The notes under the pieces are model-generated. The model saw nothing but the letters and a program-made list of their open reading frames with translations. It had not been told where the DNA came from and searched no databases. 64,000 bases of DNA from Dehalococcoidia bacterium (GTDB lineage Bacteria > Chloroflexota > Dehalococcoidia > UBA2979), in the NCBI GenBank assembly GCA_965262725.1, contig OZ253555.1:1760001-1824000 (forward strand). Reading direction: 5' to 3'. Position numbers and translations under genes: made by a program. Positions 1-64,000 of the stretch are shown piece by piece; position 1 is the first letter of the stretch, and the number at the start of each line of letters is the position of its first letter.

Positions 1-2
1 TC

Positions 3-1145
3 GGCCTGGGCCGCATCGGAACGGAGGTCGCGCGGCGCGCGCGCGCCTTCGAGATGGAGCTGCTCGGCTACGACCCCTTCGTCCCGGTGGAGCGCGGGCG
101 ATCGCTCGGGGTGGAGCTCGTGGAGCTTGCCGAACTCTTCTCGCGCTCAGACTTCGTCACGGTGCACAGCGCTCTGCTCGAGGAGACGCGGGGGCTCGTG
201 AGCGCCGATCTCCTGGCGCAGGCGAAGCCGGGCCTCCGGTTCATCAACGCCGCCCGCGGCGCGCTCGTCGATGAGCCGGCGCTCCTGGCGGCCGTCGAAT
301 CCGGCCGCATCGCCGGCGCCGGGATTGACGTCTTCTCCTCGGAGCCGGCCGTCGGCAACATCCTGACCACCGATCCGCGCATCGTCGTCACGCCGCACCT
401 CGGCGCCTCCACGCTCGAGGCCCAGGATCGCGCCGCGCTCACGGTCGTGGAGCAGGTGCTCGACGTTCTGGCCGGCGCCGCCGCGCGCTTCTCGGTCAAC
501 GCGCCTCTGGCCGATCCGGAGACGATGGCAGTGCTCGGTCCCTATCTGGACGCGGCACGGCTCGCGGCCTCGGTGGCGGTCCAGCTCGCGCCGGGGAGCC
601 CACGACGGGCGCGCGTCGAGTACCACGGAGAGGTGGGGAGCCTCGACGTCACGCCGCTGCGGGCAGCCACGATCGTCGGGCTCCTGCGCCACATCACCGG
701 CGAGAGGGTGACGGCGGTTAACGCCTCGCAGCTTGCGCACGCGCGCGGCCTCGAGCTCGACGAGGAGCGCGCCGCCGCCGTCGAGCCGTACGCCAACCTC
801 ATCCGCGTCCACGTCTACGCCGAGGGCGGCGAGGCATCGGTTGCCGCGACCCACACCGGCGGGGGCGTTCGCATCGTCGGGATCGGCGACTATGAGGTGG
901 AGCTCTCCCCGCGGCAGGCGCCCTACCTTCTCGCCATCGAGAACGTCGACCGGCCGGGGGCCGTGGGTCAGGTCGGCACGCACCTCGGCGAGCGCCTCGT
1001 GAACATCAACTCGATGTCGGTCGCGGCCGGCCCCCATGAGCACGCCCTGATGATGCTCGGCGTGACGCGCGCGCTGACGGCCGAGGAGCTCCGGCGGGTC
1101 GCCGAGCTCGACATCGTCTACACCGTGCGCCAGGTCGAGCTCTAG
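3..1145 (+). CDS. serA: D-3-phosphoglycerate dehydrogenase (5'-truncated by window edge)
   Basis: Frame open from the window start: GLGRIG Rossmann motif, INAARG, DVF..EP, TPHLGAST, then ASB and C-terminal ACT (DRPG) domains. Confidence 0.93.
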   Translation, partial: GLGRIGTEVARRARAFEMELLGYDPFVPVERGRSLGVELVELAELFSRSDFVTVHSALLEETRGLVSADLLAQAKPGLRFINAARGALVDEPALLAAVESGRIAGAGIDVFSSEPAVGNILTTDPRIVVTPHLGASTLEAQDRAALTVVEQVLDVLAGAAARFSVNAPLADPETMAVLGPYLDAARLAASVAVQLAPGSPRRARVEYHGEVGSLDVTPLRAATIVGLLRHITGERVTAVNASQLAHARGLELDEERAAAVEPYANLIRVHVYAEGGEASVAATHTGGGVRIVGIGDYEVELSPRQAPYLLAIENVDRPGAVGQVGTHLGERLVNINSMSVAAGPHEHALMMLGVTRALTAEELRRVAELDIVYTVRQVEL

Positions 1146-1150
1146 GCGGC

Positions 1151-2542
1151 CTACGCCTCGTCGAGGGCGTCGAGCACGAGCCCCGTACCGAGCTTCGGGT
1201 AGAAGAACGTCGACTTCTGGGGTAGCAGCTCCCCCGCGGCGGCGACCTCGAGCACCTGCCCGACGCGCGTCGGGTTGACGAGAAAGGCGAGCCGGTACCG
1301 GCCGCTCGCCACGCGCTCCCACGCCTCCTCGACGTTCTCGGTGAAGGCGACGCGCTCGCCTGAGGAGAGCTCACTGTGGCCGATTCCCAGGAGCGGCCGC
1401 AGCACCGTTTCGGTCAGGGCGAGCACGTCGACGCGCCGCGAGGCGGGGGAGAGGCCCGGCGGCATCGCCGCCTCGACCGCGCGGCGCGAGCGCGCCGTCA
1501 GCACGTGCAGCCTCTGATCCTCGAGGCCGATCGCCCCGAAGGTGAGCGGACCGGCCTCGCCGGCGCGCACGCGACCCCAGAGACGGTGGGACGCGGTGCC
1601 GTCCCACCCCTTCGGCGTCATGTCCTCCACGACGTAGAGCTCGGCAAGGCGCGCGAGCAGGTCGCCGGGGAGGCTCGGCGCCCGGATCAGCCGGTGGATC
1701 GGGAGGACGACCAGACCGGGATCGTCGGCCGGGACCAGCGCCACGAGCACGAATGAGGCCGCGTCGTCGTCACTCCACGGGGGGCCGCTCCCGGCGCGCC
1801 TCTGGTCGCGGTGGGCGAGCGCCGTCGCGTAGCGGTGATGGCCGTCGGCGATCGTGACCGGCGAGGCCCTGAGCACCGCCTCGAGCGTCTCATGGAGCCG
1901 GCCGTCGCGGAGGACCCAGAGCCGGTGCCGGTCCCCGACGGCGTCCACGCCCTCGAAGTCGGGGTCGGAGGCGGCCGCCTCGGCGAGCACCTCTCCGGCG
2001 CGGCCCGACGCGTCGTCATGGAAGATCCCGAAGATCGGCGAGACGTGCGCGCGGGTCGCCGTGAGCAGCGCGAGCCGCTCAGCGCGCGGTCCCTCCATCG
2101 TCGCCTCGTGCGGGCGGATCTGATCGGGCCCCTCCCCGGCGCCCGGATCCTGGAGCCGCAGCCGTGCGAAGAAGCCGCGGCGCGTGCTCGTCGCGCCCCC
2201 CACCTGCGAGCGCTGTTCGTAGACGTAGTAAAAGGGCTCGTCGTCCCGCCTGAGGACGCCCGCGCGCCGCCACCCCGCGAGCGTCCGCGCCGCCTCCTGG
2301 TAGCGCCGCTCCGGTGGTCCGGGCGCGCCCTCGACGCGCGCCACGTTGTAGGGGGAGCGCTCGAGCAGCGCGTCGAGCTCACCCTCCCCGATGACGTCGT
2401 AGGGGGGCGCGATCACCGCATTCGGGTCGATGCGGGTCGGGTCGTAACGGAGGGCGCGGAAGGGGCGGATCTCGACGACGGCGCTTCTCCTCGGCCGCTG
2501 CGTTCGCGGCTCGCACGCGTTGCATCCCGGAGGGGACGGCAC
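1151..2542 (-). CDS. DUF1015 family protein
   Basis: IRPFRALRY, APPYDVI, IRPHE, IADGHHRY and PQKSTFFYPKL motifs; family often lies next to serA; start uncertain. Confidence 0.88.
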   Translation of the reverse strand: MPSPPGCNACEPRTQRPRRSAVVEIRPFRALRYDPTRIDPNAVIAPPYDVIGEGELDALLERSPYNVARVEGAPGPPERRYQEAARTLAGWRRAGVLRRDDEPFYYVYEQRSQVGGATSTRRGFFARLRLQDPGAGEGPDQIRPHEATMEGPRAERLALLTATRAHVSPIFGIFHDDASGRAGEVLAEAAASDPDFEGVDAVGDRHRLWVLRDGRLHETLEAVLRASPVTIADGHHRYATALAHRDQRRAGSGPPWSDDDAASFVLVALVPADDPGLVVLPIHRLIRAPSLPGDLLARLAELYVVEDMTPKGWDGTASHRLWGRVRAGEAGPLTFGAIGLEDQRLHVLTARSRRAVEAAMPPGLSPASRRVDVLALTETVLRPLLGIGHSELSSGERVAFTENVEEAWERVASGRYRLAFLVNPTRVGQVLEVAAAGELLPQKSTFFYPKLGTGLVLDALDEA

Positions 2543-2623
2543 CTAGACTCCGGCGCGGCTCGCGCCCCGGACCCGGCTCGTGTCGCGAGTGGGCACGCCC
2601 GCAGGAAGGTACCCGCTCGCCCC

Positions 2624-2947
2624 ATGCCGCGCTACTGCGTCTTCTGCGAGATCGTTGCACGTCGCGAACCCGCCGAGATCCTCTACGAGAGCGACTCGGT
2701 GATCGTCATCCGCAACCGCCTGCGCTGGGTGCCGGTGATGCTCCTGTCGATGCCGAAGCAGCACCTCACGCAGGCCGGGCTGTGGCGCGACATGGGCGAG
2801 GTCGGCGAGGCGGCCGTGCAGATGGGCGCCGAGCACTGTCCGCGGGGATTCCGCCTGCTCTCCAACTTCGGCTCCGACGCGATGCAGTCGCAGGAGCACG
2901 CGCACGTCCACGTGATCGGGGGCATCTTTCTGGGCGAGTACGCCTGA
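2624..2947 (+). CDS. HIT family nucleotide-binding protein
   Basis: MPRYCVFCEIV start and histidine triad HAHVHVIGG; lies in the C-terminal part of ORF 1811..2947. Confidence 0.88.
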   Translation: MPRYCVFCEIVARREPAEILYESDSVIVIRNRLRWVPVMLLSMPKQHLTQAGLWRDMGEVGEAAVQMGAEHCPRGFRLLSNFGSDAMQSQEHAHVHVIGGIFLGEYA

Positions 2948-3008
2948 GGGCGACGCATGGCCGCGGCCGGTCGCGCCGCCCCGCGCAGCACGGGCGTGCC
3001 CGGCGCCC

Positions 3009-3761
3009 TCAGGATCCGGGGCCGATCCCTCCGAGAGCGTCGAGCTGCGCCGCGAAGAGCTGCCGGATGCCCGCCGCGGCGACCTCCAGCACGCGCCCGA
3101 ATGTCTCCTGCGTGAAGGCCTCGCCTTCGGCGGTCCCCTGCACCTCGACGAAGTGTCCCGTCCCGAGCATCACGACGTTCACGTCCGCGCCCGCCGTCGA
3201 GTCCTCCTCGTAGTCGAGGTCGAGCACTATGCGCCCGCCTCGCAGGCCCACGGAGACAGCCCCCACCTGCGTTGTGAGCGGGGAGGTGGCGAGCGCGCCC
3301 TGCTCCCTCATGCGCTCCACCGCGAGCCTCAGCGCGACCCAGCCCCCCGTGATCGAGGCCGTGCGCGTCCCGCCGTCGGCCTGCAGCACGTCGCAGTCGA
3401 TGCGGATCGTCCGCTCGCCCAGGCGGTCGAGGTCGATGGCGGCGCGCAGTGAGCGGCCGATCAGCCGCTGGATCTCCTGCGTGCGACCGCTCTGGCGGCC
3501 CAGCGCCGCCTCGCGGCCGCCGCGCGTGTGCGTCGCGCGCGGCAGCATCCCGTACTCCGCCGTCAACCAGCCGGCTCCGGTGCCGCGCAGGAAGGCGGGG
3601 ACTCCCTGCTCCACGGAGGCGGAGCAGAGGACGCGCGTCTCCCCCACCGAGATCAGGGCGGAGCCCTCCGCATAGCGCAGGTAGTCGGGCTCGATGATGA
3701 CGGGACGGAGCTCGTGCTCGCCCCGTCCCTCCGCACGGTCCCCCTGCGCGTTCGCCGTCAA
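3009..3761 (-). CDS. rph: Ribonuclease PH
   Basis: [54 protein letters not shown]; TTG start inferred. Confidence 0.95.
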
Positions 3762-3926
3762 CTCCGCCCCCTTCCGCCCCCAAACGGTGACCGGGCGGTC
3801 ACCGTAGCACGCACAGTGCGCCGGGCTCCCGGTGGCCCGGTGGGCCAAAGGCGCCGCCGGATCCGCCGACGCGGGAGCGACGGCGACGTGCGAGCGGTAC
3901 ACTGCTGTGCTCGGCGGGGAGGCGCC

Positions 3927-4838
3927 ATGCGCGGCCGCGATCTGATCTCCATTCTGGATCTTACGCCCGACGACATGGAGCGTCTGCTCGAGGTCGCCCT
4001 CGGCATGAAGCGCGACGGACCCGGCCGCGTGCTGGAGGGGCAGACGCTGGCGCTCCTCTTCGAGAAGCCCTCGCTGCGCACCCGCGTCTCGTTCGAGCAG
4101 GCGATGCGCCGGCTCGGCGGCTCGGCGCTCTATCTCTCCGGTCCCGAGGTGCAGATGGGAGAGCGCGAGTCCGCCCGCGACGTCGCGCGCGTGATCGCCC
4201 GAATGACGCAGGCGATCGCGGCCAGGACATACGCGCACGCCACGGTGCAGGAGATCGCGCGCTACGCCGACGTGCCCGTGATCAACGCGCTCACCGAGGA
4301 GGAGCACCCTTGCCAGGCGCTGGCGGATCTGCTCACCCTGCGCGAGAGGCTGGGCGCGCTGGGCGGCGTCCGGCTCGCCTACGTCGGTGAGGGGAACAAC
4401 GTCGCCCGCTCGCTCGCCTACGCCTCCGCGCTCGCCGGGATGGATTTCGCCTGCGCCTCCCCAGAGGGGTACGGACTCCCCGACGAAGTGCTCGAGCTCT
4501 GCCGGCATCTACCGGGGGGCGGCCGCGTCGAGCAGACCGATGACCCGCGCGCCGCCGTGGCCGGCGCCGCCGCGGTCTACACTGATGTCTGGGCCTCGAT
4601 GGGCTTCGAGCACGAGCTGCCGCAACGGCTCGAGCACTTCCGGCCCTACCAGCTCGGTGAGGAGCTGCTCGAGCACGCGCCGCCGGAGGCGCTCGTGATG
4701 CACGATCTTCCCGCCCACCGTGGCGAAGAGATCACCGACGGCGCCATCGAGTCCGAGCGCTCCGTAGTATTCGATCAGGCGGAGAACCGGATGCATGCCC
4801 AGCAGGCCGTGCTCGCACTGCTGCTCGCGGAGGGCTAG
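3927..4838 (+). CDS. argF: Ornithine carbamoyltransferase
   Basis: [32 protein letters not shown]; GGAGG RBS before ATG 3927. Confidence 0.93.
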
Positions 4839-4943
4839 CCTGAGCCGGCGGGCGTCCGCCCCCGGCCGGCCCGGCGGCGGGTGAGAGCGGCGCCGCCCCC
4901 TGCGCGCGGTCGCCCGACGCCCTGAGCAGCGGAGGCGACGACC

Positions 4944-5774
4944 GTGCGCGACGAGATCAGCGACGTGCTCGGCCGCATCGATGCGTCGGCGCTCGCGGAC
5001 ATCGCGATCCTCTTCGCCGCGATCTACTGGGCGCTGCTTCTGATCCGCGGCACCGCGGCGATGTCCGTGCTCCGCGGCGTCGGCGTGCTCCTGATCGGCG
5101 CCTTCGCGCTCTCGCGCCTCTTCGACCTGCTCGTGATCAACTGGATCCTCTCGAACGCGGTGACCGGGCTGTTGATCGCGATGGTCGTGATCTTCCAGCC
5201 CGAGATCCGTCGAGCGCTCGAGCAGCTGGGACGGACCGGGCTGCACTCCCCGCTCCGCGCCCACCGGCGCCGGGACGTGCTCGACATCGTCGTGCGCGGC
5301 ACCAGTCAGCTGGCGCGCCAGCGCCTGGGCGCCCTCATCGTCCTGGAGCGCGAGACCGGGCTCCAGGACGTGATCGAGACCGGCATCCCCGTGGACGCCA
5401 CCCTCTCCGTGGAGATGCTCCTCTCCGTCTTCCTCTCGAACTCCCCCCTGCACGATGGCGCGGTGGTGGTGCAGGGCGATCGCATCGTCGCCGCGGGCTG
5501 CACGCTGCCGCTCTCGGAGGTGACGCTCCCTGCCGAGTACGGGCTGAGGCACCGCGCCGCGGTGGGCCTGACCGAGCGCACTGATGCGGTGGTCGTGGTG
5601 GTGTCGGAGGAGCGCGGCGTGATGGCTCTCTCCGCCGCCGGCCGCATCACGCCGCCTCTGGACGAGGGCCGGATGTCCCGTCAGCTGCGCCGCATCTTTG
5701 TCGTTCCCGGCGACGATGCGTTGGAGCCGGCCTCGGCGCGCGCCCCCGGCGGCGCGGGGCGTCGGAGCCCCTAG
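4944..5774 (+). CDS. cdaA: Diadenylate cyclase CdaA (DacA)
   Basis: Three N-terminal TM helices, IFQPEIRRALE, LHDGA, GLRHRAA, VSEERG. Confidence 0.93.
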   Translation: MRDEISDVLGRIDASALADIAILFAAIYWALLLIRGTAAMSVLRGVGVLLIGAFALSRLFDLLVINWILSNAVTGLLIAMVVIFQPEIRRALEQLGRTGLHSPLRAHRRRDVLDIVVRGTSQLARQRLGALIVLERETGLQDVIETGIPVDATLSVEMLLSVFLSNSPLHDGAVVVQGDRIVAAGCTLPLSEVTLPAEYGLRHRAAVGLTERTDAVVVVVSEERGVMALSAAGRITPPLDEGRMSRQLRRIFVVPGDDALEPASARAPGGAGRRSP

Positions 5775-5775
5775 C

Positions 5776-7089
5776 GTGCAGCGGCCGCGTGAGGTGCGCC
5801 GTTCCCGGCGCGAGCTGGTGGAGGTGGCGCGCGACCTCTGGAGACGCGGCCGCTCGGCCGTCTGGAGCTCGCCGGGCCTCGCGCTCCTCTCCGCCCTGCT
5901 CGGCATCGCGCTGTGGGTCACCGTCACCGAGGAGCAGAACCCGACTGTGATCGAGACTTTCCCCGTCCCGATCGGCGTCGAGGCCGTCAACGTCGGCCCG
6001 GGCATTGCCGTCGCGAACACGATCGAGCCCATCGAGGTGCGGATCGCCGCGCCGGAGGATCGCTGGGAGCAGCTGACCTCCGAGAACCTCCAGGCCGTCG
6101 CCGATCTCAACGGGCTCGGTGCGCGGGAGCAGCAGGTCCCGGTGCGGGTCCACGTGACGGGCGTGCGCAGCGTGCGCGTCGTCGAGGTCATCCCGCCGAC
6201 GGTCCTCGTCAACCTCGAGGACTTCGTGAGCAAGGAGGTGGCGGTCGTCGCGCGCGCCATCGGCGCGCTCCCATTCGGCTACGAGCTGGCGAGCACCACG
6301 CCGGAGGCGGCCACGGTCGAGGTCTCCGGACCCCAGTCGCTGGTCGAACTCGTTGTGGAGGTGATCGGCGACGTCAACGTCACCGGCCTCACCGTGAGTC
6401 TCCCGCAATCCGTCGATCTCACGCCACAGGGTGCGGGCGGCGGGGAGGTGCGCGGCGTCCGGGTGAATCCTCTCTCGACGCGCGTCCGTGTGGAAGTGCT
6501 CCAGACGACCCTGACGCGCCCGGTGCCGCTCACCCCGACCGTGCTCGGGGAGCCGGCCAGCGGCTACCGCGTGGTCGGCATCGCCACCATCCCCTCCACG
6601 TTGGAGGTGCGCGGCACGATCGAGCAGCTGCAGGCGATCGACGAGCTCGAACTGCCGCCCATCGATATCAGCGCAGCCCGCTCGTCGATCAGCCGCTCGG
6701 TGGCCCCGGAGCTGCCGGCCGGCCTCACCGCTCCCGGCTCACAGTCGGTGACCGTGCTCGTCGCCGTCGCGACCGTCGACGGGACGCTCCGGCTTCGGGT
6801 CGCCCCGGAGCTGGAGGGGGTCGCCGAGGGCTACACGGCGGTGGTGGGTCAGCAGAGCGTCGAGGTGCTGCTCCGGGCACCGCAGCCGACGCTCAACGGC
6901 CTGTCGATCGGCGACATTCGCGTCGTCGCCGACGTGGGCGGTGTGGTCACGGGCACGGGCGCGGGCGCGGTAGACGATGCCGCCCCGATCCCCTTCGAGG
7001 TCGCCCCGCGCGCGGAGGTCCCCGCGGGGATCACCGTCATCTCGGTGCGGCCCGAGGTGCTCTCCGGTACGCTGAATCCCGATGAATGA
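5776..7089 (+). CDS. cdaR: CdaR/YbbR-like regulator of CdaA
   Basis: One TM helix (ALWVTV) followed by repeated beta-rich YbbR-like modules; directly after cdaA. Confidence 0.8.
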   Translation: MQRPREVRRSRRELVEVARDLWRRGRSAVWSSPGLALLSALLGIALWVTVTEEQNPTVIETFPVPIGVEAVNVGPGIAVANTIEPIEVRIAAPEDRWEQLTSENLQAVADLNGLGAREQQVPVRVHVTGVRSVRVVEVIPPTVLVNLEDFVSKEVAVVARAIGALPFGYELASTTPEAATVEVSGPQSLVELVVEVIGDVNVTGLTVSLPQSVDLTPQGAGGGEVRGVRVNPLSTRVRVEVLQTTLTRPVPLTPTVLGEPASGYRVVGIATIPSTLEVRGTIEQLQAIDELELPPIDISAARSSISRSVAPELPAGLTAPGSQSVTVLVAVATVDGTLRLRVAPELEGVAEGYTAVVGQQSVEVLLRAPQPTLNGLSIGDIRVVADVGGVVTGTGAGAVDDAAPIPFEVAPRAEVPAGITVISVRPEVLSGTLNPDE

Positions 7090-8479
7090 GCACGTCCCCC
7101 TGATAGCGATCGTCGGGCGGCCGAACGTCGGCAAGTCGGCCCTGTTCAACCGGCTGACGCGCAGCCGCGGGGCGCTGGTCGAGGACCTTCCCGGCACCAC
7201 GCGGGACCGCATCTACGGGCGCCTGGAGTGGCGCGGCCGGCGGCTCGCTGTCGTCGACACCGGGGGGCTCGCTGACCGCGACGAGGATCCGTTCGCCCCG
7301 CTCGTGCGCGAGGGGATCAAGCACGCGCTCGGCGAGGCGAGCGCGGCCGTGCTCGTCGTCGACGGCGCCGCCCCGCTCACCTCGGCGGACAGCGAGGCCG
7401 CGGGTCTCATCCGCCGATCGGGGTTGCCGGTGCTCGTGGTCGCGAACAAGGCCGACCGCTCGTCGGCCTCCGATCACGCCCACGAGGCGCACGCGCTCGG
7501 GCTGGGAGAGCCGGTCGCCCTCTCCGCCTACCACGGGACCGGCGTCGGCGAGCTGCTCGATGCCCTGATCGGGCTGCTGCCGGAGGCTCCGGGAGCCGAC
7601 GCGGGACCGGCGGAGGAGCACCCGATCCGCGTCGCGATCATCGGCCGCCCGAACGTCGGCAAGTCCTCGCTCGTGAACGCGATCCTCGGGCAGAGGCGCG
7701 TGATCGTCTCCGACCTCCCCGGCACGACGCGCGACGCCGTGGACACGCCGTTCGCGTTCGAGTCGCGGCAGATGCTGCTCGTCGACACGGCGGGGATCCG
7801 TCGGCGCGGGCGGGTCGAACGCGGCGTGGAGCGCCACTCCGTGCAGCGGGCGAGGCGCGCCATCGATCGCGCCGACGTCGTCGTGCTCATGCTCGATCAG
7901 GCGGAGCCCCTCACGCAGCAGGACGCACACATCGCCGGCTACGCGCAGGAGCGCGCGACCGGCCTGGTGCTCGCGGTCTCGAAGTGGGACCTCGTGCCGC
8001 AGGCCATCGATCCGCGCGACGTCGGCTCGGCCGTCGACCGGCGCTATCACTTCGTGCCGTGGGCGCCGGTTCTCGTCACCTCCTCGGTGACGGCCGAGGG
8101 GATCCGCGACCTCCTCGAACTCGTGGTACACATCGCGGAGGTCCGCCGGCGCCGCGTGCAGACCTCGGAGCTCAACATGGTGCTGCACCGCGCCGTCGCG
8201 CGGCACGCGCCTCCCGGCGGGGGAGCGAAGCGGCTGCGCTTCCTCTACGCCACGCAGGCCGAGGTCGCGCCTCCGACCTTCGTGCTCTTCGTGAACGACG
8301 TCTCGCTGGTGCACTTCTCCTACCGCCGCTTTCTGGAGAATCGCATCCGCGACGCCTTCGACTTCGCGGGGACGGGGATACGGATGGTCTTCCGCGCGCG
8401 CGCGAACCTCTCGCGGGAGGAACGGGCGGCGGGCGGGCGCGCGGGCGCCCGCCGCGAGCGGGTGGGGGCGGGGGAATGA
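7082..8479 (+). CDS. der: Ribosome biogenesis GTPase Der (EngA)
   Basis: Two GRPNVGKS/GTTRD/DTxG GTPase domains and a C-terminal KH-like domain (PPTFVLFVN). Confidence 0.96.
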   Translation: MNEHVPLIAIVGRPNVGKSALFNRLTRSRGALVEDLPGTTRDRIYGRLEWRGRRLAVVDTGGLADRDEDPFAPLVREGIKHALGEASAAVLVVDGAAPLTSADSEAAGLIRRSGLPVLVVANKADRSSASDHAHEAHALGLGEPVALSAYHGTGVGELLDALIGLLPEAPGADAGPAEEHPIRVAIIGRPNVGKSSLVNAILGQRRVIVSDLPGTTRDAVDTPFAFESRQMLLVDTAGIRRRGRVERGVERHSVQRARRAIDRADVVVLMLDQAEPLTQQDAHIAGYAQERATGLVLAVSKWDLVPQAIDPRDVGSAVDRRYHFVPWAPVLVTSSVTAEGIRDLLELVVHIAEVRRRRVQTSELNMVLHRAVARHAPPGGGAKRLRFLYATQAEVAPPTFVLFVNDVSLVHFSYRRFLENRIRDAFDFAGTGIRMVFRARANLSREERAAGGRAGARRERVGAGE

Positions 8480-9102
8480 GCCCCGCGATCGCCGCCGTGG
8501 TCGGCTACCTCTTGGGCTCGATCCCGAGCGGCGTGCTGGTCGGACGCTTGGTGTCGGGGCACGACGTGCGGGAGTTCGGCTCGGGGAAGAGCGGCTTCAC
8601 GAACACGCTCCGCTCGGCCGGGGTCGGAGCGGCGCTGGTGGTGCTGGCGGCCGACACCGCGAAGGGTGCGCTCCCGGTCGTGCTGGGGCGCGTCGTCTTG
8701 GACGACCCGTGGGCCGTCGCGGTGGGGGGACTCTGCGCCGTGGCCGGTCACAACTGGCCGCTCTTCGCCGGCTTCCGCGGCGGGCGCGGGGTGGCGACGA
8801 GCCTCGGCGCCTTCGCGGCGATGGCGCCGGCGGCGGCGCTCGCCGTCGTCGCTCTCGGACTGATCCTGCTCGCCACCACGCGTTACGTCTCGCTGACGTC
8901 GATGGCGTCGACGGCGGCGGGCTTCGCCGCGATCGTCGCGCTTGTGCTCGCCGGCAGGCTACCGGAGCCTTATCTGCTCTTCGCCATCGGCGCGGCGTCG
9001 GCGGTGGAGCTCTCCCACCTCGAGAACCTGAGGCGGCTGCTCGCCGGCACCGAGCCGAAGCTGGGACATGGGGGCTCGCGGCGGGGCGGCGTGAGCCCGT
9101 GA
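8476..9102 (+). CDS. plsY: Glycerol-3-phosphate acyltransferase PlsY
   Basis: GYLLGSIP, GSG..G.TN, D..KG, GHNWP.F..FRGGRGVA, H.ENL.RL..GTE. Confidence 0.92.
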   Translation: MSPAIAAVVGYLLGSIPSGVLVGRLVSGHDVREFGSGKSGFTNTLRSAGVGAALVVLAADTAKGALPVVLGRVVLDDPWAVAVGGLCAVAGHNWPLFAGFRGGRGVATSLGAFAAMAPAAALAVVALGLILLATTRYVSLTSMASTAAGFAAIVALVLAGRLPEPYLLFAIGAASAVELSHLENLRRLLAGTEPKLGHGGSRRGGVSP

Positions 9103-10154
9103 GCGGGGAGCCGGCGGCAGGCGTGCGCCGCGCCGTCGTGGTGGGAACCACCGCCTGGGGCACGACGCTCGCGCTGCTGCTCGCCAGGAACGGCGTGCCG
9201 ACCACGCTGCTCGCCCGCACCGGGGAGGAGGCCTCCCGCCTCGCCGCGGCCGGCGAAAACCGCCGCCGCCTGCCGGGCTCGCGCTTCCCTGCGGGGCTCT
9301 CCGTCGCGGCGGGCGAGGCGAGTCTCCATGAGGCCGACCTGGTCTGCCTCGCGGTCCCGTCGCGCACGATGCCGGATAACCTCCGGCGGCTCGCTCCCGG
9401 CGTCGCGCCGGGGGCGGTCGTGCTCTCGGCGACGAAGGGGATCGAGCCGGGGAGCGGGCGGCGCATGTGCGAGCTGATCGCGGAGGCGCTGCCCGGCCGG
9501 GCGGTGGCCGCGCTCTCCGGCCCGAACTTCGCTGCCGAGGTCGCGGCGGGCCTTCCGGGCACCACCGTGATCGCGAGCGCGAGCCCCGAGGTGTCGGCGT
9601 CGCTGCGCCGCGCCTTCCACTCCACGCGCTTCCGTGTGTACAGCTCGCGCGACGTCGTGGGCGTCGAGCTCGGCGGCGCGCTGAAGAACGTGATCGCCAT
9701 CGCGAGCGGGATCGTCGATGCGCTCGGATACGGCGACAACGCGAAGGCGGCGATCCTGACGCGGGGCCTCGCGGAAATGACGCGGCTCGGCGCCGCCGCG
9801 GGCGCGGAGCCGCTTACCTTCTACGGCCTGGCCGGTGTGGGCGATCTCGTCGCGACCTCCTACGGCCCGCTCTCGCGCAACCGCCGGCTCGGCGAGATCC
9901 TGGGCCGGGGCGTCGCGCTCGAGGAGGCGCTCACGACGCTCGCCGAGACGGCCGAGGGTGTGGTCACGATGCCGGCCGCTCTCGCGCTGGCGCGCTGGCA
10001 CGGTGTCGAGATGCCGATCGCCGAGGGACTCGCCGGCATCCTCGCGGGAACCTCGTCGCCCGGGGAGATCGTGCGCTCGCTGATGGAGCGCCAGTCGGGG
10101 CCGGAGGTCCCGGAGGCGCCCGCCCTCGGAGTCGCGTCGGGCGGAGCGCGATGA
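9099..10154 (+). CDS. gpsA: NAD(P)H-dependent glycerol-3-phosphate dehydrogenase
   Basis: WGTTLA, ATKGIE, SGPNFA, GGALKNVIAI, GLAGVGDL, SRN; der-plsY-gpsA synteny. Confidence 0.94.
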   Translation: MSGEPAAGVRRAVVVGTTAWGTTLALLLARNGVPTTLLARTGEEASRLAAAGENRRRLPGSRFPAGLSVAAGEASLHEADLVCLAVPSRTMPDNLRRLAPGVAPGAVVLSATKGIEPGSGRRMCELIAEALPGRAVAALSGPNFAAEVAAGLPGTTVIASASPEVSASLRRAFHSTRFRVYSSRDVVGVELGGALKNVIAIASGIVDALGYGDNAKAAILTRGLAEMTRLGAAAGAEPLTFYGLAGVGDLVATSYGPLSRNRRLGEILGRGVALEEALTTLAETAEGVVTMPAALALARWHGVEMPIAEGLAGILAGTSSPGEIVRSLMERQSGPEVPEAPALGVASGGAR

Positions 10155-11227
10155 CGGGGCAGGCGGGCGGGGGCGGCTGGGACGAGCCGCCGGGCCCCGT
10201 GCCGCCACCGGGCGGGCTGGGCGAGGGCGAGCTGGGCGAGGGCGAGCTGGGCGAGGCGGACGAGGGCGCGGCGAGTGTCCTGCCGCCGGAGGAGGTCGTC
10301 GCCGAGATCGATGCGGGTGGCGTGCTCCCCTCCCGCGAACGCCTGCGCTCGCTCGCCGGCGCGCCGGACGAGGTGCTTTCCCGCTTCGTCGGGCTCTGGC
10401 CGCGCCTCGCACCCGAGCGCCGCCGGTCGCTGCTCACGGCGCTGATGGCGCTCTCCGAGGAGGACGCGACGCTCGACTTCCACCGCATCTCTCTCACCGC
10501 GCTGCTCGACGCCGACGTGGCGACGCGCATCCTCGCCATCAGGGGCCTGCGGGAGGAGGAGCGTCCGGAGTACCTGCGGCTGCTCCTCGACCGGCTCAGG
10601 GATGACGGGGCGCCCGCCGTGCGCGCCGAGGTCGCCGACGCGCTCGGGCGCTTCGTCGTGTCGATGGAGTTCGGGATGGTCGATGAGGACCACGCCGCGC
10701 TTCTCGTCGGGGGGCTGCGCGACGTCGCGGAGGACGTGACCGAGCCGGACGATCTCCGCGCCCGGACGCTCGAGGCGCTCGGCGCGTCGAGCGAGGAGTG
10801 GGTGAGCGAGCTGATCGCCGACTTCTACCAGGCCGGGAGCGACCGCCTCCGGCTCGGCGCGCTCCGGTCGATGGGGCGCAACGCGCGCGACGAGTGGCTG
10901 CCGCTGCTCCTGGCGGCCTTCGACGACGAGGATCCGGAGCTGCGCGCCGCCTCGGCGACCTCGGCCGGTGCTCTCCTGCTGGACGACGCGGTCGATCCGC
11001 TGCTCCTGCTCGCGGTCGGCGACGCGGAGAGGGAGGTGCAGCTCGCTGCGGTCGCGGCGCTCGGCGAGATCGGGAGCACGCTCGCCATCAGGGTGCTCAG
11101 GCGCCTCGCCCGTGAGGGGCCCCCCGAGTGCGCCGCCGCGGCCATCGGGGCGCTCTCCCGGGCGGAGATGGTGCCGCTCAGCGGGCTGGAGGGCTCCCTC
11201 GAGGACGGCGAGGAGGACGACGCGTGA
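10151..11227 (+). CDS. HEAT-repeat protein
   Basis: Repeated helical units (D...VRA..A.ALG); coupled to gpsA by ATGA overlap. Confidence 0.75.
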   Translation: MTGQAGGGGWDEPPGPVPPPGGLGEGELGEGELGEADEGAASVLPPEEVVAEIDAGGVLPSRERLRSLAGAPDEVLSRFVGLWPRLAPERRRSLLTALMALSEEDATLDFHRISLTALLDADVATRILAIRGLREEERPEYLRLLLDRLRDDGAPAVRAEVADALGRFVVSMEFGMVDEDHAALLVGGLRDVAEDVTEPDDLRARTLEALGASSEEWVSELIADFYQAGSDRLRLGALRSMGRNARDEWLPLLLAAFDDEDPELRAASATSAGALLLDDAVDPLLLLAVGDAEREVQLAAVAALGEIGSTLAIRVLRRLAREGPPECAAAAIGALSRAEMVPLSGLEGSLEDGEEDDA

Positions 11228-11697
11228 GCCCCGCCCGGGGTCCGCGCCGCCGCACGATCGCCGCGGGCGGGGTTGTCTACCGCCGCGGCGTCTCGGGAGT
11301 CGAGGTCGTGCTGGTCGGGCGCTCCGACGAGGGGCTGTGGGCCCTCCCCAAGGGACGGCCCGAGGCCGGGGAGTCGCTCGCGGAGACCGCCCGCCGCGAG
11401 GTGGAGGAGGAGACCGGCCTCCGCGTCGAGATTGCGAGGCCGATCGGCGAGATCCGTTACACCCACATGACGCGCGGGGGTGTCCGCGTCGCGAAGGTCG
11501 TCCACCACTACCTGATGACCGCCTCGGGCGGTGACCCGGGGGATCACGACGACGAGTACGACATCGTGGCGTGGCTGTCGGCTCCTCAGGCACTGCGCCG
11601 GCTGACCTACGACAACGAGCGGGATATGCTGCGGCTCGCGCTCGAGCTGGTAGCCCTCGAGCGGGATCGGGGCGGCTCCGAGGAGGCGGCAGGGTGA
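11224..11697 (+). CDS. NUDIX hydrolase
   Basis: Nudix box WALPKG...GES..ETARREVEEETG. Confidence 0.9.
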   Translation: MSPARGPRRRTIAAGGVVYRRGVSGVEVVLVGRSDEGLWALPKGRPEAGESLAETARREVEEETGLRVEIARPIGEIRYTHMTRGGVRVAKVVHHYLMTASGGDPGDHDDEYDIVAWLSAPQALRRLTYDNERDMLRLALELVALERDRGGSEEAAG

Positions 11698-12248
11698 CGA
11701 GGACGGCGCCACGGGTCATCGCGCGCGGCCGGCTGGTGCGCCTCCGCGAGAAGCACCTCGACGACGCCGAGCGCGACTACGCGTGGCGCTCCGACGCCGA
11801 GCTCGCCACCTTCGACGCCGCCCCTCCGCTCTCGATCTCCTTCCGCAGCTTCGTGACGACGCTCGCCGAGGAGCTCAAGAACTCGGGCGCGACCCGGCGC
11901 GTCTTCGCCATCGAGGAGGCCGGCGGCTCCGAGCACATCGGCAACGTCATGTACTACGGCTACGACGCCGGGCGCGCCGAAGGGGAATTCGGCATAACCA
12001 TCGGCAACCGCGACTACTGGGGCCGGGGCTACGGGTCGGAGGCGACGCGCCTCCTCCTCGACTACCTCTTCGCCGAGGTCGGACTGCGGCGCGTCTACCT
12101 GCACACCCTCACCTGGAACCACCGGGCCCAGGGGGCGTTCGAGAAGGCGGGATTCCGCCCCGTGCGCACGGTCCACCGCATGGGGCACGACTTCGTGCTG
12201 ATGGAGGCGTACCGCCCCGGCCCCGAGCCGGGGGCGCACCGCCGGTAG
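11694..12248 (+). CDS. GNAT family N-acetyltransferase (RimJ/RimL-like)
   Basis: YWGRGYGSEA acetyl-CoA motif, N.RA...FEKAGF. Confidence 0.85.
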   Translation: MTRTAPRVIARGRLVRLREKHLDDAERDYAWRSDAELATFDAAPPLSISFRSFVTTLAEELKNSGATRRVFAIEEAGGSEHIGNVMYYGYDAGRAEGEFGITIGNRDYWGRGYGSEATRLLLDYLFAEVGLRRVYLHTLTWNHRAQGAFEKAGFRPVRTVHRMGHDFVLMEAYRPGPEPGAHRR

Positions 12249-12291
12249 CCGGGAGCGCCGCTGCCGCCGGCCGGCCGCCCCCGGGGCCGGG

Positions 12292-13200
12292 TCAGCTCGC
12301 CGGCGGCGCCGGGTTGGCGAGACCCCGCATCAGCTCGGTCGGGACGACCGCCGCGAGTTCGGCGACGCTCCAGCGCTCGCTCTTGTTGATGGAGCGCAGG
12401 GGTTGCGCGTCGTGCGCGATGGAGACCCGGCCGTCCCCGACATAGAACACGCAACCGTTGATGTCCCACGCCTGGTCCGTGCAGAGGTAGGCGACCATGG
12501 GCGCCACGTGGGCCGGCTCGGCGCGCGTCGGCGCCGGGGAGAGCGGGGCGATCCCGGAGGCGGCGCGCGCTGAGCGCGCGCTCTGCGGCACCGACTGCGT
12601 CATCCGGGTCTCGGCTGTGGGCGCGACGGCGTTGGAGGTGACGGCGTAGCGCCCGAGGTCGAGGGCGAGGCAGCGCGCCATACCCGCGATCCCGGCCTTC
12701 GCGGCCCCGTAGTTCGCCTGACCGGAGTTGCCGACCAGCCCCGAGCTGGAGCTGAAGCCGATCAGCCGCCCGAAGCGCTGCTGCCGCATCAGCTGGGAGG
12801 CCGGCCGGACGAGGTGGAAGTAGCCCGCGAGGTGGACGGCGACCACGGTGTCCCACTCGTCCGGCGCCATGTTGAAGACCATGCGATCGCGGAGGATGCC
12901 GGCGGCGTGGATCACGGCGTCGATGCGGTCGAACTCGTCGACCGCGTGCCGGACCATGGACTCGCCCCCCTCGGGCGTCGCGACGCTCCCGGTGTCGGGA
13001 ACGGCCGAGCCGCCCGCGTCCACGATCGCCTGCGCCACCTCCTCGGCCGGGCCGGCGGAGCCGCCCGTGCCGTCGAGGTTGACGCCCGGATCGTTCACGA
13101 CCACGTTCGCGCCGAGACGGCCGAGCAGGAGCGCCACCTCCCGCCCGATGCCGCCCGCGGCTCCGGTCACCAGCGCCGTTCGCCCCGCGAGTGCCGTCAT
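12292..13200 (-). CDS. SDR family oxidoreductase (MFE-2-like 3-hydroxyacyl-CoA dehydrogenase type)
   Basis: TGAAGGIG, VVVNDPG, AGILRDR, NYGAAK. Confidence 0.9.
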   Translation of the reverse strand: MTALAGRTALVTGAAGGIGREVALLLGRLGANVVVNDPGVNLDGTGGSAGPAEEVAQAIVDAGGSAVPDTGSVATPEGGESMVRHAVDEFDRIDAVIHAAGILRDRMVFNMAPDEWDTVVAVHLAGYFHLVRPASQLMRQQRFGRLIGFSSSSGLVGNSGQANYGAAKAGIAGMARCLALDLGRYAVTSNAVAPTAETRMTQSVPQSARSARAASGIAPLSPAPTRAEPAHVAPMVAYLCTDQAWDINGCVFYVGDGRVSIAHDAQPLRSINKSERWSVAELAAVVPTELMRGLANPAPPAS

Positions 13201-13258
13201 CGCTTCGCTCCTCTCGCACCGTGTGGTCCCGACGCGCGCCCCTCCCGTTGCGCCGCGA

Positions 13259-14203
13259 TCACCCGAGTGCCCGCGGGGTCACGTCGCGGCCCGCCACCTC
13301 GACGTCCTCCGGGGGCGGCGACGGGTTCCGCCGCCGGCGCATCAGCACGTAGTGCACGCCGTCGTCGAGCTCGGCGAGCGTCCACGGCGGCGTGGGGGTG
13401 AGGATCGTGTGCTCCGGCAGCGGTTGGTGGGCCAGGGAGACGCGCCCCCCCTGCACGTGGAAGATCTGGCCGTTGATGTTCCAGGCGTAGTCGGAGGCCA
13501 GGTAGCCGACCATCGGGGCCACGTCCTCCGCCTCGCGCATCCCGCCGAAGGCGGAGCGCGGGGCGGAGCCGCGCCCGCTCCCGCCGCCCGGGACCTCCGC
13601 CGTCATGCGCGTCGCGGCCACCGGGGAGACGGCGTTCACCGTCACGCCGTAGCGGCCGAGGTCCCGGGCCGCCACACGCGTGAGGCCGGCGATGGCCGCC
13701 TTCGCGGCGCCGTAGTTCACCTGCCCGGGGTTGCCGAGCAGCCCGGAGACGGAGGTGAAGTTGATGATCCGCCCGGCGCGCTGCGCGCGCATCTGGAGCG
13801 AGGCGGGGCGGATGGTGTTGAAGTGGCCGCTCAGGTGGACGGCGATGACCGCGTCCCACTCCTGCTGCGTCATGTTGAAGATCATGCGGTCGCGGAGGAT
13901 GCCAGCGCAGTTGACCACGATGTCGAGGCGGCCGTAGGCCGCAACGGCTTGCTCCACCATCGCCTCGCCGCCTGCGGCCTCGGCGACCGAGTCGAAGTTG
14001 CCCTGCGCCTCGCCACCCGCGGCGACGATCGCGCTCGCTGTCTGCTCCGCGGGCCCGTTGTCGTGGCCGGTGCCGTCGGTGTTGACGCCGGGGTCGTTGA
14101 CCACGACCGAGGCCCCCTCGGCCCCGAGCAGCGCCGCGACCGCGGCCCCGATGCCGCGGCCCGCCCCCGTCACCAGCGCGACCTTGCCGTCCAGCGCTCC
14201 CAT
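13259..14203 (-). CDS. SDR family oxidoreductase, paralog of 12292..13200
   Basis: TGAGRGIG, VVVNDPG, AGILRDR, NYGAAK. Confidence 0.9.
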   Translation of the reverse strand: MGALDGKVALVTGAGRGIGAAVAALLGAEGASVVVNDPGVNTDGTGHDNGPAEQTASAIVAAGGEAQGNFDSVAEAAGGEAMVEQAVAAYGRLDIVVNCAGILRDRMIFNMTQQEWDAVIAVHLSGHFNTIRPASLQMRAQRAGRIINFTSVSGLLGNPGQVNYGAAKAAIAGLTRVAARDLGRYGVTVNAVSPVAATRMTAEVPGGGSGRGSAPRSAFGGMREAEDVAPMVGYLASDYAWNINGQIFHVQGGRVSLAHQPLPEHTILTPTPPWTLAELDDGVHYVLMRRRRNPSPPPEDVEVAGRDVTPRALG

Positions 14204-14267
14204 GCCTCGCCCCCTCGCTGCGCCTCGTCCCGAGACCGCTTGCGGCCGTCGCCCCAGAGGCCCGGCC

Positions 14268-15053
14268 CTATCTCCGTGCCGCGGCCGCCTGGCTCCGCGT
14301 CCACTCTCGCCGCCGCGCGGCGATCCGCCGCCAGCGCCCGGCCAGGTCCGCGGGGACGTCGTGGTGCGCGGGATCCTCCGCCAGCTCGCCGCGCGTGAGA
14401 TCGACCGCCCAGACGCGCCCGGCGAGCAGCTCCTCGACGAGCTCCTCCTCGCTCGAGACGGGCCGCTCGAAGTAGGTCGCCGCGCGGCCCACGTCCTCCG
14501 GCCGGTGGCTGTCCGAGGCGCCGCTCCGCGGCATCCCGAGCCGTTCGGCGAGCTCCTGCGAGAAGCCGTTCTCGGCGAGCGAGCCGCGGCCGTTGAGCAC
14601 GTCCATCGCGCACATCCCATCCGCGTGAAACAGGGCGACCCCCTCCGCGCGCTGCAGGGCCTTCGCGTACTCGCGGCGGTCGTCCCACTCCATCGTCTGC
14701 AGCACGACCGGCTGGGGCATCCAGCGCCGGTACGGATGCGCGGCGATCATCGCACCGCCGGCCGCCCGCACACGGGCGGTCAGATCGCGCAGGCGGTGCA
14801 TCGCGACGTCGTAGTGGTGGAGCCCGAAGACCAGCGCGTGCCCCTCCTCCACGTTCATCTCGATGCCGGCCAGGACGAGGAAGCGGTGCCGCCTGGCGAG
14901 CGCTCGAGCCTCCTGGGGGTCGAAGGCGGTGTCGTGCTCGGTGAAGACGACGCCGTCGAGCCCCCTCGCCTTCGCCCGCTCGATCACCTCGTCCGGCGTG
15001 AGCTCCGAGTCCCACGAGTGCGGGCGCGTGTGGGCGTGCAGATCAATGAGCAC
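14268..15053 (-). CDS. PHP-domain phosphoesterase
   Basis: IDLHAHT, FTEHD, AAHPYR, ASDSH motifs; GTG start inferred. Confidence 0.82.
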   Translation of the reverse strand: MLIDLHAHTRPHSWDSELTPDEVIERAKARGLDGVVFTEHDTAFDPQEARALARRHRFLVLAGIEMNVEEGHALVFGLHHYDVAMHRLRDLTARVRAAGGAMIAAHPYRRWMPQPVVLQTMEWDDRREYAKALQRAEGVALFHADGMCAMDVLNGRGSLAENGFSQELAERLGMPRSGASDSHRPEDVGRAATYFERPVSSEEELVEELLAGRVWAVDLTRGELAEDPAHHDVPADLAGRWRRIAARRREWTRSQAAAARR

Positions 15054-15115
15054 CGGCCGCTCAGGTCCCGTACGCCCGGCGCTGGATCGGGGGGATGCCG
15101 CTCGCCGCACGCACC

Positions 15116-16321
15116 CTAGTCGGCCGTCAGCACCAGCGTCGCCGTGGTCGCGAGCGAGCCGCCGGTGCCGTTCACCACCGCCGAGCGCGCCTCCACCTGC
15201 CGGCCCGGGAGCCCCACGGCGGTGCGGGCGAGCTGCCGCTGCGCCTCGACCAGCAGCATCATGCCGTACATCCCCGAGTGCGAGAAGGAGAGACCGCCGC
15301 CGTTGGTGTTGACGGGGAGGCGGCCGCCCGGGCGCGCATCGTCCCCGGCCCAGAGGCTTGCCCCCTCGCCGCGCGGCGTCAGCCCGAGCATCTCCGCCGT
15401 GACGGCGGCGGTGTAGGTGAAGGAGTCGTAGATCATCGCCATCTCCATCTCGCCCGGACCCATCCCGGCCATCCGGTAGGCGCGGGCGGCCGAGTCGCGC
15501 GCGGAGGTGGCGGTGAAGTCCTCCATCTGGGTCATGTTCATATGGGAGAGCGCCTCGCCCGCCCCCTCGATCCAGACCGGCGGGTGCCGGAGGCTGCGCG
15601 CGCGCTCCGGGGTGGTGAGCACCACCGCGGAGCCGTGGTCGGTGACGAGGCAGCAGTCGAGCAGCGAGAGCGGCCAGGCGATCACGCGCGATCCGAGGAC
15701 GGTCTCGATGTCGATGGGGCCGCCGTAGGGGTGCGTCTCCTTCGAGTGCATCACTGCCCGCGGGTTGAGCGTTGCCCACTCCCTGGTCACGACGGCGATG
15801 CGAGCGAAGTCCTCCCTGGTCGCGCCGAAGCGGTGCATGTAGCGGTTCATCGCGTGCGCGTAGAACGAAGGCGCACCCCACGCGCCGTAGAGACGCTCGT
15901 AGAGCTCGCCGGGATCCCAGGGATCGAACTGGTGTGCCCCGCCGGTGCCGCGGCCGCCGCGTCGGGGGCCGGAGAAGCCGCACTCGCCGTGCGAGATCAC
16001 CGCGACCTCGATCTCCCCGGTCGCTATGGCCGCGAGGGCGTGGTGCACGAAGAAGAGGAAGGAGGAGCCCCCCATCTGCGTGCTGTCCATGTAGCGCGGC
16101 CGGATACCCAGGTACTCGGCGAGCGCGGCGGCCGGGAAGCGGCCGCTGCCGCCGGTCGCGAAGACGCCGTCGATCTCCTCCCAGCGCACCCCCGCGTCCT
16201 CGACGGCGTTGCGCACCGCCTCGGCGTGGAGCTGGAGCGAGCTCTTCCCCTCGATGAAGCCGATCTCGTCGGACTCACCGGACCCGACGATGGCGGCGGC
16301 GCGGCGCAGCGGGTGGGGCAT
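15116..16321 (-). CDS. Thiolase-like / lipid-transfer (SCP-x/Ltp2-type) protein
   Basis: MGGSS, NPRA, DCCLVTD, IYDSFT, PVNTNGGGLS..H.GMYG. Confidence 0.88.
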   Translation of the reverse strand: MPHPLRRAAAIVGSGESDEIGFIEGKSSLQLHAEAVRNAVEDAGVRWEEIDGVFATGGSGRFPAAALAEYLGIRPRYMDSTQMGGSSFLFFVHHALAAIATGEIEVAVISHGECGFSGPRRGGRGTGGAHQFDPWDPGELYERLYGAWGAPSFYAHAMNRYMHRFGATREDFARIAVVTREWATLNPRAVMHSKETHPYGGPIDIETVLGSRVIAWPLSLLDCCLVTDHGSAVVLTTPERARSLRHPPVWIEGAGEALSHMNMTQMEDFTATSARDSAARAYRMAGMGPGEMEMAMIYDSFTYTAAVTAEMLGLTPRGEGASLWAGDDARPGGRLPVNTNGGGLSFSHSGMYGMMLLVEAQRQLARTAVGLPGRQVEARSAVVNGTGGSLATTATLVLTAD

Positions 16322-16803
16322 CAGGATCCTCCCGCCTCCACGTCGGCGCCACCTGCCGGGCCGGGCGGCCCTGCGACGACGCGCCAGAACGGGATGAAGA
16401 CGCCGTCTGCGGCGCGCTCGAACTCGACGCGCACCGGCGCGCCGATCTGGATGCTCGCGGGATCGCTCGCGTCCACGCCCAGGAGCACGGTCATCATCCG
16501 GACGCCCTCGCGGAGGTCGATGAACGCGGTGACGAACGGCGTCTCGTCGTTCCAGCCGCCGAGGCCCCGCTGCTGGACGGCGAAGGTATACACCGTGCCC
16601 TCGCCCGAGGCCTGGTCCCACTCGAGCTCGTGCGAGTGGCAGTGGGGGCAGATCGTGCGCGGGTAGAAGTGCGCGCGCGAGCACTGCCGGCAGCGCGGGA
16701 GCATCAGCCGACCCTCGGCGGCGCCCTGCCAGAAGGGTCCGGCAGTGATGGTGTCGGGATCGGGAATCGGGCGCGTGTAGACGGGCTCCTCGGGTGGGCT
16801 CAC
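16321..16803 (-). CDS. DUF35 Zn-ribbon/OB-fold protein
   Basis: PFWQG, CRQC...YPR..CPHC, G.VYTF, DLREG.RM; coupled to the thiolase; start inferred. Confidence 0.88.
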   Translation of the reverse strand: MSPPEEPVYTRPIPDPDTITAGPFWQGAAEGRLMLPRCRQCSRAHFYPRTICPHCHSHELEWDQASGEGTVYTFAVQQRGLGGWNDETPFVTAFIDLREGVRMMTVLLGVDASDPASIQIGAPVRVEFERAADGVFIPFWRVVAGPPGPAGGADVEAGGS

Positions 16804-17038
16804 GGGGTTCGTCCTCGCCTGGCGCTGCGGCCGATGGGGCATGCGCGCGGCCGCGCCGCGACGATACGGGCGGCCCCTCCGCCGGTCAACGAACCTCGTT
16901 CCGGGGTCCGGCGGATTCATTGCGCACGCGTAGGGCTCATGCTACGTTCCGGCGCGATCGCGGACTCGGAGCCGCGGCGGCCGCCGCGCCGGAAGTGCAT
17001 GCGTGCTACCGCCTCTGGGGGCTCCTTGAGGGGGTGAC

Positions 17039-17422
17039 GTGATCCCAGAGCAGTACGGACGTGCAGGCGTGCTGTTCCTGTTCGCCATCCTCTTCCCGGC
17101 GCTCCCCCTCGTCGTCTCGCACCTGCTGTACCGCCTCCGCATCCGGCCGGACCGGCCCGATCCCGTGAAGCACTCGGTCTACGAGTGCGGCGTCGAGGCG
17201 GAGGGGAGTTCCTGGGGCCGCTTCAACGCGCGCTACTACCTCTTCGCGCTCGGCTTCGTCATCTTCGACGTCGAGGTGATCTTCCTCTACCCGTGGGCGG
17301 CGGCGCACGCCGACCTCGCGCTCCAATCGCTCGCCGTGCTCGGGAAGGCGGCGCTCTTCATCGGCGTGCTCGCCTTCGGGCTCGGCTACGCCTGGCGCCG
17401 CCGCGCGCTGGAGTGGCACTGA
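17039..17422 (+). CDS. nuoA: NADH-quinone oxidoreductase subunit A
   Basis: YECG, YY.FA..F.IFDVE.IFLYPWA, W...ALEW. Confidence 0.94.
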   Translation: MIPEQYGRAGVLFLFAILFPALPLVVSHLLYRLRIRPDRPDPVKHSVYECGVEAEGSSWGRFNARYYLFALGFVIFDVEVIFLYPWAAAHADLALQSLAVLGKAALFIGVLAFGLGYAWRRRALEWH

Positions 17423-17937
17423 TGCCCCCCGGGCCACGCCAGTTGGGGGGCGAGAGGGTGGCCGCCGCGCTCGAGGCCGCCCTCCCCGGCTCGGTCGTCG
17501 AGGTCCACCCGGAGTGGGTCGTGGTCTCCCCGGGGCACCTGGTCGAGGCGCTCGGCTGGCTGCGGGAATCGGAGGAGTTCGACGCGGCCCAGCTCTCGAA
17601 CCTCTGCGCCGTCGACTACCACGCCTACTTCGAGGTCGTCTACCACCTGCAGTCGCTCGACCTGAACCAGCAGCTGGTCGTCAAGACGCGCACGACCAGC
17701 CGCGAGGACGTCACCGTGCCGAGCGCGTGCGCGGTCTACCAGGGGGCGCTGCTGCAGGAGCGTGAGGCCTACGACCTGATGGGCGTCCGCTTCGAGGGGC
17801 ACCCCGACCTCAGGCGGCTCTTCCTCTGGGAAGGCTACCCCGGGCATCCCCTGCGCAAGGACTTCCTGCAGCTGCAGGGGCACCACCCGGGCCTCCCGCG
17901 GTTCCCCTTCGAGGAGCCCGGGGTCCAGTCGCGATGA
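17422..17937 (+). CDS. nuoC: NADH-quinone oxidoreductase subunit C
   Basis: AVDY, EREAYDLMGVRFEGHPDLRR, GHPLRKDF; TGATG overlap with nuoA. Confidence 0.93.
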   Translation: MPPGPRQLGGERVAAALEAALPGSVVEVHPEWVVVSPGHLVEALGWLRESEEFDAAQLSNLCAVDYHAYFEVVYHLQSLDLNQQLVVKTRTTSREDVTVPSACAVYQGALLQEREAYDLMGVRFEGHPDLRRLFLWEGYPGHPLRKDFLQLQGHHPGLPRFPFEEPGVQSR

Positions 17938-19085
17938 GCGAGGGGGCGATGGAGCCGGGCGGGCCTCCCGCCGACGGCGCGGCCGCCGGTGCCGGCGAGC
18001 CTTACATACTCAACATCGGGCCGCAGCACCCCTCCACGCACGGCGTCTTCCGGCTTCGGGTCGCGATGGATGGCGAGCGCATCGTCGACATGGACATGAT
18101 CGTCGGCTACCTCCATCGCTCGATGGAGAAGCTCGCGGAGGAGCGCACCTACACGCAGAACATCCCGTTCACCGATCGCGCCGACTACCTGGCGGCGATG
18201 TCGGGGAACCTCGGGCTCTGTCTCGCCGCCGAGCGCCTCGCCGGCGTGGAGGTGCCGGAGCGGGCGAGCGTGCTGCGGGTGATCTTCGCCGAGCTGCAGC
18301 GGATCGCCAGCCACGCGATGGGGAACGGGACGCTCGTCTCCGACGCCGGCGCCTGGCAGACGCCGCTCCTCTACATGTTCCGCGAACGCGAGCGCATCCT
18401 CGATCTCTTCGAGATGACCTGCGGGGCGAGGCTCACCACCAACTACATGCGCATTGGCGGCGTCGCCTTCGACCCGCCGCCGGAGTTCTTCCCGCAGCTC
18501 GAGTCACTCGTGGATGATCTTCCGTCGTGTGTGGACGAGTACGTCGAGCTCCTCGCCGAGAACGAGATCTTCCTCGCGCGCACCCGGGGCGTCGGCGTGA
18601 TCTCGGCCGCCGACGCCATCAACGGCTCGCTCACCGGACCCCAGCTGCGCGGCTCGGGCGTTCCCTGGGACCTGCGCAAGGCGGAGCCGTACTCGGGCTA
18701 CGAGCGCTACGACTTCGAGATCCCGGTCGGGAGCGCGGGCGACGTCTACGATCGCTTCATGGTGCGGATGGAGGAGGTGCGCCAGTCCACCCGCATCATC
18801 CGGCAGGCGCTGGAGGCGCTCCCCGGAGGTCCGCACAAGACCGAGGTGCCGCTTGCGCTGCGCCCCGAGCCGGGGGAGGTCTACGGCCGCGTCGAGGGCC
18901 CGCGCGGCGAGGTCGGCTTCTATCTCGTCGCCGACGGGGGGCCGGCGCCGTATCGCTTCCACCTGCGCGCGCCCTCCCTCATCAACCTCTCGCTGCTGCG
19001 CTCCCTCGCCGTCGGCGCCTCCCTCCCGGACGCGGTGGTCACGCTCGGATCGCTCGACATCGTGGTCGGGGAGATAGACAGGTGA
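17934..19085 (+). CDS. nuoD: NADH-quinone oxidoreductase subunit D
   Basis: NIGPQHPSTHGV, GYLHR, DRADY, EGPRGE, DIVVGEIDR; no NiFe CxxC motifs. Confidence 0.95.
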   Translation: MSEGAMEPGGPPADGAAAGAGEPYILNIGPQHPSTHGVFRLRVAMDGERIVDMDMIVGYLHRSMEKLAEERTYTQNIPFTDRADYLAAMSGNLGLCLAAERLAGVEVPERASVLRVIFAELQRIASHAMGNGTLVSDAGAWQTPLLYMFRERERILDLFEMTCGARLTTNYMRIGGVAFDPPPEFFPQLESLVDDLPSCVDEYVELLAENEIFLARTRGVGVISAADAINGSLTGPQLRGSGVPWDLRKAEPYSGYERYDFEIPVGSAGDVYDRFMVRMEEVRQSTRIIRQALEALPGGPHKTEVPLALRPEPGEVYGRVEGPRGEVGFYLVADGGPAPYRFHLRAPSLINLSLLRSLAVGASLPDAVVTLGSLDIVVGEIDR

Positions 19086-20470
19086 GCGCTCGGGCGCGGG
19101 GGGCGCTCGCAGCCATCGTGGGGCTCGGGCCGCTCCGGCTCGCGGCGCTCGCCGTGCTCGTTGCGCTCGGCGCGTCGGCGAACGCCGTCGTCGGCTACCT
19201 CGTCATCGATGGTCGTCTCGACGGCCAGTGGTACGACATCCGCGACCTCGGCTTCGCGGTCGAGAGGCTGCGGGCGGAGCTCGACGCGGCCGGACCGCCC
19301 GCCCTCTCCTACTGGGTCACGGCGCTCGTCGGCGTCGGCGCCATCCTGACCTTCCTCGGCGGGGTGCTCCTGATCGGGAGCTGGGTCGAGCGCCGGCTGC
19401 TCGCGCGCTTCCAGATCCGCCGCGGCCCCAACCGTGTCGGCCCCTTCGGGCTGCTCCAGCCGCTCGCCGACGCCATCAAGCTGATGCAGAAGGAGGTGCT
19501 GATCCCCCGGGGAGCGGATCGCTTCCTCTACGTGATCCCCCCGGTCGCGGTCTTCATTCCGGCCGTCCTGGCGTGGGGTCCGGTGCCGTGGGCGCCCCGC
19601 ATGACCTACCTCGACGTCAACGTCGGCGTGCTCTACGTGATCGCGGTGAGCTCGCTCGGCGTGCTCGCGCTCTTCATGGCCGGCTGGTCCTCGAACAACC
19701 ACTACGCGCTCCTGGGCGCGATGCGCACGGTGGCGATGATGATCTCCTACGAGATCCCCATCTCGCTCGCGCTCCTCTCCGTGGTGCTGATGACGGGCAC
19801 GCTCCAGCTCTCCGAGATCGTGCTCTGGCAGGAGCAGCACCGGCTCTGGCTGGGGCTGCTGCTCCCGATCGCGTTCGTCACCTTCTTCTTCTCCTCCACC
19901 GCCGAGATCAACCGCACCCCGAACGACATCGCCGAGGCGGAGTCGGAGATCGTCGCCGGCTACCACACGGAGTACTCCGGGATGAAGGCCGGCCTCTTCA
20001 TGGCGGTCGAGCTGGGCAACGCCGTGGTCGTGGGGGCGCTGGTGGCGACCATGTTCCTGGGAGGCTGGTCGCTCTTCGGGCTCGAGACGTGGATCCCGCC
20101 CTACCTGGTGTTTGCCGCCAAGACCGGCGCCGTCTACTTCGTCCTGGTGTGGCTGCGCGGCACGCTGCCGCGCTTCCGCCTCGACCAGCTGATGGGCTTC
20201 GCGTGGAAGTACCTGATCCCGATTTCGATCGTGAACGTCGGCGTGGTCGCCGTGGAGGCGGCGATCCTGGTGCGCCTCGACGCGCCGGGGATCGTGCCGC
20301 TCGGCGCCTTCACCCTCGTCAACGTCGCCCTCGCGGCGGCGCTCGTGCGCTTCGCGATGCCTCAGCCCTTCGGCGGGCCGGGGGGCGCCCGGACGTCGGC
20401 CCACGCGCCCGTCCTCACCACGGTCCTCGGCGGGCTCCGCGCCGCGGAGCGCGTGCGGCCGCTCTCGTGA
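19082..20470 (+). CDS. nuoH: NADH-quinone oxidoreductase subunit H (N-terminally extended)
   Basis: ERR...FQ.R.GPNRVGPFGLLQPLADAIKL, AEAESEIVAGYHTEYSG, LPRFRLDQLM. Confidence 0.94.
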   Translation: MSARARGALAAIVGLGPLRLAALAVLVALGASANAVVGYLVIDGRLDGQWYDIRDLGFAVERLRAELDAAGPPALSYWVTALVGVGAILTFLGGVLLIGSWVERRLLARFQIRRGPNRVGPFGLLQPLADAIKLMQKEVLIPRGADRFLYVIPPVAVFIPAVLAWGPVPWAPRMTYLDVNVGVLYVIAVSSLGVLALFMAGWSSNNHYALLGAMRTVAMMISYEIPISLALLSVVLMTGTLQLSEIVLWQEQHRLWLGLLLPIAFVTFFFSSTAEINRTPNDIAEAESEIVAGYHTEYSGMKAGLFMAVELGNAVVVGALVATMFLGGWSLFGLETWIPPYLVFAAKTGAVYFVLVWLRGTLPRFRLDQLMGFAWKYLIPISIVNVGVVAVEAAILVRLDAPGIVPLGAFTLVNVALAAALVRFAMPQPFGGPGGARTSAHAPVLTTVLGGLRAAERVRPLS

Positions 20471-20510
20471 GCGCCCGCCGGGCAGGGACGCGGGCCGGAG
20501 GGGGCGGCTA

Positions 20511-21050
20511 GTGGAGTCGACCGGGGTCGCCGCCGCCTTCTGGCTGCTCTCCGCCGTCACGATCGGCGGGGCGCTGCTCGTGCTGCTCTCGCGGAACCTG
20601 CTGCACGCGCTCGCCTTCCTGGTGCTCGCCTTCCTCGGAACGGCGGGGCTCTTCCTGACCCTCTCCGCCGACTTCATCGCGGTGGCGCAGGTCCTGATCT
20701 ACGTCGGCGCCATCGCCGTACTCATCGTCTTCGCGATCATGCTCACCCCCCTCGCCTCGCGCGACAACGGAAACTCGCTCTACGCGGTGCCGGGCGCGCT
20801 GCTCGGCCTGGCGACGGCGGCCCTCGTCGCCTTCGCCGCGCTCGACGTGAGCTGGCCCGAGCTCGCCGGCGCGGCGCTCGAGGCGCGCGGCTTCGCCTCG
20901 ACGGTGGGGACGATCGGGGAGCTCTTGCTCGGGCGCTACGTGCTCGCCTTCGAGGTCGCCTCGGCGCTCCTGCTCTTCGCGCTGATCGGGGCGATCGTGC
21001 TCGTGCGCGAGGACGCGCCGGCCGGGCCCGGGGAGGGGCCGGAGCCGTGA
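20511..21050 (+). CDS. nuoJ: NADH-quinone oxidoreductase subunit J
   Basis: A.FIA..QVLIYVGAI.VL..FAIML, Y..AFE.AS.LL..A.IGAI. Confidence 0.92.
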   Translation: MESTGVAAAFWLLSAVTIGGALLVLLSRNLLHALAFLVLAFLGTAGLFLTLSADFIAVAQVLIYVGAIAVLIVFAIMLTPLASRDNGNSLYAVPGALLGLATAALVAFAALDVSWPELAGAALEARGFASTVGTIGELLLGRYVLAFEVASALLLFALIGAIVLVREDAPAGPGEGPEP

Positions 21051-21385
21051 GCGTCGATCTCGCGCCCACGCTCGGGCACTACCTGGTCGTCTCGGGGCTC
21101 GTCTTCGGGCTCGGGACCGCGGTCGCGCTCTCCAAGCGCAATGCCATCGCGGTCCTGATGGGGGTCGAGCTGATGCTGAACGGCGTCAACCTGGCGCTCG
21201 TCGCCTTCTCGCGCTTCGGTGCGGCCTTCGAGGACGAGGCGGCCGCGCTCGCGGGCCACGTCTTCGTGGTCTTCGTGCTGACGGTCGCCGCCGCCGAGGC
21301 CGCGGTCGCGCTCGCGCTCGCCGTGCTCGTCTACCGCCGGCGCGAGACCGTCGACCTCGATCGCCTCACGTCGATGCGCTGGTAG
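21047..21385 (+). CDS. nuoK: NADH-quinone oxidoreductase subunit K
   Basis: RN.I..LM.VELMLN.VNL, VAAAEAAV.LA. Confidence 0.94.
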   Translation: MSVDLAPTLGHYLVVSGLVFGLGTAVALSKRNAIAVLMGVELMLNGVNLALVAFSRFGAAFEDEAAALAGHVFVVFVLTVAAAEAAVALALAVLVYRRRETVDLDRLTSMRW

Positions 21386-21397
21386 GGGGCGGATGGA

Positions 21398-21586
21398 ATG
21401 TGGGTTCGCTTCATGGAGCTGCCGGACGGCTACGCCGCCGAAATATGGCAGGAGCTCTTCCACCAGCAGGCGCTCCCGGTGCGCGTCGTCCCGCCGCTCG
21501 AGGTGGGCCCGATGAGCGTGCCGCGGGAGATCTGGGTCCCCGACGGGAAGACCCACGTCGCCCGCGAGGTGCTGAACAAGATATGA
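21398..21586 (+). CDS. Small hypothetical protein (62 aa, possibly DUF2007-like)
   Basis: Fills the nuoK-nuoL gap; GC-skewed codon usage and a purine-rich RBS. Confidence 0.65.
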   Translation: MWVRFMELPDGYAAEIWQELFHQQALPVRVVPPLEVGPMSVPREIWVPDGKTHVAREVLNKI

Positions 21587-21629
21587 GCGGCGCCGCACCC
21601 CCGCCGATCGCGCTCGTGCGGGCTTCGCT

Positions 21630-23561
21630 GTGATGCCCGGGTTGGGCGACATCCCCGAGGGGGCCCTGTGGGCGATCTACCTCGCGCCCTTCGCCTCGGC
21701 CGCGGTGATCGCCGCGGTGCTGCGCGGGCGCCCGCTCGCGGCCGGACGGCTCACGATCGCCGCGGTCGGCCTCACCTGGCTCCTCTCGCTCTGGGCCCTC
21801 GCGAGCGCGCTCGAGCACGACGGCGAGCCGCTTCAGCTCGCCGCGCACTCCTGGTTCGCCGCGGGCGGCTTCGAGATGGAGGTGGGCCTCCACCTGGACG
21901 GCCTGACCGCCGTGATGCTGGTCGTGGTGACGTCGGTCGCGCTCCTGGTCCAGGTCTACTCCACCGGCTACATGCACGGGGACCCCGGCTACTCCCGCTA
22001 CTTCGCCTACATGTCGCTCTTCACCGGTTCGATGCTCGGCCTCGTGCTCGCCTCGAACCTGGTGCAGCTCTTCGTGCACTGGGAGCTCGTGGGGCTCTGC
22101 TCTTACCTCCTGATCGGCTTCTGGTTCGACCGCCCCTCCGCGGCCGCCGCGGCGAAGAAGGCCTTCATCGTCACGCGCTTCGGCGATCTCGGCTTTCTGC
22201 TGGCGGTGCTGCTGATCGGGACCAAGGCCGGGCTCTTCGACATCCAGGCCATCAACGAGCTCGCGCACTCGGGCGCGCTCGGGGGCGCCGTGCTCACCGG
22301 CTTCACGCTCGGACTGCTCGCGGGCGCGGTGGGGAAGTCGGCGCAGTTCCCGCTGCACATCTGGCTGCCGGACGCGATGGAGGGCCCGACTCCGGTCTCC
22401 GCGCTGATCCACGCGGCGACGATGGTCGCGGCCGGCGTCTACCTGCTCGCCCGCTTCTTTCCCTCGCTCGACGCCGCGCCCGCCGAGGTCGCGACGCTCG
22501 TCGCCTACACCGGTGGGCTCACCGCTCTGCTCGCGGCGACGATGGGCGTGGTCGCGACCGATATCAAGCGGGTCCTCGCCTACTCGACGATCTCCCAGCT
22601 CGGCTACATGGTGATGGCGCTCGGGGTCGGCGGATACGTCGCCGCCGTCTTCCACCTCTTCACGCACGCCTTCTTCAAGGCGCTGCTCTTCCTGGGCTCG
22701 GGCTCGGTGAACCACGCGACGGGGACCTTCGACATGCGGCTGATGGGCGGGCTCTCCCGCGCGATGCCGGTGACCTTCGCGACCTTCGTGGTGGGCTCGC
22801 TCTCGCTTGCCGGCGTCTTCCCGCTCGCCGGGTTCTGGAGCAAGGACGAGATCCTGCTCGACGCCTGGATCCACCACGAGTGGGTGCTCTTTGCAATCGG
22901 CGTCGGCGTGGCGGCCCTGACCGCGCTCTACATGTTCCGCGCCATCTTCCTCACCTTCCTCGGCGAGTACGCCGGGGGCGGCGGCGAGCGCGGCGGTCAC
23001 GCCGGCGCGCCGCACGAGTCGCCGGTCTCGATGTGGGTGCCGCTGGTGCTGCTCGCCGTCCCAGCGGTGACCATTGGCTGGCTCAACGTCGGCGGCGGCT
23101 TCGGCGCGTTCGTCGAGGGGGCCCTCCCCGAGGACATGCGCCACTTCGAGTTCGACATCCACCCGGTCGTGCTCGTGAGCTCGACGCTCGCCGCTCTCGG
23201 CGGCATCGGGGCCGCCGCCGCCATCTACCTCTATCGCTCGCCCCCGCCTGAGCGCCTGCGCGCGGCCTTCGGCCCGCTCGCGGGCCTGGTCGAGCGCAAG
23301 TACTACCTCGACGAGCTTGCGGAGACGGTGGTCGTGCGGTGGGTGCTCAACGGGGGCATCGGGCGTGCGGCGGCGGCCGCCGACCGCGTCGTCGTCGACG
23401 GCTGCGTGAACGGTGTCGGCCGCCTCTCGCTCGCCGCCGGCGACGCCGTCAGGCGCGCGGAAACCGGGCAGCTGCAGGCCTACACCTCGATGCTCCTCGC
23501 CGGCGTCGTGGTCGCCTCGGTGCTGCTCTTCGTCTTCGGGGGCGAGGTGCTCGCCAGATGA
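21630..23561 (+). CDS. nuoL: NADH-quinone oxidoreductase subunit L
   Basis: YS.GYM..D, WELVGLCSYLLIGFW, KSAQFPLH.WLPDAMEGPTPVSALIHAATMV. Confidence 0.96.
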   Translation: MMPGLGDIPEGALWAIYLAPFASAAVIAAVLRGRPLAAGRLTIAAVGLTWLLSLWALASALEHDGEPLQLAAHSWFAAGGFEMEVGLHLDGLTAVMLVVVTSVALLVQVYSTGYMHGDPGYSRYFAYMSLFTGSMLGLVLASNLVQLFVHWELVGLCSYLLIGFWFDRPSAAAAAKKAFIVTRFGDLGFLLAVLLIGTKAGLFDIQAINELAHSGALGGAVLTGFTLGLLAGAVGKSAQFPLHIWLPDAMEGPTPVSALIHAATMVAAGVYLLARFFPSLDAAPAEVATLVAYTGGLTALLAATMGVVATDIKRVLAYSTISQLGYMVMALGVGGYVAAVFHLFTHAFFKALLFLGSGSVNHATGTFDMRLMGGLSRAMPVTFATFVVGSLSLAGVFPLAGFWSKDEILLDAWIHHEWVLFAIGVGVAALTALYMFRAIFLTFLGEYAGGGGERGGHAGAPHESPVSMWVPLVLLAVPAVTIGWLNVGGGFGAFVEGALPEDMRHFEFDIHPVVLVSSTLAALGGIGAAAAIYLYRSPPPERLRAAFGPLAGLVERKYYLDELAETVVVRWVLNGGIGRAAAAADRVVVDGCVNGVGRLSLAAGDAVRRAETGQLQAYTSMLLAGVVVASVLLFVFGGEVLAR

Positions 23562-23577
23562 TCGGGGCGAAGCGGCC

Positions 23578-25047
23578 ATGCTGACGGTGCTCCTCTTCCT
23601 CCCGGCGCTGGGGGCCGCCTTCGTCGCGCTGCTCCCGCGGGAGCGCGAGCGCGACGCACGCTGGCTGGCGCTCGTGGTGAGCGCGGCGACGCTCGCCCTG
23701 GCCGTGATCGTCTTCGTCGCGCACGAGAGCGGTGCGCCCGGCTACCAGTACGTCGATCGCTTCGAGTGGATCCGGGCGGCGGGGGCGGGCTTCTCCGTGC
23801 AATACGCGCTCGGCGTGGACGGGCTCTCGGCGCCGATGGTGCTGCTCAACGGCCTCCTGTCCGTGGTCGCCGTGCTGGTCTCCTTCGGCATCACCGACCG
23901 CCCGCGCGCCTTCTTCGCCTGGCTGCTCCTGCTCGAGACGGCGGCGATGGGGGTCTTCCTCTCGCTGGATCTGCTGCAGTTCTTCGTCTTCTGGGAGCTG
24001 GAGCTGCTCCCGATGTACATGCTGATCAGCGGCTGGGGCACCGGCCGCCGCGAGTACAGCGCGATGAAGTTCGTGCTCTACACGCTCGCGGGCTCGGCCT
24101 TCATGCTCGTCGGCTTCCTGGTGCTCGGCCTCGCGGCCGGGACTTTCGACATCGAGGTCCTCACGCAGGAGCCCGTCACCGACGCCGCGATCCCGCTCTC
24201 CCTGGTCTTCTGGGCGGTGATGGCGGCCTTCCTCGTGAAGCTCCCGGTCGTCCCGCTGCACACCTGGCTCCCGGACGCCCACACCGACGCTCCGACGGCG
24301 GTCTCGGTGATCCTCGCCGGCGTGCTCCTGAAGATGGGCGGATACGGGATCCTGCGCATCGCCCTGCCGCTCCTCCCCGGCGAGGCGCGGGATTTCGCCC
24401 CGCTGCTTGCCGCGCTCGCCGGCATCTCGGTGCTCTACGGGGCGGTGATCACGCTCCAGCAGCGCGATCTCAAGCGGCTCGTCGCCTACTCGTCCGTCTC
24501 GCACATGGGCTACGTGCTGCTCGGCGTCTCGGCCCTGGGCACGACCGCGCTCACGGGCGCCGCGCTCCAGATGTTCACCCACGGCCTGATCACCGGGCTG
24601 CTCTTCGTCACAGTCGGCCTCATCTACGACCGTACCCACACGCGCGAGATCTCCGAGCTGCGCGGTCTCATGCACCGCCTCCCCCTGATCGGCGTCGTGA
24701 TGGTGGTGGCGGGTCTCGCCTCGCTGGGGCTGCCCGGCCTCGCCGGCTTCGTCGCCGAGTTCACGACGTTCGTGGGCGCGATCCAGGCGCAGCCGGCCGC
24801 GACGATCGCGGGCGTCGGCGGCATCGTGCTCGCCGCCGGCTACATCCTCTGGACGGTCGAGCGCGTCTTCACCGGCCCTCCCGACGAGAGGTGGCGCGAT
24901 CTCACCGACGCGACCGCGTGGTGGGAGCGCGCCGCGATGGGTTCGCTGGTGCTCGTCATCCTCGCCGTGGGGATCTTCCCGAGGCCGCTGGCCGAGGTCG
25001 TCGAGCACGGTGTTGCCCCGATCGCCGCGCTGGTGGGGGCCGCCTGA
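23578..25047 (+). CDS. nuoM: NADH-quinone oxidoreductase subunit M
   Basis: GVDGLS, FWELELLPMY, PLHTWLPDAH..APT, LLKMGGYG, KRLVAYSSVSHMG. Confidence 0.95.
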   Translation: MLTVLLFLPALGAAFVALLPRERERDARWLALVVSAATLALAVIVFVAHESGAPGYQYVDRFEWIRAAGAGFSVQYALGVDGLSAPMVLLNGLLSVVAVLVSFGITDRPRAFFAWLLLLETAAMGVFLSLDLLQFFVFWELELLPMYMLISGWGTGRREYSAMKFVLYTLAGSAFMLVGFLVLGLAAGTFDIEVLTQEPVTDAAIPLSLVFWAVMAAFLVKLPVVPLHTWLPDAHTDAPTAVSVILAGVLLKMGGYGILRIALPLLPGEARDFAPLLAALAGISVLYGAVITLQQRDLKRLVAYSSVSHMGYVLLGVSALGTTALTGAALQMFTHGLITGLLFVTVGLIYDRTHTREISELRGLMHRLPLIGVVMVVAGLASLGLPGLAGFVAEFTTFVGAIQAQPAATIAGVGGIVLAAGYILWTVERVFTGPPDERWRDLTDATAWWERAAMGSLVLVILAVGIFPRPLAEVVEHGVAPIAALVGAA

Positions 25048-25093
25048 TGCGGCGGCCGTCGGCGCGGGGGAGCTGCCCGCGGGGAGGTGCCTC

Positions 25094-26647
25094 GTGGAGC
25101 TGACGGGCTTCGCCCAGATCCACGCCATCGGCGCCTCCGCGTCCCTGTTCGCCGGCGCGGGTCTCGTGCTGCTCGTGCAGCTCGCCTCGCCCCTCCGGGC
25201 GCGGCGCGGGGGTGCAGAGGGCGGAGCCGTGCGCTCGCCGTCCCTCCCCCTCGCGCTCCTCGCCCTTGCCGTGGCGGCGGTCTGGTCGCTCTGGCACGAG
25301 GCGACCGGGAGCTCCGGATCGGTGCTCGACGGCGCGGTGGTGATCGACCGCTTCGCCGTCTTCTTCGCGCTCCTGCTCACCGCCTCCGCGGCGGCCGTCG
25401 CCGTTGTCGCGCGCGAGTGGGCGCAGGGGCTCGGCGACGAGCTCGCCGCCGATTTCTACGCGCTGCTCCTCGCCTCGGTCGGCGCGATGGTGCTGCTCGC
25501 TCAGGCGAACGACCTGGTGGCGATCTTCGTCGCGCTTGAGACGACCTCCATCGCGCAGTTCGTGCTGGTCGGGCTCGGCGGCGGCGGCCGCTCGGCGGAG
25601 GCCGGGCTCAAGTACGTGCTCTCGGGCGCGGTGGCGGCCGCCGTGCTGCTCTACGGCTTCGTCTTCCTCTTCGGCGCGGCGGGCACGACCTCGCTCCCCG
25701 GCATTGCCGAGGTCGCTAGCTCGGACGAGGGCGGACTCCGGCTCGCCCTCCTGCTCGGCCTGGCGCTCGTCCTGGTCGGTCTCGGTTTCAAGATGGCGCT
25801 CGTGCCCTCGCACGGCTGGGTGCCGGACGTCTACCAGGGCGCGCCTCCCCCCGTCGCCGCCTTCCTCTCGGTGGCGTCGAAGGCGGCGGGCTTCGCGGTG
25901 GCGCTGCGCATCATCTACGTGGGCCTCGGGGGCGGCGCCTCGTCGATCGCCGGCGAGATCGCGGTGACGGTCGGCGTCGTCGCCGCCGTCTCGATGACGG
26001 CCGGCAACCTGGGCGCCTTCTGGCAGCAGGACGCGCGGCGTCTCCTGGGCTACTCCTCGGTGGCTCAGGCGGGCAACATCGCGATCGGCGTCGCGGCGCT
26101 GGTCGCCGGGAGCGCGATCGGGCCCTCCGCGGTCCTCTTCTTCCTCGCGACGTACGTCGCGACCAATCTCGGCCTCTTCTTCGTCGTGATCGCGGTCGGC
26201 CAGCGGACCGGCTCCTATGAGCTCTCCGTGTACGAGGGGCTGGCGTGGCGTTCCCCGCTCCTCGCCGGCGTGCTCGGGCTGTGCCTGCTCTCGCTGATCG
26301 GACTCCCCCCGACGGCCGGATTCCTCGCGAAGCTCTACATCTTCAACGCGGCCATCCAGGCCGATCAGCAGTGGCTGGTGGCGCTGGTCATGGTCGGCGT
26401 CCTCAACACGGCGATCTCCGCCTTCTACTACCTGCGCTGGGCGAGGCTCCTGGTGAAGGGGACGCGGGTAGCCGCGACCCCCGCCGAGGAGGGCGTCCGC
26501 CCGCCGGAGCCGGCCTCGCTGTTGCCGCAGGCGCCCGCTCAGCTGCTCCTCATCGTGGCGGCGGCGGCGGTGCTTGTGTTCGGACTCGTGCCGACGCCCC
26601 TGATTTCGGCGGCCCGTCGGGCGGCGGAAGCACTGGTAGCTCTCTGA
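25094..26647 (+). CDS. nuoN: NADH-quinone oxidoreductase subunit N
   Basis: EAGLKY, GFKMALVP.H.W.PDVYQGAP, RRLLGYSS, GLPPTAGF..K; GGGGAGG RBS before GTG 25094. Confidence 0.93.
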   Translation: MELTGFAQIHAIGASASLFAGAGLVLLVQLASPLRARRGGAEGGAVRSPSLPLALLALAVAAVWSLWHEATGSSGSVLDGAVVIDRFAVFFALLLTASAAAVAVVAREWAQGLGDELAADFYALLLASVGAMVLLAQANDLVAIFVALETTSIAQFVLVGLGGGGRSAEAGLKYVLSGAVAAAVLLYGFVFLFGAAGTTSLPGIAEVASSDEGGLRLALLLGLALVLVGLGFKMALVPSHGWVPDVYQGAPPPVAAFLSVASKAAGFAVALRIIYVGLGGGASSIAGEIAVTVGVVAAVSMTAGNLGAFWQQDARRLLGYSSVAQAGNIAIGVAALVAGSAIGPSAVLFFLATYVATNLGLFFVVIAVGQRTGSYELSVYEGLAWRSPLLAGVLGLCLLSLIGLPPTAGFLAKLYIFNAAIQADQQWLVALVMVGVLNTAISAFYYLRWARLLVKGTRVAATPAEEGVRPPEPASLLPQAPAQLLLIVAAAAVLVFGLVPTPLISAARRAAEALVAL

Positions 26648-27189
26648 CGGGCGCGGGGGCGGGCCGCCACGAGCTCACGATCGAGCTCGACGAGGCGCTC
26701 TCACGGGAGTTCCGCGACGCGGTGGGGGAGGCGGATCTCCCCGCGCTTCTCGCCGCGCTTCTGGACGAGGAGGGCGGGGGGGCGGTGGCGCTCTCGGTGC
26801 GGCTCGCGGACGACGCGGCGCTACGTGATCTGAACCGCTCGTTCCGCGGACTCGACGAGCCCACCGACGTGCTCTCGTTTCCCCTCGAGGAGGCGGCCGC
26901 CGGGGACGTTGCCTTCCCGCGGGCGCCGGGCGAACAGGTCGCGCGCGAGCTCGGCGACATCGTGATCTCCGTGCAGTGGGCGGCCCGGCAGGCGGAGCAG
27001 GCCGGGCGGCCGCTTCCGCTCGAGCTGCGCCACCTCGCTCTCCATGGGGCGCTGCACCTCCTGGGGCACGGTCACGAGGGCGCCTCAGAGGAGCGGGCGC
27101 TCCGGGCCCGCGAGGAGCGGCACCTCGGCGCCGCCATCCATGACGAGCCGGCCGGTGGGGCCGGGGCCGCTGGCGGCGCGGGCGACTGA
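26644..27189 (+). CDS. ybeY: rRNA maturation endoribonuclease YbeY
   Basis: LNR.FRG.D.PTDVLSF, LGDIVIS, HGALHLLGH.H; start uncertain (CTG overlapping the nuoN stop). Confidence 0.88.
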   Translation: MTGAGAGRHELTIELDEALSREFRDAVGEADLPALLAALLDEEGGGAVALSVRLADDAALRDLNRSFRGLDEPTDVLSFPLEEAAAGDVAFPRAPGEQVARELGDIVISVQWAARQAEQAGRPLPLELRHLALHGALHLLGHGHEGASEERALRAREERHLGAAIHDEPAGGAGAAGGAGD

Positions 27190-27306
27190 GCCGGCCGGCG
27201 GCGCCCCCGGTGGCGGGGTTTCCCCGCATGGAAGTCCCCCGGCGGGCCGGGCGGGGTACACTCGACGGGAGCGCGCCCGCACCTCCCCGCGGGCGCCGGG
27301 GGTGCT

Positions 27307-29001
27307 GTGGCGCACGAGGTTCTCTACCGGCGCTGGCGGCCGAACCGCTTCGCGGAGGTCGTGGGGCAGGAGCCCGTCACGACGACGCTCCGTCACGCGG
27401 TGGCGGCCGGGAGCCCGGCTCACGCCTACCTCTTCACCGGGCCGCGCGGCACCGGCAAGACCAGCACGGGACGGATACTGGCGACCGCCGTCAACTGCCT
27501 TCAGCCGGCGGACGGGGAACCCTGCGGCGCGTGCGGGAGCTGTCGCTCCTTTGACGCGGGGGCGGCCCTCGACCTCATCGAGCTCGACGCCGCCTCGAAC
27601 CGCGGCATCGACGAGATCCGCGACCTGCGGGAGGGGACCGGCTACGCGCCGGCCGCCGCCACCTACAAGCTCTACCTCGTCGACGAGGTGCACATGCTCA
27701 CCGACGCGGCATTCAACGCGCTTCTCAAGACGCTCGAGGAGCCGCCTCCGCACGTCATCTTCGTGCTCGCGACAACAGAGCCGCACCGCGTCCCGGCCAC
27801 CATCAGCTCGCGCTGCCAGCGCTTCGACTTCCGCCGCATCGGTACGACGGAGACCATCGCGGAGCTGCGGCGCGTCGCCTCGGGCGAGGGCATCGACGCC
27901 ACGGACGAGGCGCTCGATCTGATCGCGCGTCACGCGACCGGCTCGTTGCGCGACGCCATCAGCCTCCTCGACCAGCTCTCCTCCTACGGGGATGGAAGCC
28001 TCGACGAGGCCTCCGTGCGAGCGGGGCTCGGGCTCGCCGTGGATTCCCGCGCGGCGGAGCTCACGCGGGCGGCCGTCCGCCGCGAGCTCGCCCCGGGCCT
28101 CTCCGTTCTCGGCGCGGCGCGCGACGATGGCCTCGAGATCCGGGCCTTCATGCGCGAGGTCGTCGCGACACTCCGCTCGCTGCTCTTGCTCAAGGCCGGC
28201 GCCGAGTCCCGCGTCATCGGCCTCTCGCAGGCGGAGGCCGCGGATCTGGGGGAGCTCGCGCGCGAGGCCGAGGTCGACGACGTGGTCGCGGCCCTGCGGG
28301 CGCTCGGGCAGATCAACTTCGCGGGCGATGCCTATGACTCGCTCCCCGCCGAGATCGCCTTCGCCGAGCTCGTGCTCGGCCCCACGTCCGCACCCGCCGC
28401 GGACCCGGCACCGGCGCAGCAGGCTCAGGCGGCCGGGGGCCCGCCGCCTCGACCCGCCCGCTCGCGAGCCCCGGCCGCGCCGGTGCGTGCGCCGCGTTCG
28501 CGGGCGACCGCTCCGCCAGCCGCATCCCAGCCCCGGCCCGCGGTCCAGCCTCCGGCGCGGGGCGACCCGGGTGACGCCCCAGCCGAGACGGAGCCCGGGC
28601 CGCCCGTGCTCCCGGGGGAGGGAGAGGTTCCCGCGGAGCTGGCGCGGGCCCGCGAGAAGTGGCCCCTGATCCAGGAGAGGGCCCGGCGGCGGCACAGCAA
28701 GGCCGGCGCGCTCCTGAACTCGGGCTGCTACATCAAGGCCATCGACGGCGACCGCCTCGAGATCGGCTTCCGCTTCCCGACCCACGTCGATCTCGTCTCC
28801 AACGCCGAGGACGGCGCCGTGATGCAGGCGATCCGGGAGGCGGCCGCCGAAGCCCTCGACCGGCCCGTCGAGGTCGTTCCGGTGCTGTGGGCGGAGCTGG
28901 CACAGATCCCGCGATCCTCCCGGGCGGCGCCCCGGAGCTCGGCCGGGGGGCACCTGGTCGAGGAGGCCCTGCAGCTGGGCGCGGCGCGTGTCGACGAGTA
29001 G
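27307..29001 (+). CDS. dnaX: DNA polymerase III subunit gamma/tau
   Basis: LYRRWRP..F, GPRGTGKT, DEVHML, NALLKTLEEPP, SRCQ. Confidence 0.96.
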   Translation: MAHEVLYRRWRPNRFAEVVGQEPVTTTLRHAVAAGSPAHAYLFTGPRGTGKTSTGRILATAVNCLQPADGEPCGACGSCRSFDAGAALDLIELDAASNRGIDEIRDLREGTGYAPAAATYKLYLVDEVHMLTDAAFNALLKTLEEPPPHVIFVLATTEPHRVPATISSRCQRFDFRRIGTTETIAELRRVASGEGIDATDEALDLIARHATGSLRDAISLLDQLSSYGDGSLDEASVRAGLGLAVDSRAAELTRAAVRRELAPGLSVLGAARDDGLEIRAFMREVVATLRSLLLLKAGAESRVIGLSQAEAADLGELAREAEVDDVVAALRALGQINFAGDAYDSLPAEIAFAELVLGPTSAPAADPAPAQQAQAAGGPPPRPARSRAPAAPVRAPRSRATAPPAASQPRPAVQPPARGDPGDAPAETEPGPPVLPGEGEVPAELARAREKWPLIQERARRRHSKAGALLNSGCYIKAIDGDRLEIGFRFPTHVDLVSNAEDGAVMQAIREAAAEALDRPVEVVPVLWAELAQIPRSSRAAPRSSAGGHLVEEALQLGAARVDE

Positions 29002-29016
29002 CCGGCGGCGCCCGAG

Positions 29017-29640
29017 GTGAGCATCGGGCGTCCCGAGGGGGGAGCGGGCTCCCCGATCGTGCGGCTGGTGGAGGCCTTCCACCGCCTTCCCGGGATCGGC
29101 CCGAAGGGCGCGCAGCGCCTCGCCTACCACGTGCTCCGCGCCCCTGCCGAGGAGGCGCGGAGCCTCGCCGACGCCCTGGTTGAGGTGAAGGAGCGCATCG
29201 CCCTCTGCGCGAGCTGCCAGAACCTCACGGAGCGCAGCCCCTGCGCGATCTGCGAGGACCCGGGGCGCGACCGCACGCTTCTGTGCGTGGTGGAAGAGCC
29301 GCTCGACGTGGTCGCGATCCAGCGCACACGCGGCTTCCTCGGGCTCTTCCACGTGCTGCACGGGGTGATCTCGCCCGCCGACGGCGTGGGTCCCGAAGAC
29401 CTGAAGATCGAGGATCTGCTGCGTCGACTGCGCGACCGCGACGGGGAGGTGCACGAGGTGATCGTTGCGACCAACCCCAACCTCGAGGGCGAGGCCACTG
29501 CGATGTACCTCGCGAAGCTGCTGCGCCCGCTCGGGTTGCGCGTGACCCGTCTCGCGCGCGGCCTCCCCGCGGGCGCCGATCTCGAGTACGCCGACGATCT
29601 CACGCTCGGTCGCGCCCTCGAGTTCCGCCAGGAGGTGTGA
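29017..29640 (+). CDS. recR: Recombination protein RecR
   Basis: LPGIGPK.AQR, C4 zinc finger, TOPRIM (EGEATA), LEYAD..TL. Confidence 0.96.
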   Translation: MSIGRPEGGAGSPIVRLVEAFHRLPGIGPKGAQRLAYHVLRAPAEEARSLADALVEVKERIALCASCQNLTERSPCAICEDPGRDRTLLCVVEEPLDVVAIQRTRGFLGLFHVLHGVISPADGVGPEDLKIEDLLRRLRDRDGEVHEVIVATNPNLEGEATAMYLAKLLRPLGLRVTRLARGLPAGADLEYADDLTLGRALEFRQEV

Positions 29641-29678
29641 GCGGCGGTGGGTGTCGCCCGCGGCCGGGGGAGATAGCG

Positions 29679-30485
29679 ATGCCGGGCCGCGCTCCCCGCG
29701 TGCTCCGGAGCGAGGCGATCGTGCTCAGGCACCGCCGTCTCGGGGAGGCCGACCGCGTCGTCACGCTGCTCACGCCGCGCCACGGGAAGCGCGACGCCGT
29801 GGCGAAGGGAGCGCTGCGGCCGCGTAGCCGGCTCGCCGGACATCTCGAGCCGCTCTCGTTCGTCGAGGTCGTGCTGGCGCACGGGCGCACGTTCGACATC
29901 GTCACGCAGGCGGAGTCGCGCGCGCTCTTCCCCGAGGTCCATGCGAGTCTCGAGCGGCTGGCGGTGGCGCTTTATCTGCTGGAGCTGACCGATCGCCTGA
30001 CCGTTGAGCACTCGGAGCCGGACGCGGTCTTCGACCTGCTTGTGACCGCGCTCGGCCGTCTCGAGCGCGGCGACGGTCTGCATCTCGTCGCGCGCACCTT
30101 CGAGCTCGCCCTGCTCGAGGCAGCCGGATTCCGGCCGGAGTGGGAGGGCTGCGTCGCCTGCGCGCAACCCCTCGCCGCGGAGGCGGCGGTGTGGTCGGCG
30201 CTGGCGGGCGGCGTGCTCTGCCGCCCCTGCGCGGCCGCGCACCCGGAGGCGGGGCCGATAGACGCCCGCACGCTGAGAGTGCTCCGCGCCTACCAGCGGG
30301 TCCCGTACGAGGAGGCGGCGCGCATCCGGCTCGCTCCCGACCTCGCGGCTCGCCTCGAGCAGGTCATGCACGCGCTCGCGCGCGCGACCGCCGAGCGCGA
30401 CATCGGCTCGGCGCGCTTTGTCGCGTCGGCCCGCGCGGCGGCCGGCGCTCCCGGCGCGAGAACGGGTTCCGGCGAGGGGCCGTGA
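29679..30485 (+). CDS. recO: DNA repair protein RecO
   Basis: AIVLR....GEADR.VTLLT, AKG, GFRP....C..C ... LC..C. Confidence 0.92.
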
Positions 30486-30513
30486 GACCGAACGCCCCGG
30501 CGGAGGACGTCCG

Positions 30514-31655
30514 ATGAGCGCGGCCGGCGTCTACGACGTGATCGTGCTCGGCGTCGGGGGAATGGGCTCCGCAACGGTCCACGAGCTCGCGAGCCGCGGC
30601 CTGCGCGTGCTCGGCCTCGAGCGCTTCGACGTGCCGCATGACCGGGGGTCATCGCACGGGGTCAACCGCATCATCCGGCTCGCGTGCTTCGAGCACCCTC
30701 CTACGTGCCCCTCGTGAGGCGCGCCTACGAGCGCTGGCGCGAGCTGGAGTCGGCGAGCGGCGAGCAGCTGCTCCACATAACGGGTTCCCTGGACATCGGC
30801 CGCGAGGAGGGGCGGGTCTTTTCCGGATCGCTCCGCTCCTGCCTCGAGCACGATCTGCCGCACGAGCTGCTGGCCTCCGCCGGGCTGTCCGAGCGTTTCC
30901 CGGTTCTGAGGGTGCCGGAGGACTGGATGGGCCTCTACCAGCCGGACGGCGGCTTTGTGCTCTCGGAGCGGGCGATCGTCCATCACGTCTTCGCGGCGCA
31001 GGAGCGCGGCGCCGACGTGCGGGCGCGCGAGGCCGTGAGGGAGTGGCACGACCGCGGGGGCGTCGTGCGGGTCGAGACCAGCCGCGGCTCGTATGAGGCC
31101 GGGGCGCTCGTCATCACGTCGGGCGCCTGGGCGGCGTCGCTGCCCCAGCTTCGCGGCTTGCTGACGCCGGAGCGGCAGGTGATGGGCTGGTTCCAGCCGG
31201 CGCGTCCCGAGCTCTTCTCGCCCGACGCCTGCCCGGTCGTGGTCGGCGAGTTCGATGAGGGGCTCTACTACGCGTTCCCGGTCTTCGGCGTCCCGGGATT
31301 CAAGATCGGCAGGTTCCACCACCTCGGCGAGGTGACCACTGCCGACGATCTGGACCGCGAGTGCCGCGAGGAGGACGAGGCCGTGCTCCGGGCGGCGATT
31401 GAGCGCTACTTCCCGGATGCGGGCGGGGCGACGCTCGCGCTTCGCGCCTGCATGTTCACGAACACGCCCGATGAGCACTTCATCATCGACGCCCTGCCGG
31501 GCTCTCCGAACGTCTTCGTGGCGGCGGGCTTCTCCGGGCACGGCTACAAGTTCTGCAGCGTGGTCGGGGAGATCATGGCCGACCTCGCGACGCGCGGAGA
31601 GACGGAGCACGATATTTCGCTGTTCCGCCTGGGGCGCTTCGACGCGCGCGGATGA
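30514..31655 (+). pseudogene. solA: N-methyl-L-tryptophan / monomeric sarcosine oxidase with a single -1 frameshift near 30696-30698 (pseudogene or sequence error)
   Basis: N-terminus (GVGGMGS, GSSHG..RIIR, EHP) is in one frame; the continuation [11 protein letters not shown]...CMFTNTPDEHF...SGHGYKF is in another; one extra C joins them. Confidence 0.85.
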
Positions 31656-31717
31656 CGTCCCGGGCGTCGTCTCTGCCCGACCCGTGCGCCCCTCCTGTGC
31701 TCCCGCCTGCCGGCTGC

Positions 31718-32725
31718 TCAGCTGCTGCGGTCGAGCACCTCGGCGACGAGCCCGGCGAGCGTCTCGCGCGTCTCGTTGTCGGCGGCCGCCGGCGGCGCGG
31801 CCGCGATTGCGTGCAGCGCCTCGCCGGCGAATCGCCGCGCGACCTCCATCGACTCCTCCAGCACGCCCCCCTCGCGGATGGCGGCTATCGCCCGCTCGAA
31901 GTTGGCGCGCGGCCTCAGGCCGTCGAAGGCGCGCCGCACCGGGTTGTCGTCGGGCTCGCGCTGGAGGTAGAGGAGCGACGGAAGCGTCAGCGTGCCCGAG
32001 CGCAGGTCGGAGGCGACCGGCTTGCCCATTGACTCGGCATCGCCCGCGAAGTCGAGCACGTCGTCGACGATCTGGAAGGCCATCCCGAGGCGCTGCCCGT
32101 ACCGCTGCATCGCCTCGATCGCCGCATCCTCCGCACCCGCGACGATGGCACCCCCCTCGGCAGCCGTTGCGAAGAGCGAGGCCGTCTTGCCGGCGATGCG
32201 GTCGAAGTAGCGTTGCACGTCCTCGGAGTACTCGAAGGCGGAGAGATCCTGCTGGAGCTCCCCGGTCGCCATCACGCGGAGCGTCCGTGCGAAGGCGCGG
32301 ATCGCGCGGATGTTGCCGGTCTCGGCGACGAAGTCGGCCGCGTGGGCGAACATGTAGTCGCCGAGCATGACGCTCGGGCCGTTCTTGAAGAGCGCGGCGG
32401 CGGTCGGGCGCCCGCGGCGCTCCGGCGAGGCGTCGATCACGTCGTCGTGCACGAGCGTCGCGGTGTGGAGCAGTTCGACGCTCGCCGCGAGCGGGACGAG
32501 CCGTGCCGGCTCGTAGCGCCCGAAACGGCCGGCGAGAAGCGCGACCGCAGGGCGCATGCGCTTCCCGCTGCCCGCGAGCACCGCGCCGAGCATCTCGCGA
32601 AGCCACGGGGCCTCGACCTCGGCGAGCGAGGCGAGCTTGGCGTCGACGAGCGGGAGGTCGCCTGCGACCGGGCCGTAGAGCCCGGGCGATACCGAGGAGG
32701 GGCGCCCGCCCGCTGAGCTCGCCAT
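31718..32725 (-). CDS. Polyprenyl diphosphate synthase
   Basis: GKRMRP, LVHDDVID...RRG, KTASL, FQIVDDVLD. Confidence 0.93.
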   Translation of the reverse strand: MASSAGGRPSSVSPGLYGPVAGDLPLVDAKLASLAEVEAPWLREMLGAVLAGSGKRMRPAVALLAGRFGRYEPARLVPLAASVELLHTATLVHDDVIDASPERRGRPTAAALFKNGPSVMLGDYMFAHAADFVAETGNIRAIRAFARTLRVMATGELQQDLSAFEYSEDVQRYFDRIAGKTASLFATAAEGGAIVAGAEDAAIEAMQRYGQRLGMAFQIVDDVLDFAGDAESMGKPVASDLRSGTLTLPSLLYLQREPDDNPVRRAFDGLRPRANFERAIAAIREGGVLEESMEVARRFAGEALHAIAAAPPAAADNETRETLAGLVAEVLDRSS

Positions 32726-32764
32726 CTCTCCGCGCGCCTCCGTCCGCTTCTCCTGCGATACCTC

Positions 32765-33616
32765 TCAGCCTGTGAGCGTGAAGCCGAAGAGCCTCGCCGC
32801 GTTCTCGGCCGTCGCTCTGGCCACGACGCGCTCGCTCTCCCCGCGCAGCGCCGCGACCTCGCGCACGGTGTAGGCGACGTATGCGGGTTCGTTGCGACGC
32901 CCGCGGTGCGGTACCGGCGTCAGGTACGGGCAGTCGGTTTCGACGAGCATAGCCGTGAGTGGCGTCTCGCGCGCCACCGAGCGCCCCCGCTCGTTGCCGC
33001 CGTAGGTCACCGTGCCCGGGATCGAGAGGAGGAAACCGAGCTCGACGTAGCGGCGTCCGAGCCCGGTGTCGCCGGCGAAGCAGTGCATCATCCCGATCTC
33101 GCGGTCGGCGCCGAGGTAGCGGCCGGCGCGCGACGCCCACGTCCTGAGCTCCTCGTAGCACTCCTCGTCGGCCCCGCGCGAGTGGATCACCACCGGTAGC
33201 GCGAGCTCGCGGGCCAGTTGGAGCTGCCAGCGGAGCGCGAGCTCCTGATCGGGGCGCGGCGAGAGCTCGCGGTAGAGGTCGAGCCCGATCTCGCCGACCG
33301 CCGCCAGCTCCCCGCTCGCGGCGCCCTCCGCGAGGAGCGTCGCGAGCTCCTCCCGCTCGACCGCGAGACGCGACGCCTCGTGCGGGTGCAGGCCGGCGGC
33401 TGCGTGCACGCGCGGCTCGGAGCACGCGAGCTGAAGCGACTCCGCGCTGGTCGCGAGGTCGACGCCGACCTCGACGATCGCGCTGAGGCCGGCCTTCCAG
33501 GCGCGCGCGAGCACCTCCTCGTGGTCTGAGCGGAGCTCGGGCGACCAGGAGTGCGCGTGCGCGTCGACGAGGGGCGCGTCGATGGCGGCGAGATCCGGCG
33601 CCTCGGCCGCGCTCAC
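32765..33616 (-). CDS. tatD: TatD family DNase/hydrolase
   Basis: DAHAH, GLHPH, VGEIGLD, IHSR, HCF, ETDCPYL.P.P.RG.RNEP. Confidence 0.9.
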   Translation of the reverse strand: MSAAEAPDLAAIDAPLVDAHAHSWSPELRSDHEEVLARAWKAGLSAIVEVGVDLATSAESLQLACSEPRVHAAAGLHPHEASRLAVEREELATLLAEGAASGELAAVGEIGLDLYRELSPRPDQELALRWQLQLARELALPVVIHSRGADEECYEELRTWASRAGRYLGADREIGMMHCFAGDTGLGRRYVELGFLLSIPGTVTYGGNERGRSVARETPLTAMLVETDCPYLTPVPHRGRRNEPAYVAYTVREVAALRGESERVVARATAENAARLFGFTLTG

Positions 33617-35316
33617 GATCCCCCGCCGAGGCGCGCCTCTTCCTCGTCGACCATCGCGACATCGAGCTTGCGGAAGAGCGGGCGCGGCTCGGGGAGCGGC
33701 GTTCCGGCCGGGACCTCGGCGCGGCGCCAGCCCGCCTGCTGGATCTCGCCGGAGTGGCCGAGCATTCGCCACGCCTCGGGCGAGGTGAAGGGGAGGAAGG
33801 GCTGGAGCAGCGTCGCGATTCCCGAGATCACGTTGAGAGCAGTGTGGAGCGTCTCCGCGGCGTGGGCGCGGTCCTCCCTGATCGCGACCCACGGCGCTCG
33901 CTCCTCGAGGTAGCGGTTCGTCTCCCCCGCGAGGGCCATCGGCACGCCGAGAGCGGCGCGCAGCCGCACCGCCTCCAGGTGATCCGCCGCCTCCCCGAAG
34001 GCGGCGTCCGCGCGCTCGAGCAGCGCGCTCGACTCGGGCGCCAGGGGCGTGGACGGCTCGGGCACGCGACCGTCGAAGTGTCGGTACGTGATCGTGAGCA
34101 CGCGGTTGACGAGGTTTCCCCACCTGGCGACGAGCTCGTCGTTCACGCGGCGCACGTAGTCGGCCCACGTGAAGTCGGAGTCGGAGGTCTCGGGCATCAC
34201 CGCGGTCAGGACATAACGCAAGGGATCGGGGTCGTGGCGGTCGAGGTAGTCCGGCATCCAGACCGCCCAGTTGCGGCTCGAGGAGGCCTTGGAGCCCGAG
34301 ATCGTCACGTACTGGTTCGCCGGGACGTCGTAGGGGAGGTTGAGGTCCCCGTACCCCATGAGCATCGCGGGCCAGACCATCGTGTGAAAGGGGACGTTGT
34401 CCTTCCCCTGGAAGTAGATCGTCCGGCAGGCCGGGTCGAGCCAGAAGGCCTTCCATGCGCCGGGATCGCCGCTGCCCTGCGCCCACTCGCGGGTCGCCGA
34501 GAGGTAGCCGATCACGGCCTCGAACCAGACGTAGATGCGCTTGCTCTCGTAGCCCTCGACGGGGACGGGGATCCCCCACTCGATGTCGCGCGTGATCGCG
34601 CGGTCGCGGAGACCCTCGCGCAGCTGGCCGAGCGTGAAGTTGCGCACGGCCGGGCGCCAGTGCTCCTGCGCCTCGACCCACGCCAGGAGTTGCTTGTTAA
34701 ACGCCGGGAGCCGCAGGAAGAAGTGCGTCGAGGAGCGCGGCTCGGGGGTCGCGTCGGAGAGGCGCGAGCGCGGGGTGATGAGATCGAGCGCATCGAGCGT
34801 CGAGCCGCAGCTGTCGCACTGGTCGCCACGCGCGCCGTCGTCGCCGCAGCGGGGGCATGTCCCCTCCACGTAGCGGTCGGGGAGGAAGCGCCTCGCGACG
34901 GCGTCGTAGAGGAGCGTCTGCTCCGCCTCATGCAGGTAGCCGTGCTCCTTCAGGCGCAGGAAAATGTCCTGCGTCACCGAGACGTGGTTGTCGGTGTCAG
35001 TCGAGGTGAAGAGGTCGAACGAGATCCCGAAGCGCTCCCACGTGTCGAGGAAGCTCTCGTGGAAGCGACGGAAGACCGCCTCGGGCGTCGTGCCCTCCTG
35101 CTCGGCACGCACCGTCACCGGCGTCCCGTGGGCGTCGGAGCCCGACACCATCAGGGTGCGGTGCCCGCGCATGCGGTGGTAGCGCGCGACGATGTCGGCC
35201 GGCAGGTAGGCGCCGGCGATCTGCCCCGCGTGCAGCGGGCTGTTCGCATAGGGCCAGGCGACGCAGATGAGGACCGCCGGGATCCCAGAGTCGCCGTCGC
35301 GCTCGTTCTCGGGCAT
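33613..35316 (-). CDS. metG: Methionine--tRNA ligase (short form)
   Basis: AWPYAN..LHAG (HIGH-like), GSDAHGTP, Zn knuckles, YVWFEA.IGY, GKDN..FH, KASSS (KMSKS-like). Confidence 0.95.
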   Translation of the reverse strand: MPENERDGDSGIPAVLICVAWPYANSPLHAGQIAGAYLPADIVARYHRMRGHRTLMVSGSDAHGTPVTVRAEQEGTTPEAVFRRFHESFLDTWERFGISFDLFTSTDTDNHVSVTQDIFLRLKEHGYLHEAEQTLLYDAVARRFLPDRYVEGTCPRCGDDGARGDQCDSCGSTLDALDLITPRSRLSDATPEPRSSTHFFLRLPAFNKQLLAWVEAQEHWRPAVRNFTLGQLREGLRDRAITRDIEWGIPVPVEGYESKRIYVWFEAVIGYLSATREWAQGSGDPGAWKAFWLDPACRTIYFQGKDNVPFHTMVWPAMLMGYGDLNLPYDVPANQYVTISGSKASSSRNWAVWMPDYLDRHDPDPLRYVLTAVMPETSDSDFTWADYVRRVNDELVARWGNLVNRVLTITYRHFDGRVPEPSTPLAPESSALLERADAAFGEAADHLEAVRLRAALGVPMALAGETNRYLEERAPWVAIREDRAHAAETLHTALNVISGIATLLQPFLPFTSPEAWRMLGHSGEIQQAGWRRAEVPAGTPLPEPRPLFRKLDVAMVDEEEARLGGGS

Positions 35317-35440
35317 CGGTCTGATGGTAGCAGCGTCGCCCGCTGCGCTATATCTGGTCGACCGGCGCCTGATCGGGTCGTGCACCGCCGCCGGCGCGCC
35401 CGCTCCTCCCCGGGCATCGGCCGGGTGCGGGCGTGCCGCG

Positions 35441-35469
35441 TTGCGTCCTCCGGGCGGCGGCCGTACCAT
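35441..35469 (+). promoter_or_regulatory. Putative sigma70-type promoter upstream of the guaB3 leader
   Basis: TTGCGT-N17-TACCAT. Confidence 0.55.
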
Positions 35470-35475
35470 CGCTGG

Positions 35476-35690
35476 CACGCACCGAGGCGGTGCGGTCGGG
35501 CGAGCCTGCAGGGCCCGCCGAGGCGCAGGACCGGAGAAACCGCCGGGTGATCCGACCGAGCGTGATGGGCAAGGACCCCGCCGCACACCGGTGGGGTCCT
35601 CGTGTATCTGCGGCGCCTCCGGGAGCGCCGCGTAACTGGCGATGACGGAATCGAGACGGCCCCCGCCAGCGGGGGCCGTCCGGTTTTCGG
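35476..35690 (+). ncRNA. Candidate structured 5' leader / riboswitch-like RNA upstream of guaB3
   Basis: Nested pairings (GGTCGG/CCGACC, CCTGC/GCAGG) and three hairpins (35572-35600, 35610-35631, 35655-35680, the last followed by TTTT). Confidence 0.4.
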
Positions 35691-35729
35691 GGGTGGGAAC
35701 GGCGTGCGGGCGACGCGGAGTGCTAGGGA

Positions 35730-36941
35730 GTGGCGGCAATGACGACTGAGACGCGCCTCGGGCTGGCGAAAGCCGGCGATGCGGGCTTCGAGGCGCCACG
35801 CAAGCAGCTGGAGCAGGCCTGGGGATTCGACGACGTCGCGATCGTGCCGGGCGCGGTCACGACCAATCCCGACCTCGTGAGCACGAGCATGGCGCTCGGC
35901 GAGCGGAGCTTCGCGCTGCCGATCCTCGCCTCGGCGATGGACGCCGTCGTCGACCCCTCGTTCGCCGCAGCGCTCTCGCGCGCCGGCGGGCTCGCCGTTC
36001 TCAACCTGGAGGGGGTGCAGACCCGCTACGACGACCCCTCCGCGGTGCTGGCGGAGATCGCCTCGGCGGGGATGGAAGAATCCACCGCCGTCATCCAGCG
36101 CTCCTACGAGCCGCCGATCCGCGACGATCTCGTCGCCCGCCGCATCCAGGAGATCCGCGCGATGGGCGCGGTCGTCGCCGTCTCCGCCACGCCCCAGAAC
36201 ACGAAGCGCCTCGCGCCGATCGCCGTCGAGGCCGGCGCCGACTTCTTCGTCGTCCAGTCGACCGTGACGACTGCCCGGCACGTCTCCAGCTCGCTACGCG
36301 GGCTTCAGCTCGACGACCTCGTTCGCCAGCTCGACCCGTTGCCCGTGCTCGTCGGCAACACCGTCGACTTCGGGGCGACGCTGGAGTTGATGGAGATGGG
36401 TGTCGCCGGCGTCCTGGTCGGCGTGGGCCCTGGCGCCGCCTGCACGTCTCGCGAGGTGCTGGGCATCGGCATCCCGCAGGTCTCCGCGACGCTTGAGACG
36501 GCGCATGCGCGCGACGTCTTCTTCGCCCGGACCGGCCGCTACGTCCCGATCATCACCGACGGCGGGATCCGCACCGGTGGTGACGTCGCGAAGGCGATCT
36601 GCGCGGGGGCCGACGCCGTGATGATCGGCTCGCCGTTCGCCTCGACGCTGGAGGCGCCCGGCCACGGCTGCCACTGGGGCATGGCCGCGCCGCACGCGAC
36701 GCTCCCGCGCGGTGTTCGCGTCCACGTAGGGCAGCCGCACTCGCTGGAGACCCTGCTCTTCGGGCCGACCTCGCGGACCGACGGGACGGAGAACCTGGTC
36801 GGGGCGCTGCGCACGTCGATGGCGACCTGTGGCGCCCTCTCCATCCGCGAGTTCCACGATGCGCGCATGGTGGTTGCCCCCGCGATCAAGACGGAGGGCA
36901 AGATCTACCAGATGGCGCAGCAGCGCTCCGCCGCGCCCTAG
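35730..36941 (+). CDS. guaB: GuaB3-family IMP dehydrogenase-related protein
   Basis: FDDVAIVP, SAMD, catalytic loop GVGPGAACTSR, DGGI..GGD..KAI..GAD.VM.GS, WGMA; no CBS domain. Confidence 0.88.
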   Translation: MAAMTTETRLGLAKAGDAGFEAPRKQLEQAWGFDDVAIVPGAVTTNPDLVSTSMALGERSFALPILASAMDAVVDPSFAAALSRAGGLAVLNLEGVQTRYDDPSAVLAEIASAGMEESTAVIQRSYEPPIRDDLVARRIQEIRAMGAVVAVSATPQNTKRLAPIAVEAGADFFVVQSTVTTARHVSSSLRGLQLDDLVRQLDPLPVLVGNTVDFGATLELMEMGVAGVLVGVGPGAACTSREVLGIGIPQVSATLETAHARDVFFARTGRYVPIITDGGIRTGGDVAKAICAGADAVMIGSPFASTLEAPGHGCHWGMAAPHATLPRGVRVHVGQPHSLETLLFGPTSRTDGTENLVGALRTSMATCGALSIREFHDARMVVAPAIKTEGKIYQMAQQRSAAP

Positions 36942-36968
36942 CCCTTCGCCCGCGAGGCCGGGTCGAGG

Positions 36969-37910
36969 TCAGGGAGCGGGAGGGCGCTCGTCGCGCGGGT
37001 AGCCTCGCCGTGCCTCCACCACGCGCACGATTCCCCGCAGGTCGCGGTGCCGGCCCAGGTCGAGCTCCGGGCCGAGCGCCTCGATGAGCAGGTCCTCGAC
37101 GAAGGCGGCCTGCCCGGCGCCCACCTCGAGCAGCGCGGCGTGCGGGCCCGGCGCGAGATGCGCCGGCAGCTGCGCGACCAGGCGGCGGATGACGGCGAGG
37201 CCGTCCTCGCCGCCGTCGACGGCGAGATCCGGCTCCGCCTCGCGGATCTCCGGCGGGAGCAGCGCGAGCTCCCCGCTCGGGATGTAGGGGAGGTTCGCGA
37301 GAACGACGTCGACGGGCTCGCCCACCGGCTCGAGCAGGTCGCCCGCGAGCAGCACGACGCGATCCTCGAGACCGAGGCGGCGGCGGTTGCGCCCGGCCCA
37401 CGCGAGCGCCGCCGTCGAGGCGTCGGTGGCGAGGACCGTCACCGTCGGGGCGTGCCGGGCGACGGCGAGAGCCACCGTGCCCGGCCCCGTTCCGACGTCG
37501 GCGACGAGGACGCGCCGACGGGCGCGCGGGTGGTCGCGGATCGCCGCGAGCGCGGCCTCCACCAGCGTCTCCGTCTCCGGCCTCGGGATCAGCGCGCCGG
37601 GCCCGACGAGATAGCTGAGGCCGTGGAACTCGCGCGTGCCGGTGATGTAGGCGAGGGGCTCGCCGCCGAGCCGGCGCGCGTGGAGCTCACGGAACCGCGG
37701 CCACGCCTCCGCCGACGGCGGCCCGGCTCCGTGCGCGATCACCTGGGCGCGATCGAGGCCTGACGCCTCGCCGTAGAGGAGCTCCGCCTCGAGGCGCGCC
37801 TCGGCGGCATCGCCCGATCGGCGCCTCGAGAGGAGCTCGCCCGCGGCTCCCGCGAGCAGCGCGCGGAGCGGCCCGGGCGGCCGGGCGCCTCCGGTCGGTG
37901 GATCGGGCAT
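36969..37910 (-). CDS. prmC: Release factor glutamine methyltransferase
   Basis: RR..GEPLAYI.G.REF, LIPRPETE.LVE, DVGTG.G, ANLPY, EP..A.DGG.DGL. Confidence 0.93.
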   Translation of the reverse strand: MPDPPTGGARPPGPLRALLAGAAGELLSRRRSGDAAEARLEAELLYGEASGLDRAQVIAHGAGPPSAEAWPRFRELHARRLGGEPLAYITGTREFHGLSYLVGPGALIPRPETETLVEAALAAIRDHPRARRRVLVADVGTGPGTVALAVARHAPTVTVLATDASTAALAWAGRNRRRLGLEDRVVLLAGDLLEPVGEPVDVVLANLPYIPSGELALLPPEIREAEPDLAVDGGEDGLAVIRRLVAQLPAHLAPGPHAALLEVGAGQAAFVEDLLIEALGPELDLGRHRDLRGIVRVVEARRGYPRDERPPAP

Positions 37911-37957
37911 CGTCTTCCCTCCCCGGGGCGGATGGACGGCGCCACGATATCTCGCCC

Positions 37958-38325
37958 GCGGCCCCGGCGCGGCTCCGGCGCGGCCCCGGCGCGGCTCCGG
38001 TGCGGCTCCGGCGCGGCCCCGGCGCGGCTCCGGCGCGGCCCCGGCGCGGCTCCGGCGCGGCCCCGGCGCGGCTCCGGTGCGGCTCCGGCGCGGCCCCGGC
38101 GCGGCTCCGGCGCGGCCCCGGCGCGGCTCCGGCGCGGCCCCGGCGCGGCTCCGGTGCGGCTCCGGCGCGGCCCCGGCGCGGCTCCGGCGCGGCCCCGGCG
38201 CGGCTCCGGCGCGGCCCCGGCGCGGCTCCGGTGCGGCTCCGGCGCGGCCCCGGCGCGGCTCCGGCGCGGCCCCGGCGCGACTCCGGCGCGGCCCCGGCGC
38301 GGCCCCGGCGCGGCCCCGGCGCGGC
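37958..38325. repeat. Tandem minisatellite: 33 x 11-bp GCGGCYCCGGY with a 77-bp higher-order period
   Basis: Read directly; 37958-38320 = 363 bp; the T-ending variant recurs at 38001, 38078, 38155 and 38232. Confidence 0.97.
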
Positions 38326-38374
38326 GCGCTGATAGGATCGGCTTCCCCGAGGGCGGTCCGCGTGAGGAGGAGCG

Positions 38375-39349
38375 ATGCGAGCGATCCGCGTCCACGAGAC
38401 GGGCGGCCCCGAGGCCCTTCGCGCCGAGGAGCTGCCGAAGCCGGAGCCCGGTCCTGGCGAGGCGCTGGTCGCCGTCGCGGCGGCCGGCATCAACTTCATC
38501 GACATCTACCAGCGCTCGGGGCTCTACGCGCTGCCGCTGCCGTTCACGGCCGGATCGGAGGCCGCAGGGACGGTCGAGGCGGTCGGGGAGGGCGTCTCCG
38601 AGGTCGCGGTCGGCGACGCGGTCGCCTACTGCGGCGTGCTCGGCGCCTACGCCGAGTACGCGGTCGTGCCGGTGGATCGGCTGGTGCGCATTCCCGACGG
38701 CGTCACGCCCCACCAGGCGGCGGCGCTGATGCTGCAGGGGATGACCGCGCACTACCTCGCGGTGGACACCTTCCCGCTCTCGCGCGGCGACACGGCCCTC
38801 GTCCACGCCGCTGCCGGCGGCGTCGGCCTCCTGCTCACGCAGATCGCGAAGCGGCGCCAGGCGGTGGTCGTCGCCACCGTCTCCACGGAGGACAAGGCCG
38901 AGCTCGCCGTGCGCGCCGGCGCCGACCACGTCATCCTCTACCGCGACCGGGACTTCGTCGCCGAGGCAGAGCGGCTCGTTGGACCGCATACCGTCGACGT
39001 CGTCTACGACTCGGTGGGTAACGACACGCTCCGCGGCTCGATGCGCCTGCTCAGGCCGCGCGGGATGCTCGTCTCCTACGGCCAGGCGAGCGGACCGCCC
39101 GATCCCATCGAGACGCGTGAGCTCCAGGATGCAGGCAGCATCTTCCTCACGCGCCCCAGCCTCGCCCACTACATCGCTCGCCGCGACGAGCTCGAGCGGC
39201 GCTCGGCCGAGCTCCTCGGCTGGGTCGCGGACGGCGACCTCGCGCTGCGCATCGACCGCCAGCTTCCCCTCGACGAGGCGGCGGAGGCGCAGCGGCTGCT
39301 CGCCTCCCGCGCCACCGCCGGGAAGCTGCTCCTGGTGACCGGGCGGTAG
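38375..39349 (+). CDS. qor: Quinone oxidoreductase (zeta-crystallin type)
   Basis: [41 protein letters not shown]. Confidence 0.92.
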
Positions 39350-39414
39350 ACAGCCCCGGCTGGGGGCTCTCGCGGCCTCAAGCGGCCGCTGGCAGCGCGG
39401 GGTATCCTCTGTCG

Positions 39415-40302
39415 GTGAGCGAACTGAGCATTCTCGAGCGCCCGGAGCTCCGCCGGCCGCTGCTGATCACGGCCTTCGCCGGGTGGAACGACGCGGGCAG
39501 CTCCGCCACCGGGGTGATCCGCCATCTGCTCAGGCGCTGGCGCTGCGAGACGCTCGCCGAGATCGACCCCGAGCCCTACTACGACTTCACGCAGGCCCGT
39601 CCGACGGTCCGGATCGTCGACGGCGAGCGGGTCATCGAGTGGCCGCGGAACCGCTTCTCGTGGCGGACGCTGGAGGGCGGCGATCGCGATCTGATCCTCT
39701 TCTCCGGCATCGAGCCGCACACCGGCTGGCGCGGCTACGTCGGCTGCCTCATGGAGCTGTGCCGGGTCTTCGACGTCTCGGGCGTGATCACGCTCGGGGC
39801 CCTGCTGGCGGAGGTGAGCCACGCGCGACCGGTGCCGCTGCTCGGCTCCTCGGCGGATGACTACCTGGCTCGCCGCCTCGACCTGGGCGCGCAGGGCGCG
39901 AGCGGGTACGAGGGCCCCACGGGCGTGGTCGGCGTGCTCTCGCAGGCCGTGCGCGAGGCCGGGGTCGCCTCCGCCTCGCTGTGGGCGAGCGTGCCGTTCT
40001 ACGTGAACGCGTCGCCGAACCCCAAGGGTGCCCTCGCGCTCCTGGAGCGCCTCAACGACGGCCTTGAGCTCAAGCTCTCACTGCACGATCTGGAGGTCTT
40101 CGCCGCCCGCTTCGATGCGCAGGTGCAGGCGGAGGTGGAGAAGGATCCGCAGATGGTGGAGTACGCGCGCCGCATCGAGGAGCAGCTCGACTCCGCGGAG
40201 GACGGGACGGGCTCCACCCCCACTCCCCCTGCCGAGCTGCCGGACGCGGCGTCGATGGTGGAGGAGCTCGAGCGCTTCCTGCGCGAGCAGCGCGATAGCT
40301 GA
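39415..40302 (+). CDS. PAC2 family (proteasome assembly chaperone-like) protein
   Basis: AFAGWNDAG, D....YDF...RP, G.EP...W, YEGPTG..G, LWA.VP.Y. Confidence 0.88.
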   Translation: MSELSILERPELRRPLLITAFAGWNDAGSSATGVIRHLLRRWRCETLAEIDPEPYYDFTQARPTVRIVDGERVIEWPRNRFSWRTLEGGDRDLILFSGIEPHTGWRGYVGCLMELCRVFDVSGVITLGALLAEVSHARPVPLLGSSADDYLARRLDLGAQGASGYEGPTGVVGVLSQAVREAGVASASLWASVPFYVNASPNPKGALALLERLNDGLELKLSLHDLEVFAARFDAQVQAEVEKDPQMVEYARRIEEQLDSAEDGTGSTPTPPAELPDAASMVEELERFLREQRDS

Positions 40303-40494
40303 CGTGCGTCGAGCGGCTGCCACAGCGGGGCATCGCCGCCGCGCCCGTGGCGAGACGGGATGAGGCAGCGGGCGGTGCTCGCCTCCGCCGCCTGACGTCC
40401 GCACTCCAGACCTGCAATTCCGGGATGCCAGCCTGCATGATTGCGCGGCTGCTAGACTTCGCGCGACGAAGCGGCACACCCGGGGAGGTGACGT

Positions 40495-41004
40495 GTGGCT
40501 GTCCAGCTGATCGTGGCCCATCAGACGGCGGAGAGCCCGGAGCTCATTAATCATGTTCGCGAGGTGATCGCCGCGGACCCCGAGGCGGAGTTCGTTCTCC
40601 TGGTCCCGGCGACGCCCGCCCGCGAGCTTCGCACCGGCGAGACCGGACGCGGCCAGGCGATCGCCGGCATCAGGGGAGGCAGCGCTGCCGCGCTCCTGCG
40701 AGCGGCCGGCGTGCGCGTGCGTCGCGTGGCGGTCGGGGACCGCGATCCGGTCACGGCAGCCGGGGCGGAAGTCGAGGCCCATCCCGGCGAGTACGCGGGC
40801 GTGGTCGTGGTGACGCTCCCTCCGGGCTTCTCGCGCTGGCTGCGGCGCGATCTCCCTCACCAGGTGGAGAGCCGCGTCGGACTCCCGGTCACCCATGTCG
40901 TCGCGCATTCGGCCGGCGGCGAGCCACGCCCGGCGGGCGAGGAGCATCCGCTGAGCAAGAGCGCGGCCGTTCAGGAGTTCCTGCAGGAGACGCAGTGGCG
41001 GTAG
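40495..41004 (+). CDS. Hypothetical protein (USP-like fold)
   Basis: GGAGG RBS; IVA.QT....L, LLVPA, GD.DP..A, TLP.G.SRWL..DL pattern. Confidence 0.7.
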   Translation: MAVQLIVAHQTAESPELINHVREVIAADPEAEFVLLVPATPARELRTGETGRGQAIAGIRGGSAAALLRAAGVRVRRVAVGDRDPVTAAGAEVEAHPGEYAGVVVVTLPPGFSRWLRRDLPHQVESRVGLPVTHVVAHSAGGEPRPAGEEHPLSKSAAVQEFLQETQWR

Positions 41005-41199
41005 TCGGCCCCGCCTCCGGCAGATCGTGGTTGGTTCGCCGGGCGCGCCGCTTGCGGTAGGGCCGCCGGTGCCCGGGCTGGAGGATGCCGTTCGCTCGCG
41101 GGCGGATCGCCCACCTGGCCCGCCCGCGCCGGGGTACGGCGACCGCCGTCGGCCCTTGCCCCCTCGGTCGGTGATGCTACCCTAGGGCCACGACGACAC

Positions 41200-41245
41200 G
41201 AGCGTGTCTTTAAGGCCGGTCCGGCGAGGCCGGGAAGGGACGCAG
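41200..41245 (+). promoter_or_regulatory. PyrR-binding RNA element (anti-antiterminator)
   Basis: CTTTAA...GGTCCGGCGAGGCCGGGAAGG matches the PyrR site pattern CUUUAA..RGUCCNGNGAGGCU..AAGG; lies upstream of pyrR. Confidence 0.85.
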
Positions 41246-41301
41246 CATGAGCCTCCACATCTGCGCACCTTTCGCGTCCGCTCGCGTGGGCGCCGCCAGC
41301 A

Positions 41302-41334
41302 GGCCCTCTCGCCCCGTCGAGAGGGTTCTTTTTT
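41302..41334 (+). terminator. Attenuator terminator of the pyr leader
   Basis: GGCCCTCTCG-loop-CGAGAGGGTT stem followed by a T run. Confidence 0.85.
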
Positions 41335-41376
41335 GCGGTGACCTCCTGACGCCGCCGGCGATCGGAGGTCGCGCCG

Positions 41377-41958
41377 ATGAATGACCCGATCACGACGCCG
41401 GCCGCCTCCGCGGAGCCAGCCAGCTCGCTTCTGCTCGACTCCGGCGGCGTTCGCCGCACCATCACCCGCATGGCGCACGAGATCGCGGAGCGCAACGAGG
41501 GCGTGCGCGACATCGTGCTGGCGGGCGTGCATCGCCGGGGCGTCCCGCTGGCGCGGCGCCTGGCCGAGGAGATCGAGCGCTTCGCGAACGTGCGTCCGCT
41601 CCTCGGCTCGCTCGACGTGACGATGCACCGTGACGACTTCGCCGCGCGCGGCCTGCGCAGCGAGCCGCGCGAGAGCGCGCTCCCCGACGTGGAGGGACGC
41701 ATCGTCGTGCTGGTCGACGACGTGCTCTACACGGGGCGCACCGTCCGCGCCGCGCTCGACGCGCTCACCGACTTCGGGCGGCCGAGCACCGTGCGCCTCG
41801 CCGTCCTCGTCGACCGGGGGCACCGCGAGCTCCCGATCCGCGCCGACATCGTCGGTAAGAACATTCCCACGGCCCGCGGTGACTCCGTCCGCGTCCTGCT
41901 CGCGGAGGAGGACGGCTGCGACGCCGTGCTCGTGCTGTCGGGGAGGAGCCAGCGATGA
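41377..41958 (+). CDS. pyrR: Pyrimidine operon regulator / UPRTase PyrR
   Basis: RMAHEIAERN, LD.T..RDD, LVDDVLYTGRT.RAA, DRGHRELPIRAD.VGKN. Confidence 0.96.
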   Translation: MNDPITTPAASAEPASSLLLDSGGVRRTITRMAHEIAERNEGVRDIVLAGVHRRGVPLARRLAEEIERFANVRPLLGSLDVTMHRDDFAARGLRSEPRESALPDVEGRIVVLVDDVLYTGRTVRAALDALTDFGRPSTVRLAVLVDRGHRELPIRADIVGKNIPTARGDSVRVLLAEEDGCDAVLVLSGRSQR

Positions 41959-43067
41959 CCGCCCAGCTGCCCGGGAGCGCCGCGCGCGCGACGAAAGACG
42001 CCGAGCAGCGCGGTCTCCACGCCACGACCGTGACAGAGGCGCCGGCCGGCCCCGCCGTCGGGGAGGCGGAGAGCCCGCCCCCCGGGCCCGTCTGGAGCCA
42101 GCGCCACCTGCTCGACCTCGACGTCGTCTCGCCCGCCGAGATCGACTCCGTTCTCACGCTCGCCGACCGGATGCTGGAGATACTGGAGCGCCGCATCGCG
42201 CGCGTCCCCGCGCTCCGTGGATTCACCGTCTTCACGCTCTTCTACGAGCCCTCCACCCGCACGCGCGCCTCCTTCGAGCTCGCCGGGAAGGTGCTGGGCG
42301 CCGACGTGGTGAACGTGAGCCCGCAGAGCGCCTCCGTCCAGAAGGGCGAGTCGCTCGTCGACACGGTGCGCACGCTCTCCGCGATGGAGGCGAACGCGAT
42401 CGTGATGAGGCATGGGAGCGCCGGCGCCCCCTACCTGGCCGCGCGGCACTCCGACGCCTCGATCGTGAACGCGGGGGACGGGGCGCATGCGCATCCGACG
42501 CAGGCGCTGCTCGACCTCTTCACGATCCGCCGCCAGCTCGGCGGCGTTGCCGGCCGGCGCATCGTGATGATCGGCGACATCGCCCACTCCCGCGTGGCGC
42601 GCTCCGACATCTGGGGGCTCACCGCCATGGGGGCGGAGGTCGTGATCTGCGGCCCGCCGACGCTGCTCCCGAGGGGGCTGCGGGCCGGCGCGCGGCCGGC
42701 TCACGCCGCCGAGGCGCTGCCGACGGTGCGCGTCGAGACCGACATTCGCCGCGCCATCGCGGGAGCCGATGTCGTGATGGCGCTCAGGCTCCAGGCCGAG
42801 CGCCAGCAGGGAGGCCTGCTCCCCTCCCTCCGTGAGTACGCCCGGCTCTACCAGGTCACGGCGGAGCGCTTCGCGCTGGCGCGGCCGGGCGCGCTGCTGA
42901 TGCACCCCGGACCGAAGAACGAGGGCGTGGAGATAGCCTCCGACATCGCCTCGGGCGATCACTCCATCATCGAGCGTCAGGTCACCAACGGCGTCGCGGT
43001 GCGGATGGCGCTGCTCTACCTCCTCTCCGGCCGCAGCGTGCCGCAGGCGTCGGAGGTGGGCCCGTGA
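41955..43067 (+). CDS. pyrB: Aspartate carbamoyltransferase catalytic subunit
   Basis: FYEPSTRT, KGESL.DT, NAGDG.H.HPTQALLD, HSRVARS, HPGP. Confidence 0.96.
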   Translation: MTAQLPGSAARATKDAEQRGLHATTVTEAPAGPAVGEAESPPPGPVWSQRHLLDLDVVSPAEIDSVLTLADRMLEILERRIARVPALRGFTVFTLFYEPSTRTRASFELAGKVLGADVVNVSPQSASVQKGESLVDTVRTLSAMEANAIVMRHGSAGAPYLAARHSDASIVNAGDGAHAHPTQALLDLFTIRRQLGGVAGRRIVMIGDIAHSRVARSDIWGLTAMGAEVVICGPPTLLPRGLRAGARPAHAAEALPTVRVETDIRRAIAGADVVMALRLQAERQQGGLLPSLREYARLYQVTAERFALARPGALLMHPGPKNEGVEIASDIASGDHSIIERQVTNGVAVRMALLYLLSGRSVPQASEVGP

Positions 43068-44413
43068 CGACGCTCGCCATCCACAACGGCCGCGTGATCG
43101 ACCCGGCGCTCGGCCGGGACGGCATCGCCGACGTCGTGATCGTCGACGGCCGCGTCGCGCGTGTCGGGCCCGGCGAGGGGGAGATGGTCGTCGAGGCGGA
43201 GCGCATCGACGCCACCGGGCTCGTCGTCGCCCCCGGCTTCGTCGACCTGCACTGCCACCTCAGGGAACCCGGCTTCGAGTACAAGGAGACGATCGCCTCC
43301 GGCACGCGCGCCGCCGCGCGCGGCGGCTTCACGACTCTCTGCGCCATGCCGAACACCGAGCCGCCGCTCGACTCGCGGGCGGCCGTGGAGTCGGTGCTGA
43401 AGGAGGTCGAATCCTCCGCCCTCGTGCGGGTGCTCCCGGTGGGCTGCATCACGCGCGGCCGCGCCGGGCGCGAGCTCGCGCCGGCCGGGGAGCTCGTCGC
43501 GAGCGGCGTCGTCGCGCTCTCCGACGACGGGGACGCCGTCTCCGATCCCCACGTGATGCGGCAGGCGCTCTCCTACTCGACGGCGTTCGGGCTCCCGATC
43601 GCGCAGCACTGCGAGGATCCGGGGCTCGTGCGAGACGGGCAGATGCACGAGGGCTGGGTCGCCACCAGGCTCGGCCTCCGGGGCCGCCCGGCGAGCGCCG
43701 AGGAGACGCTCGTCGCGCGCGACATCGCGCTCGCCGAGCAGAGCGGCGCCCACCTGCACGTGGCGCACATCTCCACCGCGGGCGCGGTCGCGCTGGTGCG
43801 GGCGGCCCGGGCGCGCGGGGCCCACGTCACCGCCGAGGTGACGCCCCACCACCTGACGCTCACCCACGAGGCCGTCGCCTTCCGCCCGGGCGGTCGCTAT
43901 CGGGAGCTGCACTACGACACCCACGCCAAGGTGAATCCGCCGCTGCGCGAGGAGGCGGACGTGGACGCCTGCGTCGACGCGCTGCGCGAGGGCGTGATCG
44001 ACGCGGTCGCGACCGACCACGCGCCGCACGCCGGCAGCGACAAGGAGATCGAGTTCGACCTGGCCGCTCCGGGCATCAGCGGGCTCGAGACCGCCTTCGG
44101 GCTCCTGATGTCGCTGGTGCATCGGGGCGCGCTGACGCTCCCCGAGCTCGTGGAGCGCCTCACGGTCGGCCCGGCGCGGGCCTGGAGGCTCGACGAGCGC
44201 CCGGGGCTTGAGGGGCTCGGCACGCTGGCGCCGGGCGCCGTGGGGGACGCCGTGGTGCTCGACCCGGAGGCGTCGTGGCTGGTCGATCCCGACCGCTTCG
44301 CCTCGCTCGGGCGCAATACCCCCCTCGCCGGCCGGAGCCTGCGCGGCCGCGTCGCCGCGACGGTCTTCGCGGGACGCCTCGTCCACCGGCTCGACGCGGT
44401 GGGCGTCCTCTGA
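43064..44413 (+). CDS. pyrC: Dihydroorotase
   Basis: DLHCHLREPG, MPNT.P, EVTPHH, KVNPPLR, ATDHAPH. Confidence 0.95.
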   Translation: MTTLAIHNGRVIDPALGRDGIADVVIVDGRVARVGPGEGEMVVEAERIDATGLVVAPGFVDLHCHLREPGFEYKETIASGTRAAARGGFTTLCAMPNTEPPLDSRAAVESVLKEVESSALVRVLPVGCITRGRAGRELAPAGELVASGVVALSDDGDAVSDPHVMRQALSYSTAFGLPIAQHCEDPGLVRDGQMHEGWVATRLGLRGRPASAEETLVARDIALAEQSGAHLHVAHISTAGAVALVRAARARGAHVTAEVTPHHLTLTHEAVAFRPGGRYRELHYDTHAKVNPPLREEADVDACVDALREGVIDAVATDHAPHAGSDKEIEFDLAAPGISGLETAFGLLMSLVHRGALTLPELVERLTVGPARAWRLDERPGLEGLGTLAPGAVGDAVVLDPEASWLVDPDRFASLGRNTPLAGRSLRGRVAATVFAGRLVHRLDAVGVL

Positions 44414-44468
44414 TGTCCGCACCCCCGGGAGCAGCGCCGGCGGTCTCCTCGCCCGGGGGCCGGCCGTG

Positions 44469-45623
44469 ATGGCGGTGCCGCTGCCTGCCGCGCCGCGCGC
44501 GGCGGCCCGGCTCGTGCTCGCCGACGGCCGCGTCTTCGAGGGCGAGGCGGTAGGCGCCGACGGGCGCGCGACGGGCGAGGTCGTCTTCACCACCTCGATG
44601 ACCGGCTACCAGGAGGCGCTGACCGACCCCTCCTACGGCGGCCAGGTGCTCGTCATGACCTACCCGCTGCAGGGCAACTACGGCGTGAACGCGGTCGACT
44701 CCGAGAGCGCTCGCATCCAGGTGCGCGGCTTCGTGGTGCGCGAGCTCACCGACCTGCCCTCGCACTGGCGCTCGCGCGGCACGCTCGACGACTACCTGAA
44801 GGAGAACGGCGTGCCCGGGATCGCCGGCATCGACACCAGGGCCCTCACCCGCCATCTCCGCACCCGCGGGGTGCTGATGGGGACGGTGACGAGCGACGAG
44901 AGCGCCGAGGAGGCGCTCGCGCGGCTCCGCCGCACTCCCGACTACGCCGCGGGCGACTACGTCGCGGCGGTCTCCACGCGCGAGCCCTACGCCTTCCCCG
45001 CTGAGAGCGCCCCCGCCGAGGGGGCGCCCCACATCGTGATCGTCGACCTCGGCGTGAAGCGCAACATCCTGCGCATCCTGGCGGGCCGCGGCTGCCGGGT
45101 GACGACCGTGCCCCACACGGCGTCGTCCTCCGAGATCCGCCGGCTCGCCCCGGACGGGATCGTGCTCTCGCCGGGGCCGGGCGACCCGATGCTCCTCGAC
45201 GACGTCGTCCTCGCGACGCGGGAGCTGGTCGGAGCCTGCCCCATGCTCGGGATCTGCCTCGGGCACCAGGTACTGGGACGCGTCTTCGGGGCCAGAACCT
45301 ATAAGCTGCCGTTCGGGCACCGTGGGGCGAACCACCCGGTGCGCGACCTCCGGACGGGGCGCGTGTGGATCACGTCGCAGAACCACGGATTCGCCGTCGA
45401 CGGCGCGGAGCTCGCGCCGGAGATGCGCGTGGAGCAGCAGCACCTCAACGACGGCACGGTCGAGGGCCTGGTGCACGCGGAGCTGCCCATCTTTACGATC
45501 CAGTATCACTCGGAGGCATCTCCGGGGCCGCACGACACGGAGTTCTTGTTCGATCGCTTCCTCGCCTCGGTCCGAGGCGGCGGGGCGCTCGCGGCGGTGG
45601 GTGAGCGGGCGGGGGGAGCGTGA
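44469..45623 (+). CDS. carA: Carbamoyl-phosphate synthase small subunit
   Basis: GEVVF.T.MTGYQE.LTDPSY, SPGPGDP, GICLGHQ, SQNHGF, QYH.EASPGP. Confidence 0.96.
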   Translation: MAVPLPAAPRAAARLVLADGRVFEGEAVGADGRATGEVVFTTSMTGYQEALTDPSYGGQVLVMTYPLQGNYGVNAVDSESARIQVRGFVVRELTDLPSHWRSRGTLDDYLKENGVPGIAGIDTRALTRHLRTRGVLMGTVTSDESAEEALARLRRTPDYAAGDYVAAVSTREPYAFPAESAPAEGAPHIVIVDLGVKRNILRILAGRGCRVTTVPHTASSSEIRRLAPDGIVLSPGPGDPMLLDDVVLATRELVGACPMLGICLGHQVLGRVFGARTYKLPFGHRGANHPVRDLRTGRVWITSQNHGFAVDGAELAPEMRVEQQHLNDGTVEGLVHAELPIFTIQYHSEASPGPHDTEFLFDRFLASVRGGGALAAVGERAGGA

Positions 45624-46084
45624 TGGCGACGGTCAGGCGTGCAGAGGCTGAAGACGCCGCGGCGATCTCGGCGATCATCGGGGAGATCCTGGGGGAGGGC
45701 CTCGCGATCTCGTTCGAGCGCGCGCTCGACCCGGGCGAGGTGGCGACGTTGATCGAGCGCCAGGGGAGCGCCGGCGCGACGTTCGTCGCCGAGGAGGGCG
45801 GCGCCGTCGTCGCCTTCGGCTCCGTCGATCCTGGTCCCGCCGACCCGGGCGAGTGCGCCCTCGGCTCGTGGGTGCGCCGCGAGCAGCGCCGTCGCGGCAT
45901 CGGCACCGCCCTCGCGGAGGTCGCGCTCGCCTTCGCGCGCGAGCAGGGCTACCGGCGCATCCGGGGCCGGCTCCCGGGCGGCAACGAACCAGCGCTCTCC
46001 TACCTCTCGGCGATCGGCGCCCTGGTCCCCCTCACCAACCCCGGCGCCACCTTCGAGCTCCCGCTCTACCCGGAGCCGTCGTGA
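45620..46084 (+). CDS. GNAT family acetyltransferase
   Basis: RRRGIGTAL acetyl-CoA motif; overlaps carA by GTGA. Confidence 0.78.
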   Translation: MMATVRRAEAEDAAAISAIIGEILGEGLAISFERALDPGEVATLIERQGSAGATFVAEEGGAVVAFGSVDPGPADPGECALGSWVRREQRRRGIGTALAEVALAFAREQGYRRIRGRLPGGNEPALSYLSAIGALVPLTNPGATFELPLYPEPS

Positions 46085-46896
46085 GCGACGCCTACCCGCC
46101 GCCGTATCTCCCGGGCGAGGAGGAGGAGGCCGGCTGGGCCGGCCCCGACGGGGCGCTCGAGAGCGCCGCCGAGTACCGGGCGCGCCGCGACCGGGACTGG
46201 GAGCGCTTGCTTGGGGGCGCGGGCCCGCTTCCGGACTTCTGGGAGCGCTACGCCGAGCGTTCGCACGGCTGGCGGCAGTGGATCGCCTTCCTGCAGCCGC
46301 TGGGGAAGGAGCGCCCGGATCTCTTCGCTCCGCTGGAGCCGCTCTTCGAGCGCCTGCGAGCCGCCGGGGGCGTGGAGATCCCCCCGGTCGAGTACCTGCA
46401 CACGACCGCGATCCAGGTCGGCTGGATGATGGCTTCGGACGTGATGTGGTCGCAGGTGGAGTCGTTCTACGTGAACGCGTCGCCGCGCATCCACCGCATC
46501 GCCCCGTTCACCCTCCGCCTCGGCGGGATCTCCGTGACCGAGGAGACGCTCTACCTCGGCGTCGACGACGGCTATGCGCTGCGCGAGGTTCGCCGCCAGG
46601 TGGGGCTCGGTGTGCCGAAGGTGTCGCAGGTGATGCGCGGCGTCGACCCGCAGGTGACGCCACGCGGCGACCGCCTCATGCCGGTGATGCACCTCGCCCA
46701 TTTTGCCGGGGCCGACCGCCGAGCGGTCGCCAGCGCCGTCGAGGAGCTCCGCGACATCGAGCTCGGCGAGGTCGAGGTGACCCAGATCAAGATGGCGCGG
46801 ATGTCCCCCGATCCCGACATCCGCACGCCGGAGCCCGATGTGATCGCCGAGGTCGGCCTGCTCGGGGCGGCCTACCGGACGGGGTACCACAACTGA
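46081..46896 (+). CDS. Hypothetical protein, 2H-phosphoesterase (2'-5' RNA ligase)-like fold
   Basis: LHTT first motif, PFTLRLGG, degenerate second motif (PVMHLA); coupled to both neighbours. Confidence 0.6.
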   Translation: MSDAYPPPYLPGEEEEAGWAGPDGALESAAEYRARRDRDWERLLGGAGPLPDFWERYAERSHGWRQWIAFLQPLGKERPDLFAPLEPLFERLRAAGGVEIPPVEYLHTTAIQVGWMMASDVMWSQVESFYVNASPRIHRIAPFTLRLGGISVTEETLYLGVDDGYALREVRRQVGLGVPKVSQVMRGVDPQVTPRGDRLMPVMHLAHFAGADRRAVASAVEELRDIELGEVEVTQIKMARMSPDPDIRTPEPDVIAEVGLLGAAYRTGYHN

Positions 46897-49800
46897 GCCC
46901 GCCGGCCCTCGCCGACGCCCCCCTATCGAACGGCGCGGGCGCCGCCGCCGGACAGCCACGGAAGGTCCTGATCATCGGCTCGGGTCCGATCGTGATCGGG
47001 CAGGCGGCGGAGTTCGACTACGCCGGGACGCAGGCCTGCCTGGCGATGCGCGAAGAGGGGATCACCTCGGTCCTTGTCAACTCCAACCCGGCGACGATCA
47101 TGACCGACGAGGGGGTAGCCGACGTCGTCTACATCGAACCGCTCACCGTCGAGGCGATCACGCGCGTGATCGCCCGGGAGCGGCCGGACGGCCTGCTGCC
47201 GACGCTCGGGGGGCAGACCGGCCTCAACCTCGCGGTCGAGCTCGCCGAGGCCGGGGTGCTGGAGCGCTACGGCGTGCGCATGCTCGGGACCCCACTCGAG
47301 TCGATACGCCTCGCCGAGGATCGTGAGAGCTTCCGCGGGCTGCTGCGCGAGATCGGCGAGCCCACGCCCGAGTCGGTGATCGTCGAGTCGTGGTCAGACG
47401 CGGAGCGAGCGCTCGCGGCCATCGGCCTCCCTGCCGTGATCCGCCCCGCCTACACGCTCGGCGGCACGGGCGGCGGCGTCGCGCACACAGCCGAGGAGTA
47501 CGAGCGCATCGTGCGCTCGGGGCTCTCCGCATCCCCGATCGGGCAGGTGCTGGTGGAGCGCTCGCTGCTCGGCTGGAAGGAGATCGAGTACGAGGTGATG
47601 CGCGACGGCGCGGACACCTGCATCACGGTCTGCAACATGGAGAACCTGGACCCGATGGGGGTTCACACCGGCGACTCCATCGTCGTCGCGCCCTCGCAGA
47701 CCCTCTCCGACCAGGAGTACCAGATGCTGCGGACGAGTTCCCTGCGCATCATCCGCGCGCTCGGCATCGAGGGGGGCTGCAACGTGCAGCTGGCGCTCGC
47801 GCCGCGGCCCGACGTGGTGGCGTGGGAGGGCTCGGAGGGGGCGCGGGATCGCCGCGAGGCGCTGCCGTACTACGTGATCGAGGTGAACCCCCGCGTCTCC
47901 CGCTCCTCGGCGCTCGCGTCGAAGGTGACGGGCTACCCGATCGCGCGGGTGGCGGCGAAGATCGCCATCGGCCGCCGCCTCGACGAGATCGCGAACTCCG
48001 TGACAGGGCGGACGACCGCCGCCTTCGAGCCGGCGCTCGACTACTGCGTGGTGAAGATCCCGCGCTGGCCCTTCGACAAGTTCCCCGCCGGCGACCGCAC
48101 CCTCGGCACGCAGATGAAGGCCACCGGCGAGGTGATGGCGGCGGACCGCACCTTCGAGGCGGCGCTCCAGAAGGCGCTTCGCTCGCTCGAGGTGTCGGGG
48201 CACTCGCTCCTGTGGGAGCACCCCTCCTGGAAGCGCGTGTCCGGGGAGGGGGGTGTCGAGCCGCCGCTTGCGGCGACCGACGATCGGCTCTGGGCGCTCC
48301 TCGCGCACCTGCGCCGGGACGCGAGCCCCGTCGAGGTCGCCCGTCGCACCGGCATCGATCCCTGGTTCACGGAGCGGCTCGGGCGCATCGTCGCCATGGA
48401 GCGCCGGCTCCTGGCGGAGGACCTCACGCCGTCGTTGCTGCTCGCGGCCAAGCGCATGGGCTTCGCCGACGCGGCCATCGCGGAGCTGGCGGACCGGCTG
48501 CCGGAGCAGGTGCGCGCCCTCCGCGAGCGGTGGGGGCTCCTGCCCGTCTACAAGATGGTGGACACGTGCGCCGCAGAGTTCGACGCGCAGACACCGTACT
48601 TCTACTCCTGCTACGAGCAGGAGAACGAGGCGCCCCCGATCGAGCGCGACAAGATGCTCGTGATCGGGTCGGGGCCGATCCGCATCGGTCAGGGCATCGA
48701 GTTCGACTACTGCTCCGTGCAGGCGGCGCGTGCGCTGAGGCGGGCCGGGGTCGCCGCCATCCTCGCCAACTCCAACCCGGAGACCGTCTCGACGGACTTC
48801 GACACCTCCGATCGCCTCTACTTCGAACCGCTCGACGAGGAGTCCGTCCGCGACCTGCTCGCGAACGAGGCGGGCGAAACCGGCGAGGCGCCGTCCTCGA
48901 TCGTGCAGTTCGGCGGCCAGACGGCGGTGAACATGGCGCCGGTTCTCCAGCGGGCCGCGCTCCCGGTGGCGGGCTCCTCGCCCGAGTCGATTGACATCGC
49001 CGAGGACCGCCGCCGCTTCGAGGCGCTGGTCACCGGGCTCTCGATCCCACAGCCGCCGGGCGTGGCGGTGGAGACGCTGGAGGAAGCGCTCCCGACCGCC
49101 GACGCCATCGGCTACCCCGTGCTCGTCCGGCCCTCCTACGTGCTGGGCGGCCGGGCGATGGAGATCGTGCAGAATCCCAGGGAGCTGAGGCGCTACTTCC
49201 TCGCCGCGCGCGATGAGGGCTCCGGTCCGATCCTGATCGACCGCTACCTCGAGGGGATGGAGGTCGAGGTCGACGCCATCTCCGACGGGGAGCACGTGCT
49301 GATCCCCGGCATCCTGGAGCACGTGGAGCGCGCCGGCGTCCACTCGGGGGACTCGATGGCCGTCTACCCCCCGCAGTATCTCAGCGAGGAGCAGCGCGGC
49401 GCGATCGTCGACTACACCACGCGCATGGCGCTCGCCCTCGGCGTGCTCGGGCTGATGAACGTGCAGTACGTGATCGCGCCCGAGGCGGAGGCCGACGGCC
49501 CCGGCGTCTTCGTGATCGAGGTCAACCCCCGCTCCTCGCGCACCGTCCCCTTCATCTCCAAGGTCACCGGCGTGCCGATGGTGGAGCTCGCGGTCGGCGT
49601 GATGCTGGGGCGAACGCTCGCCGAGCAGGGCTACACCGACGGGCTGTGGCCGGAGCCGCCGCTGGTGGCCGTGAAGGCGCCGGTCTTCTCGATGTCGAAG
49701 CTCGGCGGCGTCGACACCTTCCTCGGCCCCGAGATGAAGTCGACCGGGGAGGTCATGGGCGTCGACGTCACCTTCGAGGCCGCCGTCCGCAAGGCGCTCA

Positions 49801-50285
49801 TCGCCTCCGATCTCGACCTCCACCCCGGCACCCCGGTCCTGCTCTCGCTCGCGGACCGCTCGAAATCCGAGGCCGTCCCGCTTATCCGCACCCTCCACCG
49901 CGCCGGCTGCCCCCTCTACGCGACGCCCGGCACCGCCGACCTCGTCGCGGCGCTCGGCATACCGGTCTCGCGCGTCACCAAGTTGACCGACGACGGCCGC
50001 GAGCCCCGCGAGCCGGTCGAGGGGCAGCCGACGGTGGCCGAGGTGATCGGCGACGGCCGCGTCCGCGCCGTCGTCAACACGCTCGAGGGGAAGAGCACGA
50101 CCCACATCCGCGACGGCTTCTACATCCGGCGGCAGGCCACAGAGCAGCGCATTCCCTGCTTCACCTCGCTCGACACGGCGGGAGCGGCGATCCGCGCGCT
50201 CGCCCACCCCGGCTCCTACGAGATCCGCCCGCTCACCGAGTACCGCAGCGGCATCGCCGCCGCGGCGCGGGGCCAGGCGGAGTGA
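46893..50285 (+). CDS. carB: Carbamoyl-phosphate synthase large subunit
   Basis: KVLIIGSGPIVIGQAAEFDY, two ATP-grasp halves (IEVNPR twice), MGS domain; start probably CTG overlapping the upstream TGA. Confidence 0.96.
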   Translation: MSPPALADAPLSNGAGAAAGQPRKVLIIGSGPIVIGQAAEFDYAGTQACLAMREEGITSVLVNSNPATIMTDEGVADVVYIEPLTVEAITRVIARERPDGLLPTLGGQTGLNLAVELAEAGVLERYGVRMLGTPLESIRLAEDRESFRGLLREIGEPTPESVIVESWSDAERALAAIGLPAVIRPAYTLGGTGGGVAHTAEEYERIVRSGLSASPIGQVLVERSLLGWKEIEYEVMRDGADTCITVCNMENLDPMGVHTGDSIVVAPSQTLSDQEYQMLRTSSLRIIRALGIEGGCNVQLALAPRPDVVAWEGSEGARDRREALPYYVIEVNPRVSRSSALASKVTGYPIARVAAKIAIGRRLDEIANSVTGRTTAAFEPALDYCVVKIPRWPFDKFPAGDRTLGTQMKATGEVMAADRTFEAALQKALRSLEVSGHSLLWEHPSWKRVSGEGGVEPPLAATDDRLWALLAHLRRDASPVEVARRTGIDPWFTERLGRIVAMERRLLAEDLTPSLLLAAKRMGFADAAIAELADRLPEQVRALRERWGLLPVYKMVDTCAAEFDAQTPYFYSCYEQENEAPPIERDKMLVIGSGPIRIGQGIEFDYCSVQAARALRRAGVAAILANSNPETVSTDFDTSDRLYFEPLDEESVRDLLANEAGETGEAPSSIVQFGGQTAVNMAPVLQRAALPVAGSSPESIDIAEDRRRFEALVTGLSIPQPPGVAVETLEEALPTADAIGYPVLVRPSYVLGGRAMEIVQNPRELRRYFLAARDEGSGPILIDRYLEGMEVEVDAISDGEHVLIPGILEHVERAGVHSGDSMAVYPPQYLSEEQRGAIVDYTTRMALALGVLGLMNVQYVIAPEAEADGPGVFVIEVNPRSSRTVPFISKVTGVPMVELAVGVMLGRTLAEQGYTDGLWPEPPLVAVKAPVFSMSKLGGVDTFLGPEMKSTGEVMGVDVTFEAAVRKALIASDLDLHPGTPVLLSLADRSKSEAVPLIRTLHRAGCPLYATPGTADLVAALGIPVSRVTKLTDDGREPREPVEGQPTVAEVIGDGRVRAVVNTLEGKSTTHIRDGFYIRRQATEQRIPCFTSLDTAGAAIRALAHPGSYEIRPLTEYRSGIAAAARGQAE

Positions 50286-50983
50286 GCGCCGGCCCCCGGG
50301 CCGCCCCCCAACGGCAGCCCGGTGCGGTGCTCTTCGACCTCGACGGGACGCTCCTGGATTCGCTGGGATCGGTGGCGGACGCGCTCGTGGAGACGCTCGC
50401 GGTGCGCGGTCACCGGGTCACCCACCGGGCAGTATTCGACGCCCTCGGCCCCTCCTTCGTCGAGACGATTGCGGCGTTGACCGGTCTCTCTCTCGAGAAG
50501 GCGGAGACCCTCGCCGACGACTACCGCGGGATCTACTACGACCGCTACTACGACGGCGTGCATCCGCTGCCCGGCGCGGAGGCGCTCCTCGCGGCCCTTG
50601 GGGCCGCGGGGATCCCGCTCGCGCTGGTCACCAGCAGGCGCGAGCGCTACGCGCACCTCGTGCTCGCCCGCCACAGCTGGGCGGGGTACTTTCCCGTCGT
50701 GGTCGGCCACGACACGGCGGCCGCGCCGAAGCCCGACCCCGCGCCGGTGGTGTACGCCCTCCGCGGACTCGGCGCCGGCGCCGCGTCCGCCGCCTTCGTC
50801 GGCGACACCGGCGAGGACATGGCGTCGGCGCGGGCCGCCGGCGTCGGGACCGTGGTCGGCCTCACCCACATCCGCTCGCCGGGCGAGCTCGGGACCTCCG
50901 GCGCGACGCACCTTGCCCCGGATCTCGCCGCTGTCGGCACCCTCCTCGGCGTGCCGCTCGCGGTCCCGCGCGGCGCGGCATGA
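50282..50983 (+). CDS. HAD family hydrolase (phosphoglycolate phosphatase-like)
   Basis: LFDLDGTLLDS, LVTS, KPDP, VGD..ED. Confidence 0.88.
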   Translation: MSAGPRAAPQRQPGAVLFDLDGTLLDSLGSVADALVETLAVRGHRVTHRAVFDALGPSFVETIAALTGLSLEKAETLADDYRGIYYDRYYDGVHPLPGAEALLAALGAAGIPLALVTSRRERYAHLVLARHSWAGYFPVVVGHDTAAAPKPDPAPVVYALRGLGAGAASAAFVGDTGEDMASARAAGVGTVVGLTHIRSPGELGTSGATHLAPDLAAVGTLLGVPLAVPRGAA

Positions 50984-51756
50984 GGAGCGTCGTCGCGGGG
51001 GTGACGGAGAGCGCGCGCCTCTACGGCGACACGCACGTGCTCTGGTGCGCGGAGCCGGACGATCTGCGATCGGCGAGCCCGGGCTCCTTCGTGATGGCCT
51101 ACGTCGGCGACGGGCACGACCCGCTGCTCGGCCGGCCACTGTCGATCCATCGCCGCCGGCAGGGCCCGGGAGGTCCTGAGTTCGCGCTGCTCTTCGACGT
51201 GGTCGGCCGCGGAACCGCGTGGCTGGCGGACCGTGGCCCCGGCGATCCCGTGCGCGTGGTCGGGCCGCTGGGCCGTCCCTTCGAGCCCCGCCCGCAGGTC
51301 CAGCGGATGCTGCTGGTGGGCGGCGGCATCGGCTGCGCGCCCCTCGTCTGGCTCGCCGACGAGCTCGTGGCCGAGGGGCGCGAGGTGACGCTCGTGCTGG
51401 GCGGGCGCGGGGCGGCGCAGATCTTCCCGGCGCCGCAGCTCCCCCCGGACGTCGAGGTCGTCGTCACCACCGAGGACGGCTCGCTGGGGGAGACGGGGCG
51501 CGTGACGGCGCCCTTCGAGCGGCTGCTCGGCTGGTGTGATCAGGCTTTCGCCTGCGGTCCAGAGCCGATGTTCGAGGCGCTGCACGATGTGCTTCGCCGC
51601 AGCACGTCGCGGACGCCGGTGCAGGCGCTGCTCGAGGCGCAGATGGCATGCGGGTTCGGGATCTGCTACAGCTGCGCGGTGTTCCCGCGCCGCGGCGGCG
51701 TGAAGCTCGTGTGCACGGACGGGCCGATGTTCGAGCTCCGGGATCTCTACGGGTGA
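50980..51756 (+). CDS. pyrK: Dihydroorotate dehydrogenase electron transfer subunit
   Basis: RPLSI, GPLG..F, GGGIG.AP, ACGPEPM, MACGFGICYSC...C.DGP. Confidence 0.9.
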   Translation: MRSVVAGVTESARLYGDTHVLWCAEPDDLRSASPGSFVMAYVGDGHDPLLGRPLSIHRRRQGPGGPEFALLFDVVGRGTAWLADRGPGDPVRVVGPLGRPFEPRPQVQRMLLVGGGIGCAPLVWLADELVAEGREVTLVLGGRGAAQIFPAPQLPPDVEVVVTTEDGSLGETGRVTAPFERLLGWCDQAFACGPEPMFEALHDVLRRSTSRTPVQALLEAQMACGFGICYSCAVFPRRGGVKLVCTDGPMFELRDLYG

Positions 51757-52112
51757 GGCGCGAGCTCCTCGTGAGCTACGCGATCGTGGGCCTGGGGCTG
51801 CTCTCCGGGCTCCTGGTCGGGGGCGTCCTCACGGACGCAGAGTCGGCCCTCCTGGGCTGGTTGCTGGGAGCGGGAATGGGCCTCACCGCGGGCGCCTTCG
51901 TGGCGGCCATCCTCGCGGGCGTGCCGCTCGCGGGGCGCCGGAGAGAGGCGGCCGCTTCCCGGGGAGGTCAGAGGGCCCCCGATCCGCTCGCCCATCTTCG
52001 CCTCCCCGGCGCCGCTGACGATCCCGCCGAAGCGGACGCGGGCTCGCCGGGGGAGGACGGGACCGCCGGCATCGCCGGACTGGGCCGCGGCGGCAACGGA
52101 CGCGCCCTCTAA
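51753..52112 (+). CDS. Small membrane protein
   Basis: Two hydrophobic helices and a disordered tail; GTGA overlap with pyrK. Confidence 0.55.
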   Translation: MRRELLVSYAIVGLGLLSGLLVGGVLTDAESALLGWLLGAGMGLTAGAFVAAILAGVPLAGRRREAAASRGGQRAPDPLAHLRLPGAADDPAEADAGSPGEDGTAGIAGLGRGGNGRAL

Positions 52113-52232
52113 ACGCCCCCGGTGAACTGGCGATCGGCCCGGCGATCGGCCTCTTCGCAGTCGTTCACGGCAGCTCACCGGTGGGCCCAGGCGGCAGGGG
52201 TTCGAGGGCGTGAGGGCCAATGCGGTAGCCGC

Positions 52233-53477
52233 GTGAGCATCAGGCAGGCACCCGCCCCCCGGAGGTACCATGGGCTCGACGGCCTCCGGGGCTTCGCGAT
52301 GCTGCTCGGCATCGTCCTGCACGCGAGCCTTCCCTACTTCTCCCGCCTGATCGGTATCGAGGCCGTGTGGCCGGCGGACGACGACCAGTCCGTCCTGCTC
52401 CTTCTGGTGTTCGATCTCATCCACATCTGGCGGATGCCCGTCTTCTTCCTGCTCGCGGGCTTCTTCGCCCACCTTGTGCTGGAGCGCCGCTCCGACTCGT
52501 CCTTCATCCTCGACCGGCTGCGAAGGATCGCCCTGCCGCTCGTGATCTTCGGGCCCGTCATGGCCGTCACCCTTCCGCCGATATGGATCTACGGATGGTT
52601 CGGGGCGATTTCGCCCGAGACGTTCCGGGACGGGCTGATGGAGAGGCGTGGCCTCGAGTCCAGCGGCGACCTCGTCGCCCACCTCTGGTTCCTCTACTAC
52701 CTCCTGCTGATGTACGCGGCACTGGTGGCCGTGCGTTCCCTAGGAGGGCCGTGGAAGTCCCGCATACGCGCCCGCCTCGCCCTCGGCAGGTACCTCGGCA
52801 ACGCCGTCTACACCCCGGCCCCCGTGCTGCTGGCGCTCGGGGCCGTCCTCCTTCTCGTCATGCGCGCGGGCGACGAGTCAAAGCCCATTTGGCCGCTGAA
52901 CGCGCCGGACGTTCTCTACGGGATGCTCTTCTTCTCCTACGGGTACGGGCTCTACGCCCGAAGGGAGCTCATCGACAGACTCCGGTCCGCGGACGTGGTC
53001 GCAGCGCTGTGGATCGTCACCGGTGCGCTCTTCCTGGCGCACGTGGTCCTGGCAGGGGCGATAGACGAGGCGTCGAAGCAGGGCGGGGACGCCGAGGCGG
53101 TCGGCCTCCTCGAGCTGGCCGGGACCGCTCTCTACGGATCGCTGGCAGCCCTGTTCAGCGTCGGGCTGATCGGGCTCTTCGAGCTCCTCCTGCGGTCAGG
53201 GCGAGCCTCGGTGCGCTGGCTCGCGGACTCGTCGTACTGGATCTACATCATGCATCTACCGGTCGTCGCCTTCCTGACCTTCTGTCTCGCCCATCTCGAC
53301 AGGCGGGGGTGGCTGGAGCACGTGACCGGCTTCGATTGGAGCGCGGAGCTGAAGTTCCTCGCGGCGTGCACCGTGACCGGCGCCGTGGGAATCGTCACCT
53401 ACCGCTACCTCGTCCGGTACACCCTCCTCGGGGTTCTCTTGAACGGCAGGAGACCCGCGGCCATCGACAGCGCGTGA
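52233..53477 (+). CDS. Acyltransferase family 3 (MdoC/OpgC-like)
   Basis: RYHGLDGLR..AMLLGIVLHA, RMP.FF..AGFF, HLWFLYYL, SYWIY..HLP. Confidence 0.88.
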   Translation: MSIRQAPAPRRYHGLDGLRGFAMLLGIVLHASLPYFSRLIGIEAVWPADDDQSVLLLLVFDLIHIWRMPVFFLLAGFFAHLVLERRSDSSFILDRLRRIALPLVIFGPVMAVTLPPIWIYGWFGAISPETFRDGLMERRGLESSGDLVAHLWFLYYLLLMYAALVAVRSLGGPWKSRIRARLALGRYLGNAVYTPAPVLLALGAVLLLVMRAGDESKPIWPLNAPDVLYGMLFFSYGYGLYARRELIDRLRSADVVAALWIVTGALFLAHVVLAGAIDEASKQGGDAEAVGLLELAGTALYGSLAALFSVGLIGLFELLLRSGRASVRWLADSSYWIYIMHLPVVAFLTFCLAHLDRRGWLEHVTGFDWSAELKFLAACTVTGAVGIVTYRYLVRYTLLGVLLNGRRPAAIDSA

Positions 53478-53716
53478 CCCGTCGCCCCGCGCGTGCCCCT
53501 CGATGGACCCGCCACGGGGGCGACAACCCGGTGCAGACCGAAGTCGAGGTCGCCGCGCGGTAGGCGCAGGGCGTGCTGCCGCGGCCCCCGGCGAGCGCAG
53601 AGGACGGACCGGGTGCTCGCGAGAACCCGTTGACGAAGGGCGCGGGGGCCCGGGCCGGCGGCGCCCACCGCGCCGCCCGGAGTGCGCCTTCACCGCCCCC
53701 GCGGGGAGGGGGGCCC

Positions 53717-54865
53717 TTAGCGAAGCTGCGCGGCGAAGCGGTCGAGTTCGACGTAGTGGTCGGCGAGCGCGCGCATCTCGATCGAGGTGCTTCCGGCGAA
53801 CGCGACGACCTCGGCCCGGACGCCCCGGGACTGCACCATCTCCACCGCGCGCGCAAAGTCCGAGTCGCCGGAGACGACGGCCACCACGTCGAGGCGTTCC
53901 GACATCGTCACCAGGTCGATGGCCATCTCGACGTCGAAGTTCCCCTTCACCGATCCGTCCGCGAAGCGCTTCAGAGGCTTCGTGACGATGCGGTAGGCGT
54001 GGCGCACGAAGGGCGCGACGAACTTCTGCTGCTCCACGGCCTCGCGCTGGTCATCCGAGACCGGGGCGTAGGCCGTCGCGCGCACCAGGTCCCGGCCCTC
54101 GCTCAGCATCGCGAGCAGCTTCCCCATGTCGAGTGGCGCCGCGCCGGCGTCGAGGCCGTAGAGGACGTTGGGGACGTCGACGAAGACGCCGAGCCGCGGC
54201 TTGCGCGCCGCGCGGTCGAGCCGGACCGCGAGCTCGTCGACGCTGGCGCCGAGCTGCAGGATCGCGCTGCGCTGGCTCGCGATCTCGTCGGCGAGCCGCT
54301 CGAGCCGTTCCAGGCGCGCCTCCACCGCGTTCAGCGCATCGCTTGTGCGTCGGCGGGGCGCCGGGCTCGCAGGCGCAGCCGGCGCCTCCTCCGTTGGCAC
54401 GTCGTCGGCGGTGTTCTCTCCCCCGCCTTCGGCCGGCGCTTCGTCGGCTGAGGGCTTGCTCGCGCGCGAGCGGCGCCTCCGCGTCGGCGTCGGGGGCGTC
54501 GGGGGCGCCTCGTCGGCCTCACCGGGTGGGGTCGCGGCCTCCGCCGGTGCTTCGGTGGTCTCGGGCTTGCTCGCGCGCGGGCGCCGCCTGCGGGCCGGCC
54601 TCTTCGCCGCCGCCCCGTCGGCCTCATCCGAGAGCGTCGCGGCCTCGGCGGCCTCGGCGGCCTCGGCGGCCTCGGCCGTCTCGGTGGTCTCGGCGGTCTC
54701 GGCGGTCTCGGCGGTCTCGGCGGTCTCGGCGGTCTCGGGAGCCATCTCCTCCTCGGCGGCCCCGGCCTCCGCCGCGGGCCGCCCCGGGCGGCGCCTCGCG
54801 ATCAACGAACGGGTCTCACCTGTGCCGCCGCGCCGGCGTCCACTACCGTTTCCGCGAGTGCTCAC
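53717..54865 (-). CDS. NYN-domain (LabA/DUF88) protein with a long disordered N-terminus
   Basis: VFVD.PN, KGNFDVEMAID, VSGDSDF, ADH in the C-terminal half. Confidence 0.85.
   Translation of the reverse strand: MSTRGNGSGRRRGGTGETRSLIARRRPGRPAAEAGAAEEEMAPETAETAETAETAETAETTETAEAAEAAEAAEAATLSDEADGAAAKRPARRRRPRASKPETTEAPAEAATPPGEADEAPPTPPTPTRRRRSRASKPSADEAPAEGGGENTADDVPTEEAPAAPASPAPRRRTSDALNAVEARLERLERLADEIASQRSAILQLGASVDELAVRLDRAARKPRLGVFVDVPNVLYGLDAGAAPLDMGKLLAMLSEGRDLVRATAYAPVSDDQREAVEQQKFVAPFVRHAYRIVTKPLKRFADGSVKGNFDVEMAIDLVTMSERLDVVAVVSGDSDFARAVEMVQSRGVRAEVVAFAGSTSIEMRALADHYVELDRFAAQLR
54639..54737. repeat. 11 x 9-bp in-frame tandem repeat (encodes AET/AEA)
   Basis: GCGGCCTCG x4, two variants, GCGGTCTCG x5. 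Confidence 0.9.
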
Positions 54866-55908
54866 GCGACCCTGCTCTCGCCGGCGAACTGCAGGACGGA
54901 GCAGCGCGCGGCCACCTGCTCGGCAAGCCCCGCGAGCGCTGTCGCCGCCTCGGAGTCGGAGTCGCCGATCACGACGGGGACACCCGCGTCGGATCCCTCA
55001 CGCACGGCCCGGTCAAGCGGGATCTCGCCGAGAAACTCGAGCCCGAGCTCCTCGGCGGCGACACGGGCGCCTCCGCGTCCGAAGACGTCGCCGGCCATGT
55101 TCTCGACGAGACCGAAGACCGCGACGCCGAGGCGGTCGAACATCCCAACGGCCTTCTTCGCGTCCTCGATCGCGACGTCCTGCGGCGTCGAGACGATGAC
55201 GGCCCCGGCGATCGCCGCTTCCTGCGCCATCGACATCGAGGCGTCCGATGTGCCCGGGGGCAGGTCGATCACCAGGTAGTCGAGCTCGCCCCAGTCGACG
55301 TCGTGCATCAGCTGCCGGATCCCGGAGCCGATCATCGGCCCGCGCCACACGACCGGCGTCCCCTCGGGGAGGACGAAGCCGATCGAGACGGCCCGCACGC
55401 CGTGCGCCTCGAGCGAGTGGAGGCCCTGTTGCCCCCCCGCGAGCCCGCCCGCCGGCAGGCCGAGCATGGTCGGGATGTTCGGGCCGGTGATATCGCCGTC
55501 CAGGATTCCGACCGCGGCGCCGTGGCGTGCCAGGGCGACGGCGAGGTTGGTGGCCACCGTCGACTTCCCGACGCCGCCCTTGTTGGAGGCCACGGCGATC
55601 ACGTTCTTCACGCCGGCTATGGGCTTCGGCCCGCCCTCGCGGGCGGCCTGCGCCCTCACACGCGCGCCCCACTCGATCTCGACGCTCTCGACGCCGGGGA
55701 CCCCGGCGAGGGCCGCTCGCACGTCGCCGTCGATCTGCTCCTTGAGAGGGCACGCGGGCGTGGTCAGTTCGAGCTCGAAACGGACCGCGCCGCCGACGAC
55801 GGAGAGCTCGTGGACCATCCCGAGGGAGACGATGTCGCGGTGAAGCTCGGGGTCCTTGACCGAGCGCAGCGCCTCCAGAACGGCGCTCTGCTCAGCGACT
55901 GCTGTCAC
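54862..55908 (-). CDS. mrp: Mrp/NBP35 (ApbC) Fe-S carrier ATPase
   Basis: V.DPEL..DIV.LG, TTPACP, KGGVGKST, WRGPM, DLPPGT.D, VENM. Confidence 0.92.
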   Translation of the reverse strand: MTAVAEQSAVLEALRSVKDPELHRDIVSLGMVHELSVVGGAVRFELELTTPACPLKEQIDGDVRAALAGVPGVESVEIEWGARVRAQAAREGGPKPIAGVKNVIAVASNKGGVGKSTVATNLAVALARHGAAVGILDGDITGPNIPTMLGLPAGGLAGGQQGLHSLEAHGVRAVSIGFVLPEGTPVVWRGPMIGSGIRQLMHDVDWGELDYLVIDLPPGTSDASMSMAQEAAIAGAVIVSTPQDVAIEDAKKAVGMFDRLGVAVFGLVENMAGDVFGRGGARVAAEELGLEFLGEIPLDRAVREGSDAGVPVVIGDSDSEAATALAGLAEQVAARCSVLQFAGESRVA

Positions 55909-56140
55909 GTGTTCTCCTCATCTGCCAGCTCACGGGGCAGCCGGGATGAAGGTTCGCGGGGAACCATTCGGGCCCGGCTGCGTTATCAAGATCACACCCG
56001 CATCCAGAGTCCCGCCGGTTCGGCCGTCGGATGACCGAGTGAAGCGGGGAACGGGCGAGCGGACGGCGGCGCAGCCGCTCGGACGCCGCCAGTATACGCA
56101 GCGCCGAGAGTAGGCGGAACCATGCGCGGTGGTTATCGCA

Positions 56141-56211
56141 GGATTATTACGTTTTTACGATACTATACTGGACGATCGGAGGCACCGGCGGTATGATTCA
56201 CATAATCCGCC
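56141..56211. promoter_or_regulatory. AT-rich promoter/operator region between divergent genes
   Basis: TATACT (56164), TATGAT (56192), inverted pair GGATTAT/ATAATCC. Confidence 0.5.
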
Positions 56212-56277
56212 ACGTGAGGAGTGACTCGGGTGCGGGCGGATGAGCAGTCACCAGACGAGGCTGCTGGAGGAGGTGGG

Positions 56278-56517
56278 ATGATGACAACGGCGAGAACGCA
56301 GCGCGGCGTGCAGTGCCAGGCTCACCACTGGGTCATCGACGCCCCCAACGGGCGCGAGAGCGGCGGAACCTGCAAGCGCTGCGGCGCGAAGCGCGTCTTC
56401 CCGAACTCCACCGAGAGCGTGATGTGGGAGCGAGGGAACACGATCCGCAGCGACCTTCAGACCTTCGCGCGTCCCACGACCCTGCGACTCTCCGATGACG
56501 CGGAGTACGAGGAATAG
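56278..56517 (+). CDS. Small putative Zn-binding protein (C..HHW.I....G..S.G.C..CG)
   Basis: GGAGGAGG RBS before ATG; Cys/His pattern; followed by a hairpin. Confidence 0.75.
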   Translation: MMTTARTQRGVQCQAHHWVIDAPNGRESGGTCKRCGAKRVFPNSTESVMWERGNTIRSDLQTFARPTTLRLSDDAEYEE

Positions 56518-56542
56518 CGACCCGGCTGCCGCTCCGTAGCCG

Positions 56543-56575
56543 GAGGGGCGGCGTCGAGAGGCGCCGCCCCTCTTC
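56543..56575 (+). terminator. Putative intrinsic terminator hairpin
   Basis: GAGGGGCGGCGTC-GAGA-GGCGCCGCCCCTC then TTC. Confidence 0.6.
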
Positions 56576-56608
56576 ACCTCGGGCTCACGCGTGTTCGGCG
56601 GTCCGCGT

Positions 56609-57616
56609 ATGATCGCGCAGGAGGGCGCGCCGGTGGATCTCTCCGTCGATCTGGCACCGCGGGGGAAGCGACAGCTCTGGCTTCGCAACCCGGTGATGAC
56701 CGCCTCCGGCACCTCCTCGAACGGTCTCGAGCTCGCCAGGCGCTTCGATATCGAGGCGCTGGGCGCGATCGTCTCGAAGGGCACGACGCTGCGCCCGCGC
56801 CGCGGCAATCCGACACCCCGAACCGTCGAGACGGCGGGCGGGATGCTGAACTCGATCGGATTCCAGAACGTCGGTGTCGGCGCCCTGATCCGCGGGCTGG
56901 CGCCGGTGTGGGCGCGCTGGGATGTTCCGGCGATCGTCAACATCATGGGCGACACCCTCGACGAGTACGGGCGGCTCGCCGAGCGGCTCGACGACATCGC
57001 GGGCGTCGCCGGGCTCGAGGTCAACGTCTCGTGCCCCAACGTCGAGGTCGGCGGGATGGAGTTCGGGCAGGATCCCGCGCTCGCCGCCGACGTGGTGCGG
57101 GTGGTGCGCCGGCAGAGCTCGCTCCCGTGCCTCGTGAAGATCACGCCCAGCGTCGCCGATGTGCGCCCCGTGGTGGAGGCCGTCGCGGAGGCCGGCGCCG
57201 ACGCCGTCACCGTGATGAACACGGTGCCGGGCATGGCCATCGATCGCGAGCGCCGTCGCCCGCTACTCGGCTCGGTCTTCGGCGGACTCTCCGGCCCGGC
57301 GATCAAGCCCATCGCACTGCGCAACGTCTGGTTGGCGGCCTCCGTGACGTCGATCCCTGTCGTCGCCTCGGGCGGGATCATGACGGGCGGGGACGCGGCG
57401 GAGTTCTTGCTCGCGGGCGCCTCCGCCGTCCAGGTCGGAACGGCCAGCTTCCTCGACCCCCGCGCGCCGTGGAACGTGCTCGAGGAGCTCGTGGCGTGGT
57501 GCGAGTCGGAGGGAGTCGAGGCCCTCGACGAGATCGTCGGCGCGGCACGCCCGGGCGGCGGGCCGCCGCCCGTAGCGCGCGTCGCGGCCGTTCCTCCCGC
57601 CGCGGGCGGCTCCTGA
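56609..57616 (+). CDS. pyrD: Dihydroorotate dehydrogenase, class 1B catalytic subunit
   Basis: NPVMTASGT, GNPTPR, N.IG.QN.G, NVSCPNV, GGLSGPAIKP.A. Confidence 0.94.
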   Translation: MIAQEGAPVDLSVDLAPRGKRQLWLRNPVMTASGTSSNGLELARRFDIEALGAIVSKGTTLRPRRGNPTPRTVETAGGMLNSIGFQNVGVGALIRGLAPVWARWDVPAIVNIMGDTLDEYGRLAERLDDIAGVAGLEVNVSCPNVEVGGMEFGQDPALAADVVRVVRRQSSLPCLVKITPSVADVRPVVEAVAEAGADAVTVMNTVPGMAIDRERRRPLLGSVFGGLSGPAIKPIALRNVWLAASVTSIPVVASGGIMTGGDAAEFLLAGASAVQVGTASFLDPRAPWNVLEELVAWCESEGVEALDEIVGAARPGGGPPPVARVAAVPPAAGGS

Positions 57617-57759
57617 GCGGCCGGCGGCTCCGCATCCCGTCTGCGGGCTCGCCGGGATGTGCTCGATCGGGGCGCTCGCGCCCCCGCCTGGTGGGGAGCT
57701 GCGGCGGGGCTCGTTGACCCGTGCCCGCGATGCGCCGTAGCGTCGTGGAGTCGGCCGAT

Positions 57760-57836
57760 CGGGGCGTAGCTCAGCCTGGCAGAGCGCTGCGTTTGGGACG
57801 CAGAGGTCCGCAGTTCAAATCTGCGCGCCCCGACCA
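57760..57836 (+). tRNA. tRNA-Pro(TGG)
   Basis: CGGGGCG/CGCCCCG acceptor stem, CTGCG-TTTGGGA-CGCAG anticodon arm, GTTCAAATC T-loop, encoded CCA. Confidence 0.97.
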
Positions 57837-57998
57837 CGGGCCGCGTGCTCCGGAGGAGCCGCCGGACCGGTGGGCGACCGCCTCGCGGGGCGCCGGGTGA
57901 GCCCACAGAGCGCCGTGGCCGGTCGCCTCCCGCGTTGTGGGGCTTTCGGGCTGCTGCTACGATCCGCCCCTCCGCGACGTCGCTCCAGGGGGCGGGCC

Positions 57999-58217
57999 AT
58001 GCTGAACGAACTGCCTCCGTACGTGCTCGTCGCGCGGATCGGCTCGATCCTGGGGATGGCGCTCGCTCTCTCCATCGGGCTGCTGCTCTTGATCGGCGGC
58101 TCCGTGCTCCCCTCCGTCGTGGCGTTTGCCGCCTTCGCCCCTGCGTTCGGCCTGATGGTGCTGGTGGAGCGCCTCGCGGAGGGGCGCTCCGGCGGCCGCA
58201 CGCCGCCCGAGGCGTAG
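57999..58217 (+). CDS. Small two-helix membrane protein
   Basis: 72 aa with two hydrophobic segments; ATG after a G-rich RBS. Confidence 0.6.
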   Translation: MLNELPPYVLVARIGSILGMALALSIGLLLLIGGSVLPSVVAFAAFAPAFGLMVLVERLAEGRSGGRTPPEA

Positions 58218-58350
58218 CGACGGCGCAGCCCGCGTACACCCGGGCGGTGCCCCGGACGTTCCGTTCGGCGGCGGTGCGGGGTTCCGTGCGCGAGCCGGCG
58301 AACTGCCCTCGGCCGCGGCGGCGGTCCGAGGATGGGGCAGGGCAGCGCCG

Positions 58351-59169
58351 CTACTTCTCGATGATCTCGATCTCGAGGATGGCGTCGCCGGGCCCCGGGG
58401 CGCTGGCCGGATCGCGCGCGGTTAGCGCGCTCAGCACCTCCATCCCCGACGTGACGCGCCCGAAGGCGGTGAAGTCGTCGGCGAGGTGCGGCGTCGGAGC
58501 GAGCGTGATGAAGAACTGCGAGCCGTTGACGATGCTGCCGGCCTTCGCCATCGAGATGACGCCCGCGTCGAACGGGATGCTGTTGTGCTCTTCGTCGAGG
58601 TGGTAGCCGGCTCCGCCGAAGCCCGTGCCGGTGGGATCGCCGGCCTGCGCGACGAAGCCGGGCACGACGCGGTGGAAGGTCAGCCCCTCGTAGAAGCGGT
58701 TGCGCGCGAGGAAGACGAAGTTGTTGACGTAACCGGGAGCCTCGCCGGGTAGCAGCTCGATGCGCACCTCGCCGAGCTCGGTGCGAATCACCGCCTCGTA
58801 GCTGGCGCTCGTGTCGATTGCGAGCTGGGGCGGGGAGTCGTAGCTGCGGACGATCGCCTCGTCCCCGGCGCCATCGGACGGGTCGGTGGTCGCGCCCGGT
58901 GCCTCCGCGGTCGGAGTGGCGGTCGCCTCCCCCTCGACGGAGGGGACGTTGGGGGACGTGGTGCGTGTGGTTCCAGAGGTGCACTCCGTCGCGAAGATGA
59001 TGCTGCCGAGAGAGAGCACCAGCACGATGATCCCGCCGAGGTAGAACGCGCGCTGGTTGCGCTGCAGGTAGCCCATGAAGCCCGGGAACTCGATGGTTCC
59101 GGCGGGCTCGTAGCCGGCCGGCCGGCGCTGGCGCCGCCTCTTGCGCCGTCTTTGTCGGTCGTTGCTCAC
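58351..59169 (-). CDS. Cyclophilin-type peptidyl-prolyl isomerase, membrane-anchored
   Basis: NNF.FLA...FY.G..FHRV.PGF..Q.GDP.G.G.GG, NGSQFFIT, FG.V..GM; N-terminal TM helix. Confidence 0.92.
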   Translation of the reverse strand: MSNDRQRRRKRRRQRRPAGYEPAGTIEFPGFMGYLQRNQRAFYLGGIIVLVLSLGSIIFATECTSGTTRTTSPNVPSVEGEATATPTAEAPGATTDPSDGAGDEAIVRSYDSPPQLAIDTSASYEAVIRTELGEVRIELLPGEAPGYVNNFVFLARNRFYEGLTFHRVVPGFVAQAGDPTGTGFGGAGYHLDEEHNSIPFDAGVISMAKAGSIVNGSQFFITLAPTPHLADDFTAFGRVTSGMEVLSALTARDPASAPGPGDAILEIEIIEK

Positions 59170-59797
59170 TCGGCACTCCTCCGCCCGCCTCGTCCCGAGC
59201 CGGCACCACCCTCCGCGCGTTCCCCAGCAGGGGGCGCAGTCGCCGGGCGGCATCCACCCTACGGCCGCTGACGGCAGCGCTCCACTGCCGGCGGCCGCTG
59301 CTGCTGCCTGCCGGTCTGGCCGCCAACGCGCGGCTCAGCTCGCCCCGGGTGGGTCGGGCGATCGACGGCCGGGGTTGGCGGCCCGCCCGCTCGCCCTCCA
59401 CGCTCGCCGAACGCAGCGCCTCCCCGGGATGCGCCCCGGGGCTGTGTGGCGCCCGGGGTGCCTGCGAGCGGCTCGCCGCGTTCCGGAAGGACACCCATGG
59501 TCCGCTCGCCTCGCGGGCCGGATTGGCGAAGACGCATGGGCGAATGTACAATAGTCACGGCGGGGAACGGTTGCAGGGTTGCCTTGTGATTCATGCTGCT
59601 CCCAGGCCCGACAGCCACCTGCGCGCCCCGCTCGTCGCGGCCTCCGGTGAGCGCTCTTCCCGGCGGCACGGTTTGCCGCGGCCGGGCGCAGCGGCAGGTC
59701 CCGCTGGCCGTCGCAGTATCCGAGCCGCCCCCGGGGCGCCTCCGGGAGGTGACGCCCACCCGGCGGTGGCGGCCGCCGCCGCGACGCAGGGCGACCG

Positions 59798-62596
59798 ATG
59801 AGCCGCCGCTCTTTCGTCGCCGGCGCAGCCGCCGTGGCGGTCGTGATCGCGACCGTGCTGGTCGGGCACGCACCGGCGACGCCAGCCGCGGCCCAAGCCC
59901 CTCACATCTGCGATAACGGCACCGTCATCACCGACCCGACGGACACCGAGCTCGTCGCGGATTGCAAGATCCTCTGGGGCGCGAAGGAGGCGATCGAGGG
60001 CACGGGCCTCAACGTCAAGCGATGGCTCGACTGGGGCGCCACGAAGGCACTCTCGCAGTGGGAGGGAGTCACCGTCGGCGGCGACCCGAGGCGGGTGACG
60101 GAGTTCGAGCTGGCAGCCAACGACGGCAGCGAAGGTTACAGAGGGAATGTTCCGGCCGCGCTCGGGAGCCTCACAGGGCTGGTGAAGTTGAGGCTGCACT
60201 GGCACCACAATCTAGGCGGCAGCTACGGAGTCGGCGGAATCCCCTCGGAGCTCGGCAACCTCGTGAACCTGGTGCACCTGGTGATCAGTTACACACAGGT
60301 CGACGGTGAGATCCCATCCTCGATTGGAAACCTCACCAAGCTGGAACATCTCGACCTCGGAGGAAACAGTCTGTCCGGCGGCATACCGTCGGAGATATGG
60401 AACCTCACGGAGTTGCATACGCTGCGTCTCCACGCCAACGGACTCACGGGAACGATTTCCTCGGATGTGAAGAAGCTTACCAAGCTCAAGACGTTGAACC
60501 TGCATGGAAACAGCTTCTCCGGAAGCATACCCGCCGAGATCGCACAGCTTGCCGAGCTGGACAACTTGACTCTATATGAGAACGAATTCACCGGTACTAT
60601 TCCTCCAGCCATTGGCAATATGCCGAAGCTGACAACCCTGGATTTGAGATCGAATCAACTCACGGGTTCCATCCCCGGAACCCTTGTGAATCTGCTGCCC
60701 GAACTGGATCACCTGAGACTTAACGGCAACTCCTTCTCCGGCTGCGTGCCGCCGCTCTTGCTCGAGGTCGAATACAACGACCTTCCGTCCATCATGGAGT
60801 ACTACGAACTCCCGCTTTGCGGGTCGAGCACTAACACCAACCAGAACCAGGCTCCCGCGATCTCGTCGGCGGCGGTAGACGGCGACATGCTCACGCTGAC
60901 GTACAACGAGCCCCTCGACGAGACCTCGCAGCCGGCCATGACGGCGTACACCGTCACGGTGGACACCGTGGGCCGAGGGGTGACCGGTGTCGTCGTGAGC
61001 GGGAGCACCGTGACGCTCACCCTCGCCTCGGCGGTCGTCGGCGGCGAGGTGGTCCTCGTGAGCTACGACGCGCCGCAGACGGGCTTGGTGCAGGATACGA
61101 GCAGGACGGCCGCGGCCCGCCTGACCGACGAACCCGTGGAGAACGTCACCAACAACGACCCGTTCTTCACCACGGCCCCGTACTCGTTCACCATCGATGA
61201 GAACACGCGGGCTGTCGGGATGGTGCTCGCGGACGACGTGGATATCCAGGACACCGTCGGTTACAGGCTGACGCCAGCAGTCCCGCCCGACGACGGCCTG
61301 CTCTTCGGCATCACGAACGCCGGCGACCTGTTCTTCAAGCTGTCGACCGGCGCTGACTACGAGCACCCCGGATCCGTCGAGCGCAGCAATGTCGACCGGA
61401 ACGTCTACTGGGCGACCGTCGTGGCGACGAGCGGAACCGGCGACCGCACGAGCACGACGACCGAGCAGGTGACCGTGACGATCACCAACGTGGAGGAGGC
61501 CGGCGAACTGCGCTTCTCCTCGGAGCAGCCGCAGGTGGGGACGTCGCTGCTCGCCACGGTCGACGACCCGGACGGCAGCGTCTCCGACACCACGTGGAAG
61601 TGGGAAATCTCCTCGGACCAGAGCAACTGGACGACCCTGACGCACGAGACCACGCCCAATACGCCATCGTCCTCGTACGCCCCGGTCGCGGCCGATGAGA
61701 ACAAGTACATCCGCGTCACAGCCGAGTACACCGACGCGGTGCCGGGCGCGGATGAGGTCCAGCGGACGCTCACCAGCGCGGTCCAGGTCGCGCCGGACAA
61801 CAACACCGCGCCCACGTTCGAGCCGAGCGAGACGGGTCGGCGAAGCGTGGAGGAGGGCACCGGACCGAGGGAGCCCATCGGCCCGCCGGTCGAGGCCACC
61901 GACGCTGACACCGACACGCTCACGTACAGCCTCGGCGGCACGGACGCAGACTCCTTCGACATCGTCCCGTCGTCCGGACAGCTGCTGACCACGGCGCCGC
62001 TCGACTACGAGACGAAGGACAGCTACGAGGTCAGCGTCACTGCCACGGACCCGTCCGGTGAGACGGCCACGATCACCGTGACGATCACAGTCATCGATGT
62101 AGAGCCGGAGGACTGGCTCAACCCGCCGGACAACGGTGGCGGCGGCGGTGGCGGCGGTGGCGGCGGTGGCGGCGGTGGCGGCGGTGGCACCACCACCTTC
62201 AACGGGGGTGGCGGGGGTGGCGGGGGCGGTGGCGGTGGCGGCGGCGGAAGTCCCAGGCCGAGCGACGAGGACTTCGAGTGGAACGTGACGGGCGACATCG
62301 ATCCACTGGACTCCGCCAACAGCGATGCCACCGGCCTCTGGGGCGACGGCACGACGCTGTGGGTCGGTCAGAACGGAGACGGCACGAAGGACGGCGTCTT
62401 CGCCTACGACCTGACGAGCCACGAGCGCGTGGCCGATCTCGAGTTCGACCTGGCCGAGGAGAACCGCGCGCCGCGGGGCGTCTGGTCCGACCACGAGACG
62501 ATGTGGGTCTCCGACAGCGGGCAGGACCGCGTCTTCGCCTACGACCTCGAGAGCGGAGAGCGCCTCGAGGACCGGGAGTTCGAGTTCGCCGCCCGC
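59798..62596 (+). CDS. Giant secreted LRR / SwmB-repeat / cadherin / beta-propeller-repeat protein, exon 1 (933 codons)
   Basis: SRRSF signal peptide, about 8 plant-type LRRs (L.L..N.L.G.IP), SwmB-like module (LTLTYNEPLD), cadherin repeats (LDYE, ATD.D), poly-Gly linker, G.WSD..TMWV repeats. Confidence 0.88.
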
Positions 62597-63458
62597 GTGC
62601 GTCCGGAAGTCGAAGGGGTGGTGACGTGATGACGTGACCGGTCCGGAGACATGCTCGTTGCTGCCAGCCGGTGAGAGTCCGGCACGGGTAACTGTCAGGA
62701 GGCCCGTTAGCAGGTCGGCGGCGTGGACGGGAAACGGTCTGCGTCGAAGCCCGACGTCAAGAGCCCTATGAGGGGGAGCAAACGTGCGGTCCGCAGCATG
62801 ACGCGAAGTCTGCCGCGCCGTGAGACTCGCCTGTCTATTGACAGGACCAAGGAGGAGCCGAGCCCGGGTGGTCAGGGCGAAGGCCATGGACGAGGTGAAG
62901 ATCCTGGAATGCAGCCTCAAGAAACCTCCCGGCGTATGGGACGTGGAACGTACGGAAGGTAGCGACGGGAACCGGAGAAGCCCTCCCCGGCCCGGCACCC
63001 TGTGAGAGGGCGTCGGAGCGAGGCGTCCTATAACCGGTCAGAGCCGGGAAGTGGACAGCCAGCCGGAAGGGTGGCGGAGGGGGTCGTAGTACCGCTGGAG
63101 CCGGACGGACAACATAACCGCCGGTGATGGGAAGGACCCCTACTTTGTCCGTGCATGTTGCTGGGGGTGTGGACTGGTGAGTGCCCCTCGGGGCTAGCAA
63201 CCACTTGGTAGGGTTCGAGGCTCTCCGCACATGCTGTACCGGCTGGCCAAGGCACGACCCACGTTGTGGGGAGCGCTGCATGCCATCTGGTGAAGGGCAT
63301 CGGTGAGCCGGATGAGGGAGAACCTCACGTCCGGTTCGATGTGGCAGGGGCTGGAGACGGACGCTGCTATGGCCGTGGAGTTGGGCACCACCGGGAAACC
63401 GGCTTGGAACTGATGCGCCACCGCCTACGGCTCGCACCGCGCCAGCCCCTGACCCTAC
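62597..63458 (+). mobile_element. Group II intron, non-autonomous (IEP/RT deleted), 862 nt
   Basis: 5' GTGCG; domain V GAGCCGGATGAGGGAGAACCTCACGTCCGGTTC (63305-63337) with AGC triad; domain VI with bulged A (63452) ending CCCTAC; removal rejoins the host gene in frame. Confidence 0.93.
63177..63293 (+). pseudogene. Relic of the intron-encoded RT/maturase (N- and C-terminal stubs) in domain IV
   Basis: Degenerate ...GRVR...HMLYRLAKA... resembles IEP N-termini (VR.LQ..LY..AK); contains a stop and is fused to a C-terminal stub just before domain V. Confidence 0.6.
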
Positions 63459-64000
63459 AACCGCGACGCCCGTGGCATCTGGTCGGACGGCGAGGTGATG
63501 TGGGTGCTGGACGACAGCAGGCGCACGATCTTCACCTACGCGGTCGAGAGCGGGGAGTCCACGGGCGACTACGGGCTCGACTCCAGCAACAGCGAGCCGC
63601 ACGGAATCTGGTCGGACGGCTTCGCGATCTGGGTCTCGGACGGCACGGAGCGCAGGATCTTCGCCTACGTCCAGCAGGGTCAGGGCCTCACGCGCGTCAC
63701 GGACGAGGAGTTCCCCAACACGGTGCTGACGCGGGCCGGCAACAACAGCCCGCGCGGTATCTGGTCCGACGGTGTCCTGATGTACGTGGTCGATGCCCAC
63801 GACGACCGCATCTACACCTACAACATGCCGCCCGCCATCGACGCGCGGCTCGCATCGCTGACCCTGAGCGACGTCGATATCGGGGACTTCTCGAGCTACC
63901 GCACCGGGTACACGGGCGTCTCCGGTGACGGCGTGACGGTGACGACCATCGTCGCCGCCGCGACGCAGCCCGACGCCGCGGTGGAGCCAGCACCCGCTGA
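63459..64000 (+). CDS. Exon 2 of the giant surface protein (runs off the window end)
   Basis: Open frame NRDARGIWSDGEVMWVLD...PHGIWSDGFAIWVSD...SPRGIWSDGVLMYV...DARLASLTLS continues the repeats of exon 1. Confidence 0.88.

Follow-up and report, generated by a model that had tools for sequence, protein, structure and literature searches.

A group II intron inserted in a bacterial surface-protein gene raises the question of whether it serves that gene as a regulatory device or is one more copy of a mobile element. Such an arrangement was found at the end of the window, that is, the whole 64,000-nt stretch of Dehalococcoidia contig OZ253555.1 analyzed here. An ORF of 943 codons (59798-62629, + strand) reads ...EFEFAAR up to 62596, after which GTGCG opens an 862-nt element (62597..63458, + strand). 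The preliminary description of the locus, which had placed these features correctly, saw in the element either a domesticated or trans-maturase-dependent intron acting as an RNA-level switch or a recent tolerated insertion. According to the genome-wide data presented below, it is very probably a working non-autonomous group II intron that is currently multiplying in a burst within the genome, and its copy in the surface-protein gene would result from recent retrotransposition to an ectopic site and have no regulatory role.

Exon 1 (59798..62596, + strand; 933 codons in an open frame) encodes, in this order, a signal-peptide-like N-terminus, an LRR region, an SWM repeat, a cadherin domain, poly-Gly tracts, and propeller blades 1 and 2 (Pfam matches LRR_1, 70.2 bits; SWM_repeat, 62.5 bits; Cadherin, 56.0 bits), the blades being assigned by alignment to intron-free paralogues and their AlphaFold model. 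Exon 2 begins at 63459 and occupies the window to 64000 (+ strand); seen earlier to be open up to the window end, it remains so for 602 codons in all, well past that end, to G000:C1:1825264 (position 6264 of L011, the 13-kb locus sequence). It encodes blades 3–5, a cadherin-like domain (Pfam Cadherin-like, 25.2 bits), and three C-terminal tandem repeats of ~85 aa, and a sequence search of the PDB with its beginning returned nothing significant (best E 0.013). The module divided between the exons is predicted to be a five-bladed propeller: the model of a paralogue (pLDDT 78.5, pTM 0.80) found its best PDB matches in glutaminyl cyclases (TM 0.64-0.73), which we take to be five-bladed.

The intron lies in the host gene in sense, in phase 0, and exactly, so that its exact removal restores the frame across the predicted ligated-exon junction (62596 to 63459, + strand; GCCGCCCGC|AACCGCGAC). 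Since a search of 40 relatives for orthologues of the host gene revealed none that was close (the best match had 66% identity over 99 aa), the junction was assessed against paralogues, and the joined protein showed no gap across it in all five intron-free homologues, in agreement with the earlier reading of a clean join. The predicted spliced product is an LRR/cadherin/propeller surface protein of 1,535 codons, large and multidomain, for which the earlier term "giant" was nevertheless generous. On unspliced RNA, the first in-frame stop (62627..62629, + strand) lies 10 codons into the intron, and the ORF ends 10 codons and two stops beyond 62596, as described earlier; the resulting 943-aa product would contain a partial propeller and lack the C-terminal repeats. 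Because the cut falls after blade 2, between blades 2 and 3, this product would be a broken protein rather than a designed short form.

The 862-nt element is a group II intron, as established by Rfam matches, exact copies, excision, and a contig joint. Its termini, GTGCG at 62597 and ...CTAC at 63458, fit the group II consensus 5' GUGYG and 3' AY. The domain I core (62665..62801, + strand) matched the full model (1-138) of group-II-D1D4-4 (RF02003) with 102.8 bits (cut-off 49, E 8e-22), and the conserved D1-D4 core is thus present; Intron_gpII (RF00029) matched positions 63303-63458 with 37.5 bits, 2.5 below its cut-off of 40 (E 2.5e-5), a shortfall likely caused by the excess length of domain VI. 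The Rfam comparison proposed in the preliminary description gave one match above and one just below its cut-off. Domain V (63305..63337, + strand; 33 nt, with an AGC triad and a 2-nt bulge) was delimited by RF00029, plastid D5 models, and its fold, and D5-only models also matched it. Domain VI (63343..63454, + strand) is far longer than usual (~112 nt; MFE fold z -4.08 and four-lineage alignment), with a canonical helix base and two compensatory base-pair changes of its basal helix in a sister lineage; the branch-point candidate is the bulged adenosine A63452, located 7 nt before the intron terminates. The domain V/VI once called canonical is thus so in domain V, the basal helix, and the bulged adenosine, but not in the size of domain VI.

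A short domain VI followed by a 3' extension, suggested by a 68-nt RF00029 match in RT family A, was also considered and dropped, as it showed no covariation: the short helix is broken in families A and B, whereas the long helix keeps its pairing through compensatory changes. The layout of B.c.I4 (figure legend in the review PMC4424553), in which extra 3' stem-loops follow a domain VI of normal size, does not correspond to the intron studied, and the long helix was retained.

Four independent lines of evidence agree on the boundaries 62597 and 63458, and hence on the 862-nt extent proposed earlier: the 24 exact copies of the element in differing flanks, the return of a 461-codon RT frame once a copy nested in a larger intron is removed, the gapless joined host protein, and a contig joint that omits exactly these 862 nt in two other sequencing runs.

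The 24 exact copies were found in the 3.67-Mb genome (28 with four broken or variant ones) within 12 distinct kinds of flank; their identity may partly reflect consensus polishing of a long-read assembly. Thirteen of them occupy one common site in RT genes, the home site (...CFESIP|HDRL...), whereas the remaining 11, including the host-gene copy, occupy look-alike ectopic sites. RT families A (12 genes) and B (three genes) are split at residue 197|198 in 15 of 15 cases, and an uninterrupted copy of either family was not found in the genome. Genes of both families contain RVT_1 and GIIM domains; in the restored 461-codon frame, the two halves match positions 1-83 and 84-204 of Pfam RVT_1, with the profile continuous at 83|84, and HNH is absent. 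The 13 nested copies form twintrons, the outer introns are near-identical, and a three-level nest is also present. The nearest solved structure to the RT is GsI-IIC (E 3e-58), a match that does not settle the intron class. In total, the genome contains 59 domain V matches and 54 RT tblastn segments of several RT families, among them a second family of 13 uninterrupted copies (D1D4-6 type; 38% identical). In other genomes, no twintron with an ORF-less inner intron in this position of the RT was found when the 80 best RT-lineage loci were compared. Several of these loci carry other RT-encoding introns nested elsewhere, and the RT relatives come mostly from Actinomycetota assemblies.

The intron itself contains no RT ORF, the largest ORFs listed on its + strand being of 79 and 61 aa. 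A genome of the same genus (G003) harbors one uninterrupted relative of 2,073 nt, in which the 472-codon RT frame is intact and the home site is unoccupied. Positions 1-664 and 666-862 of the intron align to positions 1-659 and 1880-2073 of this relative, which places a deletion of about 1,220 nt at approximately intron position 664/666, and some N-terminal codons of the former RT ORF are still discernible in the domain IV remnant (63148..63261, + strand). Judging by this alignment, the 862-nt intron descends from an RT-encoding intron and has lost the ORF: a deletion of ~1.2 kb would have taken the RT gene out of domain IV of a ~2.07-kb element. A 30-nt stretch across the breakpoint gave 0 matches in a metagenome scan, the collection of which may omit close relatives of this genome. 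The search for a related full-length intron or maturase that had been recommended was thus rewarded both by the G003 intron and by 15 cognate RT genes in the genome itself, and the earlier suggestion of trans-maturase dependence is supported by the lost ORF together with these related genes. With its copies at sites that fit its EBS, the intron appears to belong to the ORF-less, trans-dependent mobile type represented by TeI3.

Target recognition was assessed by pairing between the intron and the 5' exon. The putative EBS2 (GACTCG, 62824..62829, + strand) is the complement of CGAGTC at -14..-9 of the home site, and the putative EBS1 (GTGGT, 62868..62872, + strand) pairs with ACCGC at -5..-1; the assignment is based on four lineages and partly derived from the home site itself. 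The EBS1 loop co-varies with the 5' exon in all four lineages with known flanks, and the EBS2 hairpin does so in family B and G003 and is absent from family A and G008. Another EBS1 candidate, GCGGT in the loop near 62786, was dropped because this segment is invariant in six lineages although the four with known flanks have differing 5' exons. At the host-gene site, the putative IBS2 (CGAGTT, 62581-62586, + strand), identified by pairing, would form six of six pairs, although it is displaced by 2 nt away from the junction relative to the home site (shift +2), and the putative IBS1 (CCCGC, 62592-62596, + strand), identified by pairing count, would form four of five (10 of 11 in total). The 11 ectopic sites offer 8-11 of the 11 EBS/IBS pairs, compared with a background mean of 6.2, and at least 10 pairs were reached at 0.66% of 200,000 random positions.

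Ten of the 11 ectopic copies follow the leading strand inferred from GC skew, and one is near the terminus, where the strand is not assignable. For at least seven of the 11, the ORF in which the copy resides, or to which it is opposed, has a Pfam or RT match. Of the eight that can be placed relative to an ORF, five are in sense, their hosts including the adhesin gene, genes for an exonuclease and a DUF429 protein, and perhaps that of an ABC-2 permease, and three are antisense to genes, among which a phosphotriesterase-family gene and a histidine-kinase gene are interrupted. Antisense copies cannot splice, and these sister insertions disrupt genes. Taken together, the intron would recognize a short stretch in the RT gene of its relatives by EBS2/IBS2 and EBS1/IBS1 pairing and, with the aid of a helper RT lacking an endonuclease domain, would spread by reverse splicing into sites resembling its target, for the most part in the template strand of lagging-strand synthesis; the position between propeller blades 2 and 3 of the LRR/cadherin gene would be one of these sites. 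The acting RT may be that of families A/B or that of the second, uninterrupted family.

The recent age of the host-gene insertion is indicated by sequencing runs in which it is missing. In runs X5 and X6, which belong to two studies, a contig joins L011 3595/3596 to 4458/4459, omitting 862 nt, and the exon sequence of this empty-site allele is identical. The joint record of X6 is 122 nt long (95 + 27), with no mismatch and a depth of 32.8, compared with 30-31 for the exon contigs; this reading as an allele presumes DNA, as X5 was only guessed to be DNA and the type of X6 is not on record, and in RNA the joint would represent splicing instead. Among the 23 runs listed, there was no RNA run that contained the locus. 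Two bins within the intron were uncovered in X6, which proves nothing alone. Thus, the exon joint without the intron in two other runs points to a recent and polymorphic insertion; the comparison with intron-less alleles suggested in the preliminary description was fruitful, and its "recent tolerated insertion" accords with both this result and the identity of the copy to 23 others.

It should be noted that assembly is difficult for an exact repeat present in 24 copies, and the genome is a single contig, apparently metagenomic, with a completeness of 91.55%, so that the assembler might have misplaced a repeat into the host gene. This is extremely improbable: in run X1, an independent contig covers the terminal 27 nt of the intron together with the adjoining 742 nt of exon 2, with no mismatch and at an exon-like depth of 38.8, and the insertion point obeys the target rule of the intron. 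In the same run, exact-intron contigs had a depth of 875-934 compared with 39-41 for exon contigs, as ~24-28 copies would give.

A domesticated switch, in which splicing efficiency would decide whether the LRR-cadherin part is secreted as a short form or the full-length adhesin is made and anchored, is suggested by the exact, in-phase, sense insertion between two intact exons, by the stop 10 codons into the intron, and by C.te.I1 of Clostridium tetani, an ORF-less group II intron likewise in sense in a surface-protein gene, which is described as producing surface-layer isoforms (McNeil, Simon and Zimmerly 2014, PMC3919590). C.te.I1, however, reportedly splices from a shifted 5' site to any of four alternative 3' sites that each have a separate domain V/VI repeat, and the review PMC4424553 gives the C. 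tetani genome as having no RT gene, whereas the present intron has a canonical 5' site and resides among many RT genes, 59 domain V matches, and 24 identical copies. The extra domain V/VI copies for which a downstream scan had been proposed were not found in the 8.5 kb downstream, and the entire 13-kb L011 sequence around and downstream of the intron contains a single V/VI at E up to 0.1. Moreover, the copy has not diverged from its 23 mobile counterparts, the insertion is not conserved, given the empty site with identical exons in two other runs, a single propeller fold is cut through, the genome has at least 12 paralogous modules that are free of the intron, and sister copies disrupt other genes in antisense. 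Identical copies spread across the genome indicate a genetic parasite of a type already known rather than a switch built for the purpose, and the regulatory reading, central to the preliminary description, is therefore abandoned as very improbable.

A plain insertional knock-out, in which the intron does not splice usefully here and the loss of a dead gene is tolerated owing to its many paralogues, deserves somewhat more attention but is also unlikely. Pairing at the host-gene site is below the home-site level (IBS1 incomplete, IBS2 displaced), which could lower splicing; the antisense sister insertions demonstrate that gene-killing events are tolerated for now, the paralogous modules are numerous, and the lack of exon decay says little about so recent an insertion. 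Meanwhile, nearly all possible pairs are still formed at this site, most of the placeable ectopic copies are in sense, and the existence of 24 identical copies requires splicing, from which we infer that the ribozyme and its helper are active. If the intron is a working mobile element spliced in trans, the intact 1,535-aa protein would be returned, given the exact insertion in sense orientation, and if adhesin levels depended on the activity of the intron or the maturase, this would be a by-product.

The closest known systems are the TeI3/TeI4 introns of Thermosynechococcus, the nested introns of Methanosarcina, and the ORF-less introns of Trichodesmium. As described for Thermosynechococcus elongatus by Mohr, Ghanem and Lambowitz (2010, PMC2882425), ORF-less introns such as TeI3 arose from an RT-encoding relative (TeI4) by one domain IV deletion that left ORF remnants, are present in many copies, and form identical inner introns of twintrons; related RTs mobilize and splice them in trans, as is presumed here, and EBS/IBS pairing selects the sites. 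According to the same account, the inner TeI intron lies between the first two ATGs, so that the RT can be made without splicing, two TeI introns keep continuous ORFs, and few introns lie within genes; here, the inner intron interrupts the middle of the RT domain in every cognate gene, the outer introns are near-identical too, and most ectopic copies are in or against matched ORFs. In the archaeon Methanosarcina acetivorans (Dai and Zimmerly 2003, as reviewed in PMC4424553), ORF-less and RT-encoding introns home into the ORFs of related introns and build multi-level nests, comparable to the three-level nest found here. Trichodesmium resembles the present genome in that bacterial protein genes are interrupted by group II introns that have no ORF and depend on trans-encoded maturases, and in a high intron load, but its arrangements are reported to be conserved in metagenomes and were shown to splice in vivo, whereas the present one is polymorphic and its splicing is deduced.

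The position of the inner intron has a further consequence. Because every cognate RT gene is cut, a helper RT/maturase of these families would be made only after the intron is spliced from its message. That the ORF-less intron has in this way taken hold of its own helper, in a positive-feedback loop that couples several host genes to the retroelement, is a tentative idea that we consider rather doubtful. If true, the loop could make intron activity all-or-none and explain the sudden burst to 24 copies; the sense insertions would be spliced by one shared trans-acting maturase, and their host genes would be coupled to the on/off state of the retroelement. This would provide, in a living bacterium, a small-scale model of the transition from mobile introns to a shared splicing machinery.

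Thus, an intron in a bacterial surface-protein gene suggests regulation, and its genome-wide context reveals a selfish burst. For annotation, the case is a warning, as ordinary pipelines would label the host gene and all 15 RT genes as truncated or as pseudogenes. The system offers filled and empty alleles of one site in natural populations, a non-autonomous intron by which all copies of its own helper gene are interrupted, and fresh host-gene insertions in both orientations, so that the early colonization of protein-coding genes by introns, and selection against it, can be observed here.

The first ORF of the adhesin gene, if unspliced, extended over 943 codons (59798–62629, + strand; ORF listing), and its translation read ...EFEFAAR, then 10 residues and two stops; the intron began at 62597 with GTGCG. 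The group II D1–D4 core was found at 62665–62801 (+; Rfam RF02003, 102.8 bits, cut-off 49), and the domain V/VI match at 63303–63458 (+; RF00029, 37.5 bits, E-value = 2.5 × 10−5), obtained with relaxed thresholds, fell below the cut-off of 40; domain V (63305–63337, +) was matched by two domain-V-only models. The fold of the 3′ region comprised domain V, a 4-nt linker and a single long helix (63343–63454; z = −4.08, none of 200 shuffles being as stable), with A63452 bulged at its base, 7 nt before the intron 3′ end. Alignment with three sister lineages revealed two compensatory changes in the basal helix of this long domain VI, and a short domain VI with a 3′ extension was unsupported by it. 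Exon 2 started with NRDARGIWSD... and remained open for 602 codons past the intron, beyond the window end and without decay into stops, with a predicted spliced product of 1,535 aa.

The ends at 62597 and 63458 are fixed exactly by four independent lines of evidence, namely, the difference-free genomic copies, the restored reverse transcriptase (RT) frame, the gapless host alignment and the contig joints skipping 862 nt. In silico excision of a nested copy from a larger intron yielded a 461-codon RT frame, the flanking halves of which matched Pfam RVT_1 positions 1–83 and 84–204, with the maturase domain GIIM after the second. Joining the host exons in silico gave a protein whose alignment with all five intron-free homologues (one paralogue in the source genome, G000, and four in relatives) had no gap at the junction. 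The ORF, the 862-nt group II element, its V/VI end at 63458 and the reading frame over the junction, as given in the preliminary description, were thus confirmed by the ORF, Rfam, fold and boundary analyses.

The single contig of G000 (C1; 3,674,403 bases, 70.6% G+C), of which the window spans positions 1760001–1824000, contained 24 copies of the element with zero differences and differing flanks, as well as four broken or variant copies. The 59 RF00029 domain V/VI matches (E-value up to 0.01) belonged to the small element (27), two related families of larger RT-encoding introns, A (12) and B (3), an unrelated D1D4-6-type family (13) and others (4). The RNAs of families A (12 members) and B (3 members) were 86–89% and 79–81% identical to that of the small element, and their RT genes held 13 of the 24 exact copies, always inserted after the codons ...CFESIP. 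Related RT/maturase genes, a search for which the preliminary description had suggested, were found in these two families; the small intron split all 15 of them between residues 197 and 198 (197|198), G000 had no family A/B RT gene free of it, and every cognate RT gene is therefore occupied. Among the six unbroken family A composites (2,936 nt), four were identical, one had a single mismatch and one a 1-nt length difference, an identity that polishing of the assembly consensus may have exaggerated. The family A twintrons, 12 in number, all occupied one repeated target, ...GATATCCGGTGAGGTTG|TCAAGGATCTGGTC..., beside a ~1.95-kb repeat (e.g., G000:C1:1183400–1183434 and 1186371–1186510, and 11 other places), and are therefore themselves nested in other repeated DNA.

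In G003, a genome of the same genus, one uninterrupted relative of 2,073 nt with an open 472-codon RT frame was found, its home site being empty and nearly identical. The small element aligned to positions 1–659 and 1880–2073 of this intron and is therefore an ORF-deletion derivative, an ORF-less ribozyme whose home site lies in the RT gene of its relatives; it retained domains I–III, a domain IV stub with leftover N-terminal codons, and domains V–VI. The nearest solved relative of the RT was the GsI-IIC RT (E-value = 3 × 10−58), and Pfam gave no match to an HNH endonuclease domain in the RT.

The D1D4-6 family (Rfam, 170 bits) was present at 13 places in G000 (e.g., C1:1850342–1851698, locus L014); tblastn detected 10 RT copies (~370 aa) free of interruption, sharing 38% identity with the RT of family A, and the remaining domain V matches of this type were accompanied by split or weakly matched RT genes. 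A three-level nest at G000:C1:732582–737446 (locus L131) consisted of a family B intron containing the 862-nt intron, which in turn contained a ~1.9-kb D1D4-6-type RT intron inserted at small-intron position 722|723, inside domain V. Since the relative G008 twice showed a split at 722|723 as well, again with a gap of ~1.9 kb, domain V of D1D4-4 introns may be a homing target for a D1D4-6 lineage. At G000:C1:549500–551223, one RT gene held two exact 862-nt copies in a head-to-tail arrangement, as would result from reverse splicing of a second copy into the 5′ junction of one already resident. The copies at G000:C1:1391132–1393205 and 291159–294653 were broken by ~1.2-kb and ~2.6-kb insertions with 4-nt and 5-nt overlaps resembling insertion-sequence target duplications.

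Intron motifs pairing with the 5′ exon (EBS with IBS) were inferred from a comparison of four lineages (the small element, family A, family B and the G003 intron) with their own 5′ exons. One domain I loop covaried with the 5′ exon in all four lineages, and a second region, a hairpin absent from family A, did so in the three lineages having it. The inferred EBS2 (GACTCG, 62824–62829, +) pairs with the home-site IBS2 CGAGTC (−14 to −9), and the inferred EBS1 (GTGGT, 62868–62872, +) with IBS1 ACCGC (−5 to −1). All 11 pairs were formed at the home site and 8 to 11 at the 11 ectopic sites, outside the family A/B RT genes, against a mean of 6.2 at 200,000 random positions, 0.66% of which reached at least 10; the choice of ectopic sites is guided by this pairing. 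At the adhesin-gene site, IBS1 matched at 4 of 5 positions and IBS2 at 6 of 6, the latter displaced by 2 nt.

Insertion was also strand-biased. According to the cumulative GC skew, the origin of G000 lies at ~0.40 Mb and the terminus at ~2.51 Mb; ten of the 11 ectopic copies were co-oriented with the leading strand, the eleventh lying 26 kb beyond the skew maximum, on a plateau, and for all 24 exact copies the skew-defined replichores gave 21 co-oriented, 2 opposite and 1 unassignable. Such bias is described as expected for endonuclease-free RTs priming from replication forks (review PMC4424553; survey PMC8919778). As judged by frame analysis, Pfam and tblastn, five ectopic copies lay in ORFs in the sense orientation, three were antisense and three had no placement. 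The sense copies interrupted the adhesin gene (62597–63458), an RNase_T/ExoX-like exonuclease gene, a DUF429 gene, the RT gene of a D1D4-6-type intron and an ABC-2 permease-like ORF (Pfam matches below cut-off). Two antisense copies (G000:C1:537614–538475 and 1018206–1019067) interrupted a phosphotriesterase-family gene (232 bits) and a sensor-kinase gene of HAMP/HisKA type, and the third lay where an IS630-type transposase gene begins. Antisense copies are unspliceable from the host message and hence represent knock-outs awaiting purge; the phosphotriesterase-family and HAMP/HisKA insertions are probably fresh ones.

The 13-kb locus with the host gene (L011) was present, in whole or in part, in 20 public sequencing runs from 7 studies, none on record as RNA, and contigs from four runs (four studies) were compared with L011:3320–5200. 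In runs X5 (guessed to be DNA) and X6 (kind not on record), one contig each (depths 32.7 and 32.8) joined position 3595 to 4458, skipping 862 nt; since one letter fits both sides, this is equivalent to a joint at 3596|4459, where the exon junction had been predicted. The record from X6 (122 nt: 95 of exon 1 and 27 of exon 2) had zero mismatches and the depth of the mismatch-free exon contigs of that run (30.3–31.4). In run X1, no exon–exon joint occurred among the contigs over this interval, and one contig covered the terminal 27 nt of the intron and continued over 742 nt of exon 2 (depth 38.8). Exact-intron contigs of X1 had a depth of 875–934 versus 39–41 for exon contigs, the ratio expected from 24–28 copies, and those of X5 ~150–160 versus ~29–45. 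The adhesin site is thus polymorphic, the most parsimonious explanation being the existence of almost identical strains that either carry or lack this insertion and differ in copy number. Were either X5 or X6 RNA, accurate splicing would be proved directly by this joint; the exon junction is confirmed in both cases. The preliminary description had also considered a recent, tolerated, trans-dependent insertion, which the 24 identical copies, the related RT genes and these exon joints support.

Its other proposal was an RNA-level switch between two functional forms. Exon 1 encoded LRR, SWM-repeat and cadherin domains; two long poly-glycine tracts (62186–62311) lay just ahead of the module interrupted by the intron, and a tRNA gene (57760–57833; Rfam, 64.2 bits) upstream of the host gene. 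This conserved module (~266 aa, no Pfam family), modelled as a five-bladed propeller, had at least 12 uninterrupted occurrences in G000, in very long ORFs with open frames of up to 7,300 codons (e.g., C1:3349500–3350297, 2355701–2356501 and 1929328), and the proteins bearing it form a large family of probable surface proteins. The model of one paralogous module (alignment of 12; pLDDT 78.5, pTM 0.80) contained five strand groups, each with three or four strands, and best matched glutaminyl cyclases (TM 0.64–0.73), as well as other propellers. Glutaminyl cyclases are five-bladed. By homologue alignment, blade 2 is separated from blade 3 by the junction (module residue 115|116); therefore, the unspliced product would end inside a closed fold, and the three C-terminal repeats and the cadherin-like domain encoded by exon 2 would be missing from it as well. 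On this model, the unspliced product resembles a broken protein more than a short isoform shaped by evolution. A second domain V/VI, which the preliminary description had suggested might provide alternative 3′ exons, was not found in 8.5 kb downstream, and the switch reading is unsupported. The RT of families A and B would be produced solely from messages already rid of the inner intron and would serve in trans both as maturase and as reverse transcriptase; the small intron would splice from the adhesin message, and the insertion may lower or condition adhesin output only as a side effect.

The adhesin-gene intron belongs to an already known kind of element, and ORF-less introns are reported as expanded in certain genomes (survey PMC8919778). 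The closest system is TeI3/TeI4 of T. elongatus, which, as described in PMC2882425, likewise has ORF-less introns in many copies, derived by one deletion of the ORF, twintrons whose inner introns are identical, and mobilisation in trans, whereas its inner intron is flanked by two start codons, two of its RT genes are continuous and few copies are in genes. Methanosarcina nests are likewise described as homing into related RT ORFs (review PMC4424553). In the C. tetani intron, the alternative 3′ sites are described as each having their own V/VI repeat (PMC4424553; PMC3919590), unlike the adhesin-gene intron. Less common traits of the present system are the capture of every helper gene mid-domain, fresh host-gene insertions in both orientations and the observable empty alleles.
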